DNA of 62,941 bases, filler included, from Hyphochytrium catenoides (GCA_900088475.1; 13 parts of 13 records of this genome joined end to end with filler, not necessarily neighbours in it); one strand, 5' to 3'; shown: positions 1 to 62,941, numbered from the whole stretch's first letter. Numbers and translations are program-made. Notes: generated by a model not told the origin, from the sequence alone.

Positions 1-345
1 AAAGAGGGAAAGCGAGAGAGAGAGAGAGAGAAAAAGAGAGAGAGAGAGAGAAAAAGAGAGAGAGAGAGGAAGTAAGAGAGAGAGAGAGGAAGTAAGAGAG
101 AGACAGAAAGAGGGAAAGGGAGCGAGAGAGAGAGGGAGAGGGCGAGAGAAATAGACAGAGACAGACAGATCGATAGAGAGGGGGCGGGAGAGAAATAGCT
201 AGAGCCGAGAGTTGAAGAGAGAGGAAGATTGGAGGAGAAAGAGAGAGTGAAACCAGAGCAGAGAAGCGGAAGAACAATAAGAGAAAGAGCAGGGAAGAGA
301 GAGAGGCGCACTAAAGAGAGAGGAGGAGGATAGAGGAGGACAGAA
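1..345. repeat. Imperfect (GA)n purine microsatellite tract
   Basis: Nearly pure G/A sequence with (GA)n runs; similar tracts recur throughout the window. Confidence 0.9.
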
Positions 346-599
346 AGATTGCCACACAAAGGGGTTTGTCCCTCACCTCCACCGATCCTGTCCGTTACCC
401 GCTATCAACGTGCTATTCCAGCAAGCCTTGGGCTTATTATAGCGATGGAAGGAGATAAATTCGGTAAAGATGCAAGTTTGGAAGGTATCGAATGTATCAA
501 TGACCTTTATTTTATGCCAACAGCAAGATCTGGGACAGGCGAAATTAAGAATTTTCGGCAAAGATAGCTGGAGGCTATGTCTTTGAGTCTCCTCCTCTG

Positions 600-1790
600 T
601 CTATTCGTCGCAGATTATTGCGTCTCCATCCTCAATAGCAAGGCCAAGAAATCAAGAACAGCTTCAAGAACCTCTCTCCTACTCCGTCATTGCCGTCCGA
701 TGAGTTTGAGCAGCACTGTGCCCGTTGTGCTCATAAAGTAGGGCAATGATCTCTGGTGGTGGCTGTTTGATCGACGGCCACGGGAGAGCATACTGTCTCG
801 GGTAACAGGGCCACCACCACGATGCAAGCAGTTTGTCGCCTGCTGCTGTCTTGAGGTGAGAGAAGGTGGCAAGGTATGCTCTAGTATTGCCATAAAGAAG
901 AAAGGGCTGCAGTAGCTTGTCAGAGTCTACGCTCTGGGATCATAGTCTTTCTATCACCATCTCTCTTCTTCTTCTCTTGAATGAAACACTTCGCTGCTTT
1001 CTCTTCTTCTAGACATCAGCAGCAAGAGCGACAGCGAAGGGCCAAGCGGCAGTCTTACAGCCGCCATACTCCTATGGCACCTACGTTACGATCGGCCGGC
1101 TGGATCTAGTCTGCTTAGATTCAAGAAGGGCATTCCTCCTGCTTAGGGCTAACAACTCTATCCCTTCCTCTGCTTGGGTTTTCCTTACGACAGATCCTCG
1201 CCCACGTCTGCCGTTCTGTAGTATAAAGCCGACGACTTTGTCCCTCTTCTGCAGTCAAGTGACGGTATTTTGCAAAGAGCGCTGCTGCCAGGCGCGCTAG
1301 CTTTGCCATTTCTTCTCCGCCTTCTCTCAAGAACCACTTCCAGTTGCTTTCATTATGAGTTGAGGGTTGTTTCTTCATCCAAGAAGAGAAGAAGAAGAGA
1401 GAAGTTTTCCTTTGTTGGTGGGACTTGTTGCTTGAGTAACGTGACCTCAGTGTCTCGGATCATGATGAACCACAATTCCCCATCTGTCGCACCATCTCTT
1501 CTCCACTTATTTAACTGTTTTGCGCTGCGTTGTCTCGGTGGTTATGAGCAGCCATCATCAGACTAGTGTCGCTAGCACAGAGGAGAAGAGATACAAGCCT
1601 GTGTTCTTCCATTGTCAATCCACGCCTAATCGATGAAGAATTGACACATCCTCAGCCGGATCGTTGATGAATACGTTGAATAAGAAAAGAGAAAGAACAG
1701 AACCTCGTGGGACCCCTCCTTGAACAACGGCGAACTTCTTTTTACCACTCTGTCATTTGAACCCGAACCCAACCACGCACCGTGAAAGAC
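600..1790 (-). mobile_element. Degenerate non-LTR retrotransposon (LINE) ORF2 remnant
   Basis: Minus strand 1740->1621 translates KKFAVVQGGVPRGSVLSLFLFNVFINDPAED, matching the LINE RT motif GVPQGSVLSPLLFNIFINDL. Downstream frames are broken; the end near 600-700 (LLKLIG..VLDFL) resembles a LINE ORF2 C-terminus. Boundaries approximate. Confidence 0.65.
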
Positions 1791-2343
1791 TTATATCTTC
1801 TCTCTCTTCTTCACTTCTTGCTCTTCTTTCGCCTTCCTTGCTTCCTTCTTCGCTCCTTCCGTGTACTGAGGAGAGTTAGCTTAGGGCGCATTCAAGAAGC
1901 GCACAATGACGTTAACGATAAATGATTGAAGAAGAAGAGGGTAGATCAGCTCCTGCTTCCTCATCTCTTTGATTTTCTCTTAAGAAGTATGGTTTGGCTT
2001 CTTTACGTGCTTCAATCTGTGCACCTTTGACCGTGTTCTCAAGGTTAAGCTTCTCTTTCTCGCCGTCTGCTCCTCTTCTGTGGCTCTCGCTGCCCCCCCT
2101 CCTCTTCTCTTCTATCATTTCTCTCCAGCGCTGTTTCCTCCCCTCCTCTTCTGTTGATCTTTCTCTTCACGCTTTCTCTCTCATCTGGCTTCCTACTCCC
2201 CTGACCTCGCCTCTCATGGTCTCCGTCTCTCAATACCACCCTCTCTCTCTCACACACACAAAGTGACACACTCATTCACTTGCTCACTCATGCCGCCGGT
2301 CTCTTTTGACTGCTTTTCATGATTACGATTCCTGGTCATTATC

Positions 2344-4601
2344 TTAGTGCTGGAATGGCTCTCTTCTCTTTAGCTTTATGGCGGCCACGCGACGCGGTTC
2401 ATATTTATCCTCACAGGCCAGCAGCACAGGCTCACATTCCCAATCCTTCGCCTCTCGAAGAACCGCTTTTTCACTGTCCAACGCCATATTCCCTCCCTGG
2501 AGTGCAGCTCGAACAGGAGGAAGATCATCACCGCCGGCTTTCATCTCAAACTCTTCCTCCTCCTCTGCGCCTTTTCTGTGGAGGGGCTCGGTCTTCGGTC
2601 GGCTATGAATCTCTTGCAGAGGAACAGCTGGTGCAAGGAGAACAATGCCTCGCACGATTCCCCAAATCGAGGTGCAGTTCTCGGCCATCTGATGGGCGTG
2701 AGAGTACTTGGTTTTGTCCCCACCATATTGTCCGAAGCGGGCATACAGCCATAGCACCAGGGTCACACAGGCCAAGAGAACGTAGATACCCAGACCCAGT
2801 GTCGCCCAGAGCATGTTCGCCAGGAGTCGAGACTCGCGGACTTCCCACGTGGCCGTCGTCCTAATATCTTGTCCAGGCTGGCCTGAAGAGCGGGCGAAGA
2901 ACCAGGAAGATATCTGTCGAGCCAGGATTTTTTCGGCCATATCCTTCCCATTTACACCGAACAACGTCGCTCCAATTTTACTGTCAGCCGTCACAGCGCC
3001 CCTGAGTGCAGACAGTAAGAGACTCTCCCCCGCATGCCTATCGAGTGGACCTCTCGCAGGCAAAGAGAGAAAAAGATAGGATGAACCCACGGCACAATAT
3101 AGCCCCGAATCCAATTTCTAACGATTGGAAGTTCACGGTTTGGCCTGGCCGGCGCCATGAGTCCTCGCCTGAGCTTCACGTCACACTGTCCGGCCCACAT
3201 CCCAGAGACAGTGGATTTACTGCCATCGCGCGCTAGCCGTTTGTAGGCGAAGCCTCCGCCCGGCAGAAGGTATTCGTTCTCCAACTCGAAGCTCTCCAAG
3301 GAGCCGTTGATCTGACCTACGATAATCCTCTTCCTTCCCATAAACTTCTTGAGCTCGTCCTCGGATAGCGACAGAGCCCAGGAGGAGACTACGAGCCCAT
3401 TGATGGTCTCGGGCACTTCTGTATGATACTGTGCTTTCAACCAATCCTTTAGCGTCCCTCCTAGGTTTCCAGTAGTGGACGTACCATACCAGGCAAGGAC
3501 GTCAAAGATCGTCCGACGGAAAGATATGTTCTGAATCGTGGATTGCCAGAGTTCGTCATCGGTAATGTACGCCGGAGCCTTTGCCTCAACCAATTGGACT
3601 TCGTCGGCTCCGGGCGTAGTCCTAACCTTCATGCTCTGCAGTGCAGTGCAATTGACCGTGAAACCCTCGCAGTAGGCAATACTCTCATACTGGACATCCT
3701 TTTGCGGAGGCAATCCCTTGCTTGGCCTTAGGCAAATAACTCCGTCCTTCACATAGAGACCGAGATCCGGATAATATCCATTAGGGCTGAGAGGTGCCCA
3801 GAGTCTTCGGACGTCCGTGACATAATAGCCGCTAGCGTTCCCAGCACCGCTCACAAGAAGTCTCTTCTGTTGTTCTGCAGCCGTAGTCTCTGCCAGAGAA
3901 CCGTTCATTAGCCAGCCGGCGGTGGATAGCGAGACGGTTCCCGACTGCTGCACTGTGAGAAGGACATTCTCCAGAGAAAGCTGAGAGATATTAACCAGGA
4001 TAATACCGCCGACTAGCAGCATGTACGCCGCGAGTGGAGCCACGGTGGTGACGCGGATTTGGCCTCTTCCTTTGTGATCACAATCGCCAAACAAATCGTA
4101 GATCAAGCGGGCAAAGCTTCCTATACCTCCCGCCATGCCCTCAGTGATCCGCTGGGCGGTGACGATTGTCTGTCGCAGAGTCCGCGGTAAGTGAAGGATC
4201 CTCGCCACCATCATGAGTCTCAACAAGTGTAAGAAGAGAAGGCCGCTCAACACTGTTAGAATCCACTCCCCGACACTGAAGAGCTGCGCCGCTATACCCG
4301 GGGTTATTCCCTTAGGAAACAGCATCTGTGTGAGACTGGACTTGAAATCCGCAGGTAATAACTTCACTTCTAATGACTCAGCAGAATCGCTCGTGGAGGA
4401 TGTGATCATCCCATCTATCTTTTCTTCTGCACCTTGTAGACCATCCTCCGCTGCCATCAGTGACGTGGAAGTAGTAGCGCTAAGCGCTGACGCTGGGGAG
4501 ATCGTGGCTAGCGCTTTCGTCGCTGCTAGCAGAAACTGCAGTAGGAGGAGGGCGGCGACTCCTCCCTTCGAGGTATTAATAAGACGGGAAGTAGTATGCA
4601 T
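2344..4601 (-). CDS. Uncharacterised multi-pass membrane protein with signal peptide, split over two overlapping frames (4601..2991 and 3114..2344)
   Basis: 536-aa ORF with signal-like N-terminus (GVAALLLLQFLLAATKALA), two hydrophobic segments and a Cys-containing ectodomain. The overlapping -1 frame supplies a further TM (MLWATLGLGIYVLLACVTLVLWLY) and an acidic tail. Microsatellite-free, protein-like composition. Confidence 0.7.
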
Positions 4602-4755
4602 AGGGAACCGACGATGAGCAGATAGAGACAGCAGCAGCTCCTATGCTGATTATGTTTCGGCTGCAGTAGACCCGCGGTCTGTGGGCAGAAGGTTCAGGTG
4701 ATGATGGGGCCCTTTCCCAGTCCGCCGCTTATCCTGATGTTTGTCTTTACAAAAG

Positions 4756-4776
4756 ATATTGTGAGAATGAATGGAG
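4756..4776 (-). promoter_or_regulatory. Oomycete-type initiator (Inr/FPR)-like motif upstream of the membrane protein gene
   Basis: Minus strand CTCCATTCATTCTCACAATAT resembles the oomycete core promoter consensus YCATTYYNCAWTT; about 160 nt upstream of the ATG at 4601. Confidence 0.3.
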
Positions 4777-7073
4777 GCCGCTTGTTGCGGCGAGAAATAG
4801 AGCTTCTTCTATGAATTGTACGGCTTCAGATGAGCCCGACGTGGACGGAGGGGTAATAGTGGCGCGTTAGGACGAGGTCATGGAGCTGCTGCTCATATTA
4901 TTCTTGCCTGCCACCGCCATCAGAAGGGTCGACTGGCCCCTTCCTGATTGACTAGTTCCTGCCACGATTGGATACTACGCACGGTCACTACGCCCTCACT
5001 GCTCATCACTAACTTGCCTTCACTACAGGACTACAGCGAGGGCGGCGCGAGGTTCCTTGCCCGTGGTGGTTGCGCCTCCTTTTTCTCAACCCTGCTCCAT
5101 ACGCCAACACTACTATTCCTAGTGTTTCTTCCTCCTCTCTTACTTGTTATCCCTCTTTGGAGGGTTGAGAGGGTGAAGAAGGAAGGGGAGATTTACTACC
5201 AGGGATTAAGCTATGCAATACGTTAATCCGTACAGGGCATGAATGAGAAAGAGAGTCGACGACTGTGGAAGAGAGGAGGGAGGTGGTGGTGGTGGTCGGT
5301 GACTTTTAGGAGGCTGGTGGTGGAATGATCCGATAGACCTGAGATGTCTGTTGGGCAGTAGCACGCACATGTCTCTCCTTGGTTTTCTTGAGCTCCCTCA
5401 GCGCGGCTCTCTCTGTCACTCTCTCTCTCACTCTCTCTCTCTCTCTCTCTCTTTCTCACCCTCCTCCCTCTCTCTCCTTCTGTTTTTCGTATCTTATTAC
5501 GCTTAATCCTCCACCTATTATTACAGCGTTTCCCCCCGGCCCTCTTCTTCACTTTCTCGTCCTTGTCGCTTTGCTTATCCCTCCTCGTCTCTCTTTGCGT
5601 TCTCCCTCCTCCATCTCTCTTTGTGTTTTCCCTCAGCATCTCTCTCTCTCGCGCTCTCTCTTTCTTTCTGTCTTCTGGGCTTCCTCGCGGCCACCACCCT
5701 CTCTCTCTTCTCTCTCTATATATATACTTCTCGGTCTCCTAAATCAAACGCCAGTTGTCAATATGTAGAAATGATGATCATCGCAGTAGAATAAGCGCTC
5801 ATCTTATGCCTACGCTCTATTTCACTGCGTGTTCCGGCCCGCTCTCTCTGCCGCGGCCCTTTCTCATCCTCACCACCTCCTCATCACAAGATAACATGCA
5901 GTCAAAGCGTTCTGCCTTCCTTCCGCCTTGACACTCCTTTCTCATCATTAGTGCAATGAGTAGATCAGTTGGAAGGATGATGATGTGACACCAAAGACGA
6001 GAAGAACCGCTTTTCTTCGTTCTTTAGTCAGTCACTGCTCCGTCGGCTGCTGTGCTGTTGTGGGCACCCAATGATGAGTACAACTCCCCTCATCCTTTTC
6101 ACTTCTTCTTCTTCCCTTCCCGACAACGGACTGTACTAGCGGTTGTTGGTCGTTCTGCTGTAGGCAGCAATAGTAGTTCTACTGATGGAGCCCAGATAAC
6201 TCCAAGACCCAATCTTGCATCTTTTGCCCATTTATTCCACACCAGCAGCACTGCTGGTAGTCAGAGTACCGCACCGGCCGCTGCATGGGTCGTCAAGGGC
6301 CGACTGTTCCTTCCTACAGGGGGTAGAACTATAAGGTGGTTCCGAAGTGCTCAGCAAGAAGTGAACTCCTAGTTCTAGGTGTAGCATGAAGTGAGATACC
6401 AATCTCAGAGGAGCTCTTGGAGGCCACAGGATGACACGGAGTGGCGTGGTGCTCCCTGCCTTTTTTCTCAACAAGAAGAGGAGAGGACGGACCGCGATCA
6501 CATGGAGAACTATTCTATTTCTTAGTAGCTTTATTAGTACTGCAGTCAGTCCACCTAGCTGCTTCGTCTTTCAGTACGACTCGAGATACCTAGAGATACT
6601 ACCTGGTATTAGTCCAGTAGCTATCAGTGCAGTAGAGTCACGATGGACGGACGGGCCGATGCTAGACCAAGAGGAGAAGTAGAAGTAGAATCCCGGGTAG
6701 TTTCCTAGTCGTAGGAACTGTAAGGACGAAGAGGTGACTGCGGTCATACTACGTACCATCTCGAAGCAAGAGAAAGAACGGGGTTCTCCTTGTTGTTATT
6801 GCGGTACTCTTACTTCTTGTCAGAGAAAAGACAGGGACCACCTCCCGCGTCCTGTGACCCAAGAGCTTCTGCTCCGAGGTCGACCCATAAGGACCCATGC
6901 TGCGACTCGGTTCTGTGGGACGGATGAGAGACGGACGAGGAGGATGGAGAAGCAAAGCAACAACGAGAAGGAGAAGAACAGGACCAGGGAGCGCAGCTGG
7001 AGGACTGAGTAAATAAGGAAACAAGGAACAGAAGGAAAGGAGAGAGAGAGAGAAAAAAAAAAGAGAGAGAGAG

Positions 7074-7173
7074 NNNNNNNNNNNNNNNNNNNNNNNNNNN
7101 NNNNNNNNNNNNNNNNNTTAATTAATTAANNNNNNNNNNNNNNNNNNNNNNNNNNNNNNNNNNNNNNNNNNNN
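7074..7173. other. Artificial contig-joining linker (first of 12)
   Basis: 44 N + TTAATTAATTAA (stops in all six frames) + 44 N. Same linker starts at 14193, 18108, 23421, 34719, 43633, 46158, 49944, 53454, 56055, 57408 and 60678. Confidence 0.97.
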
Positions 7174-7184
7174 AGAGAGAGAGA

Positions 7185-7218
<34 letters not shown>

Positions 7219-7473
7219 AAGAGATTGCTGGAAGGTGTTGGGGGTTGGCGAGAATATTCGATTGGGGTGCCCACCCACCTTGGCCCCAAGCAATATGAGG
7301 TTTATCGGTGGTGGGTGGGTCGGCACCAAGAATCAGAAGGAAGTTCACCATTGATCCTTATCAACCCATTTATTAACCGCCCTCTTGCCCTTCACAAAGC
7401 CTTCAGTGATTAGATTACCTGATCCTCAACCGCAACGAGGAGGATGAGAGTGTGGAAGTGCACGTTCAGCAAG

Positions 7474-7507
<34 letters not shown>

Positions 7508-7520
7508 TTCTCTCTTTCTC

Positions 7521-7551
<31 letters not shown>

Positions 7552-7942
7552 ATCTCTCTTCCTCTCTCCTCTCTCTCTCTCTCACTCTCTCTCCCTCCCC
7601 CTCTCTTTTCTCTCTCTCCCTCTCTCTCTTTCTCTCTCTCTTTCCCTCTCTCTCATTGCCTCTCTCTCTACTCACATTGTGTGTCTTTCCTTCCCTCTTT
7701 TCTCTCTCCCTTCAATTCCTAGCCTTCCCTCTTCTGTCACCTTCTGTCCGTCAATCTCTCTCTCTCTCTTTCCTGTGTCCATCGCGCTTGTCTCTCCTTT
7801 GCTGCTGGCATCCACTGCGCTCCTCCCAGCAGCCAGCTAAGTGACAACTGATACATTCAGCGGTTGCTCCTGCAGTGCTTGCAGTTGCTCTCACTTCGGT
7901 CTCTCTACTCGCCAGCTCAACAGGGTGCTTCTTTCTTTCTCT

Positions 7943-7976
<34 letters not shown>

Positions 7977-8177
7977 ATGCTCTAGTAGAGCTCCGTCTCT
8001 TTGACGCCTTCTTTTCTCTGAAGCAAGAGAGCAGAGGATAAAATCTGATCTTCGCATCACCTTGTGGCTAGAAAAGAACTGCATCTTCGGCTTCTCTTCC
8101 TTCAATTGAAGGCGAAGGACGTGCAGCAGAGCTGGGAGAGCGAAAGTAGTAAGGAACTCGGTCAACGTGCTGGCAGT

Positions 8178-8421
8178 ATGTCAGGTTAGAGCATTTCTCT
8201 CTCTCTTTGCCTCTCTTTCTCTTTCATCCTTCGGCACACTCTCTCTCTCTCTCTCTTGGCCGCAGGCTCTCTCTTGTCTCCTCCCCTATTGGGCTTTATT
8301 TCTCAGGCCTCCGGGTTGCTTATCTTCTCTTCGCTTCTGGGGCTCACCATCCTCTGGCAGCGAGACTGTGCTTATCTTAATAATTTGACTTGCATATCTA
8401 TCTATGTGAGGCGTTAGACCT

Positions 8422-8454
<33 letters not shown>

Positions 8455-11017
8455 TTCTCTCTACCTTTTTGTATCTCTTCGCGTTTGCCTAACCTTATGT
8501 CGCTTGTCTTGTTTCTATCTAAGGTCTCAACATTGCCTACGTCAATGGCGGGCAGCAGCCCGAGAGCGACAACTATGCCTACGAAGAGGAGCAGGAGCGA
8601 GAGGCCATGATGAAGCTAGTGCACCGACCGATGAAGGATTGGTACAACGCGAAGGCGGACTTGAAAGTAATCATTTGGTCTTCCTACGCTCTCTCTCTCT
8701 CCTGATCTTCCTCTTTCTCTTACTAGCTCTTCGTCCTGGCCCTAAGCACGCGCCGCAGCTGTGCCATGGTCCCTTTCCTTGGGTCTCAGAAGCTGTCTGC
8801 ACCTGTGCCATGTCCGTCTTTCACTGGATGTACGCGGGCTTATAACCCCACGAAGGATCTGTACTCTCCCTTGCCTAGCAACTTTAGTTTCTGATCTAAC
8901 GAGCGTCTTGGTCACCACTCCTCTCGGTTTTCTTGTCCTTCTAGGAAAAGTATGGAGAGTATCCCCTCTTCTGGCAAGACTTCAAGACGTGGGAGCCATT
9001 TCGTGAGGTGCACAAGATGTATCTTATCGATACAGATACTGGGGGACGGGGCAAGCAAGACGAGAACAAAGAGACGAACGACGGAGGAGGAGACGGTCAG
9101 CAGGCTGGCGGCAAGGTTGAGGAGCCAAAGAAGAAGAGAAGGAGTCGATGGGGTGACGCTTCAGAAGACGGAAGCAAAGAGAACGGCGACGATGGAGGGA
9201 GAAAGAGAAAAACGCGATGGGGTCACAAGGCGGAGACTCCAACCGCTACCGTCCTCACCCCTCAACAGCAGCAGATCCTTGTGTTGAGAGTTAAGCTGCA
9301 AGAGGTAGATAGGAAGCTACAAACGGTGGCTCAGGACTGCCTCCTTCGGGCCCAGGACCCTACGCGGTCACCCTCTCCACCTCCCCAGTACGACTCTAAT
9401 GGCAATAGAGTCAACACCCGGGAAGCGAGGACGAGACAGAAGCTAATGGAGCAGAAGCAGAAGATCATGGAAGAGATGATTGCGCTCAATCCGCTGTTCA
9501 AGACTGAGGGGTTCCAGCGTACCAAGATCACCAAGAAAATCTACATCCCAGTGAAAGATTATCCAGGATACAACTTCATCGGGCTTATCATCGGGCCGCG
9601 AGGCAACACACAGAAGAAGATGGAAAAGGAGACAAACTGCAAGATTGCCATTAGAGGAAAAGGCAGTGTGAAGGAAGGAAGCAAGAGGGTCAGAGATGGA
9701 AAGACTAACGCGGACGACGACGATGAGCTACACGTGCTTGTCACTGGAGACAAGCAGGAAGAAGTTGACAGAGCGACGGAGATGATAGAGGACTTGTTAG
9801 TGCCAGTAGATGACATGAAGAACGAGCACAAACAGAAGCAGCTAAGGGAGTTGGCGCTGATTAACGGCACGCTAAGAGATGATGACTACTGTCACATTTG
9901 TGGAGAAAAAGGACATCGACAGTGGGAGTGCCCGAAGAGAGAGAAAGAGTTTAAAGGCGTGGAGATTACGTGCGCGATTTGTGGTGACAGCAGTCACCCA
10001 ACGGTTGATTGTCCAGAGAAAAAGAAAGGGAAGGGTCCCGACGATGCGGCGATGGACAAGGAGTATCTTAACTTTATGGCAGAGCTTGGGGAGGGAGCCA
10101 AGCCGGCCGCGACAGAGCCTCCGAAGGGTAAGCAAACTCCCAGCGAAGTTGTTAGTCTTTTTGTTCATCTACCCGTGGTTCTGTTTTCTTTCCAAAGGCC
10201 TTACCTTACTGGGTACTCTGCTGCTCTTACTTACCCTTGAACGCTTAGCGGCATTCATCTCTCAATCGTTGATGCTCCATTGCTTGATGCCTGCACCTGG
10301 CTACGGGTCTCACCTCGCTGTTAAACTATGCGACCCGCTCATTCCTCCTTTTCCCTGTCTGCGTATGTGCCTGTCTGACATATTTTTGTGCCCTCCGCGA
10401 ACTCTATAGCACCCGAGCCTCCTGCCTGGCAGCCTCCGGCCGCTGCAGCCCCTCCTTTCGCACCCGTGCCGAATTACGGCTACACGCCGCCTCCACCGCG
10501 TCCAATGCCACCTCCTCCAGGCGCTTATCCTCCTTATGGAGCTCCGCCGCCACCTGTACGTTTCTCTTTTCCAAAGATGTGTGATATTGTCTTTAAACTC
10601 TCTCTCTTACTCCTCTCCTTGCTCTTGGTCTAGATGTACGGCCACCACCCTCCAGTGCCAGGGTATGGAGTCCCTCCTCCTCCACAGCAGTGGGACTGGC
10701 AGCAAGGATACCACGCTCCCCCTCCTCCACCCCCAGGACAGGGGTGGCAACAGGTAGCCAGAGCTTGTAACTTAGTGACCTCTCGCGTTTGTCCCGTTGC
10801 TCTAGACAAATAGCCGATGCCTAGTTGTTGACCTCACAAGGCCATGTTTCTCTCCTATGCCCTCGGTCACTTGTTATATAAAGCTTCCCTGCCCTGAAGA
10901 AGCACTAATGCTCTCTCCGTCTTTCAGGGCTACCCTGCGCCACCACCACCGGGAGATCACCATCACTGGGTCCCGGACCACTCTCATCACCACCCTCCTC
11001 CTCCTCCTCCGATGTAG
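8178..11017 (+). CDS. SF1: Splicing factor 1 / branchpoint-binding protein (KH-QUA2, two CCHC zinc knuckles, Pro-rich tail)
   Basis: Six exons that join in frame with GT-AG introns: 8178-8184, 8524-8666, 8945-10127, 10410-10555, 10634-10753, 10928-11017. Motifs: ULM-like KKRRSRW and RKRKTRW, RSPSPPPQYD, KH loop NFIGLIIGPRGNTQKKME, CHICGEKGHRQWEC, CAICGDSSHPTVDC. Confidence 0.95.
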
Positions 11018-11233
11018 CAGCGCATTCTCCCCTATTACGGCTCTTGGTGTCATTCTTCTTCTGTTGCCTCTCTTCTCGTCAAAATCTCCTTTCTCTCTCG
11101 CTTGGCCGAAGTGACCACGCGCTGTCCCCGACTTGCGAGCTCTCTCTTTCTGAATTTGCGTTTATTTACAATAAATAAATAGTGGAGAAAAAGTCTTGCC
11201 TTGGCTTCCCGTTGATCTACTCTGCCAAGCCGT

Positions 11234-14145
11234 CTACTCTGTCTTGCGCTTCTTTCTCTCTGGCAGGTCTAGACTGCCCATGCCGCCCATCTTCTGAGCA
11301 TTCTTGGAAAGCAGCCTTCCGGAGGAATAGAGAAAGGGTTCGGTATCAGATAGTGATAAACTATTCAGAGATTAGAGATTAGAGGCGAAGAGAGGTAGTG
11401 CGACAGGAAGCACCTCTTAAGAGCGACAGAGCAATCGAAGACGTGATGCCCAGGCACCGAACAACAAAAGAGAGAAATAGTAAAGAGACGCTTCAGTAAG
11501 AGTGAACGGATGGCCCCTCACTTTTCATTTTGAGCCCAAAGCGTGTCAAAGTTCGTGGTATCCTCAGCGACAAGATGCTTCCACTTGGTCCTTTGCGTGT
11601 GATGGCACAGAGAGAGAGAAGAAAAGACACGATTCAATGAAAGCTAAAAGAGTCTCTGGCCCGCGTCGTAACCTTGTCCATTTTCTTTCCTTGTCTCTCT
11701 CTTCATTGTCTTCACACTCTTTTCTCTCCTGGCTCCTCTCTCTCGTCGTCAATCCAGTCTCATTTCGCCCATTCTCTCCCCTTGTTTACTTACTGCCCTG
11801 AACGACCAAAGTTCTTGACTTGCATAACAGCTGGAAGGGCAGCTTTGTTGAACTTATCCTCCAAGGTTGGCTCAGCATAATCTCGTTTTCTAACATCCTT
11901 CTCATCGGCAACACTGCTCTCGTCCTACACAATGGACCGAAGCCGGAGAGATGAGAAGTCGATGGGGAGACAGAGAAGGAGCCCAGCGCGGGGCAAACAC
12001 GCAGCCTCCCAGGTGGTTGGCAAGCAGATACAACGTTTAGGTGCAGATTGGATAGGGCAGCCAGCACTGCCCATGCCACACTCCAGACAACACGGTTAAA
12101 TGGAACAGAGCGCGGCTTTGCAACGAGTCACAGAATAGTGAAGACTCAGGGGAAAGAGAGGGAGCCATAAACTGTCCTCTCATGATACAGGGAACCAGTG
12201 TGAGCATAGAAAGACTGAGAGTGAGACAGAGCCAGAGACACAGAGCGAGACCGAGAAAAGGAGAGAGAAAGAAACAAGAGAGAGAGAGTGAAACGGAGGT
12301 TGGATTGAGAGCGAAGAGACAGAGAGGGATGCACAGCGAGAGAAACCAGCCAAACACACAGGGTCAAAAGTAAAACGAAACCGGGAAGAGAGCGCTGACC
12401 ATAAAGAAGGCTCCTTTGTGGTAGTACTTCTGCATAAAGTTCCATTTCTTCTTCTCCTTTGCTTTGTCCTTTTCCAATCTCTTTAACTCCTGCAGGTGCT
12501 CCTCCTCAGTCATGTTCCTCCTTCGTTCTATCTCTTGCCGCTCCTTCTCCGCTGCAGCCTTCTCTTCTCTCTCTCTATGCAAAAAGTAGAACGTAATCCG
12601 TCATTTTGGCTGGCTCTTGCGAAGTAAGCCGACAATTACCAGCTAGGGCGTAATACAGCGGAAAGTGCCAAGACAAAGTGAAAGTTCTACAACGGTCACG
12701 AGGAGAGATGTCACGACGAAGGAAGAGGGACGTTAAGGAGCAGAAGGTCATTGAAGCAGCGGAAGGCGAGCTATTATTAGGACTAGGAACAGCGCAACGA
12801 AGGAGGAGCAGAGAGCGTCCATGGACCTTTTGATTCTTCTGAGTTCCCTCAGTTTCCAGCCCTCAAACTCTGCTTCAGGATCTACTCCATCAGTGTCGTC
12901 AGGCATTCCTGCCTTATCTTCTGCATTCGCTGCCGTTCCTTCGATCGCAGCTGCTGCCACTTCTCGCTGAACAGTGTCCGCAACCAATTGACGTGTCTCT
13001 AGAATCTTGGCTTCTCGCTGAAGAGGGCAGAACGAGGAGAGAGAGGCGGTTGAAAAGTAAAAAGGGTCATTATGAGCTATCACGGGAAAGGCTTGCTAAA
13101 CCATTGGCTGGTGCGCAGTCAGGTGACATTAGCTTGTATCTATCCCGCCTCACCTTCTCTTTCTTCTTCCTCTCTCGCTCTGCTTCTTTCTCGGCTTCCT
13201 TTTGCCAGTCTACTATAGTGTCCCTCGCAGCCTGGACATTTATAATGACTGAGTTAAATTGCAAGCAGAGCAATCCGTGCATTGAAAGGAGAAGAAAGTG
13301 GAAGAAGGAGGAGATGCTAGGAAGGGATGGAGAACTTCTTAGGTTCTACCGTGAGGCATTGTTTGCTGAGTATAGAAGAGGCAAGAAGTGTATCAAGGTG
13401 AGGCAGTGGTAGTAGATACCTTAGGAACAAACACTGGCTTAAGAAGCTCCTCGTCATCCTCCTCTGAAGCATCTGTGTCGGTCTCCCATTCAGATTCTTC
13501 CTCCTCTTCTTCTGCTTTTTCAGCTTTCGTTGGCTGAGAGCCGTCAAGAAAGATAATCATTCGAGACAAGAAGAGAGTGAGAAGGGGCAGAAGCGGGGCA
13601 TGGCAACACGAAAAAAAACGAGAGGGAGAAAGGGCCAGAGACCGCGCATGTAGAACTCTGTAGACAACCCACCAGTGCCCTTATAAGGCATATTTTAGGG
13701 GCGATAGGTTTAGAGACAAGGTGGGACGGCAGGTGAAAATAAAGCTTGGACTTCTTCTTCACCTCTTCTTCTTCCTCACGGGCTAGTTCTTCTTCCTCTT
13801 CCTTTATTTGCTGAAGTCTGGCACGGATCCTGCAACAAAAAGACAGATTATTGAAGATGGCGGGAAATGAAAGAGTTGACACCGCCCACGACTCTTGGCA
13901 AGCGTGGCAAAAGAGGAAAGTTCCTACGACAGAAAGGAAGCCCTGCCTACCTAGCGCGCCGAGCTGCTATCTCTTCCTCGTCTTCCTCCTCTTCTTCCGG
14001 CGCTTCCTCTATTACCCATGAGTCCGTCAGTGGAGCGAGCCCTAATGTACGCTGCAAAGAGAGAAACCTACCTTGTTCTTCCTCGCTCTCCTCTTCCTCC
14101 TCTTGTTCTCTTTCTCTAGCTCGTGCTCGAGCACGCCTTCGAGCC
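11234..14145 (-). CDS. MFAP1: Microfibrillar-associated protein 1 (spliceosomal B-complex factor), 5'-truncated at the contig edge
   Basis: Exons encode GMPDDTDGVDPEAEFEGWKLRELRRIKR, RRNMTEEE..KWNFMQKYYHKGAFF, PTLEDKFNKAALPAVMQVKNFGRSG and KWKHLVAEDTT. Last exon LLSKNAQKMGGMGSLDLPERKKRKTE* ends at TAG 11236-11234. Confidence 0.92.
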
Positions 14146-14306
14146 TCGGGGAAGAGAATTCACTTAGTTCCTCGCCTGTCTTCTCCCTTTGANNNNNNNN
14201 NNNNNNNNNNNNNNNNNNNNNNNNNNNNNNNNNNNNTTAATTAATTAANNNNNNNNNNNNNNNNNNNNNNNNNNNNNNNNNNNNNNNNNNNNGAAAAAGA
14301 GAAAAG

Positions 14307-14350
<44 letters not shown>

Positions 14351-14540
14351 GCGCGCGAGAGAGAAGAGAAAAAGTAGCAAACTCTTGAAAGGATGGCACA
14401 ATTGGACAAAGTTTGAGAAGACACGCAGATATTCGATGGAGAGAGACCAAGAAAAAGAAGAGAAGAGAAGAGGGAAAGATACAGAGAGAGAAAAAGAGAA
14501 AGAGATATAGAGAGAGAGACAGGGAGAGAGAGAGAGAGAG

Positions 14541-16156
14541 TACCCTCTTCCACAGCTGACGATCCGGAATCTGCAGTCTGTCTCCTGATGCCGTGGAAGC
14601 TCTTCCGAAGGAACAGAAGACCCGCAGCCTCGAGGACAATTGATGAGACGCAGGCGACAAGTGCGAGAGAGATGAAGTTCCAGGTCCTGACATGACGCGG
14701 GGGAGAGAGAGAGAGAGAGAGAGAGAAAGAGCAATCAAAGAGAGAGAGAGAACGAGAGGGAGAGAAAAAGTGAAAATGGAGAAAAGAGCAGGACAAAAAC
14801 GAAAGAGAGAGTGAGGCAGAAGGCGAGAGAAGAGAAGAGAGGAATGATGGCACTTGTTCATCGGAAGATCTTAGAGAGAGAGAGGGGGCACTATTCTGAT
14901 GAGTGATCTCTGTCTGGTCTCTTCTCTCTCTCTTTCTCTTTTCACCATGATGTCTTCCTTTCTCCTCCTTTACCTTGTCCATCACTTCCTCCTGACAGCC
15001 CAGAGGACAGCGCTGGATTCTTGCCGGACAAGCAAATTTCTTGTGATCTGGAAGGAAGAAGAGAGAGAGGCACAAGAATGGGAGAGAGAGAGAGGAGGGG
15101 CATGAAGGAGAAGAGAGAGAGAGAGAACGAAAAAGGAAGAAAGATAGAACGACCAAAAAGAAAAAGAGAGAGTAAAGGAAAAAGAAGAGAAAGAGGAGAG
15201 ATAAGTGATGACACTGCCAAACCGAGGACGATGAAGCGCTTTGTAGTAATGCCTCCCTCATTTAAACCTTCTCTCTCTCTTTCTCTTGCTCTCTCTCTCC
15301 CTCTCTCATGCAATGCGTCTCTCTCTCTCTCTCTCTGTTCCAGTTGCCTTAAGGTTGAGACGCTCATCTCTAGTCTCCTCACCGAAAAGCTCTCCAAAGA
15401 GTATCTCCGCTGCGCACCAGTCACACTTTTTTTCTGAAGGTATCAGAAGAGAGAGAGAAAAACACCACAAGTCCGTTTAAGAAAGGAGAAAGAGGACGAA
15501 TAGGTCATAGAAACAGAGACAGAGAGAAGAAAAGTGAGAGAGAGAGAGTAAACAGGAAATGAACTTTACTGAGAGTGGCGCACTCAAAAGGGAAAAGAAA
15601 GAAAGGAAAAGAGATACAGGGAGAAAGGGGGAAGAAAGAGAGAGAGAAGAAGCAGAAAGAAAGACAGGAACAGAGAGAGAGGAAAAGTAGGGAGAGAATA
15701 AAAAAGAGACCAATGGGAAGGAGAGACAGAGAGAGACAGGCGAGGGAAGAGGCCTAAGCAGCAAATGAAGTTGAGAGGGAGCGTCTGAGAAAGAGAGAGA
15801 GAGAGAGAAAAAGGATTCATCATCAGGCGCTACTCCTATAAGGATTGAGTGCAAAGAAAGAGACGAGAGGCGAGATCACGAGAGAAAGGAAGAGTAAAGA
15901 TCTATGTGAAGTGAAGTAGTAAGGAGAGAGAAGAGAAACGTACTTGCATTGGCACATTCTCTCTCCTGATGTCCCTTGAGTTGCTCATAACGGAGAGTGA
16001 CGCCGCAGAGGAGAGGACAAGAGACAACTCTAAGGTCACATTCTTCCTCTGTGTGCTGCTGGAGTTGACCCGCAAAGACGAGAGAGGAGCAGCCGAGAGG
16101 ACATTGGACGGGTCTGAAGAGAAAGAAAGAGAAGGAAGAGAGAGAGACAGAGAGAC

Positions 16157-16201
<45 letters not shown>

Positions 16202-16374
16202 TGCACGACGAGAGATGGTGGGGAAGAGAGGTCAGTCAAGGAAGTGACAAAAATTTGACGAAGGAAAGGAAGCGAGATAGCGCCCCACCCGTAGGCCCCC
16301 TGTTGCGCTCTCTCTCCGTAACCATCCCAGTCTCTCCTGGCTTTAATCTTCGTCGATTCTTATGCAGAGCCCTT

Positions 16375-16418
<44 letters not shown>

Positions 16419-16712
16419 TTCTGTCTCTGCGTGTCTCACCTCAGTCTGCATTCATCCTTGATGTGCGTTTCCATGTAGTCTCTGCGCACTTTATCTCCAC
16501 ACTTGTTGGTACAAAAAAGTAACGTCTTTGGGCAGATATGCGCACGATGGTGCTCCTCGTCCTCAGCTGTGTGCCAATCCGCACAATGTGCGCAGCTGAC
16601 GGAGCGGCGGGGACAATCTTCTTCCTCGTGAGCGAGCAGCGCAGGATAACGGAGAATTTTCTCGCAGCCAAGCCTGGGAGAGGGAGGGAGAGAGACAGAA
16701 AGGAGAGACGGG

Positions 16713-16751
<39 letters not shown>

Positions 16752-17005
16752 GGAGAGAGAGAGAGGGAGAGCGAGAGAGAGAGGGAGAGAGAGAGAGAGG
16801 GAGAGAAAGAAAAAGAGACATAAGGATATGAGACAATGCGAGAGAAGAGAAGAAGAGAGAGAAGAAGGGAAGAGGAAGGAACGAGGAGAGAGAAAAAGGA
16901 GGAGGGAAAAAACAGAGAGAGGAAACGTCATACGAGACGACGAGCGACTCGGACCAAAGAAGAAGAAGAAGAAGAAGAGAGAGACACAGAGAGGGACAGA
17001 GAGAC

Positions 17006-17052
<47 letters not shown>

Positions 17053-17810
17053 CCAAGAGAGAAAAATATACAGCGGTGAAAGAGACCCAAGATAATAGAA
17101 AAGCAAGTGAGATGGAGACACTTGGATCGAGTCAACAAAGGAGAGAAGAGAAGAAGAGAAGAGAGGAGAGAAGAGAAGAGAAGAGAGAAAGAAAAGACCT
17201 GCACTGCTCCAATCTATTCTCGCATCTTCTTTCTGTGTGAACCTTCAGACCCGCGACAGGAACCTTCAGGCCGCAAGACAGAGGACAGAGAACAGACCTC
17301 AGCGGACACTCTGAGGTCTCATGGCGAGAGAGAGAGAGAAAGGAAGAGAAAGAGGGACATTGCCAATCCTCTCTCCCTGTTGACGAAGAAAGAGGAGTGA
17401 TGCAGAAGAGAGATACACCACTCTCATCATCTTCTTCTTCCTCTTTTCTCTCTTTTGCTGTTGTTTGACACCTGTCCGATGAAGAGGAGGGAGAGAGAGG
17501 AATACTTGTCTCTCTCTTATCTTGCGCGGTTTCTCTTTGTATTTCCTTCTTTTTCTCGTTCTCAAAGAAAAGAGAGAGTCTCCCTTCTTCTCCTTCCTCT
17601 TTCTCTCCGCTGAGGCCTGTACAAATCTCTCTCTCTCCTGTGTGTTTAAGGCGTTGCGCCGTGTGTTTCCCTGTGTCTCTGTCAAAGGAGGAGAGAACGA
17701 TTGTCTCTCCCACTCTTTCCAGGAGAGAAGAGAAATAGAAAAGAAGGAACTTGAATCTCTCTCTCTCTTTCTCCTTCCATTGCTCCACATACTGCTTTGA
17801 CGCCTGCACG
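14541..17810 (-). CDS. TRAF-type zinc-finger repeat protein (partial, multi-exon)
   Basis: Repeated H-x3-C-x6-C-x3-C-like units in short exons: HLSRTCRLRLINCPRGCG..HQETDCRFRIVSC, HKKFACPARIQRCPLGC, HEEEDCPRRSVSCAHC..HICPKTLLFCTNKC, CPLRSVLCPLSCG..HTERRCENRLEQC. Both ends unresolved. Confidence 0.8.
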
Positions 17811-18207
17811 GAGGAGAGAGAGACTTAGAGAAAGAAAGAAAGATCAGGAAGGAGTAATAACTTATAGGGAAGACAGGAAACGAAGTATGAGAGAGGACAA
17901 CAAAAGAAGGATTGAGAGTAGAGCTCAAAAGGAGAGAGTGAGGGGGAGACAGAGAGAGAGAGAGAGAGAAGGAAAGCGAGGAAAAGAGAGAGAGAGAGGG
18001 AGGTAAAGAGATAGAGAGAGACAGAAGATAAAGAAGAGAGGAGAGGAAGAGAGAGAGAGAGAGAGAAAACGAGGGAGCGACAGAGAGAGAGAGAGAAGAG
18101 AGAGAGANNNNNNNNNNNNNNNNNNNNNNNNNNNNNNNNNNNNNNNNNNNNTTAATTAATTAANNNNNNNNNNNNNNNNNNNNNNNNNNNNNNNNNNNNN
18201 NNNNNNN

Positions 18208-18241
<34 letters not shown>

Positions 18242-18725
18242 GAAAAGAGAAAGAGCGGGAAAGGGGAGAGCGTAGGGAGAAAGAGAGACAAGAGTAGAAG
18301 TAGGAGGAGACGAGCAACGGAAAGACAGAGGAGAGAGAAGAACGAGAGCGAGGAAGAGGAGATAGGAAAGAGAAAGAGAGAAGTTAGTCCCTAAAAGATG
18401 GAAGAGGCCACAAGAGGTCGAAGTGAAAGGAGAGACGAGGCCAAAGACGCCAATCAAAGAAAGTGTTCACAACAGGTACACAGGACCCAGCACAGCGGAT
18501 GGGAGAGAGAAAGAGAAGAAAGAGGGAACAAATAAAAGGATATTTCAGCAGGTACACCAAGCGAGACCAGCAGTAAAGAGAGAAGAGAGAGAGAGACAAA
18601 AAGAAAGAGAAAGCCCTCAAAGGAGAGAGAAGAGGGGAAGAGAGAAAGCAGAACTCGACACAACTTGAGAAAGGAACAATAAACAGTGTGTGGAAGAAAG
18701 AGAGAGAGAAAGGGGAGAGAGAGAC

Positions 18726-19578
18726 CTTCAGGGCCAGCAGTAGGAGAAACGTCTCCACACTGTAAAATCCTCTGTCTACGAAGTCTCCCATGAAAAGATA
18801 GTTTGTGTCCGGANNNNNNNNNNNNNNNNNNNNNNNNNNNNNNNNNNNNNNNNNNNNNNNNNNNNNNNNNNNNNNNNNNNNNNNNNNNNTGGAGGTCAGA
18901 GAGCCGGAGATACAGGAAGAGACACAGAAGGTGGAGAGAGAAGGAAGAAGAGGGAGGAGAGAGAAAGGAGAGGAGAGACAAGAGAAAGAGAGACAAGAAA
19001 AAAGGAGAGTGAGATGGTTGGGGCAAGGAAGAGGCAGCAAGGAGAGCCGAGAAAGAGAGCGAATGAGGAAGGGCAAGAAGAAAGAAACGAGGCATGCAAA
19101 GAGAGAGAGTGACAAAACGAGGGATGAGAAGAAAGAGAGAAATGGGGCGTTGGAAAGAGAGAAAGAAACGGAACCGCGGAAAGTAAAAGGAAAAGAGAGA
19201 AAAGAGAAGCGAGAAAGAGAGAAGACAGTAGTACAGGGATAATGACTATGAGGGGCACGTCGTCAAGGGGAGAGGGAATGAAGGAGAGAGAAGAAAGACA
19301 AACAAAGACTGCACTTGGGAGATGAAAGAGAGAGGGGAAACATACTGTGACTGGTGCGTCTACACGCTGGACATTGCTCTCATCCACTAAAATCTCCCGC
19401 GCTTTCTGACATAAGGCTTTCACCTAATATGCAATTCGGGAAGAGAGAGAGAGAGGCAGGAGAAGAGAGAGAGAGAGAGGCAGGAGAAGAGAGCGTCACC
19501 GACAGTTGTGATGTTAGCTGACTAGGTGAATGGGCCAAAGAAGAAAGGGAAGAGTAGACAGCACAGCAGAGACAGACA

Positions 19579-19616
<38 letters not shown>

Positions 19617-19841
19617 CGAAGTCGTGCAAAAATATTCAAATATCTAGAGCCAGAGAGGTCAAATGAGAGAGAAGAGAGATGACTTGAGACAGATGTCATG
19701 GAAAGAGAGAGATGTAGGGAGAGGAGCAATGAGACAGAGAGATAGAAAGACAGAGAACAGAAGCGATACCTCGCTCTCCTTCAGATATTCACATCGCTTC
19801 AGCTGCTCTATTTGCCGATCAAGGTCACTCATGGACGTCAT
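18726..19841 (-). CDS. PPP4C: Serine/threonine protein phosphatase 4 catalytic subunit (PPP family), N-terminal part
   Basis: Exons 19841-19770 ([24 protein letters not shown]), 19423-19346 ([26 protein letters not shown]) and ..18726 ([29 protein letters not shown]). The [10 protein letters not shown] and GFYSVETF signatures favour PP4 over PP2A/PP6. Confidence 0.9.
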
Positions 19842-20483
19842 TTTCCCTTGAAACGAATGCCTTTCCTGAGCCTATTCTCTCTCTTCTCTTCTTCTGTCTT
19901 TCTCTCTCTCTCTCTCCCGTGAGGGCAATTGGTTCTGAGAGTTAAGACTAAGGAGCGAGCGTCTGTGCTCCACAGAGTTCAAAGAGTCAGAGAATCTTCC
20001 ACAGTTTCTCTCGTTTTCTCTCTCTCTCTCTCTTTGTCTCTTCAGATCTTCAAAACTCCAATATTTCTGTCTCTCCTTCTCCTTCTCTCTCAACCCAGAG
20101 ATGTGCTGTCTCTTTCTCCGCTAACAAGCTTCAGAATGAAGGTCTCTTGCTTTCTCTTTGTATAATATCTGGTGATTATCGTGTCGTGCTGTGGAATGTG
20201 TACGAACGAGAGAGAGAAAAGATCGATGTGGGACGCTGTGAACGAACAATCTCTATTGTCTAACCTCTTTCTTTCTTCCTGTCTCTCTCTCTGTCTCTCT
20301 CTCTCGCACATATTCTCTCTCTCTCTCTCTCTCTTCTCTCTGTCGAGGTTTCTCTCCCTCTCTTTCTCTCTTTCTCTCTGTCTCTCTTTCTTTTCTCTCA
20401 AGAGGTTCTTCCTCTCTCTCTCTCTCTCTCTCNNNNNNNNNNNNNNNNNNNNNNNNNNNNNNNNNNNNNNNNNNNNNNNNNNN

Positions 20484-20521
<38 letters not shown>

Positions 20522-21049
20522 AAGGCTTCTTCGTATCTCTTGGCCTCTTCGTCTCGCTCTGTCTCTATTATTAACTATCGTCTCCCCCATTATTCCATTT
20601 CTCTTTCTCGACTCTGTCTCTCTCTGTATCATCATTCTGCTTGGCAGTATGCCATGTGAAAATTCCCATGTCAAACATATTATTGAGCTCCGCTCTATAT
20701 ATACCTACTTCTTGTAGGAATATATATTACTACTCCCAAGCTTTCGTCGAAAATCTTTTTTTTATAAAATACTGGAATTTTGGGGATGCATCATAATCAC
20801 ATCACAGAGTATGAGGTTATCTGATAACTGACAACGTGATTATTGGAAGCCTAGTCTGAATATCAAAGCAGCCTCGATGAATGACAATAATCGATCCCAT
20901 TTCTTTCTTCTTTCCTTTTATGAGTCTTTTATGAATATTTTATTACGGCCTGGTAACTACTCCTATAGTCCTATCCATTAGTTTATTGTGTTTTTATTTC
21001 TTGTTATTTCTCTGTCGTCCTACTATTGTGACCCGGAAAGAAAAAAACG

Positions 21050-21430
21050 GAAGATGCTAGAGAAGAAGGAGAAGAAGAGCAACAAGATGAAGAGAAAGAG
21101 TAAGAAGAAGAAGAGTAATGAAGAAGAACAAGAAGAAGAAGAGGATGAAAAAGAGGAAGAAGAAGAGGAGGAAGAAGAAGATGAAGAATACTAAGAAAGA
21201 GTAATGGAAGGAAGAACAGAAAGAGGATGAAGAAGAGGAAGACGAAGTGAGGAAGAAGAAGGAGAAAGAGACGAGGAAGAAGAAAAGGAGGAAGAAAAAG
21301 AGGATGAAAATAAGATGAAGAGGAAGAAGGACAAAGAGGAAGAAGACAAGGAAGATGAAGAGGAAGGAGAAGAAGAAGAGCAAGAAGGAAGAAGAAGAAA
21401 AGAGGAATAAAAGTGAATAGAGAAGAAGCG
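21050..21430. repeat. Imperfect (GAA/GAG)n trinucleotide tract
   Basis: About 380 nt of GAA/GAG/GAT triplets, distinct from the dominant (GA)n dinucleotide repeat. Confidence 0.85.
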
Positions 21431-21848
21431 GAAAGTTTAGAGACAGAAGCTACGAGGTCTTCCTCCCAGCATCGTCAGCAATTAGAGAAAAAAGAAAGAA
21501 AATAGTGGGACTTCCTTCGCGATGACAGCATTGAAACCTTGTTGTGTGCATCTGACCCGCGTCTGTCTTCAGAATTTTCTGAAGCTCGTTCAGATGAGTT
21601 ATAAGCCCTAAAGGACACTAACACTCTTGTCTGTCACCTAGATCTGGCATCACTCATAACCCCAGAGAAGAATGCGACAACCTAGACCTTCACCTTTCCT
21701 CTCTGATCCCTCCTTTCCTCTCTGGCCTCCGATATTTCTGCCTCTTCTTGCCCCTAGAGCAGAGCTGTAGTGCCCGCTATAGCTCAGAAATGAAGGCAGG
21801 AGCAAAAGTTCTGGCATCAGCCTTCGAATAGCAGTAGGGACTCTCTCA

Positions 21849-22994
21849 TTATAGACGCGATCGTGGCGTCTCACCTCCTTCCTGCGTTTCTCTCTTCTCT
21901 CCCTTATTCTTTCCTTTCTCCGTGCTAACATTTGCCCCTCGTCTCTCCTCATAGCGCTGCAGTCCCTGTTCGAATCTCCTCACATCCGCTAAAGTCTCAA
22001 GCTCCAGCTGCGGAACTGGAAGAGAGCGAATGGATCCGTCTGGCTCGGCCCCTAGACTGACAAAGATAAATCTAGCATTATTCACGCGCTGAGTCTTTCC
22101 CGTGTAGATATCCTCTGCATCGACCTGGTATATAAAGACGGAGATGGGCGATAATGGAGAGGAGATAGAAGGAGAAGGAGACAACAGAGAAGCGAGAAAG
22201 AAAGGTCAGTGAGCCGACACTGTAAGGTGAAAAGGAAGAGAGAAGGAGAGAGAAAGAGAATGAGGAGTGAGAAGGTATGTACCACTTAGTAGGAAGAGTT
22301 GAGAGACGCACATCATTTGTATCAAACCTTGCAAGGAAACGAGAGATTACGGGTGCGTTCTCAGAACCAAAAAAAAGAGACAAATGCAAAGAGAGTCGAG
22401 AGAGGGAGAACGAGATGAGCAACGATAGATGAGGGAAGAGATAGGGCAAAGGAACAAGAAGAAGAAGAACGAAGAGAAGTGAACATGAGTAGAAAAGAGA
22501 ATGGACAGGGAGAAAGAGATACGGCAAGGATTAGAGAAAAGGTAGGAAGAAAAACCTATAGGGAGAGAAGGTAATAACGCTGGTAGGCGAGGGAAAGTCC
22601 AGAGAAAGACCAGAAGACTGATGAGAAGAGCGACAGAGGAATGCATAGGAAGAGAAGTTATTGGGGCAGAAGAGACTAAGCACTCTCTCTTCCATAAATG
22701 GGCTAATGAGAGCTCTGGTGAGAACGAAGAGAGAAAACGTTCTCTTTGGAAAGTCAACAAGGTAATGGGAACAGCGGCGCAGAAGATGGGGCCACGTAAG
22801 AGAAAGAGAGAGAAGCATGAAAACAAGGGCCAAACAACTGACATTGACTTCAATATCCATGGACCGCTGGCTGACAAAGGCCAGTCGCGCGGTGATCTTG
22901 GCAATGTTTCCATTGTACATCGGCCCTTCAAAGTTCAACGCCTCGATCCTAGCTGTCACCACATTTGTATGGCAGTGACGCCATGCAACGATAC
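21849..22994 (-). CDS. Hotdog-fold acyl-CoA thioesterase (ACOT7/YciA-like), 3' exons
   Basis: Exon 22994-22849 IVAWRHCHTNVVTARIEALNFEGPMYNGNIAKITARLAFVSQRSMDIE joins exon 22124-21849 VDAEDIYTGKTQRVNNARFIFVSL..LPVPQLELET..RRFEQGLQRYEERR, a typical HotDog ACOT pattern. Confidence 0.85.
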
Positions 22995-23358
22995 CTGGGA
23001 AAGGGGAAGAAGGAGCGGAAAAGGAGAAACAGTGAGAAAGAGGACCAAGAGACAACTTCGTAGAGAGAGAAAAAGAAGGAGAATTTTCTAGAATCTAGCT
23101 AGATAGATGGAAGAATGTAAAGAGCGGTCGGTGGGAGAAGCAATCGACGGAAGTAGTAGGAGTCTCCCCAGGAAGCTGCGTAATTTTTCTTCTCCTGGTT
23201 ACAAGCCTGCTTGCCGTTTCGCCACACCTCTCTCTTTTCTCCCTTCTTCACTCCTCTCGCTCGTGCTCCTCTATGGATACACAGACCAAACCTCACTCTC
23301 CAGGCCCTTACTCTCCTCTTCTCTAGCTGGCGGCGGCGCCGCATCTTCTTTCGCTGCT

Positions 23359-23413
<55 letters not shown>

Positions 23414-23975
23414 GTTGTCTNNNNNNNNNNNNNNNNNNNNNNNNNNNNNNNNNNNNNNNNNNNNTTAATTAATTAANNNNNNNNNNNNNNNNNNNNNNNN
23501 NNNNNNNNNNNNNNNNNNNNGTTAAGGGAAGAGGTGTCATCTCTTGTCTCTTTCTCTCTCTCTCTCTCTCTTTCCTCTCACTCTCTTAGGGCTGCTCTCG
23601 TGTCTCTCTCTGTCTCGCCTGTCACTCTCTTCTCTCCCTCAACACCCTTTCTTTCCTATCCAGATCTTTATCGCGCAGTCACCGGTGGCGCCGCTGTTGT
23701 CAGTCCGCCATCGCCTTTTCAGTTACACTCTTTCTTCAGAAAGAGACTGATCCCAAAAGTTCGTGGAGCCTTTCTTCTGTCTACCTCTTTCTCTCTCTCT
23801 CTCTCTCTCTCTTCCCTCTCATCATAACAGCTGGTAGATCTTTTGAAGTGCCGCCATTGTGAACTCTGCCCATCATTCTTTAGTCTCTAACGTCTTCCTG
23901 ATTGTGTTTCTCTCTCCTGCTGTCTCTCTCTCTCTCTCTTCCTGCAGTTAGGCTCCTTGCTCGAGCTTCTCCGCT

Positions 23976-24006
<31 letters not shown>

Positions 24007-24031
24007 TTTTCTCTCTTCTCTCCCTATCCAA

Positions 24032-26625
24032 ATGTTGGCTCCTTCTCCTATCAAGGCGTCGCCCATCATGGCCTCATACAGCATCAGAGACAAGCTTTAC
24101 GAGGAAGATATCCCCGCGATAGAGAGAGAAATAGAGAGAGAGACGCTCACGTCTCTCCGTCTGGTGGGAAGATTCATGGACGATGATGGGCTTATCGCTG
24201 TTTGCTCTGCTGTCTTGAGGAAGAACGGAGCATCGTCTCTCTCTCTCATCAATTTTACGCGGAACTGTATAGGAGAGAAAGGAGCCGAAGCTCTCTCTTT
24301 TCTTCTCTCTTCTCTCTCTCCCATGTCTTCTCTCTCAGAACTCTGTCTCGAATCAAACCTACTAGGATGTAAAGGCGTAGAATATCTCTCCGACGGTCTG
24401 CAGAACAATCAAACAGTGAAAACGCTGAATCTGTCTAACAACAGAATCTCCGATCGCGGAGTTCTCTCTCTTTCTCTTCTTCTCCAGAGCCCTCTGTCTG
24501 CTCTTCAGTCTCTCTATCTCGCAGCTAATGACATTGGAGACGAAGGCCTGGCTGCACTGTCTCTCTCTCTCCAAGAGAACAGGTCTCTCTCTTTTCTCTC
24601 TCTCGCTAGAAATAACATTAGCGATGACGGGGCCTGCGCGTTAGCAGAGATTTTGGAGAGAAACACAACGCTCAAGACTCTTGTTTTGGAGAGAAACAGC
24701 ATTGGCACGCGAGGTGCGAGACAGATTGCGCAAGGCCTAAGGTTAAACACTGGGTTGGAGACGCTAAATGTCCTAGAGAACAGCATCGGAGAGGAAGGAA
24801 GACGAGCACTAAGCGAAGCGGCAAAAGTCTCTCTCTCTCTCAAGGATCTGTACCTCGGGAGCCAGAGTCAGGGGATAGAAGGCGGACTGACTGTAAGAGT
24901 GAATGACATAGAGAAGGTCCAGGCCTGGAGAGAGGCTAATGAGAAGAGAAAGGCGGGAAAGAACTGTGAGCCGACCACAGAGAGAGAGAAAGAGCTCCAG
25001 AAAACAAAAGAAGAGACACGGCGCGTCCTTAGGGAGAAAGAGAAGAGAAAAGATAGCGTGGAAAAGCCTAGACAAGAACAGGCAGTCGTTCTCTCCCCTG
25101 GGAAAGACAGAAGCAGGAGTAGAAGGGGAAAGCCATCTGTTCCTCTCTCTCCTCCTCAAACTCCACCTCTCTCTCTCTCTCCTCAGCCCGTGCCTGAGGC
25201 TCCAGAGAAGATAGAGATAAAGAAGGCTGGCCCAGCTCTTGGACCTATCAACCCCACCAATGTAGTGCAGCTCTGGCTAGTCCAGGCAAAGCTAGAGAAA
25301 GAGAACGAGAGAGAAAACAGTCCAATCTCTCCCTCTTCCCAATCCTCCTCTTCCTCTTCCAGCACTTCCAGCACTGTGCCTCCTCTGGAAGCTGTCACGG
25401 CACGCTCTCTCTCTTCTCCGTCTCCACCTTCTTTCTTTCACAAGAGACACAACTCTGCTGAGAGAGTGCAGCATCAATCCTCCAGAAGGAGAGCAGAGAG
25501 AGAGAGAGAACTACGTGAAGAGAGAATACCCAGCGGAAGAAGTAGAAGCGTGGACTCCAGAAGTAACAGAACTCTCTCTCCTGGACGTTCTCTCTCTCTC
25601 CTTGTGTCTTCCTCTGAGGTTGACTTCCATCCTGGTCGCTATTGGATGCTCTTAGGGAAGTGGAGCTGCTGTCACTCCAAGGCGAAAGACGCGACGGGTT
25701 GTTCCTCTCTCGCGAAGTTTGTTCTCTCTCCCGCGGATCGCTCTCTCTTGCTGGAGAGATTCCATCCTCTCCCTTACTTATCCATAGGGAAAAACGCTTT
25801 GTCACATGTAAGTCGGGCGGGGCTCCTTTCTCTCGCGGTCTTCCCTTCTTCCTTCTTGGCCACTTCTCTTCTTTTGTGTCTGTCTTTTCTCTTTCTCTCT
25901 CTCTGTCTCTTTCTCTCTCTCTCTTTCTTTCTCTCTCACTCACTCTCTCTTTCCTTTAATCTCTCTCTCTCTCTCACCAGACACATCTATCTACCTCTTG
26001 TGTCTCCTGTGCCCTTGTCGCTTTTATCCTCTTCTTTTCCCAGATTCCATTTCCTATGTCTATGTCTCTCATTCTCCCTTCTGCTTTTTGCGCCAGTTAC
26101 TCTTTCTCTCCCCCCCTCTCTCTCTCTCTCCCTCTTTTTCTCTTTTGCTTTTCTCCTATGTTCGCTCTCTCTAACTGTCTCTTCCTATCCCAATTTTGTC
26201 TGCAGTGGCCGTGCTGTGGGTCGAACGACAAGAACCATCCAGGATGCAAAGAGAAGCCTCACTCTCCCTCTTCCTCTCCGTCCAGTCGCATCTCTCCTCG
26301 CACTCCAGGAGAGAGAAGAAGAGGAGAAGGTGTCTACTCATCTCCCGCAAGACCTCTTGGTACCCGTCCCTCGTCTCTTCCCTCTTCCCCAGTGCCAGTT
26401 CGGACACAGCGTCCTCTCCCTCCTCTCTCTCTCAACCGAGCCAACACCTCCCCTTCCCGAAGCCAAGGGCGAGAGAGAGGAGAAGGGGAAAGAAGTCATT
26501 CTTCTCCTGATTCTCTCCCTTCCTCCCGGCAAGTCTCTCCCTCCGACAGAAGACCTCAACGGTCAAACAGAGCCCAATCTTCTCCAACCTGGCAGAGGAG
26601 AGAGACCCAACGCCAAAGAGACTGA
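24032..26625 (+). CDS. Ribonuclease-inhibitor-type LRR protein with two C-terminal Btk-type zinc motifs
   Basis: Exons 24032-25807 and 26206-26625 (GTAAGT..CTAAC..TGCAG intron, in frame). About 8 28-aa LRRs (e.g. TVKTLNLSNNRISDRG, LQSLYLAANDIGDEG), then FHPGRYWMLLGKWSCCHSKAKDATGC and FHPLPY..SH|WPCCGSNDKNHPGC. Confidence 0.85.
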
Positions 26626-27006
26626 ACAGCAACAACAGAGAGAAAGAAAACGTAGGAGAGAGAAAAGCATACAAAAAGTTGCCTTTCCTTTTCTCGTCCT
26701 CTGTCTCTCTCTGGTCTTTATTCTCTGCCACTCTCGGCCATTTCTACGTTATGTTGGTCTACGTCTATCCTGTTGCCGTTGTTGCCGGTCTCATTCTTCT
26801 TCGTTTCTGTATGCTGCTCTTGTCTCTCTTCTCAATCGTCCTGACTGTCCAGGTCTAGAGGAGAACTTTTCTCTCTCTTTTGCCTGTTGTTTTCTCTCTT
26901 GTCGATTTGTCTTTTGTGTTTGATCTATGTTAGGTTAGAGCCATAGTAGAAGGATTGTTCCACAAGTAATTAAACCGGATGGGAGAGAGAGAATACATAT
27001 AATAGC

Positions 27007-27049
<43 letters not shown>

Positions 27050-28715
27050 CTTTCTCAAGCCGCCATCGTATCATTGTATCACAATAATTGAGTCAGCCGA
27101 TATGTGTCTTCATCTTCATCTGTGAAGAGATAGAAATATGTATCTCTTCCTTATCTCTCTCAGCCATGAGTCCTCTACTAACTCAGGCATTGTCCCCACT
27201 CTGACTTGAACTCTTTCTCGTTGGCCACAACATGTCTCGGCTCCTCTTCCTCTTTTTCCTTCTTGTCCCCTGCGCTTCAGGAGGAAAAGCAGGCGTTTTC
27301 GTATCTCTATCATCAGATAATGATCTCTGTTTGACGGCACTCCCCCAACCTCTGTCTCGTTCGTCCAAGAGACATTTCCTTTCTCTCTCTTAGGCTCTCT
27401 TTTTTCTCTCTTTTTTCTTTCTTCTCTCTCTCTTCTTGTTCTCTGGTTCTCTTTTTCTCTATTTCTGGTCTCTCACGTATCTTTTTCTCTCTCCTCTCTC
27501 TGTCTCATAAGTCTATTTCTTTTTCCCTCTTCTCTCTCATATTTTTTGCCTTCTCATTTCTCTCTCCTTCTCTCTCCTTTATTTCTTTCTGCCTTCACCG
27601 TCGATGTCGTCCTACGATCACCGTACTCTTAAGATGAAGAGGAAAGGTAAACAGGTGAGAGTGGCCTCGTCGATGCCNNNNNNNNNNNNNNNNNNNNNNN
27701 NNNNNNNNNNNNNNNNNNNNNNNNNNNNNNNNNNNNNNNNNNNNNNNNNNNNNNNNNNNNNNNNNNNNNNNNNNNNNNNNNNNNNNNNNNNNNNNNAAAC
27801 TGGGATCAGAACTCCACCGCGGTGAAGTGATAGGAAGAGATCGACATAATATCTTTGGCAGCATAAAGTTTAACTTTCTCCTCTCTTTTTGGCAGCGCAA
27901 GAGAAGAGAGAAGAGACAGAGTTGAATCTAAACCGCAGAGAGAGAAATATATTAATAAGAGATACAGAGAGAGAGAGAGAGAGACACCGGAGAAGAACAG
28001 GATATATACGAGGAGTGAGAGCGCATGCAGTTAGCTAGCGGAACCATGGAAAGAGGGATAGAAGTGAGGAAGAGAGAAGAGAGAAAGCAAGCAATATTGC
28101 GCACCTTAAGGGGTTAAGAAGATCGGTGGATCTTGGAGAACAGGAAAGAGAAGAGAAATATCGGCGAGATGTGGAGAGAAAGACCATCTGGGGATAGTTT
28201 ATAAGCAGAGAAGAGAAGAGACAAAGAAAAGAAGGAACTCAACGGCGAGTGCGAAAGAGAAAGACGAGACAAGCAAGAAGAGAGAGAGCAAAGTCTCGAC
28301 TAGACTTAGGAAAATCTAGAAGAAGAAAAGAATAACAATTATAAAGAATGAAAGAGAGAGAAAACGACTGTGCGCTGTTGATGAAAAAGGAGAGACATTA
28401 GAGAACAGAGAACTGTTTATAACTGAAAGCAAAGCGAGACCGAATACGTGCAAACGAGGTGAAAAAGAGGAAAGAAGAAAGCCGCAGGTACTAGAGGGAA
28501 CAGGTTAGGGAGAGAAAAGAGAGAGAAAGAGGGAGAGAGAGAGAGAGAGAGAAAGACGAAAAATGGAAGTTTTCTTCCGTTGTCTGTTGTACGCGGGAAG
28601 TAAGAGAGATGATGATGGGCAGCGGCAGCGCGATGATCCCGAAGTAACGGCAAACTGGGGCATTTTATAATGAAGGAGGAGAAGAACTTAAAGAATTATG
28701 CCATGCCAACAGTCA

Positions 28716-28759
<44 letters not shown>

Positions 28760-29010
28760 TCTCTCTCTGTACACGTTGACGAATCTGCATGTTGGGTTTT
28801 CGCTGTGTTGCCTTGCTTTGATTTCCTAGGACTTTATAAAAGTTCGCTTGGCCACTTTCCTTGGTTATTATTAGGAAGATCTGCCGTTATTTGGTTGGTT
28901 CTTCCCTGTCATCATCTCTTTCTCTCTCTCTCTCCCTTCGTATCATTCCACGATGGCGGTTGAACGGAAGGCCAGTGTAATTCCTACCGGCAGATGTGAA
29001 GCAGAAGAGG

Positions 29011-29051
<41 letters not shown>

Positions 29052-29767
29052 NNNNNNNNNNNNNNNNNNNNNNNNNNNNAGAGAGAGAAAGAGAGAGAGA
29101 GAGAGAGAGTGACTCGAACATGGCCGCTCCTGACTCGGGTCTGTCAGTTGATGTTGAAGGATGGATGGGCAAGATCTCCTCCAGGAGCTGGATAGGCCTG
29201 GACCTCATCCTTCTGTTGAATATTTCCACAGACAATATTTCGCATACAGCAACAACAGCATTACAGCCCGTAGGAAGCTTCAGGTAAAAAGCCCTTTAGC
29301 ACAAATTTTAGCTTTCCTAATGCCTTATTTCACGATATAAACTCCCAACCGTTCAATTAAATGGGCGTTAGGGCTATAGATTTCATATTTCAATATATCG
29401 GTGAGCTTTATTGAAAGATTTCTCCTTTAGGCTTTTGAGAGGCAGGTCATTAATTTCTAAAATTTTGTGCCTGTCTTCGCACTAAAAGTTGTGGGTGTTT
29501 CTATGGGTTTCTGCTCTGGTCAAGCTTCTGATAAGCCACATACACAGCATCTCACAACCTTCAAACACACATTGTTGCCAAACACATAAGGACTCAATCA
29601 ACCACAACTCACGGTTAGTATTAGCAATAATACCAAACCTAGTTTTGTAATCAAACTCACGCGGACTTACCCAACTCAAACTCAGTGTTGGCTTGCGAAC
29701 TGAAGGATCCTAAGAAGCTGTAACGGACTGAAGTGCACCGGCCATCAAGTGCAACCTCCATCTTTTC

Positions 29768-29824
<57 letters not shown>

Positions 29825-30224
29825 TACTCTCCCTCCCTCACCTTCCTCCTACTGTACCACTGCCAAGCACCTCTTCTCTCACGCCTATATAATTTTCCTC
29901 TCTCTTCTCTGTTCCACCTCTCTTTTTCTCATGCTCTCTGGCTCTCTATCTAGCTCCATTGGATCTATGCCACTTGTCGAGATGTTCCCTTCCCTCTCTC
30001 TCTCTCTCTCTTTCGTTGGACCTCTGTCACGCTTCAGCCCTCTCTTCGCACAGGTTGGTCGATAGTTCTCTCAACTCTTTTCCTCTTTCTCCCCCTCGGC
30101 TCTGTCTCTTTCTCAAGGGTTGAATCAATGTCTTTCCTCGTAATTTTGGCCAGCCACCATGTCCGGTGCCAACAACTATCACCCTCTGTCCAGTTATCCG
30201 TTCGTCACCTTCTTCCTTTCTCCT

Positions 30225-30275
<51 letters not shown>

Positions 30276-31133
30276 TGTTTCTCTTTCCTATTGTCCTTTG
30301 ACCTGACCTGGAAAACGTCATTCCTCATCAGAGGGATGACAACGGACCCGGATGATAACGAAAGATAAGACACGAAACCTATGGGGCCGGCAGGTTTTAA
30401 GATGCACGCTGACTCTCTCTCTCTTCTTCCCTTCTCTCTTCTCTCTCTCTCTCTCTCTCTTCCTTGTCTTCTTCCGCTAATCACTTGATCAGGCTACACC
30501 CGCCTTTCTCTTCCTCGCAGCCATCTTTCGCTTTCCTCACCTAACCTCCACCAGACAGCAGCAGGCATCAGTGAGAAGAGACAACTAAAGAGAAGCCGGA
30601 ATAGGAGAGAGAAAAAGAGAAGTTTCCTCCCGATGCTGCTGTTACACTGATAAAAAGTGACACAGACGTGAAACGGAGAGTAACGAAGGCTCAATACCAA
30701 GGAAGCCTCTTCTCTCTCTACTCTCCCTTTTCTTTAATTTTCTCTCTCTCTCGCTCTCTCATCATTTTGGTTTCTCATTCTTTCCAGCAGAGAGACCTGG
30801 AGACGCACTTATTTGCCGCTTCAGCTCTCTGCAGTATCGATAAACCAGCGGAGACGCAGAGCAACCTCTCTTTCTCTCCTTCTGTCTCTCTCTCTTTCCC
30901 CTTCACACGCGCAATTCCTTCATTGTTGATACTGTCGCCGTCAATTAGCGGTCCTTGTCTTCTCGCTACCGCTGAGACAAAGAGAGAAAGAAAAGGAAAG
31001 AGAGTCAGCTTCAAGGAAAACGAGGAGCGATGAGCGCGTAGTCTCTCTCTCTCGTCTCAGCAAGAGACTATCTTCAAATCAGTCCTCGGCTTGCGAAGCA
31101 AGAGAGAGAAAGAGAGACCTCCTCAGACTAAAA

Positions 31134-31404
31134 ATGCTACGTGATCCTCTGATCCCCACGAGAGAGAGACAAGCGGAAGAGAGACCTCGCTCTTCCTCTG
31201 CCCCATCCCCGCCGCTCTCTCTCTCTGGTAGACAGACCCGAAAGCCTTTTCCGTGGTCCTTAAGCTCCTGGCAGTCGCCTACCGACCTGCCGGCCCGAAG
31301 ACAGATTTTGATGAGACTGTAAGTGCTGATTACGTATGGACGTAGAAAGGCCAAAGAGTCTAACGCTCCGCCCTCTTTCTTTCTTTCTCCCTCTCCCCCC
31401 CTCC

Positions 31405-31447
<43 letters not shown>

Positions 31448-33075
31448 GTCACATTCACAGGCTGGACGGCCGTTGCTCAATCACTTCCAAGTGGGAAAGT
31501 CGGCTCCCAGGACTAGCCAAAAGAGTAGAAATCTCTCTCTACCGGACAGCGGGTTCTCTCTCTGAATATCAGAATGTAGACACGCTGGAGAGAAGAGTAC
31601 AAGCCCTCGTCCTCGCTCTTTATGTTGGGATGATGAGGGCCGAGAGGCAGGAGGGAGAGAGAGCAGAGAGGCAGATGATAGGAGAGGAAGAGAGAAATAG
31701 AGAGAGAACTAGCAGCACAGAATTAGGAGAGAGAGAAGATAGGAGAGACAAGGTCAGTGGTCAGCGAAAGAGGAAGCGCATGGCTGTAAAGACAGTCATC
31801 GAAGGAGAAAAAGCGGAGGAGAGAGACAGTGAGCCTCTCTCCTGCCAGCAACACCAGCAGAACAAGAAGCATTGCAAGCCCCTCCGCACAACCACCTGCG
31901 ACAATGATCTCTCTTCTTCTCTCTCTCTCTCTCCTCTCCGTGCACCGCAGACGCCTCACCACCATCATCCTGAGCTGTCCTTCCTCTCTCCTCGAGGAAA
32001 GACAGTCGAGATCTCCACCTTTCTCTTGAATAACAAAGAGGACTTAGTGAGCCACATCTACTCTTTTCTCTCGGGAAGAGAGACACTTCTTCACGCCCGA
32101 ATCAACCGCTTCACCGCCCGCTCTCTCCCTCTCTGTGTCCGCCAACTGACCATTAACCTCCAAGTTCTTAGAGCTCCGACCGCAGCGGAAAGCAGAGAAC
32201 GTCTCCATCGGATTCTCCTTCGCTGTCCGAGGGTGCAAACGTTAGAAGTGGAGCCTTTTGCCAAGTTCCCAATGTCTCTCTCTTCTTCTTCAACTGCAGA
32301 AGAGGAGAGAGAGAGCCTCTCTCCCGCCCCAGCAGAGGAGGAAGAGGTTCAAAGAGAAGGGAGAGAAGAGACTCATAGTGGTGCTTCGTCTTCTTCCTCT
32401 TCCGCCACGTTCACGCGTCTTCAGGCTCAGGTTTGCCCTCAGCTAGGGCTCAAGAGCTGCAACTTTGGAGAGAACATCGTCTGTGACATTGCTGAGGCTC
32501 TGCGCGCTGGATATTGTCCCAAACTGGACAGACTGATGCTCTGTTCTCTCTTTGTCAACACGCGCTCTGTCAATGCAGTCGGCCGGCTGGTCCAGGTATT
32601 AAAGGCTGGACACTGTCCTAACTTCTCCTATCTCGGGCTCGGAGGAAACTCCATTGGCGACGATGGTGCAGAAGAAATAGCAGATCTTCTTCTCTCTCCC
32701 GCAGGAAAGAAGATTCTCCATCTGGATCTTCGTAGGAACTTCATCGGATATCGCGGGTTCTCTGCGCTTCTCTACGCGCTGCGTGTCTCTCCTTGTACAG
32801 AGCTCTCCCAGCTCTGTCTGGGAGGGAACATCCTCACTGATGACGACGCAGAAAACTTAGCAAAGACTCTCTCTCTCATGCCCCGGACCAATCTTCACTT
32901 TCTCGGTTTGGAGCATAATTTCTTAGGAGCGCGGGGACTGCACGCAATGGCCCGGGCGCTTCAGCGTGGCGCCTGCCTGCAATTGAAGCAGTTTTGCTTC
33001 GGGGACAACCGGATCCCTGACACTGAAGGAAGAAAGATCCTCGCCAGCTATCTGAAGAATGTACGCTTTGAGTGA
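31134..33075 (+). CDS. KIX-like + F-box-like + RI-type LRR protein
   Basis: Exons 31134-31318 and 31461-33075 join in frame. N-terminal WQSPTDLPARRQIL..WESRLPGLAKRVEISLYRTAGSLSEYQNVDTLERRVQ is Med15/KIX-like, LLNNKEDLVSHIYSFL is F-box-like, and C-terminal LRRs follow (LGLGGNSIGDDGA, LDLRRNFIGYRG, LGLEHNFLGARG). Confidence 0.8.
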
Positions 33076-34123
33076 GACAGACGAGAGAAAGGAGAGAAAG
33101 AGAGAGAGACCAAGAGGGAAGACGTAAAAAGGCTTACTACTTTCTCTCTGGCTCTAGCATTGTCTGTCTATCTTGGTCGTTGGGACGATTTTCAAGGCCA
33201 ATGTTTCTCTCTCTTCCTCTTTGACGTACTACCGCCTTTATCTCTTTCCTCCTGGTCATCACGTCTGTCCCGTGTATCATACTGCTGTATCATATCGCCA
33301 TTCCCTCTCTCTCTCTCTTTCTCTCTCTCTTGCCCTCTATTCACTCACGCACTCTTCCTGGCCGCGCGTCAGCGTGCTGAGGCTTCTCCTCTCTCATTAT
33401 TTTATTACAAAGACAAGCAAACGAGAGGAAGAATTGTAAGCAATAATTTAACTCGTACACTATAGTTCATATTCTTTGTGTTATACTGTTTCGACAACCG
33501 AGACAGCTGAATGAGAAGCAGAGAAGGGAGAAAGAGAGAAGAAGTGAAAAGAGAGAGAGAGAAGAGACAGGACAGCCAGGGCAGAGGAGACTGTCAGAGA
33601 GTGAAGGTGTAATAATGCAGAGGCTATCTGAAGGGCGACATTGGGCACATAGCAACACCAAATAAAAAGAGATGTGGAGGTAGGGCAGGCCTTGTTGTCG
33701 AAAAGAGAGACAGAAGGAAGAAGATAAGATATGGGAAATAAGAGAAAGAGAGAGAAAAAAGAGAGAAAAGAGACAGAGAGAGAAAGCGGCGATGGGAGAA
33801 TCGAGAGAGAGAGTGTGAGGGCAAGAGATGAAGGTGTTCGGACTGTCGACCTACTCATGAGCAAAAAGTAAGAACGCCGTTCTTGTAGTTGCCAGTAGTC
33901 ATTTCTTTCCTCTCTCTTTCCTTTCTTCTTCTTCACCCTCTCCCTCGCTCTTTCAATCATCGCCCTTTCCATCTTCTGTTCCCTCTCTCTTCTTCTAAAT
34001 TTCTTGTTCCCTTTTCCTCGTTTTTGTCTCTCTTTCTAGCACTTCTCTCTCGCTCTCTGTAGCTCTCTCCTCCCTCTTTTATCTCTCTATATCTTTCTCT
34101 TTCTCTCTCTCTCTTTCTTCCTC

Positions 34124-34158
<35 letters not shown>

Positions 34159-34959
34159 TTCTCTCTTTCTTTCTTCCCTCTCTCTCTCTCTTTCTCTCTT
34201 TGCCCTTCCCTTTATCCTTCCTCTAACGGCCCGCTTTGAGCTTCTCCCTTATATTAGCACGCACTGAAGCACCGACTCTCTTTTGACCTGCTTAAACGGT
34301 CTACCACATATCCTGCTTGGCCTTGCTTATCCAGATCCTTACTCTGACTTGACGGGTGAGCAGCTATCGTCCCAGCTGACAGGTTTCCAAGAAAGAGCCA
34401 GACCGAGGAAGTTCTGTTACCTTTTACATCTCGAGCGCCGGTTTTAAGGCTCCAATACCGAAAGTTACTTTCTCTGAACGAAACAGTCTTCGCCCGTTCC
34501 GATATTTATTCGTTCGTTATGCGAAACTCTTGTTTCAGTACCTTAGAAGAGCACCGAAAAAGAAAAAATGACCCAAAATAGGTACAGCATTAATTGATGG
34601 CCAGTACTGTTTTATAATACTGGCTCTGCTTTTTCCGATTCTTTGTGTGACTGGGAAGAGAAGAAGAGAGATTGAAGAAAGAATGGGAGAGAGAGACACA
34701 CAGAAGGAGAGAGAGAGANNNNNNNNNNNNNNNNNNNNNNNNNNNNNNNNNNNNNNNNNNNNTTAATTAATTAANNNNNNNNNNNNNNNNNNNNNNNNNN
34801 NNNNNNNNNNNNNNNNNNTATCATTTACCGTGATGGAGCCAGCGGCAAACTCGATTTCACCAATTTAAAGCTATACAATGGTTTGGTTGCTTCTGACCCC
34901 AGCAGCGCTCCCCAAGCAGCAGTGATCACAACCTCTGTCCCGTCTACTGGGGTTGGAGA

Positions 34960-36280
34960 AAAGCTGCTTACACCCGCCAGGTCTGAGAGTCAGGTTTTAC
35001 AAGGGGCTTCGAGTGAAGTAACCGCACCCCAGACTGATGCCCCGTCCCTAGCTCTACAGGAAGGTCAGCTTCAAAAACAACGATCTTTGCGCTTTTAAGT
35101 TGGCACATTTCAAAAGAAACAGCTTTGTAAAGGGAGCCTGGCCATAGAGTAGTGCCATGCTTAGGGTTAAACAAATGGTATAATGTATCTCTTTGCCAAA
35201 GTTTTCATCGTGTTCTCTCAATTTGCTGACTATTTTTTCTTATATTTTGACTTCCACTCTGTGCTACTCCTCTCTTTAACTCTTCTATTCTCTTTGCTGC
35301 TTTTGTGGTCGTTCTCTTGGTCGACATTTAACGGGCTCTGTCTTGGTGTCTTACCTACCCGCTACTCCTCTTGCCATTGTACCATTCTTTAGTCACACCG
35401 TATTCTGCACAACTTTACACTATGCTTGCTGCTTTGAATCTTTCGACGTGTCTTGCTAGCAGACGGGTTTATTGACGCGTGTCACCCCAATGGTTCGTAC
35501 TAGTGGAGATCTAAGCACCTTTCATTATAGGAGAGCCACTCGTTAGCGCTGTTAGAACCGTACAGGTTGACCACATTCGATTCATTACGGTGGTCTCTCG
35601 CTAGTAACAAGTTCTCTGTGGCTAATTCGACCATCATCGTGTCTCGTTGTAGGGCGCCAAGGTAGCATGTTTCACCGGCCTTTCACAATGCAACTGGTTT
35701 ACTATGCAGACTCTGCTTGAACCAAACTATTCTATTGGGTAGCTAGAAGAGGACTCCCTTGAGAGGAAGTCGAAAAATTGGATCTCTTTCTTCTGGTTGT
35801 CCACCGTTTAGTGCAGCCCATGAGACTTCTTCATGGTATGCTGTGCTAAGCGCTATTTATTCAACTGCCGTCGGAACAGTCAAGGTTGTGAATTACTTCA
35901 AATCTGGCGCTCGTTTGACAGTGGCGCTTGAGACAACACTCCTAGAGGGCAAAGACAAACGTGGCCCGAATTTCGAAGTGACCCAAATGACCCATGATCA
36001 GTTCCTATAGTTGCTCCTCTTCTGGGCATCAGAATACATTCTGCCGGCGCCTTCTGTATCCTCTCTTTCGATCTATGTCGCTGGTTAGTCCTCCAAAGAA
36101 AGTCCCAACTTCCAGCAAGGGCAAAATCACATCATCGTGGGCGTGCTAAGACTCCTTCCGACCATAAATTCGATGTTGCTGATGCCCCAGCCAGTGGGTG
36201 CGCTGAAATGAACGACGCACGACATAAAGAACAGAACCCTCTTCGTCTCTATCACCCTGATTTGAAGAACTCCATCTCCC
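34960..36280 (-). pseudogene. Heavily decayed hAT-like transposase remnant
   Basis: Motifs in hAT order on the minus strand, across frameshifts: BED-like FCSLCRASF..SATSNLW (~36240-36160), TKRWTTRRKRS (~35815-35780, cf. TDxWT), TT(D)NESNVV (~35600-35565, cf. TDNASN), RCLDLH (~35520, cf. CxxH), TTLWPGSLY (~35155, cf. TRWNS). Confidence 0.45.
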
Positions 36281-36526
36281 TCTTCTCGCAAATGGTGGTT
36301 AATAGGTCTCCTTGTAGTGGGAACACAGTTTTGTTGCTACCATGATAAGATAAAGGACAGAACGTCTTCTCCTGCCCAATCCACAGCGAACCGGCCTCAA
36401 ACTAAACAAAAAGTAATATTGCAAGGGCATCCCAGCTTCGAAGGACTAACATCACGAACAGTGGCAGGTATGTATAAAGACGACGACAACTCATAGAACT
36501 ACTTCTAAATTTCTTTTTAGGAGATT

Positions 36527-36862
36527 TGTCTGTCACGGACTCGCTGTCATCTAGAACCCTTCTTTATGCAGCAGTCCACGCAGGCTATCAAGGTCGTTTA
36601 TCTGAAAAGGCGAAGTTGAAGAAGTATGAGGCACCTTGCCGGGTTGTATGGCTGCAATTTGGCCTTGCCGGGTTGTATGGCTGCAATTTGTTCCATTGGT
36701 TTTTGTGAATGAGTCCTTTGGGGGAGCTATGCCGGGCGTCGTCGGTGATTGTTGTGTTAGAAGTCTGGTGCAGCTTCAATGTTGTGGTCGCTCTGCTCTT
36801 GATGCTTCTCGGCATCTTGGTCAATGGTCCCGTTTGGCCATGGTTTTACGCCTTCACACGAG
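36527..36862 (+). mobile_element. Inverted partial copy of the CRE-like element endonuclease/C-terminal region
   Basis: Reverse complement of about 37205-37495 with scattered substitutions and an internal ~28-nt duplication (CCTTGCCGGGTTGTATGGCTGCAATTTG twice). Confidence 0.88.
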
Positions 36863-38700
36863 AAGAAGAAGAGGAAGAAGGAGGAAGAAGGAGGAAGAAA
36901 GAAGAGAAAAGAAGGAAGAAGAAGGAGAGGAAGAAGAAAAGAAACAAGAAAAGCTACAATTCCTTGGTCTCATCCTCCCCAACCTGATCTCTTCTCCGCT
37001 CATCATCAGTAAAGGAAGAATCATAACTGATATCTTCAGAGGTAATAAGGGGGAGAAGCAGGAGGAGGAGGTGAACCATCGACCACAATGTCATCATCGT
37101 CAACTTCAAACGCCGCGAGGCAAGCAAGAGAAGGGTCCAACTGCTCAAGAAGAATAAGCTTCAAGATCTGTAGCTCATTTTCCTCATGAATCGCCATAGA
37201 GACTCTCGTGTGAAGGCGTAAAACCATGGCCAAACGGGACCATTGACCAAGATGCCGAGAAGCATCAAGAGCAGAGCGGTCACATTGAAGCTGCACCAGA
37301 TGTGTAACACAATCAACCACGCCCAGCATAGCTCCCCCAAAGGACTCCCAAACCAATGGAACAAATTGCAGCCCTACAACCCGGCAAGGTGCCTCATACT
37401 TCTTCGACTTCGCCTTTTAAGACAAATGACCTTGATACCCTGCGTGGACTGCTGCATAAGGAAGGGTTCTAGATTGCAGCGAGTCCGTGACAGACACATC
37501 AAAGGCCGTATGCTGAGACGAGACGGAGAAGCCACGAACCAACAAATCTCCCGATTTCAGACTTGACCCCGCGAGGAGGTGACGGGGTTCGCGAAAGACT
37601 TTGAGGCCAGAGTCCCGAAAAGCATGAAAGAGAATATCCTGAACTCGACAATGACGCTGACTAGCTCCACCACCACGGCGACCGATACTACCGTGATCTC
37701 CAAAAACATCCATAGGACACGAACAGGTCTGGCAAGAGACGGGCACAGAAGAACGGACAAGAGGAATCCCAAGGAATCGCCACAACATCACCCGGAACAC
37801 CAAGGGGGACGAAACCTTTAACTGCAGGCAGGGAATGGGAGCAGCCCGAAGGAAAGCCCTCGCATAAGGGAGAGAAGTAGCCCGGAAGAAGCGAGCCTTC
37901 CACCGCAAGTCCAGGTCAGGGGAAGACATCAAGGCCTTGGCAGACGCTGACCAAACCAACCGTGACAAATAGTGCTGTAGCTTAGCCTCCTCTCGAGAGA
38001 TTAAGCGAGAATAGGGCACACGTAGTACTTTCTCGTCCTGGATCTCGAAAGCATGCCAAAAGGCGTCGAGCAACTCATCGGCTAACGGAGATCAGTAAGC
38101 CTCGACTTCGTCCGGCATACGCAGGAGTTGTTTGATCAACTTGGCCGAGGCACCAACAGAACCAAGGTTCGCCGGAATCGCTAATAAACAAGCGGCAGAC
38201 GCAAGGCCAAGAGGGCCCCCCACCAGGCGAACAGGGAGGATAGCTTGTTGCCAAACCGGGTTCGAAGGGAGACCCAATAATCGAGCAAGGATGCCACGTA
38301 GACGGAGACCGAAGTGTGAACTCAGAGAATCCAGTTGGAAAGGAGGAAAACCACGTAGCAGATGATTAATCTTGGCAAACCCAAGGCAACCTCGAAAGAG
38401 ACAAAGCTGGATCTGAGGCGAGAACACAAGACTGAGCTTTGCATCTACCTCATCTAATCGACCGAGGACAGAAGACGCATAAGAGGAGACAACGAGGCAG
38501 AACCAATGGTTACACCTAACAGCCCCAGACCATCCACTCTCACCAGACGAGAGACTGCCGCAGGGAAAGCCGGAAGACGCGCAAGGTCCATACGGCCACG
38601 AAAGCTCACATTTGCCAAGGTGGTTGAGCTCCAAGCCAATGTGTGGGCCGCGGTCCTGAAGGATGGCCAGGGCCGCAGCGACATCGTCTACGGAGCCAAT
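36863..38700 (-). mobile_element. 5'-truncated CRE-like non-LTR retrotransposon (end of RT + CCHC + restriction-like endonuclease, (TTC)n-rich tail)
   Basis: IGSVDDV..GPHIGLELNHLGKCEL and GLGLLGVTIG (RT 3' blocks); QIQLCLFRGCLGFAKINHLLRGFPP; QAILPVRLVGGPLGL; CQTCSCPMDVFGDH..GGGASQRHCRVQDIL..E..GDLLV..FDVSV (zinc knuckle + REL); ESFGG..RVSMAIHEEN. Several frameshifts and stops. Confidence 0.85.
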
Positions 38701-39029
38701 TTTTTTTATAATGAAAATGAAAGTGAGAGGAAGACATTGGAGCCTTGACCACGGTACAAGCTGAGTCTGCCCGCATTCTAGCCGCATTATTACACCACTG
38801 CCGCGATTTAGAGGCCCCTTCTTCACCATTTACTTGTTTCTTTCAGCTTCGTTCCACAGTTAATGTCATCATGTCAAGAGCAGAAGGATGTATAGTCCTC
38901 GGGTTGGAGGATCAGCTGCCGCTTGACGTTACTAGTCTTGAAGCATTGCTTACAGCCTGGCTGGATCAAAGGAAGGAGGCTCTTCTTGGCCTAGGCGCAC
39001 AAGATCTTAATGCTACCTTGCCTGTCCGT

Positions 39030-39370
39030 TCATTAAATGAAGAGAATGCGATTCAGATTCTGAAGCGTATTTCTGTTCAGCAGTTGGACCCCGCTCTAGC
39101 TTGCCTGATTGAGTGCGATGACGATGATGGTCTCGGCGCCACGCCCCTTTCTTCCTCTCCTCCTCCGTCTCCTATCATTATCGCGGGAGAGTTCAACTAT
39201 GAATCTTCTTCCTTTTCCGACAATGGTGGCGCGGGTGGTGGAGGAGAACGCGTTGTTGAGCCCAGGGCTCTGTAGCTCTCGTCTCTTCTTCTTCTCCTCT
39301 TCTACTCCTGTGTCGTCTTCTTCTTCCTCTTCTTCTTCTTATACTTCTTCTTAGTTATAGTAGTAATAAA
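39030..39370 (+). mobile_element. Second, diverged 3'-end fragment of the same CRE-like family
   Basis: SLNEENAIQILKRISVQQLDPALACL..DDDD..SPPP aligns with AIHEENELQILKLILLEQLDPSLACL..DDDD..SPPP at 37200-37036 (-); followed by a (TTC)n-rich tail and AATAAA. Confidence 0.75.
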
Positions 39371-39945
39371 GTAGTAGTGACGCCTCGCTCCTACCCTCAA
39401 AGAGTTTCTTGACAATCGTTTTTGTGCGGCTGCTTGCATTCCGCCGCTTAGCAACGGCTCTCCGCTCTTACCGTGATGCCAGTCAGAACTTTTGCTACCT
39501 CTTGCTAGCCTGAATGACCCCAACAAGCTGACTGCACTATTTTGAGCAAACAACCTGCCTTGTTGGTCACAGAAGAGTGTTGTGTCAGTAAGCGCCGATG
39601 AGACCATCTCCCGATTTGACCGTTTTACTGCCGTTTACGGGGTCAATAAAGACTGCCTCTGACGCTGTCTCTGCATTGTCTGCTGGGGCTGTCCCATAGC
39701 CGTAGCTCCTTGATCCCAAGAAGGACGAACGGGTGTGTCTCTTCTGCCCCCATGAAACATTACTCTGACCTTCGTAGCAGTAGAGAGAGTAAATTATATA
39801 GTAGAGGCCACGCCTGTAAGAGACGACAGGTGCACGCGTATGTCTTGTAGGAGGATAGCCGCCTAGCAGAGATGGGCAAACCACTAATAATGCTCATAGT
39901 GCCAAAGTTAGATGATGTAGCTAATGACAGCGTCAGAAGTTTTGA

Positions 39946-40330
39946 CTTAGAATCTGACTGTGTTGACTATTCTACGGCACTGCACAGGTCTACTCAGCTG
40001 TGCCTGACTGTTCTACGGCAGCGCATAGGTCTAGTCAGCTATGCTTCTTCTATCCATTGCCGCTGTGTCTAGATTCTGAGCAGTCGGCAGAGGCTGACGC
40101 TGACCGAGGAAATCTGAAAGTGACAGAGGAAGTCAGCCCCATCCTACAACCTTGCCAGGAAAATCTTATAGTCCTCCCTGGATATTCCACCCTTAGAATC
40201 TGACTGTGTTGACTATTCTACGGCACTGCACAGGTCTACTCAGCTGTGCCTCCCCTATCCGTTGCTTGCTGTTTTTGGATTGTGAGCAGGCAACAGAGGC
40301 TGATACTGACCGAGCAAAACTGAGAACTCC
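39946..40330. repeat. Direct duplication (246-bp offset) with a nested 41-bp tandem duplication
   Basis: CTTAGAATCTGACTGTGTTGACTATTCTACGGCACTGCACAGGTCTACTCAGCTGTGCCT is identical at 39946 and 40192; the 41-mer at 39965-40005 is repeated with 7 mismatches at 40006-40046. Confidence 0.9.
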
Positions 40331-40899
40331 ATTCTTTAACCGGCTAATAAGGAAAACCCCAACTCGTCTTGATCTCCGGGTACTCTACTCTGCGATAACA
40401 GAGGGCTAGTTAGTCTAGCGCAGAAGGCGCGTATTGGGAGCTCAGGAGGAGGAAGACAATTATTGACGTTGTTGCTGAGAGACCACCACTATAACGTGGT
40501 GGCGGTCTCATCCAAAGATATCAACTTTAGGGACGGCGTATTGGCTAAGCCCCCAACAACTTCTTGCTTAGCCACCGGTTAGGCTGCAGCACACAGGCAG
40601 CTGAAATGCCACAAACAGTGACCAATAAATAATTCAAGGCCCTGACAGGTAATAAAGTCAAAACCTTGTCAAAACTTAATGCAATATTTGGCTGGGCTGA
40701 TAGGCCTCACCTTGACTTGTTGCCCAGCAGGGAAACGAAAGCAGATGTCCATTTCTGTTTTTTCTGGGGAGGAAAGGATCACCGGTTCGCTTCCAAAAAG
40801 CAAAAGATCCAACCCTCAACCGGTGTCTCCGGATGCCTTCTTTCTGGACCCAGAAGAGACTGGGAACAAGGCTAAAGATCGAAAAAGAGAAGGATAAGC

Positions 40900-41300
40900 A
40901 GCAAGAGAAGAGCATTCTCCCGAGCACCAAAGGATCAACCTACCTGTCCAATTTTACCTCTATAGGGCCAGTCTCAGCAATGCCTCTAATTTCTGCCGCT
41001 TCACCCTACACCTACCTCACTAATCGTCATCTTCCTTGACCTCCATAACGCCGTGCTTACAAAGCTCCCTGCATGACCTGCAGACAGGGCTGAGGCCGAG
41101 TCTTGGAAGATGGGCATGTACACTGACAAAGAAATTCAGGTTCGCCAGGTAGACCCCAGCAAATCAAAGTCCTGGATGTTCAACCTCTACCTAAACCCTA
41201 AAGCGGCCCATAAGAAGCTGCAAGAACGCTTGAATCGCCGTAGAGGACACTTTGGGAAGAAAGTACGCCTTTATGTTATATAGACAAGGGCCAAAGTTGA
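40900..41300 (+). mobile_element. Degenerate LINE reverse-transcriptase remnant
   Basis: Collinear but internally deleted RT motifs: KGSTYLSNFTSIGPVS (cf. KG..NYRPIS), LIVIFLDLHNA (cf. FLDxxKAFD), VRQVDPS..WMFNLYLNP (cf. GVRQGDPLSPxLFN), LCYIDK (cf. YADD). Confidence 0.65.
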
Positions 41301-44300
41301 GCTATTTGGCGAGCACTCACAAGGCTCAGAACCTCACAAGGCTAAAAAAGGGGTACATTGCAGTCCAGAAGCGTGCAAGGTGAGGCTGGGAACGGGAACT
41401 GGCTGCTGCCATCTATAACACTATAATAGAGGATGACCAAGATATTATTGGGAGTTGGGAGCAGCTTTCAAAGGGGTGAAGCCCCAGCGAAGGTTGCAAT
41501 GGGATAACAATAGTACTAAAACTAATACTCAGAGAGCACCAGCAGCTAGCACTCTCTCTCCGGCACACCACCATATCAATTTTTGAATTGTCGGCAACTC
41601 TTGCGTCCCAGCGTAACGTACTCTTCATCCCGAGCCTACTTTTCCCTTTATTGATGCTAATGATAGCGAGTACTACTATTCTTTCTAATACTGATATGAA
41701 CTAAACAACTACTACTCAGCAGAAGATAGCAGAGGAAGCAAGAGCTACAAACTCTGATAGCTGTTCTGATTCCAGTTTGTTATACTTGCCGTGTGAGTAA
41801 AGCCTTTGTCACATGTGGTCTGCACTATCTGTACATGGTTTGCTGTAGGTATACGTTTGTTGTGTCTCCGTCTAGACTACGTCTCCCACCAGTACATCTG
41901 GTGGACTCATCCCATTATCAGTGCAAGATAGGTCCTCCTCAGAGTGCTCCGTCGCTGCTTCCGATGACTTTCCCGGTCCCCTAGAAAAAGGCGAAGTGTG
42001 GCCCCTGATGAGCAATCTCTGACCTCACTAGACAAAATAAACATGGAAGACCCGTATGTCTCAACAATCAGGACTCCACTGGACAAGACTTGAAGTTATT
42101 ATATATGTACTGGACAGCACTGTAATATCAAACGTTTCGTTTGATGACGTGCTATAGCACTTGTAAGGTCAATCTCAGGTCCTGCAGAACTACTACTACC
42201 GTTTCTCTCGCTGTAATCTTAGAGTAGATCTAGAACTACTTTTATTTACCACTTTTAGAAAGCTCTTACTACTAGAAAGCATTAAAGAGCACTACTACAC
42301 TATTTTATTCCTTTCGTTTCCACATCTTCTGATACTCGTAATGAGATTGGCTCAACTAGTAAGGTTATTGGTTAGAACTAGATAGCGCAGTGTGGGTGTT
42401 CCCTCTACTCAACCCATGCTGGTATTTACTCAGCATAGCCGCTGCGCAACTCGTCCTATCGGTAGTACTACCATGGATTGTCCGGTCCTGGTAAAGAAAG
42501 CAAAGCTTTCGTCGCGAGCCTATGGTCAATCTGAGAAGGAGACTTTATAGATTGGGCATCAATAAACAGACGACGAAGGCATGGTCAAATAGTTCTACAG
42601 AAGTTCGACTGGTTTTAGGTTATTTATGTTTACTTGAGTAGTTGTTTAGTGAGACGAGACGGCATGGTCTAAAGAATAAAGAGGTATCAGAGGTTTATTA
42701 GCATTCTACGGCCGTCAATAGTGTCAGCCTGAGACCGTGGGACCGTGGGACCGCTTGATATTTAGAATACCAGAGGAGCACCACTTACTTATCTATCAGA
42801 GGACCTACAGTATACAGAGTAGACTTATAATTTATATAGTTCCTACTCATTGCATCTGATGACCTGATGACATCTGCAAAAAGACTACTGTATCCTCTCC
42901 TACCGTAGCACTACTAGTACTAGCTAGCGATTACACCCACCGCACGTTTCCTAGACTTATTTAGCATCAGAAAGTAAGATCAATAATATCTTCTGCTTGT
43001 ACTGCAGGAAACATAGGGTAAAGGAGACGTAAGGGGCATCGGAGAAGCAGTAGAACTAAAGAGTCGCAATGCGACAGCGAGAGCAAGGCGGACTCTGAAC
43101 CCCATTTCCATCTATTAAAAATATTAGATCCCGTGGGAAGTCCTTTAACTCTGCGTTAGCTACTAGTTCTACCTCAGAGGAAAAAAGAATATCAGACTGC
43201 AAGGTGGTTTGGGGCTGCGAAAGAGGCTGAAGGGAACAAACGCAAAGCCTAGCCGGGGTTAGCTCGACCTTGAACGATTCTGTTGGGCTTAGAAGACGGT
43301 AGTTCTTCACGGGCTTATTAGAAGACGGTGGTTCTTATGAGCAAAGCCGAGATCGGAAATAATCCTATTCTTGAGGGGGGAGATTCAGAGATAACTACTG
43401 TACGAGTACTTCCTCACAATCTCTCTCAGCTAAAGCCTCCTCTTCTTTGGCATTTGATAGATAGGAAAAGAGCACCAGATGCACTCACTTATGACCTTTC
43501 ATTAACCATATTCCTTCTTACGGTGCAAGCAGCGCATCTAGCGACAGGCACAAGTGCAACCGCCACAGGGCGGAAAGGCTCTTCCACCGATAGTGCCTTG
43601 TGGGCTATCAGTCCAGCAAACATGAAACTCTANNNNNNNNNNNNNNNNNNNNNNNNNNNNNNNNNNNNNNNNNNNNTTAATTAATTAANNNNNNNNNNNN
43701 NNNNNNNNNNNNNNNNNNNNNNNNNNNNNNNNCTCGCAGAATAACATGATACAACTATGACGCTACTCTCAAACCCACTCTTGGTTGGTTCGAAAGTCAA
43801 GGACGTTCCCCCTACAATTTTTGTCTGGAGCCTTGGATGCGACGGGCTTAGCGCCACTGCAGAAGCGTTTCTTGTCTATGCTGGGCCGCTTGCTGCCACC
43901 TACATAGCGCAACAGGACTCATAACCCTGCAAAACAGTAGAGCAGAGGCGAGGCAAGAGAAAAGGTTGAAGAGAGACATAGAAAAGACGGAAATAAGGAG
44001 TGAGAGAATGAACGCAAGATGGAAAAAGAAAGAGAGAAGACTGAAGAGAAATGGAGAGAGAGGACAATGAAAAGAGAGTAGTGTGTTTATTATTAGCCTA
44101 TATTGAGACAGAGGGAGAGAAAGAGAACAGTCTAAGAAGTCAGCGAGCTGTAGTTCTACATCGCTAGAAATTTTCTTTGAAAATGTAAGACTACACTTCT
44201 CTTGCGTTGACATAAGACTAATGAAGAGGAACATCCGACCAACCTAACCTTGTCCCAATGTCACTTTCCATTAGCTCTTGATGGCGAAGAGTAGAGCAAA

Positions 44301-44564
44301 TAAAATATGAACAGAAAGTTTGGCATGCCCTGGTAGTGCTGCTAGGAAAGGTCGCTGCCTGAATTTGTCGCCTACTTTCCTAGGAGAGAGTGAGCTCATT
44401 CAAGATCAACCCACGTTCTCTCTTTGGAAAAAGAGGATAGGAAGGCACTTCTGTCGCGCCCGGGACAGGATGGGAAATGGCAAGATGTTTTCCTTTGCAC
44501 ATTCTACGGAAGAAAGGTAAATCCAAGCAGTTCTAATAGTAGTAAGCACGGGATTGTCTTCCTT

Positions 44565-44621
44565 GTCTTGGAGTCATCGGCACTACCTCTGGTCTTGGAG
44601 TCATAGGCACTACCTCTGGTC
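44565..44621. repeat. 27-bp tandem duplication
   Basis: GTCTTGGAGTCAT(C/A)GGCACTACCTCTG twice, followed shortly by a (TAG)n run. Confidence 0.9.
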
Positions 44622-45255
44622 AAAACGGTAGTTAGTAGTAGTAGTAGTAGTAGAAAAGTGGTCAATAAACGGTAGTAGATCTACGTTTACAGGGGCCAAT
44701 AACGCCCTGACGGCGAGGCAGTCCGTATATTACACGTGCTGTCTAGGTGGAACGTCTAACGGTATGGTCAACTCTTCGAAGTCCAATGTGAGGTTAGCTT
44801 GACGAGGCCTTACTTAACCCTAGGGAAGGGTGGACTCCGGAGCTAGGGGAAAGTGGTACGACACATTGTTAATGGGTGACGACCTGATGGTAGGTGGGGC
44901 TGAAGGGGCCGGGCCTGGCAGTGGCTCCCCGACAAATTTGAACTCCCACGGTGGGGCTGTAACGTGCCCAGGGGCTAACATTATACCTTACTGTCCCGCT
45001 TCCTAACAGTGCCTCACATATATTGCACTTGGATTGTACAGCACAGTACTACATGTACTGTTATTATTATTGAGCCCGTCCGAGCCCATGCAGATCCCTG
45101 ATCTGCTGAGCTTTGATTCTTGAGCGGGAGAGGGCGACAGGCGACGATGTTGGGACGAGCAATACCTTCGACTTGTGTGCGAGTAGCTGCTCGTGAGCTA
45201 ATGAGCAAACACTGTGAGGTATCTCGTATCTCGGCTGACCGTCTATGCATGATAA

Positions 45256-45924
45256 TGTTCTGTCGGACTAAGCTACAGTGTGAAGTAACTTACCCCGACA
45301 GGCGACCTGTTGGTGGAAGTTAGTGCCATAGCCAGTACCAGTGTCGGACGAGGTGATGCATTGAAATGGCTTACCCCAATGAGTTTTGCCTGTTGACTCT
45401 AGAAGACGTGGTAGTACGTTCTCCCAATGTCGGTCTAAGTTTTTCCCATGAGGGAATCGCAAATTCTACATAAAAGCTTTTCTACAAAAATGAAAAGCAA
45501 CATTCTCAACGTTGAGATCGTTTAATTAAGGTTACCTCAATGTCGGGCGAACTTACTCCCTTGGCCATTGGCTTTACTTCCCCCAACTAGTGGTGGAATA
45601 CAGTAGCCCAATGTCGGTGTAAATGTATACCATGGATATCAAGGTAGGCTAGTTCCTCACGCAAGGGCCAAACTTACATTGATGTTGGAATAACGTCGAT
45701 CAACAAAATTGACCGGGAAGGATGGAAGGTGTGAATGGGTGGTACAAGGGGAGAAGACGTTCCTGCCAAAACGTATCCTTCCCTGGATGGGAGGTTGCAA
45801 GGACGGATGGGCTCACCCACCCATACTCCCGTTGGACCAAGATACTGAGAGCTGCTGCTGGTGGGTCTCTGAGTTAACGTGTTGGACTAAGTTAGCCCCA
45901 GTTATAGCTTAGTCCGACAGAACA
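45256..45924. mobile_element. 669-bp non-autonomous DNA transposon (MITE) with perfect 20-bp TIRs and TAA target-site duplication
   Basis: TGTTCTGTCGGACTAAGCTA (45256-45275) and its exact reverse complement (45905-45924); TAA directly flanks both ends (45253-45255, 45925-45927); no credible internal ORF. Confidence 0.8.
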
Positions 45925-45988
45925 TAATAACGGTAGTGATCAAATCTGACCGTTAGCAGTCCAGACGGTCTTCCTTTTGGTCCTCGGA

Positions 45989-46090
45989 AGCCGTTCAAGT
46001 GAGACAAATGCTGAATATGGGACCGGAGGCCGTCCGAATTCACAGCCGTTCAAGTGAGACAAATGCTGAATATGGGACCGGAGGCCGTCC
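45989..46090. repeat. Perfect 47-bp direct repeat, 55-bp period
   Basis: AGCCGTTCAAGTGAGACAAATGCTGAATATGGGACCGGAGGCCGTCC at 45989 and 46044, spacer GAATTCAC. Confidence 0.93.
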
Positions 46091-47516
46091 TCATCACAAA
46101 TTCGGACGGTAAGCGGGTCCTATGTTCACGACCAGAATGTGCAGTAGAAAGGAATCGNNNNNNNNNNNNNNNNNNNNNNNNNNNNNNNNNNNNNNNNNNN
46201 NTTAATTAATTAANNNNNNNNNNNNNNNNNNNNNNNNNNNNNNNNNNNNNNNNNNNNAGGCTCTCCACAGTGCGGACCTGTGACACATGGCTCCCAGTAG
46301 GCTGGAGGACGCGCCAAGGATTTAGACACAAGGGGAGACCTAAGCGGCTCTTCTTTTGAAAACACTATCTCTTATATCTATCTATCTCCTTCTCCATCGT
46401 CTCTATTGCGTTCGTTTGTGGGATGACTGAGAAGGATAGGGCTACTCTGTCTCGATAAACTCATCATAATTCATCTTATTAGTGCATAACATGATCAATA
46501 CCAATGCATTGATCTGCATCAAAGGAGTCCTCAGAGATCTGCCCAACGTCGTCTTTTCGGCGACTCTTTTCATCTTCTATTGTCATCCGCGGCACGACTG
46601 TTGTTCACACTATTGCACTGTCATGGTCCTGAAGTAGATTATTATTGCCACCAAGGCGGCCAGCCCTAGGCAGCAGTGAGTATGCTTCTCAAGTTGCCAT
46701 CTGGCTATGCGGTTCATAATCTTTGCCAGGAACCATTCGGTAACTCTACAGGCCATACCAAGCCGACAAAATGAACAAAATAACGACGAGCCTCGATGGG
46801 TCTTGCCCATCTTCTCTCTAGAACCATGGCAGAGGCATATCTCATCTCGAACCTTGCAGCGGAAATTCCTCGATGAGGAAAGTGTCTAGTATCCGATAAT
46901 AAGCAGCAACCAGGAGGAATCTATTCCGTGACGCAGGGCCAGCAGATGGTAGAAGGAATAAAGGGGCTTGCGTGCCTTGGCCTCTAGCTGCATCACGGTC
47001 TCATGGCGTGAACCTCCTCTTGTACTGAGGTGGCGGCTGAACAGAGAGACATAGGCTTGGGCAGAGGCAGGGCCTAGCTCTCATCTCAGTATCATTTGTC
47101 TGACTGAGCGCCATCTTCTCTTCCATCAGCAGCGGGCCGGTCATGAAACATGAAAGCAGTCAGTAGTGAATAGTGAAGAACTGCAAGAGCAAGTGATATC
47201 ATCAGGCGGGTGGGAGATATGATATGCCTTAGAGATATAGAGCGGGGCGGGTGGGTGTCTGTGTAGAAGAGAGGTTCTGATTCCTTGCCCACCTCATTCT
47301 TGCTGAATCTCCGAGTTCCTAGAGGGAGAGGAACTCTAGGATATTATTGGCCTGCTCTGTCTTCCTTCTCAGTCAGTCTCCTGGGCGCCTGGCGGCAATG
47401 GCATTGAAACTTCTTTGGCGCGTTTTTTGGAGCTCTGTCTTCTCAGCTGTTCCATGCATCTTCGCAAGGGCCTCATGGTGGGCCATCTTTGTCTGGATCC
47501 TCAGGTTTTTCATAGG

Positions 47517-47598
47517 TGGGGTTGCGGTGAGCGCACTGAGAGAGAGAGAGAGAGAGAGAGGTCGTGGGAGTTGGGATGAATGGGGTTGCGGTGAGCGC

Positions 47599-47630
<32 letters not shown>
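47517..47630. repeat. Short direct duplication ending in (GA)n
   Basis: GGGTTGCGGTGAGCGCACT(GA)n occurs twice, about 65 nt apart. Confidence 0.85.
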
Positions 47631-47634
<4 letters not shown>

Positions 47635-48064
47635 CAGTGTTGTGGAGGACCTTCACTCCCACGCTCTCACCACCATGCATTCTACTTTTCTGCTTAGTGT
47701 TCTTCTTAGCCCTATGCATGGAGTAGCATTTTTCAGCTCATCTTTCGGCTTCGCTCGAAGGACCAGTCGCAGGGACAATGGATTTTCATCATCTTCCATC
47801 TTGTTCCCTAAGGCTCTGTTTCTGAAGGGCTATAAGAACAATGGCGAACTTCATCTTTGCCTCATCACATCCTCTAGCATGCCCGCTAGCATCGTCCTGT
47901 CCTCCCAAATGTCCTTGGTCATCTCCTTTCCACAAAAGCAAATTATCCAGCTTCCGAAGAAGAGGTTCAGGCCCAACAAGTTAGACTAAGTCAGAGATAA
48001 TAAGCAGTGAGAAGGGTTGAGAGGTATCTCAGAGTAACATCTTGCGCCTTTGAGCTTGACCTTT

Positions 48065-48082
48065 GTCATTTCATTCTCCAAA
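48065..48082 (+). promoter_or_regulatory. Oomycete-type Inr-like motif abutting the hydrolase start codon
   Basis: GTCATTTCATTCTCCAAAATG resembles YCATTYYNCA; very close to the ATG, so it may be chance. Confidence 0.25.
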
Positions 48083-49156
48083 ATGGGCTTAGCCAAATCA
48101 CTTTGTGCCATAACAATCTTGCTCTCCGGAGCCCTGACTCAGATGATAGAGGCGGACGCGAGCAAAACAGACACTGCTTCAGAGAGGGGGGAGACCAGGA
48201 GAGAAGAGGATTGCTGTCAAGATGATGGAGGCCCCCGCCCGTCCTGTCATCCTTTCTACCGTCAATACTCTCATCGCTTCATTGACATCGTCAACAACGG
48301 TACAGAGCTCACACTGCACTACATCCACGAGGGAGAGAGACACGCTCCCGTGGTGGTACTCTTCTATGGCTATCCGCAGACTATCACGGAGTATCGGCAT
48401 CAGATCCCAGAGCTAATACGCAGCGGCTATCAGGTGCTCTCCTTTGACCATCGTGGCGTTGCTGACAGCTCTCCGGCGGGGGAGGACGAAGCCTATAACT
48501 CTCACTCGGTGGCTACTGACGTTCACCTCGCGCTCGAGGCGTTAGGACTCAACCAAGGCATCCACATCGTGGGACATGACTTTGGGGTACCCTTCTCCTA
48601 TGCCTATGCTAACCTTTTTGCTGACGAGGTGAAGACCTGGGTGTTCTCGTCGGTGACCCCTCCAGGGCCCGAGCTTTTGCTGACTCCTGCACTGCCAAAG
48701 CCTGGAGAGTTCCGATGGTGGTGGGCAACCTTTGGCTCTGGATCTTTTGAGTTTGTCTTCAATATGGTCCGATGCAGAGAAAAGCTGTGGATTTCTCAGA
48801 TCCTCGACGAAGTAATGCTCCCTGACTCCAGACATACTATCAATGACAAAGAAGATCTTGAGGAGCTCACACGATCGTTCAGTCAAAAGAAGACGGTTCG
48901 GGCATGGGGAGCGTACTATCGTAATCTGCCTTTGGATTATGAAAGGAACATTGCGTTAGGCTGGAAGAAGGTTAAGATGCCTGTGCTGTTCATTGCAGAT
49001 GAGTTGACCGGCGATCCAGGTGCGGCTGAGTATGCTGAAAACGTGACCGTAGTGAAGCTCAAAACCGGTCATTTCATATGGGAGGAGGACGCTGACGCTG
49101 CGACCGCGATGCTGCTGGATTGGCTCAACAGATTTGAGGGCCGTAAAGGAGTCTAA
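48083..49156 (+). CDS. Intronless, probably secreted alpha/beta-hydrolase (epoxide hydrolase / dehalogenase-like)
   Basis: Signal-like MGLAKSLCAITILLSGALTQMIEA; oxyanion strand PVVVLFYGYP; FDHRGVADS; nucleophile elbow IVGHDFG (Asp); C-terminal GHFIWEE (His); cap YYR. First ATG at 48083. Confidence 0.9.
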   Translation: MGLAKSLCAITILLSGALTQMIEADASKTDTASERGETRREEDCCQDDGGPRPSCHPFYRQYSHRFIDIVNNGTELTLHYIHEGERHAPVVVLFYGYPQTITEYRHQIPELIRSGYQVLSFDHRGVADSSPAGEDEAYNSHSVATDVHLALEALGLNQGIHIVGHDFGVPFSYAYANLFADEVKTWVFSSVTPPGPELLLTPALPKPGEFRWWWATFGSGSFEFVFNMVRCREKLWISQILDEVMLPDSRHTINDKEDLEELTRSFSQKKTVRAWGAYYRNLPLDYERNIALGWKKVKMPVLFIADELTGDPGAAEYAENVTVVKLKTGHFIWEEDADAATAMLLDWLNRFEGRKGV

Positions 49157-50043
49157 AACGTGCAGAGGGAGGGCTCACAATTACTTCCGCATGCTAATAC
49201 AGCCTTTAAAAGACGAATCATTATTCTTATTAAGGCCAAGAACTGAATATCATGTCAATAAAGACACCGTTACCTTACATCCTTTAGACACACCACGCCA
49301 GCATAACATAATATTCACTGATCTCTCCGACCCTCTAAAGCTCAGAAGCTCAAGCAGTCCTTCAGCCCATGCCGATAATAGAGACGCGCGGCGCTACGTC
49401 TTCAACTAATAAAAGAGAAAACAAAGATCACCTAGATTGGTCACATAGAAGTATTGCAGTTGAAGCTTTGCAAGTGAAACAAACAGGAATTGATTGCAAC
49501 ATAATAGGCCTTGAAGAGGTTTCTCGTGAACTATTTCACTTGAAACTTATAAACTAGTCAGATTCACAGTTGTGCAGATGTAACGGATGCAGGAGAATAG
49601 GAGGCGAATATATAGAATATAAAAGTAAAGAGAAAGAGACAGAGTGCGGGACAGCAGTGGAGGTTATAAGAATGGGAAAAAGAATTGGATGAGAGAAGAA
49701 GAAGAGTTGGATGATTTGCCACTCTCTCGCAGCGCGGTACAAGAGATGACGGAGACAGTGCTTTTGCAAGGTGCGCGCCTAGCAGAGCTTTGGATCAATA
49801 TCTGCTGCAGCTGAACTTCTTGGGCAGCTTGTTCACGTCTAATAGCTGCTGTGATGATGGTCAGGCCCAACCCACCATCTCGCTCCATGGGCTTGTTCTT
49901 ATTACACTGCTGAATCTGTCGTCTGCCATCTGGCATTTTATCANNNNNNNNNNNNNNNNNNNNNNNNNNNNNNNNNNNNNNNNNNNNTTAATTAATTAAN
50001 NNNNNNNNNNNNNNNNNNNNNNNNNNNNNNNNNNNNNNNNNNN

Positions 50044-50188
50044 CCCAACGGGGCGGGTGCACCAGTTCCAGGCGAAGCTGAACGCTGAGCAGCGGAAGCA
50101 GCTCCTTCGTTCCTCTGTCGCCCTTGGGGACGCCAAGCTCTCTTATGAGACCACGCAGCAGGCTTTTAGTGTCAAGAATAACCAATAA
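50044..50188 (+). CDS. Probable terminal coding exon of an unidentified gene
   Basis: Open frame TGRVHQFQAKLNAEQRKQLLRSSVALGDAKLSYETTQQAFSVKNNQ* from the contig edge, followed by a CT-rich tract as seen 3' of other plus-strand genes. Confidence 0.4.
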
Positions 50189-50340
50189 ACTTTTGCGCTA
50201 TTGACGCCATTCTCTCTCTCCGTCCCGTCTCTTCTTCTCTTTCCTTTTGTCGGCACTCTCTCTCTCTTTCTCTCTGTCTGTCTGTCTGACTATCTATCTC
50301 TCTGACTATCCTCTATCGAATCAATCTAGGTAACCATCCA

Positions 50341-50376
<36 letters not shown>

Positions 50377-51788
50377 TCTTTCTTTCCCTCTCTCTCTCTC
50401 TCTCTCTCTCTCTTCCCCCCTCGCTTTGCCTCTTCTTTCTTTCTCACTCTGGTGGTACCTCTCCAACGTCTCTCTTTTTAGTATGGTTAAGTCCTAACCG
50501 CAGAGCTTTAACGCGCTTCAGGCTCTGACCATGGAAAGCTCACAATAGAAGAAACCTTCTTTTCTTCTCTCTTCTGCCCCCAGTCCCTGCGGCCGCCAGG
50601 CAGACGGTAAAAAAACACATCTATTCTATTAGAAACAATAGAACTGACACTTTCTCCGTAGGTCTGGAGGGCTATGCCTTGATGAGTTTATGGTCTCTCT
50701 CTCTCTCTCTCTTCAGAGTGCCGGCTTTTTCTGGAAGCTAAAGAGTACTTTGGAAAGAGTGTTTTGCTTTCTCAGCCCTTCTTCCTTTGGTTGAGAGAGG
50801 AGAGCGCGACTATCAGGTTCTCATAAGAAATGTGATACAGAGCAATCAAGGTCTTTAACCGCAGCCTTTGTCCCATGGCCTGTGCCACTCATCGCGGCCA
50901 CGTACCAGCTAATGTACCGTAGCTTAATTACCTTCCGGCTGAACACTCTGGGTCCCTCGAGGTACCCGGGCGCTGAGAGGCTCATACCGTCAGCATGCGG
51001 CTCTGCTTCGTCCTCCGTTGCGGATCTTTCTCTACTGGGAAAGACCCGAAGATCATCTGGAGATCGGAGTTCGTCTTCATCGTTTGCTGCTGATCTGCAG
51101 ATTCTGTAGACAGATGATGAAGCTTTTCCGTTAGTTGAGCGCGGATTCTTACGATCTCAGCGGCCCTTGAAAGTGTAACATTACTATTTAGGGATAGCGG
51201 GTAACGTCTTTTGGGTGGAGAGAGATGTGGGGGGAGAGAGAGAGAAGAGAGAGAGACAGAGACAGACAGAGAGAGACAGAGAGAGACAGACAGAGAGAGA
51301 GACAGACAGAGAGAGAGACAGTGAGAGAGAGGGAGAGAGAGAGGGAGAGAGAGAGAGAGAGAGAAAAAGTAAAGAGCAAAGATGAAGAGAGAAAGTGTCA
51401 AGATCGAGCATTTTTGAGATAGCTTGCTATGCTCTCTCATCAGGTGTAAGCGACTAGAGGCCAACTCTCTTCTGCCAGTTGTCGCTTTCTCCCGTACCCT
51501 TGCTAAGCTGAGTGCCTTATTCTCATCTCGAGACGGCCTCGAGGAGGAAAGTAGACGGAGAGAGAGAGAAAGACAAAGAGAGAGAGAGAGAGAGCTCGAC
51601 GGGGAGAGAAAAAAAAAAGAGAAAAGCAGAGCTTCCCCTTTCTCTCTCCTCACCACTTTCTCCTCCTGTCTTCCTTCCCTGACGCATACCAAGAGAACCA
51701 GACTGAGAAAGAAGCATTGCGTGAATCACAAGCTTGAGAGAGAGAGAAAGCGAAAGAGAGAATAAAAGAGAGAGAGAGAGAGAGAAAC

Positions 51789-52076
51789 ATGGCGTCGGAG
51801 ATGGCGGCCCGACGTCTGCGGAAGGAGCTTTTGAGTTTGAAGAAGACGCCCATTGAGAATATCGAGGCCGTGCCGCTGGAGTCTAACATCCTCGAGTGGC
51901 ACTACGTTATCAGAGTGAGTCGTCTCTTCTTCTCTCTCTTTCTCTTCTCTCTTTTCCTCTTCTCATCTTTCCTTCGTTTGCTCCTCTCCCTACCTTTTCT
52001 CTCCTCTCTCATACTCTCCTATCCTCTTTCTCCCTCTTTCTCTCTTATTTTTGCGTTTTCTCTCTCTCCCTCTGTT

Positions 52077-52107
<31 letters not shown>

Positions 52108-53135
52108 TATTCTGCCTTTTCTCTCCTTCTCTCTCTCTTTCTCTCTCTTTTTCGCTGAGTTCCTGTGCTTTCTCTTCTCTCTCTCTCTCTCTCCTTTCTC
52201 TCATCTCTCTTCTCTGGGCGTCCTTCCTTCCTCCTACTCTGCTCCCAAAACATTATTGGCAAAGTCTTTCCTGTCGCCACCTTCCTAGTCTGACCCTTTG
52301 TCTTCCTTTGTCTTTCTATAATATGTCTGTCTTTCTATCTCTCTTCCTTTCTCTCTTTGCCTCTTTGCTTTTGTCTCCCCTCTCTCTCCCTCTTTTCATC
52401 TCTCTCTCTTTTTCCCTTTCTCTCTCTTTCTCTAAATGCTCTCCCTCCGCCCCAGGGGACCAAAGGGACACCCTATGAAGGTAAGGAAAGAGAAGGAAGA
52501 GGTTGCATGAGAAATAAGAGAAAAAGTCTCCCCACTTCCAAGTTTCTCCCTTCTATTTTTCTCCTTTTCTCCCTCTCCTTCCATCCTCTCTCATTTCTCC
52601 CTCTCCGTCCATCCTTTCTCCCTCTCCGTCCATCCTTTCTCTCTCCTTTTCTCTCTCTCTCTCCCTTCTTCTTTCTCTGTCTCGCTCTCTCGCTCTCGTC
52701 AGCTATGACGTTCTAATGTACCTCTTTGGCTCTCTTTGATTCTGTGTCTTTTCTCTCTCTCTCTCTTTCTCTCGCTTGCTCTCTCTCTCGCTCTTTTACG
52801 CACGTATGCTTTCTTTCTCTCTCCCCGCGCGCCGGATGTGAAGGTGGATACTATCACGGCAAGCTGGTTAGTGCTAACTCGCTTAACTATTGACCTCTCT
52901 TTCCTGTTGTCTCTTTCATTCTCTCTTCTACCTTGATTCTCCGCATGTGTCCCTCTCTTCTTTCTCCGCCCTGGTTCTCCCGTCTTCTCTTTCTCTCTTT
53001 CCTCCCTCTCTTGATCATCTGGGAAAACTGCTCTGCCTCCCATGTAGATGTCTCTTCCTCTTCGTTACTTCCAGCGAGTCAGCTGACCAGTTTTCTCTCT
53101 TTCCGCAGAAATTCCCTCCTGAGTATCCAATGAAG
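51789..53135 (+). CDS. UBE2J: ER-anchored ubiquitin-conjugating enzyme E2 J (Ubc6), 5' exons
   Basis: Exons 51789-51914, 52456-52480, 52844-52866 and 53109-53135 give [50 protein letters not shown]. Confidence 0.92.
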
Positions 53136-53407
53136 GTAACGCTCTCTCTCTGTCTCTCACTATATACATGTGTATCTTTCTCTTCTTCTCTCTCTCTCTT
53201 TCTCTTCGTTTCTCTGGCTTCCAACCAATTTCCCGCCGCCAGAGCTTTCTCACTTCAATTTCAGATCTTCCTCTCTCTCTCTCTGGCTATTGCTGGACCC
53301 TTTGCGTTCTGTTTTGGTCTCGTCCATGTGATGTCTCTTCTTCCTGCTCTTCCCTGCTCAGCTTCTCCTTTCCCTCTTCTCTCTCCCGCCCTCTCTCTCT
53401 CTCTCTT

Positions 53408-53451
<44 letters not shown>

Positions 53452-53553
53452 GCNNNNNNNNNNNNNNNNNNNNNNNNNNNNNNNNNNNNNNNNNNNNTTA
53501 ATTAATTAANNNNNNNNNNNNNNNNNNNNNNNNNNNNNNNNNNNNNNNNNNNN

Positions 53554-56054
53554 GCCTTCCTGAACACCTTCTCTTAACTTCTCAGCGATGTACTCCCTTA
53601 CAGAGCCTGACGCGAGAGAGAAAGGAGAGAACGGAAACGACGTAAGAAAACGAGGTAAAGAAAGGAAGCCGAAGCTGAAGTAAGAGAGGGAAACACGGTC
53701 GTTAGGTATACTCCCCAATCGTATGTCATTGGTCAAAGGTAGCACTAAGAAGAGAGAGCAGTAGAGTCGCTCCTTCTTCGTCGTACCCCGAGCTCACTCT
53801 TTCCATACTCTTCTTACCCTATCCCTTGCAATCCTTCTCTCTCTTTCTCTCTTTACCTTCTTCTCCAGCGGCGGCATTCGACTTCTTTTTGACATTGAGC
53901 AATCCTCTATCCTTGGCGTCCTCTAGCTGCTGTTGGAAGGAGTTGTACAGCTCCTCGCTTGCAAGAAGAGTGGGGATCTGTGCGGAAAGATAGGGCGGGA
54001 GGTCAAGGATTTTTTGAACGGGGGGAACAAAATGGTAAAACCCGGCACCCATCCCTCTCTCTCTTTCTTTCCCTCTTTCTCTTCTCTCCTGACACCTTAC
54101 AACCACACACGCCCTCAACCCTCCTCTCTTTCCTGCTCTCACCTTTCAATCAGCTCCTCTCCCTCGCCAGGCTAACTCTTTCATCACACCTTTTTTATTG
54201 GGCGTTCTTTCTTTCCTTTTATCGCATCTTTGCTCTCTCCTTTCCCTGTTTCCTCCTGTACCTTGGCTGTGTAGGCACCAAAGAGCGCCACTAGGCAGGC
54301 GTCTGATATGTCATAGTTATGTACAGAGAGCTTGCCCCCACGAGCCATCTCCCAGTCAGACAGAAACTTCTCTTCTCTCTTTCCACCTGTCTTCCTCCCT
54401 CTTCGTTGTGGATTGTCCTCTCTCTCTTCTGAGTCTTGACTTCCTGCGTTGCCCTCAAGGACTTCTATCAGCGGCGGCTCTAGCTCTCTCGCCCTCAGCT
54501 GCCGGATGACCTCAAAGACTTCCTGCAAGAATGAAAGTTTGAGTGAGACTCTAGCTCTTTGGACGCCCACGTTTCTCTGCTCTTTCTTCCTTCATTTTCA
54601 TCTCTTTGTTCTTTACTGCGAGAGAAGACTAAAATAGAAGACAACGGAGAAGAAGGATAGAGAGAGAAGAACAAGCGAGCAGAGGAGACAGAGAGAGAGA
54701 GAAACAACAGAGACATTGGGAAAAGGTCTAAACCTGACATGTTTGATGAGCGCTCTTGTCTTCCCGGGAATCTGAAAGAACTTTCTGATGGCGATAGGGT
54801 TACATTGGCTGGGTGCCTGCCTGAGAGAGAGAGAGAGAGAGAGAGNNNNNNNNNNNNNNNNNNNNNNNNNNNNNNNNNNNNNNAGAGAGAGAGAGAGAGA
54901 GAGAGACATGAGACGAAGCAGAACCTTGCGAAACAAAAAGACAATTGAGTTGGACAGGAAGACATGGACGAAAGGAGCATCATCATCACTAAAGCGATTG
55001 AGAAAGATCAGTAGCGCGATTGAAAACGAGAAGCGGAGACTAAGAGAATATGGTGGATAAATGGAAATGGAAGAGAATGAGATCCGCCAGTGAGGACGCA
55101 GCAGCAGTGAAGAAAAAATTAAAAAAGTAGAGAGAGGTACAATTAAGGCGGAAGTGGAGCAAGAGAAAAACGGAAGGAGAGAGAGACAGAAAGTGGCGGT
55201 AAGAAGAGAGAGAAGAGGGAGTACGAAGAGAGAGAAAAAGAGAGAAGAGAGAGAGAGAAAGGGGGGAGAAAAGAGAGTGGGAGACAGAGAGCGAACAGGG
55301 AGAGAGAATAGAGAGAAAAATAAGAGAGAGACGAGGAAGAGAGAAAAGGGAGAACAAGAGAGAAAAAGAGGAGAGTTAGATACCTAAATATCTCATGGCA
55401 CTGAAAGGTGACGATTCCGTTCAGTTGCGCCAAAAGAAAGAGAGTCTTGTTGCTAGTCCTTCCTTGTGCGAAGGACGGCATAAATGACTCCACTAGCGGC
55501 TACAGAAGGAGAGAGAAAGAGAGAGAAATAAAGAAGAGAGAGAGGAAGAGGGGAGGATGAAAGAGAAGGACAGAGAGAATGATGAGGAAAGAAGCAAGAG
55601 AAATGCAGGTGATTTATTACATGCGAGAGATAGATAGACAGTAGAGATACAGCAAATTCAGGGCCGAGGAAAGTGCCTGGACCTGGAAGAGCTCAGAGAG
55701 AAGACAGAGACAAAAACGGAAAGCAGAGCCTATCAGAGATAAAGATGAACGATCATATGGAGAAAGAGGAGAGAGACTCATCTCCCTTAACAGCGAAGAC
55801 AAAGAAGAGAGACACAAACCATCACAGATGAGCCCCAAGAAAGCGGAGAAAGTAAGCCAGAGAAGAGTGAGGGAGAAGAGACAGAGGAAACGGTAGAGAG
55901 CAATCTTCGGAAGTAAAGGAAGGGGAAGTGAGGAAAATAGGAAGGGAAGGGAAGGAGAGAAGAGAGAAAATGTGCACACACTTTTACGGTCTTTCCCTGT
56001 GTCTCTTCTCTAATCTTTCTAAGCTGCCTCTGAATGGCGGAACCGACGGAGAGA
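53554..56054 (-). CDS. RuvC-like (RNase H fold) Holliday-junction-resolvase family protein, partial, multi-exon
   Basis: In-frame exons ~55499-55384, 54820-54739, 54522-54262, ~53977-53857 and ~53606-53554 give VESFMPSFAQGRTSNKTLFLLAQLNGIVTFQCHEIFRQAPSQCNPIAIRKFFQIPGKTRALIKHEVFEVI..WEMARGGKLSVHNYDISDACLVALFG. This places a Glu after a beta-strand and a terminal DxxDA helix as in RuvC. The N-terminal catalytic Asp strand is not visible. Confidence 0.65.
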
Positions 56055-56170
56055 NNNNNNNNNNNNNNNNNNNNNNNNNNNNNNNNNNNNNNNNNNNNTT
56101 AATTAATTAANNNNNNNNNNNNNNNNNNNNNNNNNNNNNNNNNNNNNNNNNNNNCTCTCTCTCTCTCTCT

Positions 56171-57286
56171 CTAGAGCTGCAGCACTAATATCATGACGGC
56201 GATAGCGAGAAGAGCGACCATCACGACCAAGATAAGGTTGTGTTGCTCGCCCTGCTGAACTCTCTTTCCTGTCTCTCCTGCTTTCCCTCCCACTCCTCCG
56301 CCTCCTATCGCGTTATTCTCTCTCTCTGCTCTCTCTTCCTCTTCTCTCTTCTTTCTCTCTCTCTCTTCCTTTTCCTGTTTCTCTCTCAGCTGCACATATT
56401 CTGGGAATAACTTGCGGAAGATTGGGTCATGGCAGCTCGCTTCTAGAGACTCAGCCGCTAACCGCCGCTTCTGCTCAGATATAAAGCATCAGCAAACCGA
56501 AGAAAACAGAGCGAGAGAGAGAGANNNNNNNNNNNNNNNNNNNNNNNNNGAGAGTGTGTGAGTGAGAGAGAGAGAGAGAGAGAGAGTGAGTGAGAGAGAG
56601 CGAGAGAGAGAGAGAGAGAGAGAAAGAGAGACATAGAGAGACTAGAGGAAAGAGACAGAAAGAGAGAAAGGAACCGGGAGAGAGAGATCGAAAGAGAGAG
56701 AAAGAGGGAGACGTTTTAAAGCAGACTAATCGACGCTGACGAGCAAGCTCCTCTCACCTGTGCATCTGTACTTTCCATACTTCCTAGAGTTGGCTGTGTC
56801 TCCAACTAAAAAAAAAAGAGAGAGAGAGAGAGAGCGAGAGAAAAGGGAGAAGCAGAAGAAAGAGAGAGCGCGAGAGAGGAGAAGGAGCAGTATAACGAGA
56901 GAGAGAAGAAGGAAAAGGAGATAAACCAGTATGTGAAAAGATGCAATAAAACAGAGACTAATGGGTCACTAGAGATGCAGAGAGAGAAGGAGAAGACGTG
57001 AGAGAGAGAGAGAGAGAGACAGGCGGGAGACAAAAAAACAGGACCCAGAGTGAAGAAGAATAACTATGTTGATAACGGGGAGAGAACAAGAGAGAGAGAG
57101 AGAGAGAGAGGCGGAGAGCGAGCGAGAGCGAGATGGGGGGGAGGAGAGACCGGGAGAGAGCGAGAGAGAGCGAGAGAAAGAGAGAGAAAGAGAGAGAGGA
57201 AGAAGAGAGACGTACCATAAAGGAGTAAAGTCCAGTCAGTATGCTGCTGACGGACCACATCGGGTTCCAGGTCTCAGGGTGGAAAT
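56171..57286 (-). CDS. UBE2J: Ubc6/UBE2J 3' exons with C-terminal membrane anchor
   Basis: Exons 57286-57216 (DFHPETWNPMWSVSSILTGLYSFM), 56805-56758 (LETQPTLGSMESTDAQ) and 56470-56171 (KRRLAAESL..FRKLFPEY..LILVVMVALLAIAVMILVLQL*). Confidence 0.9.
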
Positions 57287-57513
57287 CTGCGAAAGAGGAG
57301 GAGAAACAAGAAAGAGTTATGGTTAAGCGCTGGACGTCAGAGAGAGAGAGAGCGGTAGGGAGAGAGACCGAGAGGGATATACACATGGGAGAATATATAT
57401 ATATATANNNNNNNNNNNNNNNNNNNNNNNNNNNNNNNNNNNNNNNNNNNNTTAATTAATTAANNNNNNNNNNNNNNNNNNNNNNNNNNNNNNNNNNNNN
57501 NNNNNNNAAAGAA

Positions 57514-57548
<35 letters not shown>

Positions 57549-57771
57549 AAGAAAGAAAGTAGTAGAGAAAGGAAGAAAGAAAGGAAGGACTCTTGAAATG
57601 ACTAAAAAGAGAGAGAGAGAGAGAGCAGATTTAACAGGCATGCAAACGGCTAAGTGGACGGCAAAGATGAAAAAACGTACGTAACAGAGTGGAAGAGAGA
57701 CAACAGGAGGAGAAGAGAGAAGAAACCAAGGAAAAGAGAGAACGAGAGCGAGAGATGAAGGGCAAGCGTAC

Positions 57772-59134
57772 CTGGTGCTCGCACTCGCAGACGGTGGAGA
57801 ATCTCCCTTTCCCTATCTCCTTGCCAATGGTGTACACTTCTTCTATCGGAACCACCTTGCTCGCCTTTCTGAGCGCCGCCACCCACTCAGTCCTGTCCTG
57901 GAGAGACTTCGTATACAGAAGGCGCCTAGCAAAGTAGAAAGAGAGAGGAAGAAAGAGAGAGAGAGAGAGAGAGAAAGATGGAAGAACTGAGTTAGAAAGG
58001 AGGGATAAGGTCGAAGACAGTAAAGCAGGAAGTAAAGGAGAAAGAGAACAAAACAGTGATACATATATAGAAGTAGAGAGATAGAAAAAGATATAGATGG
58101 ATATATATATAGAGAGAGAGAGGGAGAGAGGGAGAGAGAGGGAGGGAGAAAGAAGGAGAGAAAGGAGGAAGATATACCACACTTTCACGACTGAAAACTA
58201 GAATTGAGAACTCTCGGCGAACAGGAAGCTGCACCGTTCTCCCCTAGCTATCTAATCTCATTCTAACTTTTCTGTCTCTCTCTCTTTTGTTATTTGTCTC
58301 TCTCTCTCTTTCTCTCTCTCTCTTTCTCTCTCTCTCTTTTCTTCTTCAGTCTCCTTACCGGTCTCGTCTTCCTCCTTTGCTTCCTGTGTAAATCTCAAAG
58401 CCGTAGAGACCTCTTCTCGCGTGTTCACTGTCATTTTCTATGGGCTCCACAAAGCATCCAGTCATGNNNNNNNNNNNNNNNNNNNNNNNNNNNNNNNNNN
58501 NNNNNNNNNNNNNNNNNNNAGAGAGAGAGAGAGAAAGAGAGAGAGAGAGGGCAATGATAGAGAAGAGCTAGGAAAAAGAATGGAAGCGAAGGGAAAGTAC
58601 CTTGAGAGATAGCAATTTAAAGAATGATAAAAAACAGTCATAACGAGAGAGAGAGAGAGATACGACAGATAGACTGAGAATGAAGAAGGGAAGAGAAACG
58701 AAGAGAGAAAGAGAGACCGGAATAGAAAGACAGAGGAGAGAGATAGAAAGAGAGAGATAGAGAGCGAGAAAGAGAGAGGGAAAGGGGGGGACAGAAAGAA
58801 AGAGAGAGAGAAACATTAAAGAGGGAGACAATGAGAGAGACAACGGAAGAGAGAGAGAGAAGGGTTAAATTGTCCTACCCGTAGTAGTAGAGGAAGTTCC
58901 CTTGCAGGTAATAGTAGCGCTGCTTCCACTGTCGGAGCTTGTTGCCAACCTTCCAGAGCCCGCCCTGCCGCTCGAACTGCTGCAGAGGATCCGAGGAGGG
59001 ACCTAAACTGTCCAGCTGGCGGATGATCTGATATGAGAAGAGAGAGAGAGATGAGAAATGCAGAGAATGGGAGGAGAGAAAAGGGGAGCGAGAGAGAGAG
59101 ATATGAGACAAATGAAGAAAGGAAGAGAGAAGAG

Positions 59135-59170
<36 letters not shown>

Positions 59171-59906
59171 AGACAGTGAAAGGGACAATTGCCAGAATCA
59201 TTTCCTTCTTTCACGGCTCTTTTTCTCTCTTACGATCTTTTGATCTCTCTCTACTCGACATTCAACGAAACTCTACACTACGCTTCTATCTTGCTCTAGC
59301 ATGTCCTCTCTCTCTCTCTCTCTCTCTCTTTCTTTCTTGTTCCTTTCTCCCCATCTCTCACCTGGTCTATCTTATCCCTAATGCCTGGGTAAGAGGTGCT
59401 CTGTCTCGCTTCGATGAGATATTTTCTGGTAGCTGCCTCGCCGTCCTGTTGTCCCTTTCCACCTCCTCCTGCCGCTCCTGCGGCTCCGCCTCTGTCTCCT
59501 CCACTGAGGGGTCCTCTCTCCTCTTTTAGAGAGCCCAAGCTCAATTGCCTGTGCAGGCTAGGAGGTGAAAAGCAGAAGAGAGAAAGAGACGAAAGTAGGG
59601 GGAAGAGAGAGAGAGAGAGGGAGAGAGAGAAAGAGATGAAGGTAGGGGAGAGNNNNNNNNNNNNNNNNNNNNNNNNNNNNNNNNNNNNNNNNNNNNNNNN
59701 NNNNNNNNNNNNNNNNNNNNNNNNNNNNNNAGAAAGGAAGAGAGAGGGGGTGAGAGTGAGAGAAGGAAACACAATTGAGGTGGGCAGATTACACCGTAGA
59801 ATTAGGAGGAGGAAGAATGATGTAATGCACAGGGGAGGTGGAGAGAGAAGAGGAGCTCAATGAGGAGTAAGAGAGAAGAGAGACAGGGAAAGAGAGAGCG
59901 ACAGGG

Positions 59907-59937
<31 letters not shown>

Positions 59938-60677
59938 ATCACCGAGAGACGAGAATGGAAGTGGATGAACAGAGAGATCCTTACTTCTGCATCGTGTTAT
60001 CTGTCGAGTTCCTTCTCCTTGAGAAGGGAAGTTTGTTTGCTCTTCTTTCCTCCATGGAAGCGGCGCTGATGAGAGACATGATCAGGAGAGACAGGTAAAG
60101 GAAACAAAGGAAAAGAGAGAGGCCAGCCCTAGGAGAGAGAGAGAGAGAGAAAAAGGAAGGGCAAGTAGCCACCTGTTCTGGGATTCGTCCGAGTCCTTAC
60201 GCTCGTCGTAGGGAAGAACCTGATACAAAAACTGATGGAGCGGGTGAAAAAAGAGAGAGAGAGAGTGAGAGAGAGACAGACAGATAGAGAGAGAGAGAGA
60301 GAGAGAAAACGAATCATATATAGAGAGATAAGAAATAGCATACTGCCGAGAGAAGAGAGATGAGGTCGAGGAAGAGGAAAGGAGCCCGTGATCATGCGAT
60401 CACCAACAAAAAGTCTATATAATTGAGAAAGAGAGAGAGAAGATAGCAGAGCTTTGGGACGAACTGTAGCGATGACAGGAGGAGAGACAAGAGTGACGCG
60501 AGCACTGGCAATGCAGAGAGAAGAGGGAGAAAGAGGTAGAAGTGAGGAAAGACAGAGCGCAAGAGAGAGAGAGACATAGAGCTAAAAGCGACAATTGTGA
60601 TCAGCAGACGAAGGAAAGAGATGGAAGAGAAAGCTTTACCTCTGTGACATCAGGGCTTCTCTCCACCCACTTCCTGA
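57772..60677 (-). CDS. PH-domain-containing CaMK-like protein kinase (internal fragment)
   Basis: PH domain RQGGLWKVGNKLRQWKQRYYYLQGNFLYYY..GCFVEP..YGFEI..RRLLYTKSLQDRTEWVAALRKAS, directly followed by kinase subdomain I YTIGKEIGKGRFSTVCEC. Both ends run off the contig. Confidence 0.85.
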
Positions 60678-60777
60678 NNNNNNNNNNNNNNNNNNNNNNN
60701 NNNNNNNNNNNNNNNNNNNNNTTAATTAATTAANNNNNNNNNNNNNNNNNNNNNNNNNNNNNNNNNNNNNNNNNNNN

Positions 60778-61359
60778 GCAGGAAGTGCTCCATCTCATAT
60801 GCCCAATCCCGGTAATTGTGAAGACTGAGGTTCTCTACGGCAAAGGCGCCCTTAGAGGTCGAGAAAGTGAGCTTCGTGCTATCCATGGTGATCGCAGTGT
60901 ACGCTATGAAGAGAACTTAAGCGTGGGCCGCAATAACCTTTAGCTGAGTGCTCTTCTTCTGGAACTTGATGAATGATTAATTTGTGAGCTAGTGCTCTTT
61001 AACTGATAACTCTACCTACATGATGACGCTTCACCAACAAGTGCCATCTTCTACATCACCAATAAGCCTATCTCAACTCACACAGCTGAGCTCCTCTGAG
61101 TCTCTAAGAAATCCTTCCTTAGCCAGAGAGAGACAAGAAGGGAGGAGGAGTACAAGATAGAAAACCCAAAAGCGCCTATCTCCTATCCTCAGCCAGGCAG
61201 CAGAAAGCCAGTTCCTCTATCGTCTCCATGTGCTTGCAGCCACAGGTTTCCAAGAGATGATGCTACAATGCCACAATTTCCCGAGAGATGATGCTGCAAT
61301 AAGTTCAGCACCACAACTCTTACCACCGCCATATAGTCGTGACGCTCACTCTCGTAACA
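60778..61359 (-). mobile_element. 5' end of a Ty1/copia LTR retrotransposon (putative LTR, PBS, gag start)
   Basis: ATG at 60886 gives MDSTKLTFSTSKGAFAVENLSLHNYRDWAYEMEHFL (copia gag L..xNY..W..M..L motif). Upstream GGTTATTGCGGCCCAC (60938-60923) resembles the GGTTATGGGCCCA PBS. Candidate LTR start TGTTACG at 61359. Confidence 0.6.
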
Positions 61360-62200
61360 TACTTCCCTTGCACTTTACCGTCCTATTGACTTGTTTACAC
61401 TGCTTTACATGCGTTGACCAACCGCACTCCATTGTGTCCCTTACTCCTACTCTTTATTCCTGTTTTACTCTGCTTATTCTCATCGAACTCCGTCTTCTGC
61501 GCAAATCCTTTCTGATGCCTTGTTTCCACCTTGCTCTTCGTCTTTATCTCTCTTTCACCTTATTAGCAACTGCCCCCCACTATCTTTCCATTCCTTAAAT
61601 TGCACTCAACTGGCCGGTCTTCTTCACTCTAGACATTCTTGCGACCATCATCCTCCCCACCAATTTTGATGCTTTTTCTCTCCCTTTATCTTCGTCCTTG
61701 TCTGTCTTTCCCTCTATTAACAGCTGCTCGCCTATTATTTTTCAACTTTGAATATGATCTCTTTGTTAATTCCGTCCGCTGGACTCTTTTGTTCCTGTGG
61801 TACACGCATCTCAACGTTAACCTTAAACATTTCACCTTGGTCCTCAATCCTACGTACCGCTCTGGATTCTCTCTGACCCTACTCTCCAACTCTTTCCCAT
61901 GTGCAAACAGCTTCAACTGCTCTTTCTCCTTTCCTCGTCTATCTCTCTCTTTCTTAACCCTAGCAACTACGCTCCCATTAATCTTCCTAACTCTATCTAA
62001 CACTCCCTTTGCTCCTTTACCGTCCCCTTGCTCTTTTACTAGCCTTACATACTTTGCATACCCCCGTACTTCAATAGCTAATTCTTTGGTGCCTCACTCC
62101 TACCTCCCCGCTCCTGCTTCTCCCTGCTGCTTCTTGTGAATTCTGTCTTCTATACAAATCCTTCTTGGTGCTCTCTCTCTTCCTTCTCTTCGTCGACTTA
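61360..62200 (-). mobile_element. Possible decayed LINE ORF2 C-terminal region
   Basis: Purine-rich, basic, broken frames (KLFAHGKELE..ERYVGLRTKVKCLRLTLRC); no diagnostic motif seen. Confidence 0.25.
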
Positions 62201-62941
62201 GCTGACAGCGCTCACTCTCTCCGAAGATATAATTGGTAGCCTGCTTCCTTTTATCATAAGTCACACTTTAGTTTTAAAATACACTATTGCGTCTCTTTAT
62301 CTCTGTCCTACATTTTTGCTCATCTGTTCCCGTCTATCTCCCTCCATATGTCTATCTCTCCTGGCACTGGTCTGTCTCTTTTAATCTGCTCTGCTCTCTC
62401 TCTTTTGCTCCCTCTCCCGCGCTCTCCTCGTGCTAAAGCCTCTCCTCGATTCATACATTACCTAACTTCTGTTCCTTGGAATCAATACAAAAAAGAAGTA
62501 AGGGAGGAGAAGGCGGAACCTGACCCATGGAGCATGCTCTCTTCCTTGGTTTAGGAGGGGAAAAAGGATGAGGGCTTTTATCTCCTTTACTTCGTCGAAT
62601 CTTGCACCTATAGTATCTAGCTACTCTCGCATTATCTGTAGATGACGGGAGAATGAAGAGGAGACAAATCGAGCGTCGCCATACTCGGGATTTGAAAATA
62701 GTGGTTCAAAAAAATAGAAAATGTCGAGAAAAGAAAGGAGAACAAGAGAGAGAGGGAGAGAGGGATGGAAGAGAGGGTCCTATCATCAATGGCTTCTCTC
62801 CTTCTATTCTTATTTCGATTTCTTTATTCTTATGAAATAAATCACACGACCTTCCGTACTCTCCCTCATCTAATAGCTCCTAGACGGAATCAACAGGACC
62901 CAAGGACCAAGACGGCCTAAGACATGTAGGAATAGTTGTGA

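What the first reader, a model, noticed from the sequence alone, without database searches (positions are those of the whole stretch)
53554..56054. Intron-containing nuclear gene for a phage-type RuvC-like resolvase
Seen only after splicing: VE-SFMPSF..TLFLLAQLNGIV..P..NP..IRKFF..K..V..W..RGG..YDISDACLVA, followed by a helical C-terminal extension. Established: RuvC, Ydc2/Cce1 and poxvirus A22 resolvases use D, E and DxxD acidic residues on an RNase H fold; eukaryotic nuclear-encoded members are best known from fungal mitochondria. Inference: the LAQxNGIV..RK..YDxxDA pattern resembles, from memory, RuvC-like proteins of tailed phages more than Ydc2. This suggests an independently domesticated viral resolvase, plausibly for mitochondrial DNA recombination. 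Multiple host-style introns exclude contamination.
Basis: partly seen in the sequence, partly recalled or inferred. Interest (0 to 1): 0.72.

Follow-up and report, generated by a model that had tools for sequence, protein, structure and literature searches.

The report
Probable intron-split eukaryotic RuvC-like resolvase fragment
A 2.5-kb contig carries the middle of a minus-strand, intron-split gene whose exons match, in the right order, the conserved segments of the RuvC Holliday-junction resolvase, but the match is weak, the gene is cut at both ends, and no relatives or RNA evidence could be found.

Summary
They lie in short normal-complexity blocks separated by CT- or GA-rich stretches with GT..AG ends. 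All joins are phase-consistent. The assembly gap sits inside a (GA)n microsatellite in the intron between exons A and B, so no reading frame crosses it.

Support for RuvC homology is moderate:
- The only family hit for any exon in Pfam, PHROGs and NCBIfam is phrog_159, "RuvC-like Holliday junction resolvase" (E = 0.034–0.071). It covers the NYDISDACLVALFGAY motif.
- Five exon pieces, scored separately against five consecutive RuvC segments, fit best in the collinear order (rank 1 of 120).
- Fisher p is 3e-6 for all five pieces and 4e-4 without the C-terminal motif. A reversed-sequence control gives 0.26.

Not shown:
- The N-terminal catalytic Asp lies beyond the contig edge.
- The RNase H fold was not tested, because the joined model was left out by rule.
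- Viral origin and mitochondrial targeting are untested.
- No orthologue turned up among 1.84 billion protein representatives or in viral, metagenome or prokaryote contigs.

"Phage-type" rests on about 20 residues that resemble actinobacterial phage and prophage RuvC. Verdict: probably a real, divergent eukaryotic RuvC-family gene fragment. Its origin and role are open.

The parts
55988..56053 (-). Candidate upstream exon 'ex0' (..AIQRQLRKIREETQGKT, donor ACC|GTAAAA, phase 0). It may start at the piece edge or at an internal acceptor (ttcag|AGG at about 56029). Proposed to be RuvC helix alpha1.
   Evidence: frames; aligns to the alpha1 segment, IQRQLRKIRE against Iysqlravid, empirical p=0.006.
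55500..55987 (-). Intron 0, pyrimidine-rich.
   Evidence: 75% pyrimidine.
55384..55499 (-). Exon A: the strand with the candidate catalytic Glu (LVESF, Glu codon 55488-55490), an aromatic loop (FMPSFAQ) and helix alpha2 (KTLFLLAQLNGIV). Donor AG|GTATCT, phase 2.
   Evidence: SNKTLFLLAQLNGI aligns to the RuvC alpha2 segment, p=0.021.
54821..55383 (-). Intron A-B, 82-92% pyrimidine, with degenerate GA-rich tandem repeats on the + strand. It contains the assembly gap.
54846..54883 (.). Assembly gap inside a (GA)n/(CT)n microsatellite, 11.5 copies on each side. Intronic, not coding.
54739..54820 (-). Exon B: QAPSQCNPIAIRKFFQIPGKTRALIKH, proposed strand beta5 with the P-x-x-[IV]-[KR]-K motif. Acceptor ctcag|G, donor CAT|GTCAGG (weak).
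   Evidence: Merged profile p=0.22. Actinobacterial-type segment p=0.019.
54262..54522 (-). Exon C, 87 codons: helix alpha3 (EVFEVIRQL), an insert of roughly 50 residues that is partly charged and low-complexity, then the catalytic helix NYDISDACLVALFGAY (Asp codons 54310-54312 and 54301-54303).
   Evidence: phrog_159, E=0.071 and 0.034. (tblastn to a mycobacteriophage RuvC-like resolvase, E=4). (8.7-9.5 bits, empirical p about 1e-4 to 4e-4). (helices at 2-10 and 72-85, low confidence).
53978..54261 (-). Intron C, purine-rich. Alternatively a read-through giving a 27-residue Lys-rich tail that ends at stop 54184-54186.
53857..53977 (-). Exon D (tentative): IPTLLASEELYNSFQQQLEDAKDRGLL.., a helical extension.
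   Evidence: (helix 7-23, pLDDT about 95 in that block). No family hit.
53554..53606 (-). Exon E (tentative), in frame with D. Its reading frame is cut off by the piece edge.

Best explanation
The piece holds the central and C-terminal part of an intron-containing eukaryotic nuclear gene on the minus strand. The gene encodes a divergent member of the RuvC branch of the RNase H-like nucleases.

By analogy with RuvC, the protein would act as a dimer. It would bind four-way DNA junctions and nick two opposing strands, using a metal-binding tetrad of acidic residues. Two parts of that tetrad are visible here: the Glu of LVESF in exon A, and the two Asp of YDISDA in exon C. The first Asp would sit on exons beyond the 5' edge of the contig.

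The most likely role is resolution of recombination or replication intermediates of an organelle genome. That role is inferred and not shown. Whether the gene came from a bacterial endosymbiont, a phage or prophage, or a virus cannot be decided.
For: 1. Gene structure. There are five GT..AG introns with mutually consistent phases, and the composition of exons and introns contrasts sharply.

2. Family scans. Across Pfam, PHROGs and NCBIfam, the only hit for any exon is phrog_159, 'RuvC-like Holliday junction resolvase'. The hit is on the DxxD helix, with E=0.071 for the whole exon and 0.034 for the 43-aa piece. E. coli RuvC and two phage resolvases map to the same profile region.

3. Phage tblastn. 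At chance-level E-values, the hit covering most of the exon C C-terminal query is a mycobacteriophage 'RuvC-like resolvase' (40% identity over 40 aa). Its sequence, NHDIADAAVLALMGAF, lines up with NYDISDACLVALFGAY.

4. Segment test. Five pieces were scored separately against five consecutive segments of a 242-sequence RuvC alignment.
- Each diagonal p is 0.006, 0.021, 0.22, 0.026 and 0.0004.
- The collinear assignment is the best of 120 permutations.
- Fisher p is 3.4e-6, or 4.2e-4 without the C-terminal motif.
- The reversed control gives 0.26.

5. Spacing. The distances between motifs agree with RuvC to within a few residues.
Against: - No single exon reaches a curated threshold, and Pfam RuvC, Ydc2 and A22 give nothing.
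- A plain bacterial RuvC HMM scores every exon below zero bits.
- The local alignment of exon A does not itself include the Glu.
- Exon D gives an off-target match to the Glu-strand segment at p=0.003. This shows how easily short pieces match.
- The actinophage-type profile was seeded through the very motif it then scores, so that test is circular.
- An exhaustive phmmer of exon C against 1.84 billion representatives found only a spurious repeat protein. Viral, metagenome and prokaryote contig scans found no relative.
- There is no RNA or read evidence.
- The first catalytic Asp and the fold are unseen.
Confidence: 0.6

Rival explanations
1. One reading: a RuvC-like resolvase of tailed-phage type, domesticated independently by a eukaryote and used in mitochondria.
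For: The C-terminal helix scores 15.4 bits against the actinobacterial phage/prophage-type segment and does not match the bacterial-type segment at all. The best tblastn and PHROG leads are phage resolvases. Exon B also prefers that subfamily (p=0.019).
Against: The subfamily signal rests on about 20 residues, and the profile was selected through them. ex0 prefers the bacterial type. phrog_159 also contains E. coli RuvC. No phage or viral contig encodes a detectable relative. No N-terminus is available, so no presequence can be assessed. No tree was possible.
Confidence: 0.15
2. Chance resemblance. The blocks may or may not be exons of a real gene, but the protein is not a RuvC homologue. The DxxDA helix and the other short motifs arose by chance and were picked out in a very large scan.
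For: All family E-values are above 0.03. Bacterial RuvC HMM scores are negative. An off-target p=0.003 occurs among 30 tests. There are no orthologues to show conservation. Pyrimidine-rich sequence gives long open frames for free.
Against: The only family recovered out of more than 80,000 profiles is the one predicted. Four further pieces, independent of the DxxD motif, fit their expected segments in order (Fisher p=4e-4, rank 1 of 120, reversed control 0.26). The splice phases are all consistent.
Confidence: 0.2
3. The RuvC-like nuclease domain belongs to a mobile-element protein, such as an IS110-type DEDD transposase or a TnpB/Fanzor-like nuclease, rather than to a junction resolvase.
For: These proteins share the same acidic residues on an RNase H-like fold (established knowledge). 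The gene is cut at both ends, so extra domains cannot be excluded.
Against: No Pfam hit to those families. No CxxC zinc-finger pair lies between the strand-5 region and the last Asp, as TnpB has (read from the sequence; the TnpB feature is from memory). A RuvC-style alpha3 helix (K..V...V..L) separates the P..[IV][RK]K motif from the DxxD helix, whereas in IS110 they are adjacent (from memory). No repeats of the locus were seen.
Confidence: 0.05

Closest known systems
Bacterial and phage RuvC (Pfam PF02075; PHROG phrog_159)
   Same: The order of elements is the same: alpha1, the Glu strand with an aromatic loop, alpha2 (AQ.xG[IV]), P..[IV][KR]K, alpha3, and the D-x-x-D-A helix. phrog_159 is the only profile hit.
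   Different: The gene is split by introns. It has an insert of roughly 50 residues, partly charged, before the DxxD helix, about 5 extra residues after the Glu, and a possible C-terminal extension. Similarity is too low for the Pfam threshold on single exons. The N-terminal Asp strand was not seen.
Actinobacterial phage/prophage 'RuvC-like resolvase' (e.g. Mycobacterium phage prophi62-3 gp28; P0122-P0241)
   Same: The C-terminal helix N-x-D-I-x-D-A-x-x-x-A-L-x-G-A is nearly identical in pattern. The loops are also alike: E-GPA-Y-G-Q in the phage protein against E-SFMPS-F-A-Q here.
   Different: The other segments do not prefer this subfamily consistently. Those proteins are compact (about 180 aa) and intron-free.
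Mitochondrial Ydc2/Cce1 (PF09159), chloroplast MOC1 and poxvirus A22 (PF04848)
   Same: These are nuclear-encoded or viral RuvC-fold junction resolvases with a four-acid tetrad. Their Glu-loop consensus is E(X)2-4[YF](X)1-2[DKRNQS] (PMC7078210), which this gene nearly fits. They are the functional precedent for an organellar role.
   Different: No Pfam match to PF09159 or PF04848. The only A22 lead is a rank-20 embedding hit at 0.87. The Glu context here is VESF, as in RuvC, rather than the IE.Q I recall for Ydc2 and A22 (from memory). No MOC1, Ydc2 or A22 sequence was available for direct comparison.

Membership tests
RuvC (PF02075 / phrog_159) | A significant match to the family profile. | tested here: inconclusive
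   Tested exon by exon only. Pfam gives no hit. phrog_159 is the sole hit, at E=0.034-0.071. The joined model was not searched, by rule.
RuvC (PF02075 / phrog_159) | Two C-terminal catalytic Asp in a D-x-x-D-A helix (E. coli D138 and D141, from memory). | tested here: met
   YDISDA lies at codons 54301-54312. It aligns to the DaADALA column block at 9.4-9.5 bits; only 2 of 20,000 shuffles reached that score.
RuvC (PF02075 / phrog_159) | A catalytic Glu at the end of strand 4, followed by an aromatic loop (E. coli E66 and F69). | tested here: inconclusive
   LVESFMPSFAQ is at the expected place, 13 residues before the aligned alpha2. The local alignments do not extend over the Glu. The loop is one residue too short or one too long for the published E(X)2-4[YF] consensus (PMC7078210).
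RuvC (PF02075 / phrog_159) | An N-terminal catalytic Asp on strand 1 (GxD). | not testable with these tools
   It would lie 5' of position 56054, beyond the contig edge.
RuvC (PF02075 / phrog_159) | Collinear order of the conserved segments. | tested here: met
   The identity assignment ranks 1 of 120. Fisher p is 3.4e-6, or 4.2e-4 without the DxxD piece. The reversed control gives 0.26.
RuvC (PF02075 / phrog_159) | RNase H-like fold and dimer. | not tested
   Only single exons were folded. Exon C had mean pLDDT 53.5, with helices where alpha3 and alpha4 are expected. The joined model was left out.
Ydc2/Cce1 (PF09159) | A match to the Ydc2 catalytic domain profile. | tested here: not met
   No hit at E<=10 for any exon. 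Short queries make this weak evidence.
Poxvirus A22 (PF04848) | A match to the A22 profile. | tested here: not met
   No Pfam hit. The only lead is an Atlas cluster at rank 20, score 0.87, in which 14% of members carry PF04848.
MOC1 | Sequence relationship to plant MOC1 and its base-recognition loop. | not tested
   No MOC1 sequence was available through the tools. Only the published loop consensus was compared.

The most novel reading that the evidence does not exclude
An intron-bearing nuclear gene of a protist encodes a RuvC-type junction resolvase of phage/prophage ancestry. The CT-rich introns suggest an alveolate or coccidian-like organism, but that is a guess from memory. The gene has no detectable orthologue in current protein collections and serves recombination-dependent maintenance of an organelle genome. 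This would be a third, independent eukaryotic solution beside Ydc2/Cce1 and MOC1.
Probability: 0.15. Interest if true: 0.7.

Novelty: new member of a known kind. Interest (0 to 1): 0.42.

Why it matters
Organelle genomes need junction resolvases, but dedicated enzymes are known only for fungal mitochondria (Cce1/Ydc2) and green plastids (MOC1). If this is a RuvC-type enzyme in another eukaryotic lineage, it would name a candidate for the missing organellar resolvase there. If the phage-like motif reflects ancestry, it would add a case of viral-gene domestication, alongside the phage-type mitochondrial polymerases and helicase. As it stands it is a fragment with moderate statistical support. 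It is a lead for whoever holds the full genome and transcriptome, not a result.

Tried and rejected
- **Family scans of single exons.** Pfam, NCBIfam and PDB sequence scans gave nothing.
- **Word-based protein search of exon C.** No hit.
- **Exhaustive phmmer of exon C against 1.84 billion representatives.** The one hit (P0001) is a VCBS-type repeat protein whose score adds up over 8 repeats. I rejected it as spurious.
- **tblastn against phages.** The whole of exon C gave no match. Exon A gave only chance hits to phosphoesterases.
- **The search for related loci with exon C.** Viral, metagenome and prokaryote genome contigs held no relatives. Exon A was too short for the tool.
- **ESM Atlas.** Nothing reached 0.9.
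- **Bacterial RuvC HMM and hhalign.** They placed ex0, exon A and exon C at the correct positions, but the scores were not significant. Exons B and D were misplaced.
- **Subfamily assignment.** The results were mixed.
- **Rfam.** Nothing.
- **Literature.** I found no paper describing a RuvC-type resolvase in apicomplexans or other protists.
- **TnpB/IS110 reading.** Rejected on architecture.

Full report
**What is there**

The informative strand is the minus strand. Read 5' to 3' on that strand, normal-complexity blocks alternate with CT- or GA-rich low-complexity stretches. One search fixed the coordinates.

| Block | Coordinates | Boundaries and content |
|---|---|---|
| ex0 (candidate) | 56053..55988 | Donor ACC\|GTAAAA |
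| Exon A | 55499..55384 | Acceptor tag\|, donor AG\|GTATCT |
| Exon B | 54820..54739 | Acceptor ctcag\|G, donor CAT\|GTCAGG |
| Exon C | 54522..54262 | 87 codons; acceptor ttgcag\|, donor AAG\|GTACAG |
| Exon D | 53977..53857 | |
| Exon E | 53606..53554 | Runs off the piece |

- Every intron is GT..AG, and the phases agree at every join.
- On the gene strand the exons are 34-52% pyrimidine.
- Introns 0 and A are 75-92% pyrimidine, and intron C is purine-rich.
- The plus strand offers only GA-rich low-complexity frames.
- Rfam finds nothing.

**The gap**

The gap at 54846-54883 is flanked by 11.5 copies of GA on each side. It lies 25 nt upstream of the exon B acceptor, so it sits in a microsatellite inside intron A-B. 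No frame needs to run across it.

Exon A ends in phase 2 and exon B supplies the third base, whatever the length of the gap. The spacing between the NG[IV] motif of exon A and the [RK]K motif of exon B is 25 residues. In a bacterial RuvC displayed it is 23. A hidden exon in the gap is therefore unlikely.

**What could not be checked**

Splicing has no read support.

- The look-up of sequencing runs found three DNA runs of one coded organism. It also found one doubtful RNA run of another organism, holding 6% of the sampled words.
The tool says the filter also trips by chance.
Exon A was used from 55496 downwards.
- Everything below is exon by exon.

**Is it RuvC-like?**

Single exons gave no Pfam, NCBIfam or PDB sequence hits. 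In PHROGs, exon C gave one hit among 38,880 families: phrog_159, "RuvC-like Holliday junction resolvase". E was 0.071, and 0.034 for the 43-residue C-terminal piece. E. coli RuvC, a Moorella phage resolvase and the Lactococcus phage phiL47 resolvase all map to the same profile.

A tblastn of the C-terminal 43 residues against 50,697 phage records gave only chance-level E-values. The hit covering most of the query was gp28 of Mycobacterium phage prophi62-3, annotated as a RuvC-like resolvase and itself a PF02075 member. Its NHDIADAAVLALMGAF aligns with NYDISDACLVALFGAY.

An HMM built from 120 homologues of gp28 scores exon C at 8.7 bits, with p=7e-5 for one sequence. That test is partly circular, because the seed was found through the same motif.

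**Segment test**

For a test that does not rest on that motif, I merged 242 RuvC sequences. They comprised the bacterial-type set, the actinobacterial phage/prophage-type set, E. coli RuvC and phiL47. I cut the alignment into five consecutive segments: alpha1, strand 4 with alpha2, strand 5, alpha3 and alpha4. Each exon piece was scored separately against each segment, with 5,000 shuffles as the null.

| Piece | Expected segment | Empirical p |
|---|---|---|
| ex0 | alpha1 | 0.006 |
| Exon A | strand 4 + alpha2 | 0.021 |
| Exon B | strand 5 | 0.22 |
| Exon C, N-terminal part | alpha3 | 0.026 |
| Exon C, C-terminal part | alpha4 | 0.0004 |

- The collinear assignment is the best of all 120 permutations.
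- Fisher's combined p is 3.4e-6 for all five pieces.
- It is 4.2e-4 without the C-terminal piece.
- The same pieces reversed give 0.26.

The alignments fall where a RuvC reader would put them:

- IQRQLRKIRE on Iysqlravid
- SNKTLFLLAQLNGI on Nvasaldragargv
- EVFEVIRQL on qVlamVrrl
- DISDACLVALFGAYT on DaADALAlAlcgAhh

Cautions apply.

- Exon D matches the Glu-strand segment off-target at p=0.003.
- A plain bacterial RuvC HMM gives all exons negative bit scores.
- The Glu itself is outside the local alignment of exon A.

**Catalytic residues**

- Present: the Glu of LVESF (55488-55490) and the two Asp of YDISDA (54310-54312 and 54301-54303).
- The loop after the Glu (E-SFMPS-F-A-Q) resembles E-GPA-Y-G-Q of the mycobacteriophage enzyme.
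- That loop nearly fits the published consensus E(X)2-4[YF](X)1-2[DKRNQS] for RuvC, Ydc2 and MOC1 (PMC7078210).
- Absent from the piece: the first Asp. ex0 already corresponds to helix alpha1, so strands 1-3 must lie beyond position 56054.

**Relatives**

None were found.

- An exhaustive phmmer of exon C against 1.84 billion representatives returned only a repeat protein, which I reject.
- The word-based search gave nothing.
- Scans of viral, metagenome and prokaryote contigs gave nothing.

With only about 40 conserved residues in the query, orthologues below roughly 60% identity would be missed. This therefore shows only that no close, annotated orthologue exists in those collections.

**Phage-type?**

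The C-terminal helix clearly prefers the actinobacterial phage/prophage subfamily: 15.4 bits, against no match to the bacterial segment. Exon B does so weakly (p=0.019). ex0 prefers the bacterial set. phrog_159 contains cellular RuvC as well. The origin is therefore open, and the viral-domestication and mitochondrial claims are untested.

**C-terminal extension**

Exon D folds as a confident single helix, with pLDDT about 95 over residues 11-20. However, the exon C frame also reads through 27 Lys-rich codons to a stop at 54184. Whether D and E belong to the protein needs cDNA.

**Verdict**

This is probably (about 0.6) a real, divergent, intron-split RuvC-family gene fragment of a eukaryote. 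It would be a new member of a known kind. It is of moderate interest because eukaryotic organellar resolvases outside fungi and green plants are unknown. The evidence is statistical and incomplete.

Noticed in passing
window 54823-54845 and 54884-54906: The assembly gap is flanked by exactly 11.5 GA copies on each side. The assembler broke inside a dinucleotide microsatellite, so the true repeat length is unknown.
   Followed up: yes
window 53978-54261 (minus strand): Intron C is purine-rich (31% pyrimidine), unlike the other introns. The exon C frame stays open for 27 Lys/Glu-rich codons to a stop at 54184. This is an alternative C-terminus that would make exons D and E untranslated or part of something else.
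   Followed up: partly
window 53858-53977 (minus strand): Exon D (LLASEELY..) matches the RuvC Glu-strand segment off-target at p=0.003. Its ..LEDAKDRGLLNVKKK.. stretch loosely recalls a SAP-type helix-loop-helix (from memory). No Pfam hit.
   Followed up: partly
window 55182-55375 and 54636-54713: Degenerate tandem repeats with periods of 23, 47 and 30 lie inside the GA-rich (+ strand) intron sequence.
   Followed up: no
It covers the end of intron 0 and the first two bases of exon A. It was left out of all later searches.
   Followed up: no
P0001: The only 'significant' hit of the exhaustive search is a 973-aa protein of eight near-identical repeats. Its score sums over the repeats. It is a reminder that the E-value there is not evidence of homology.
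   Followed up: yes
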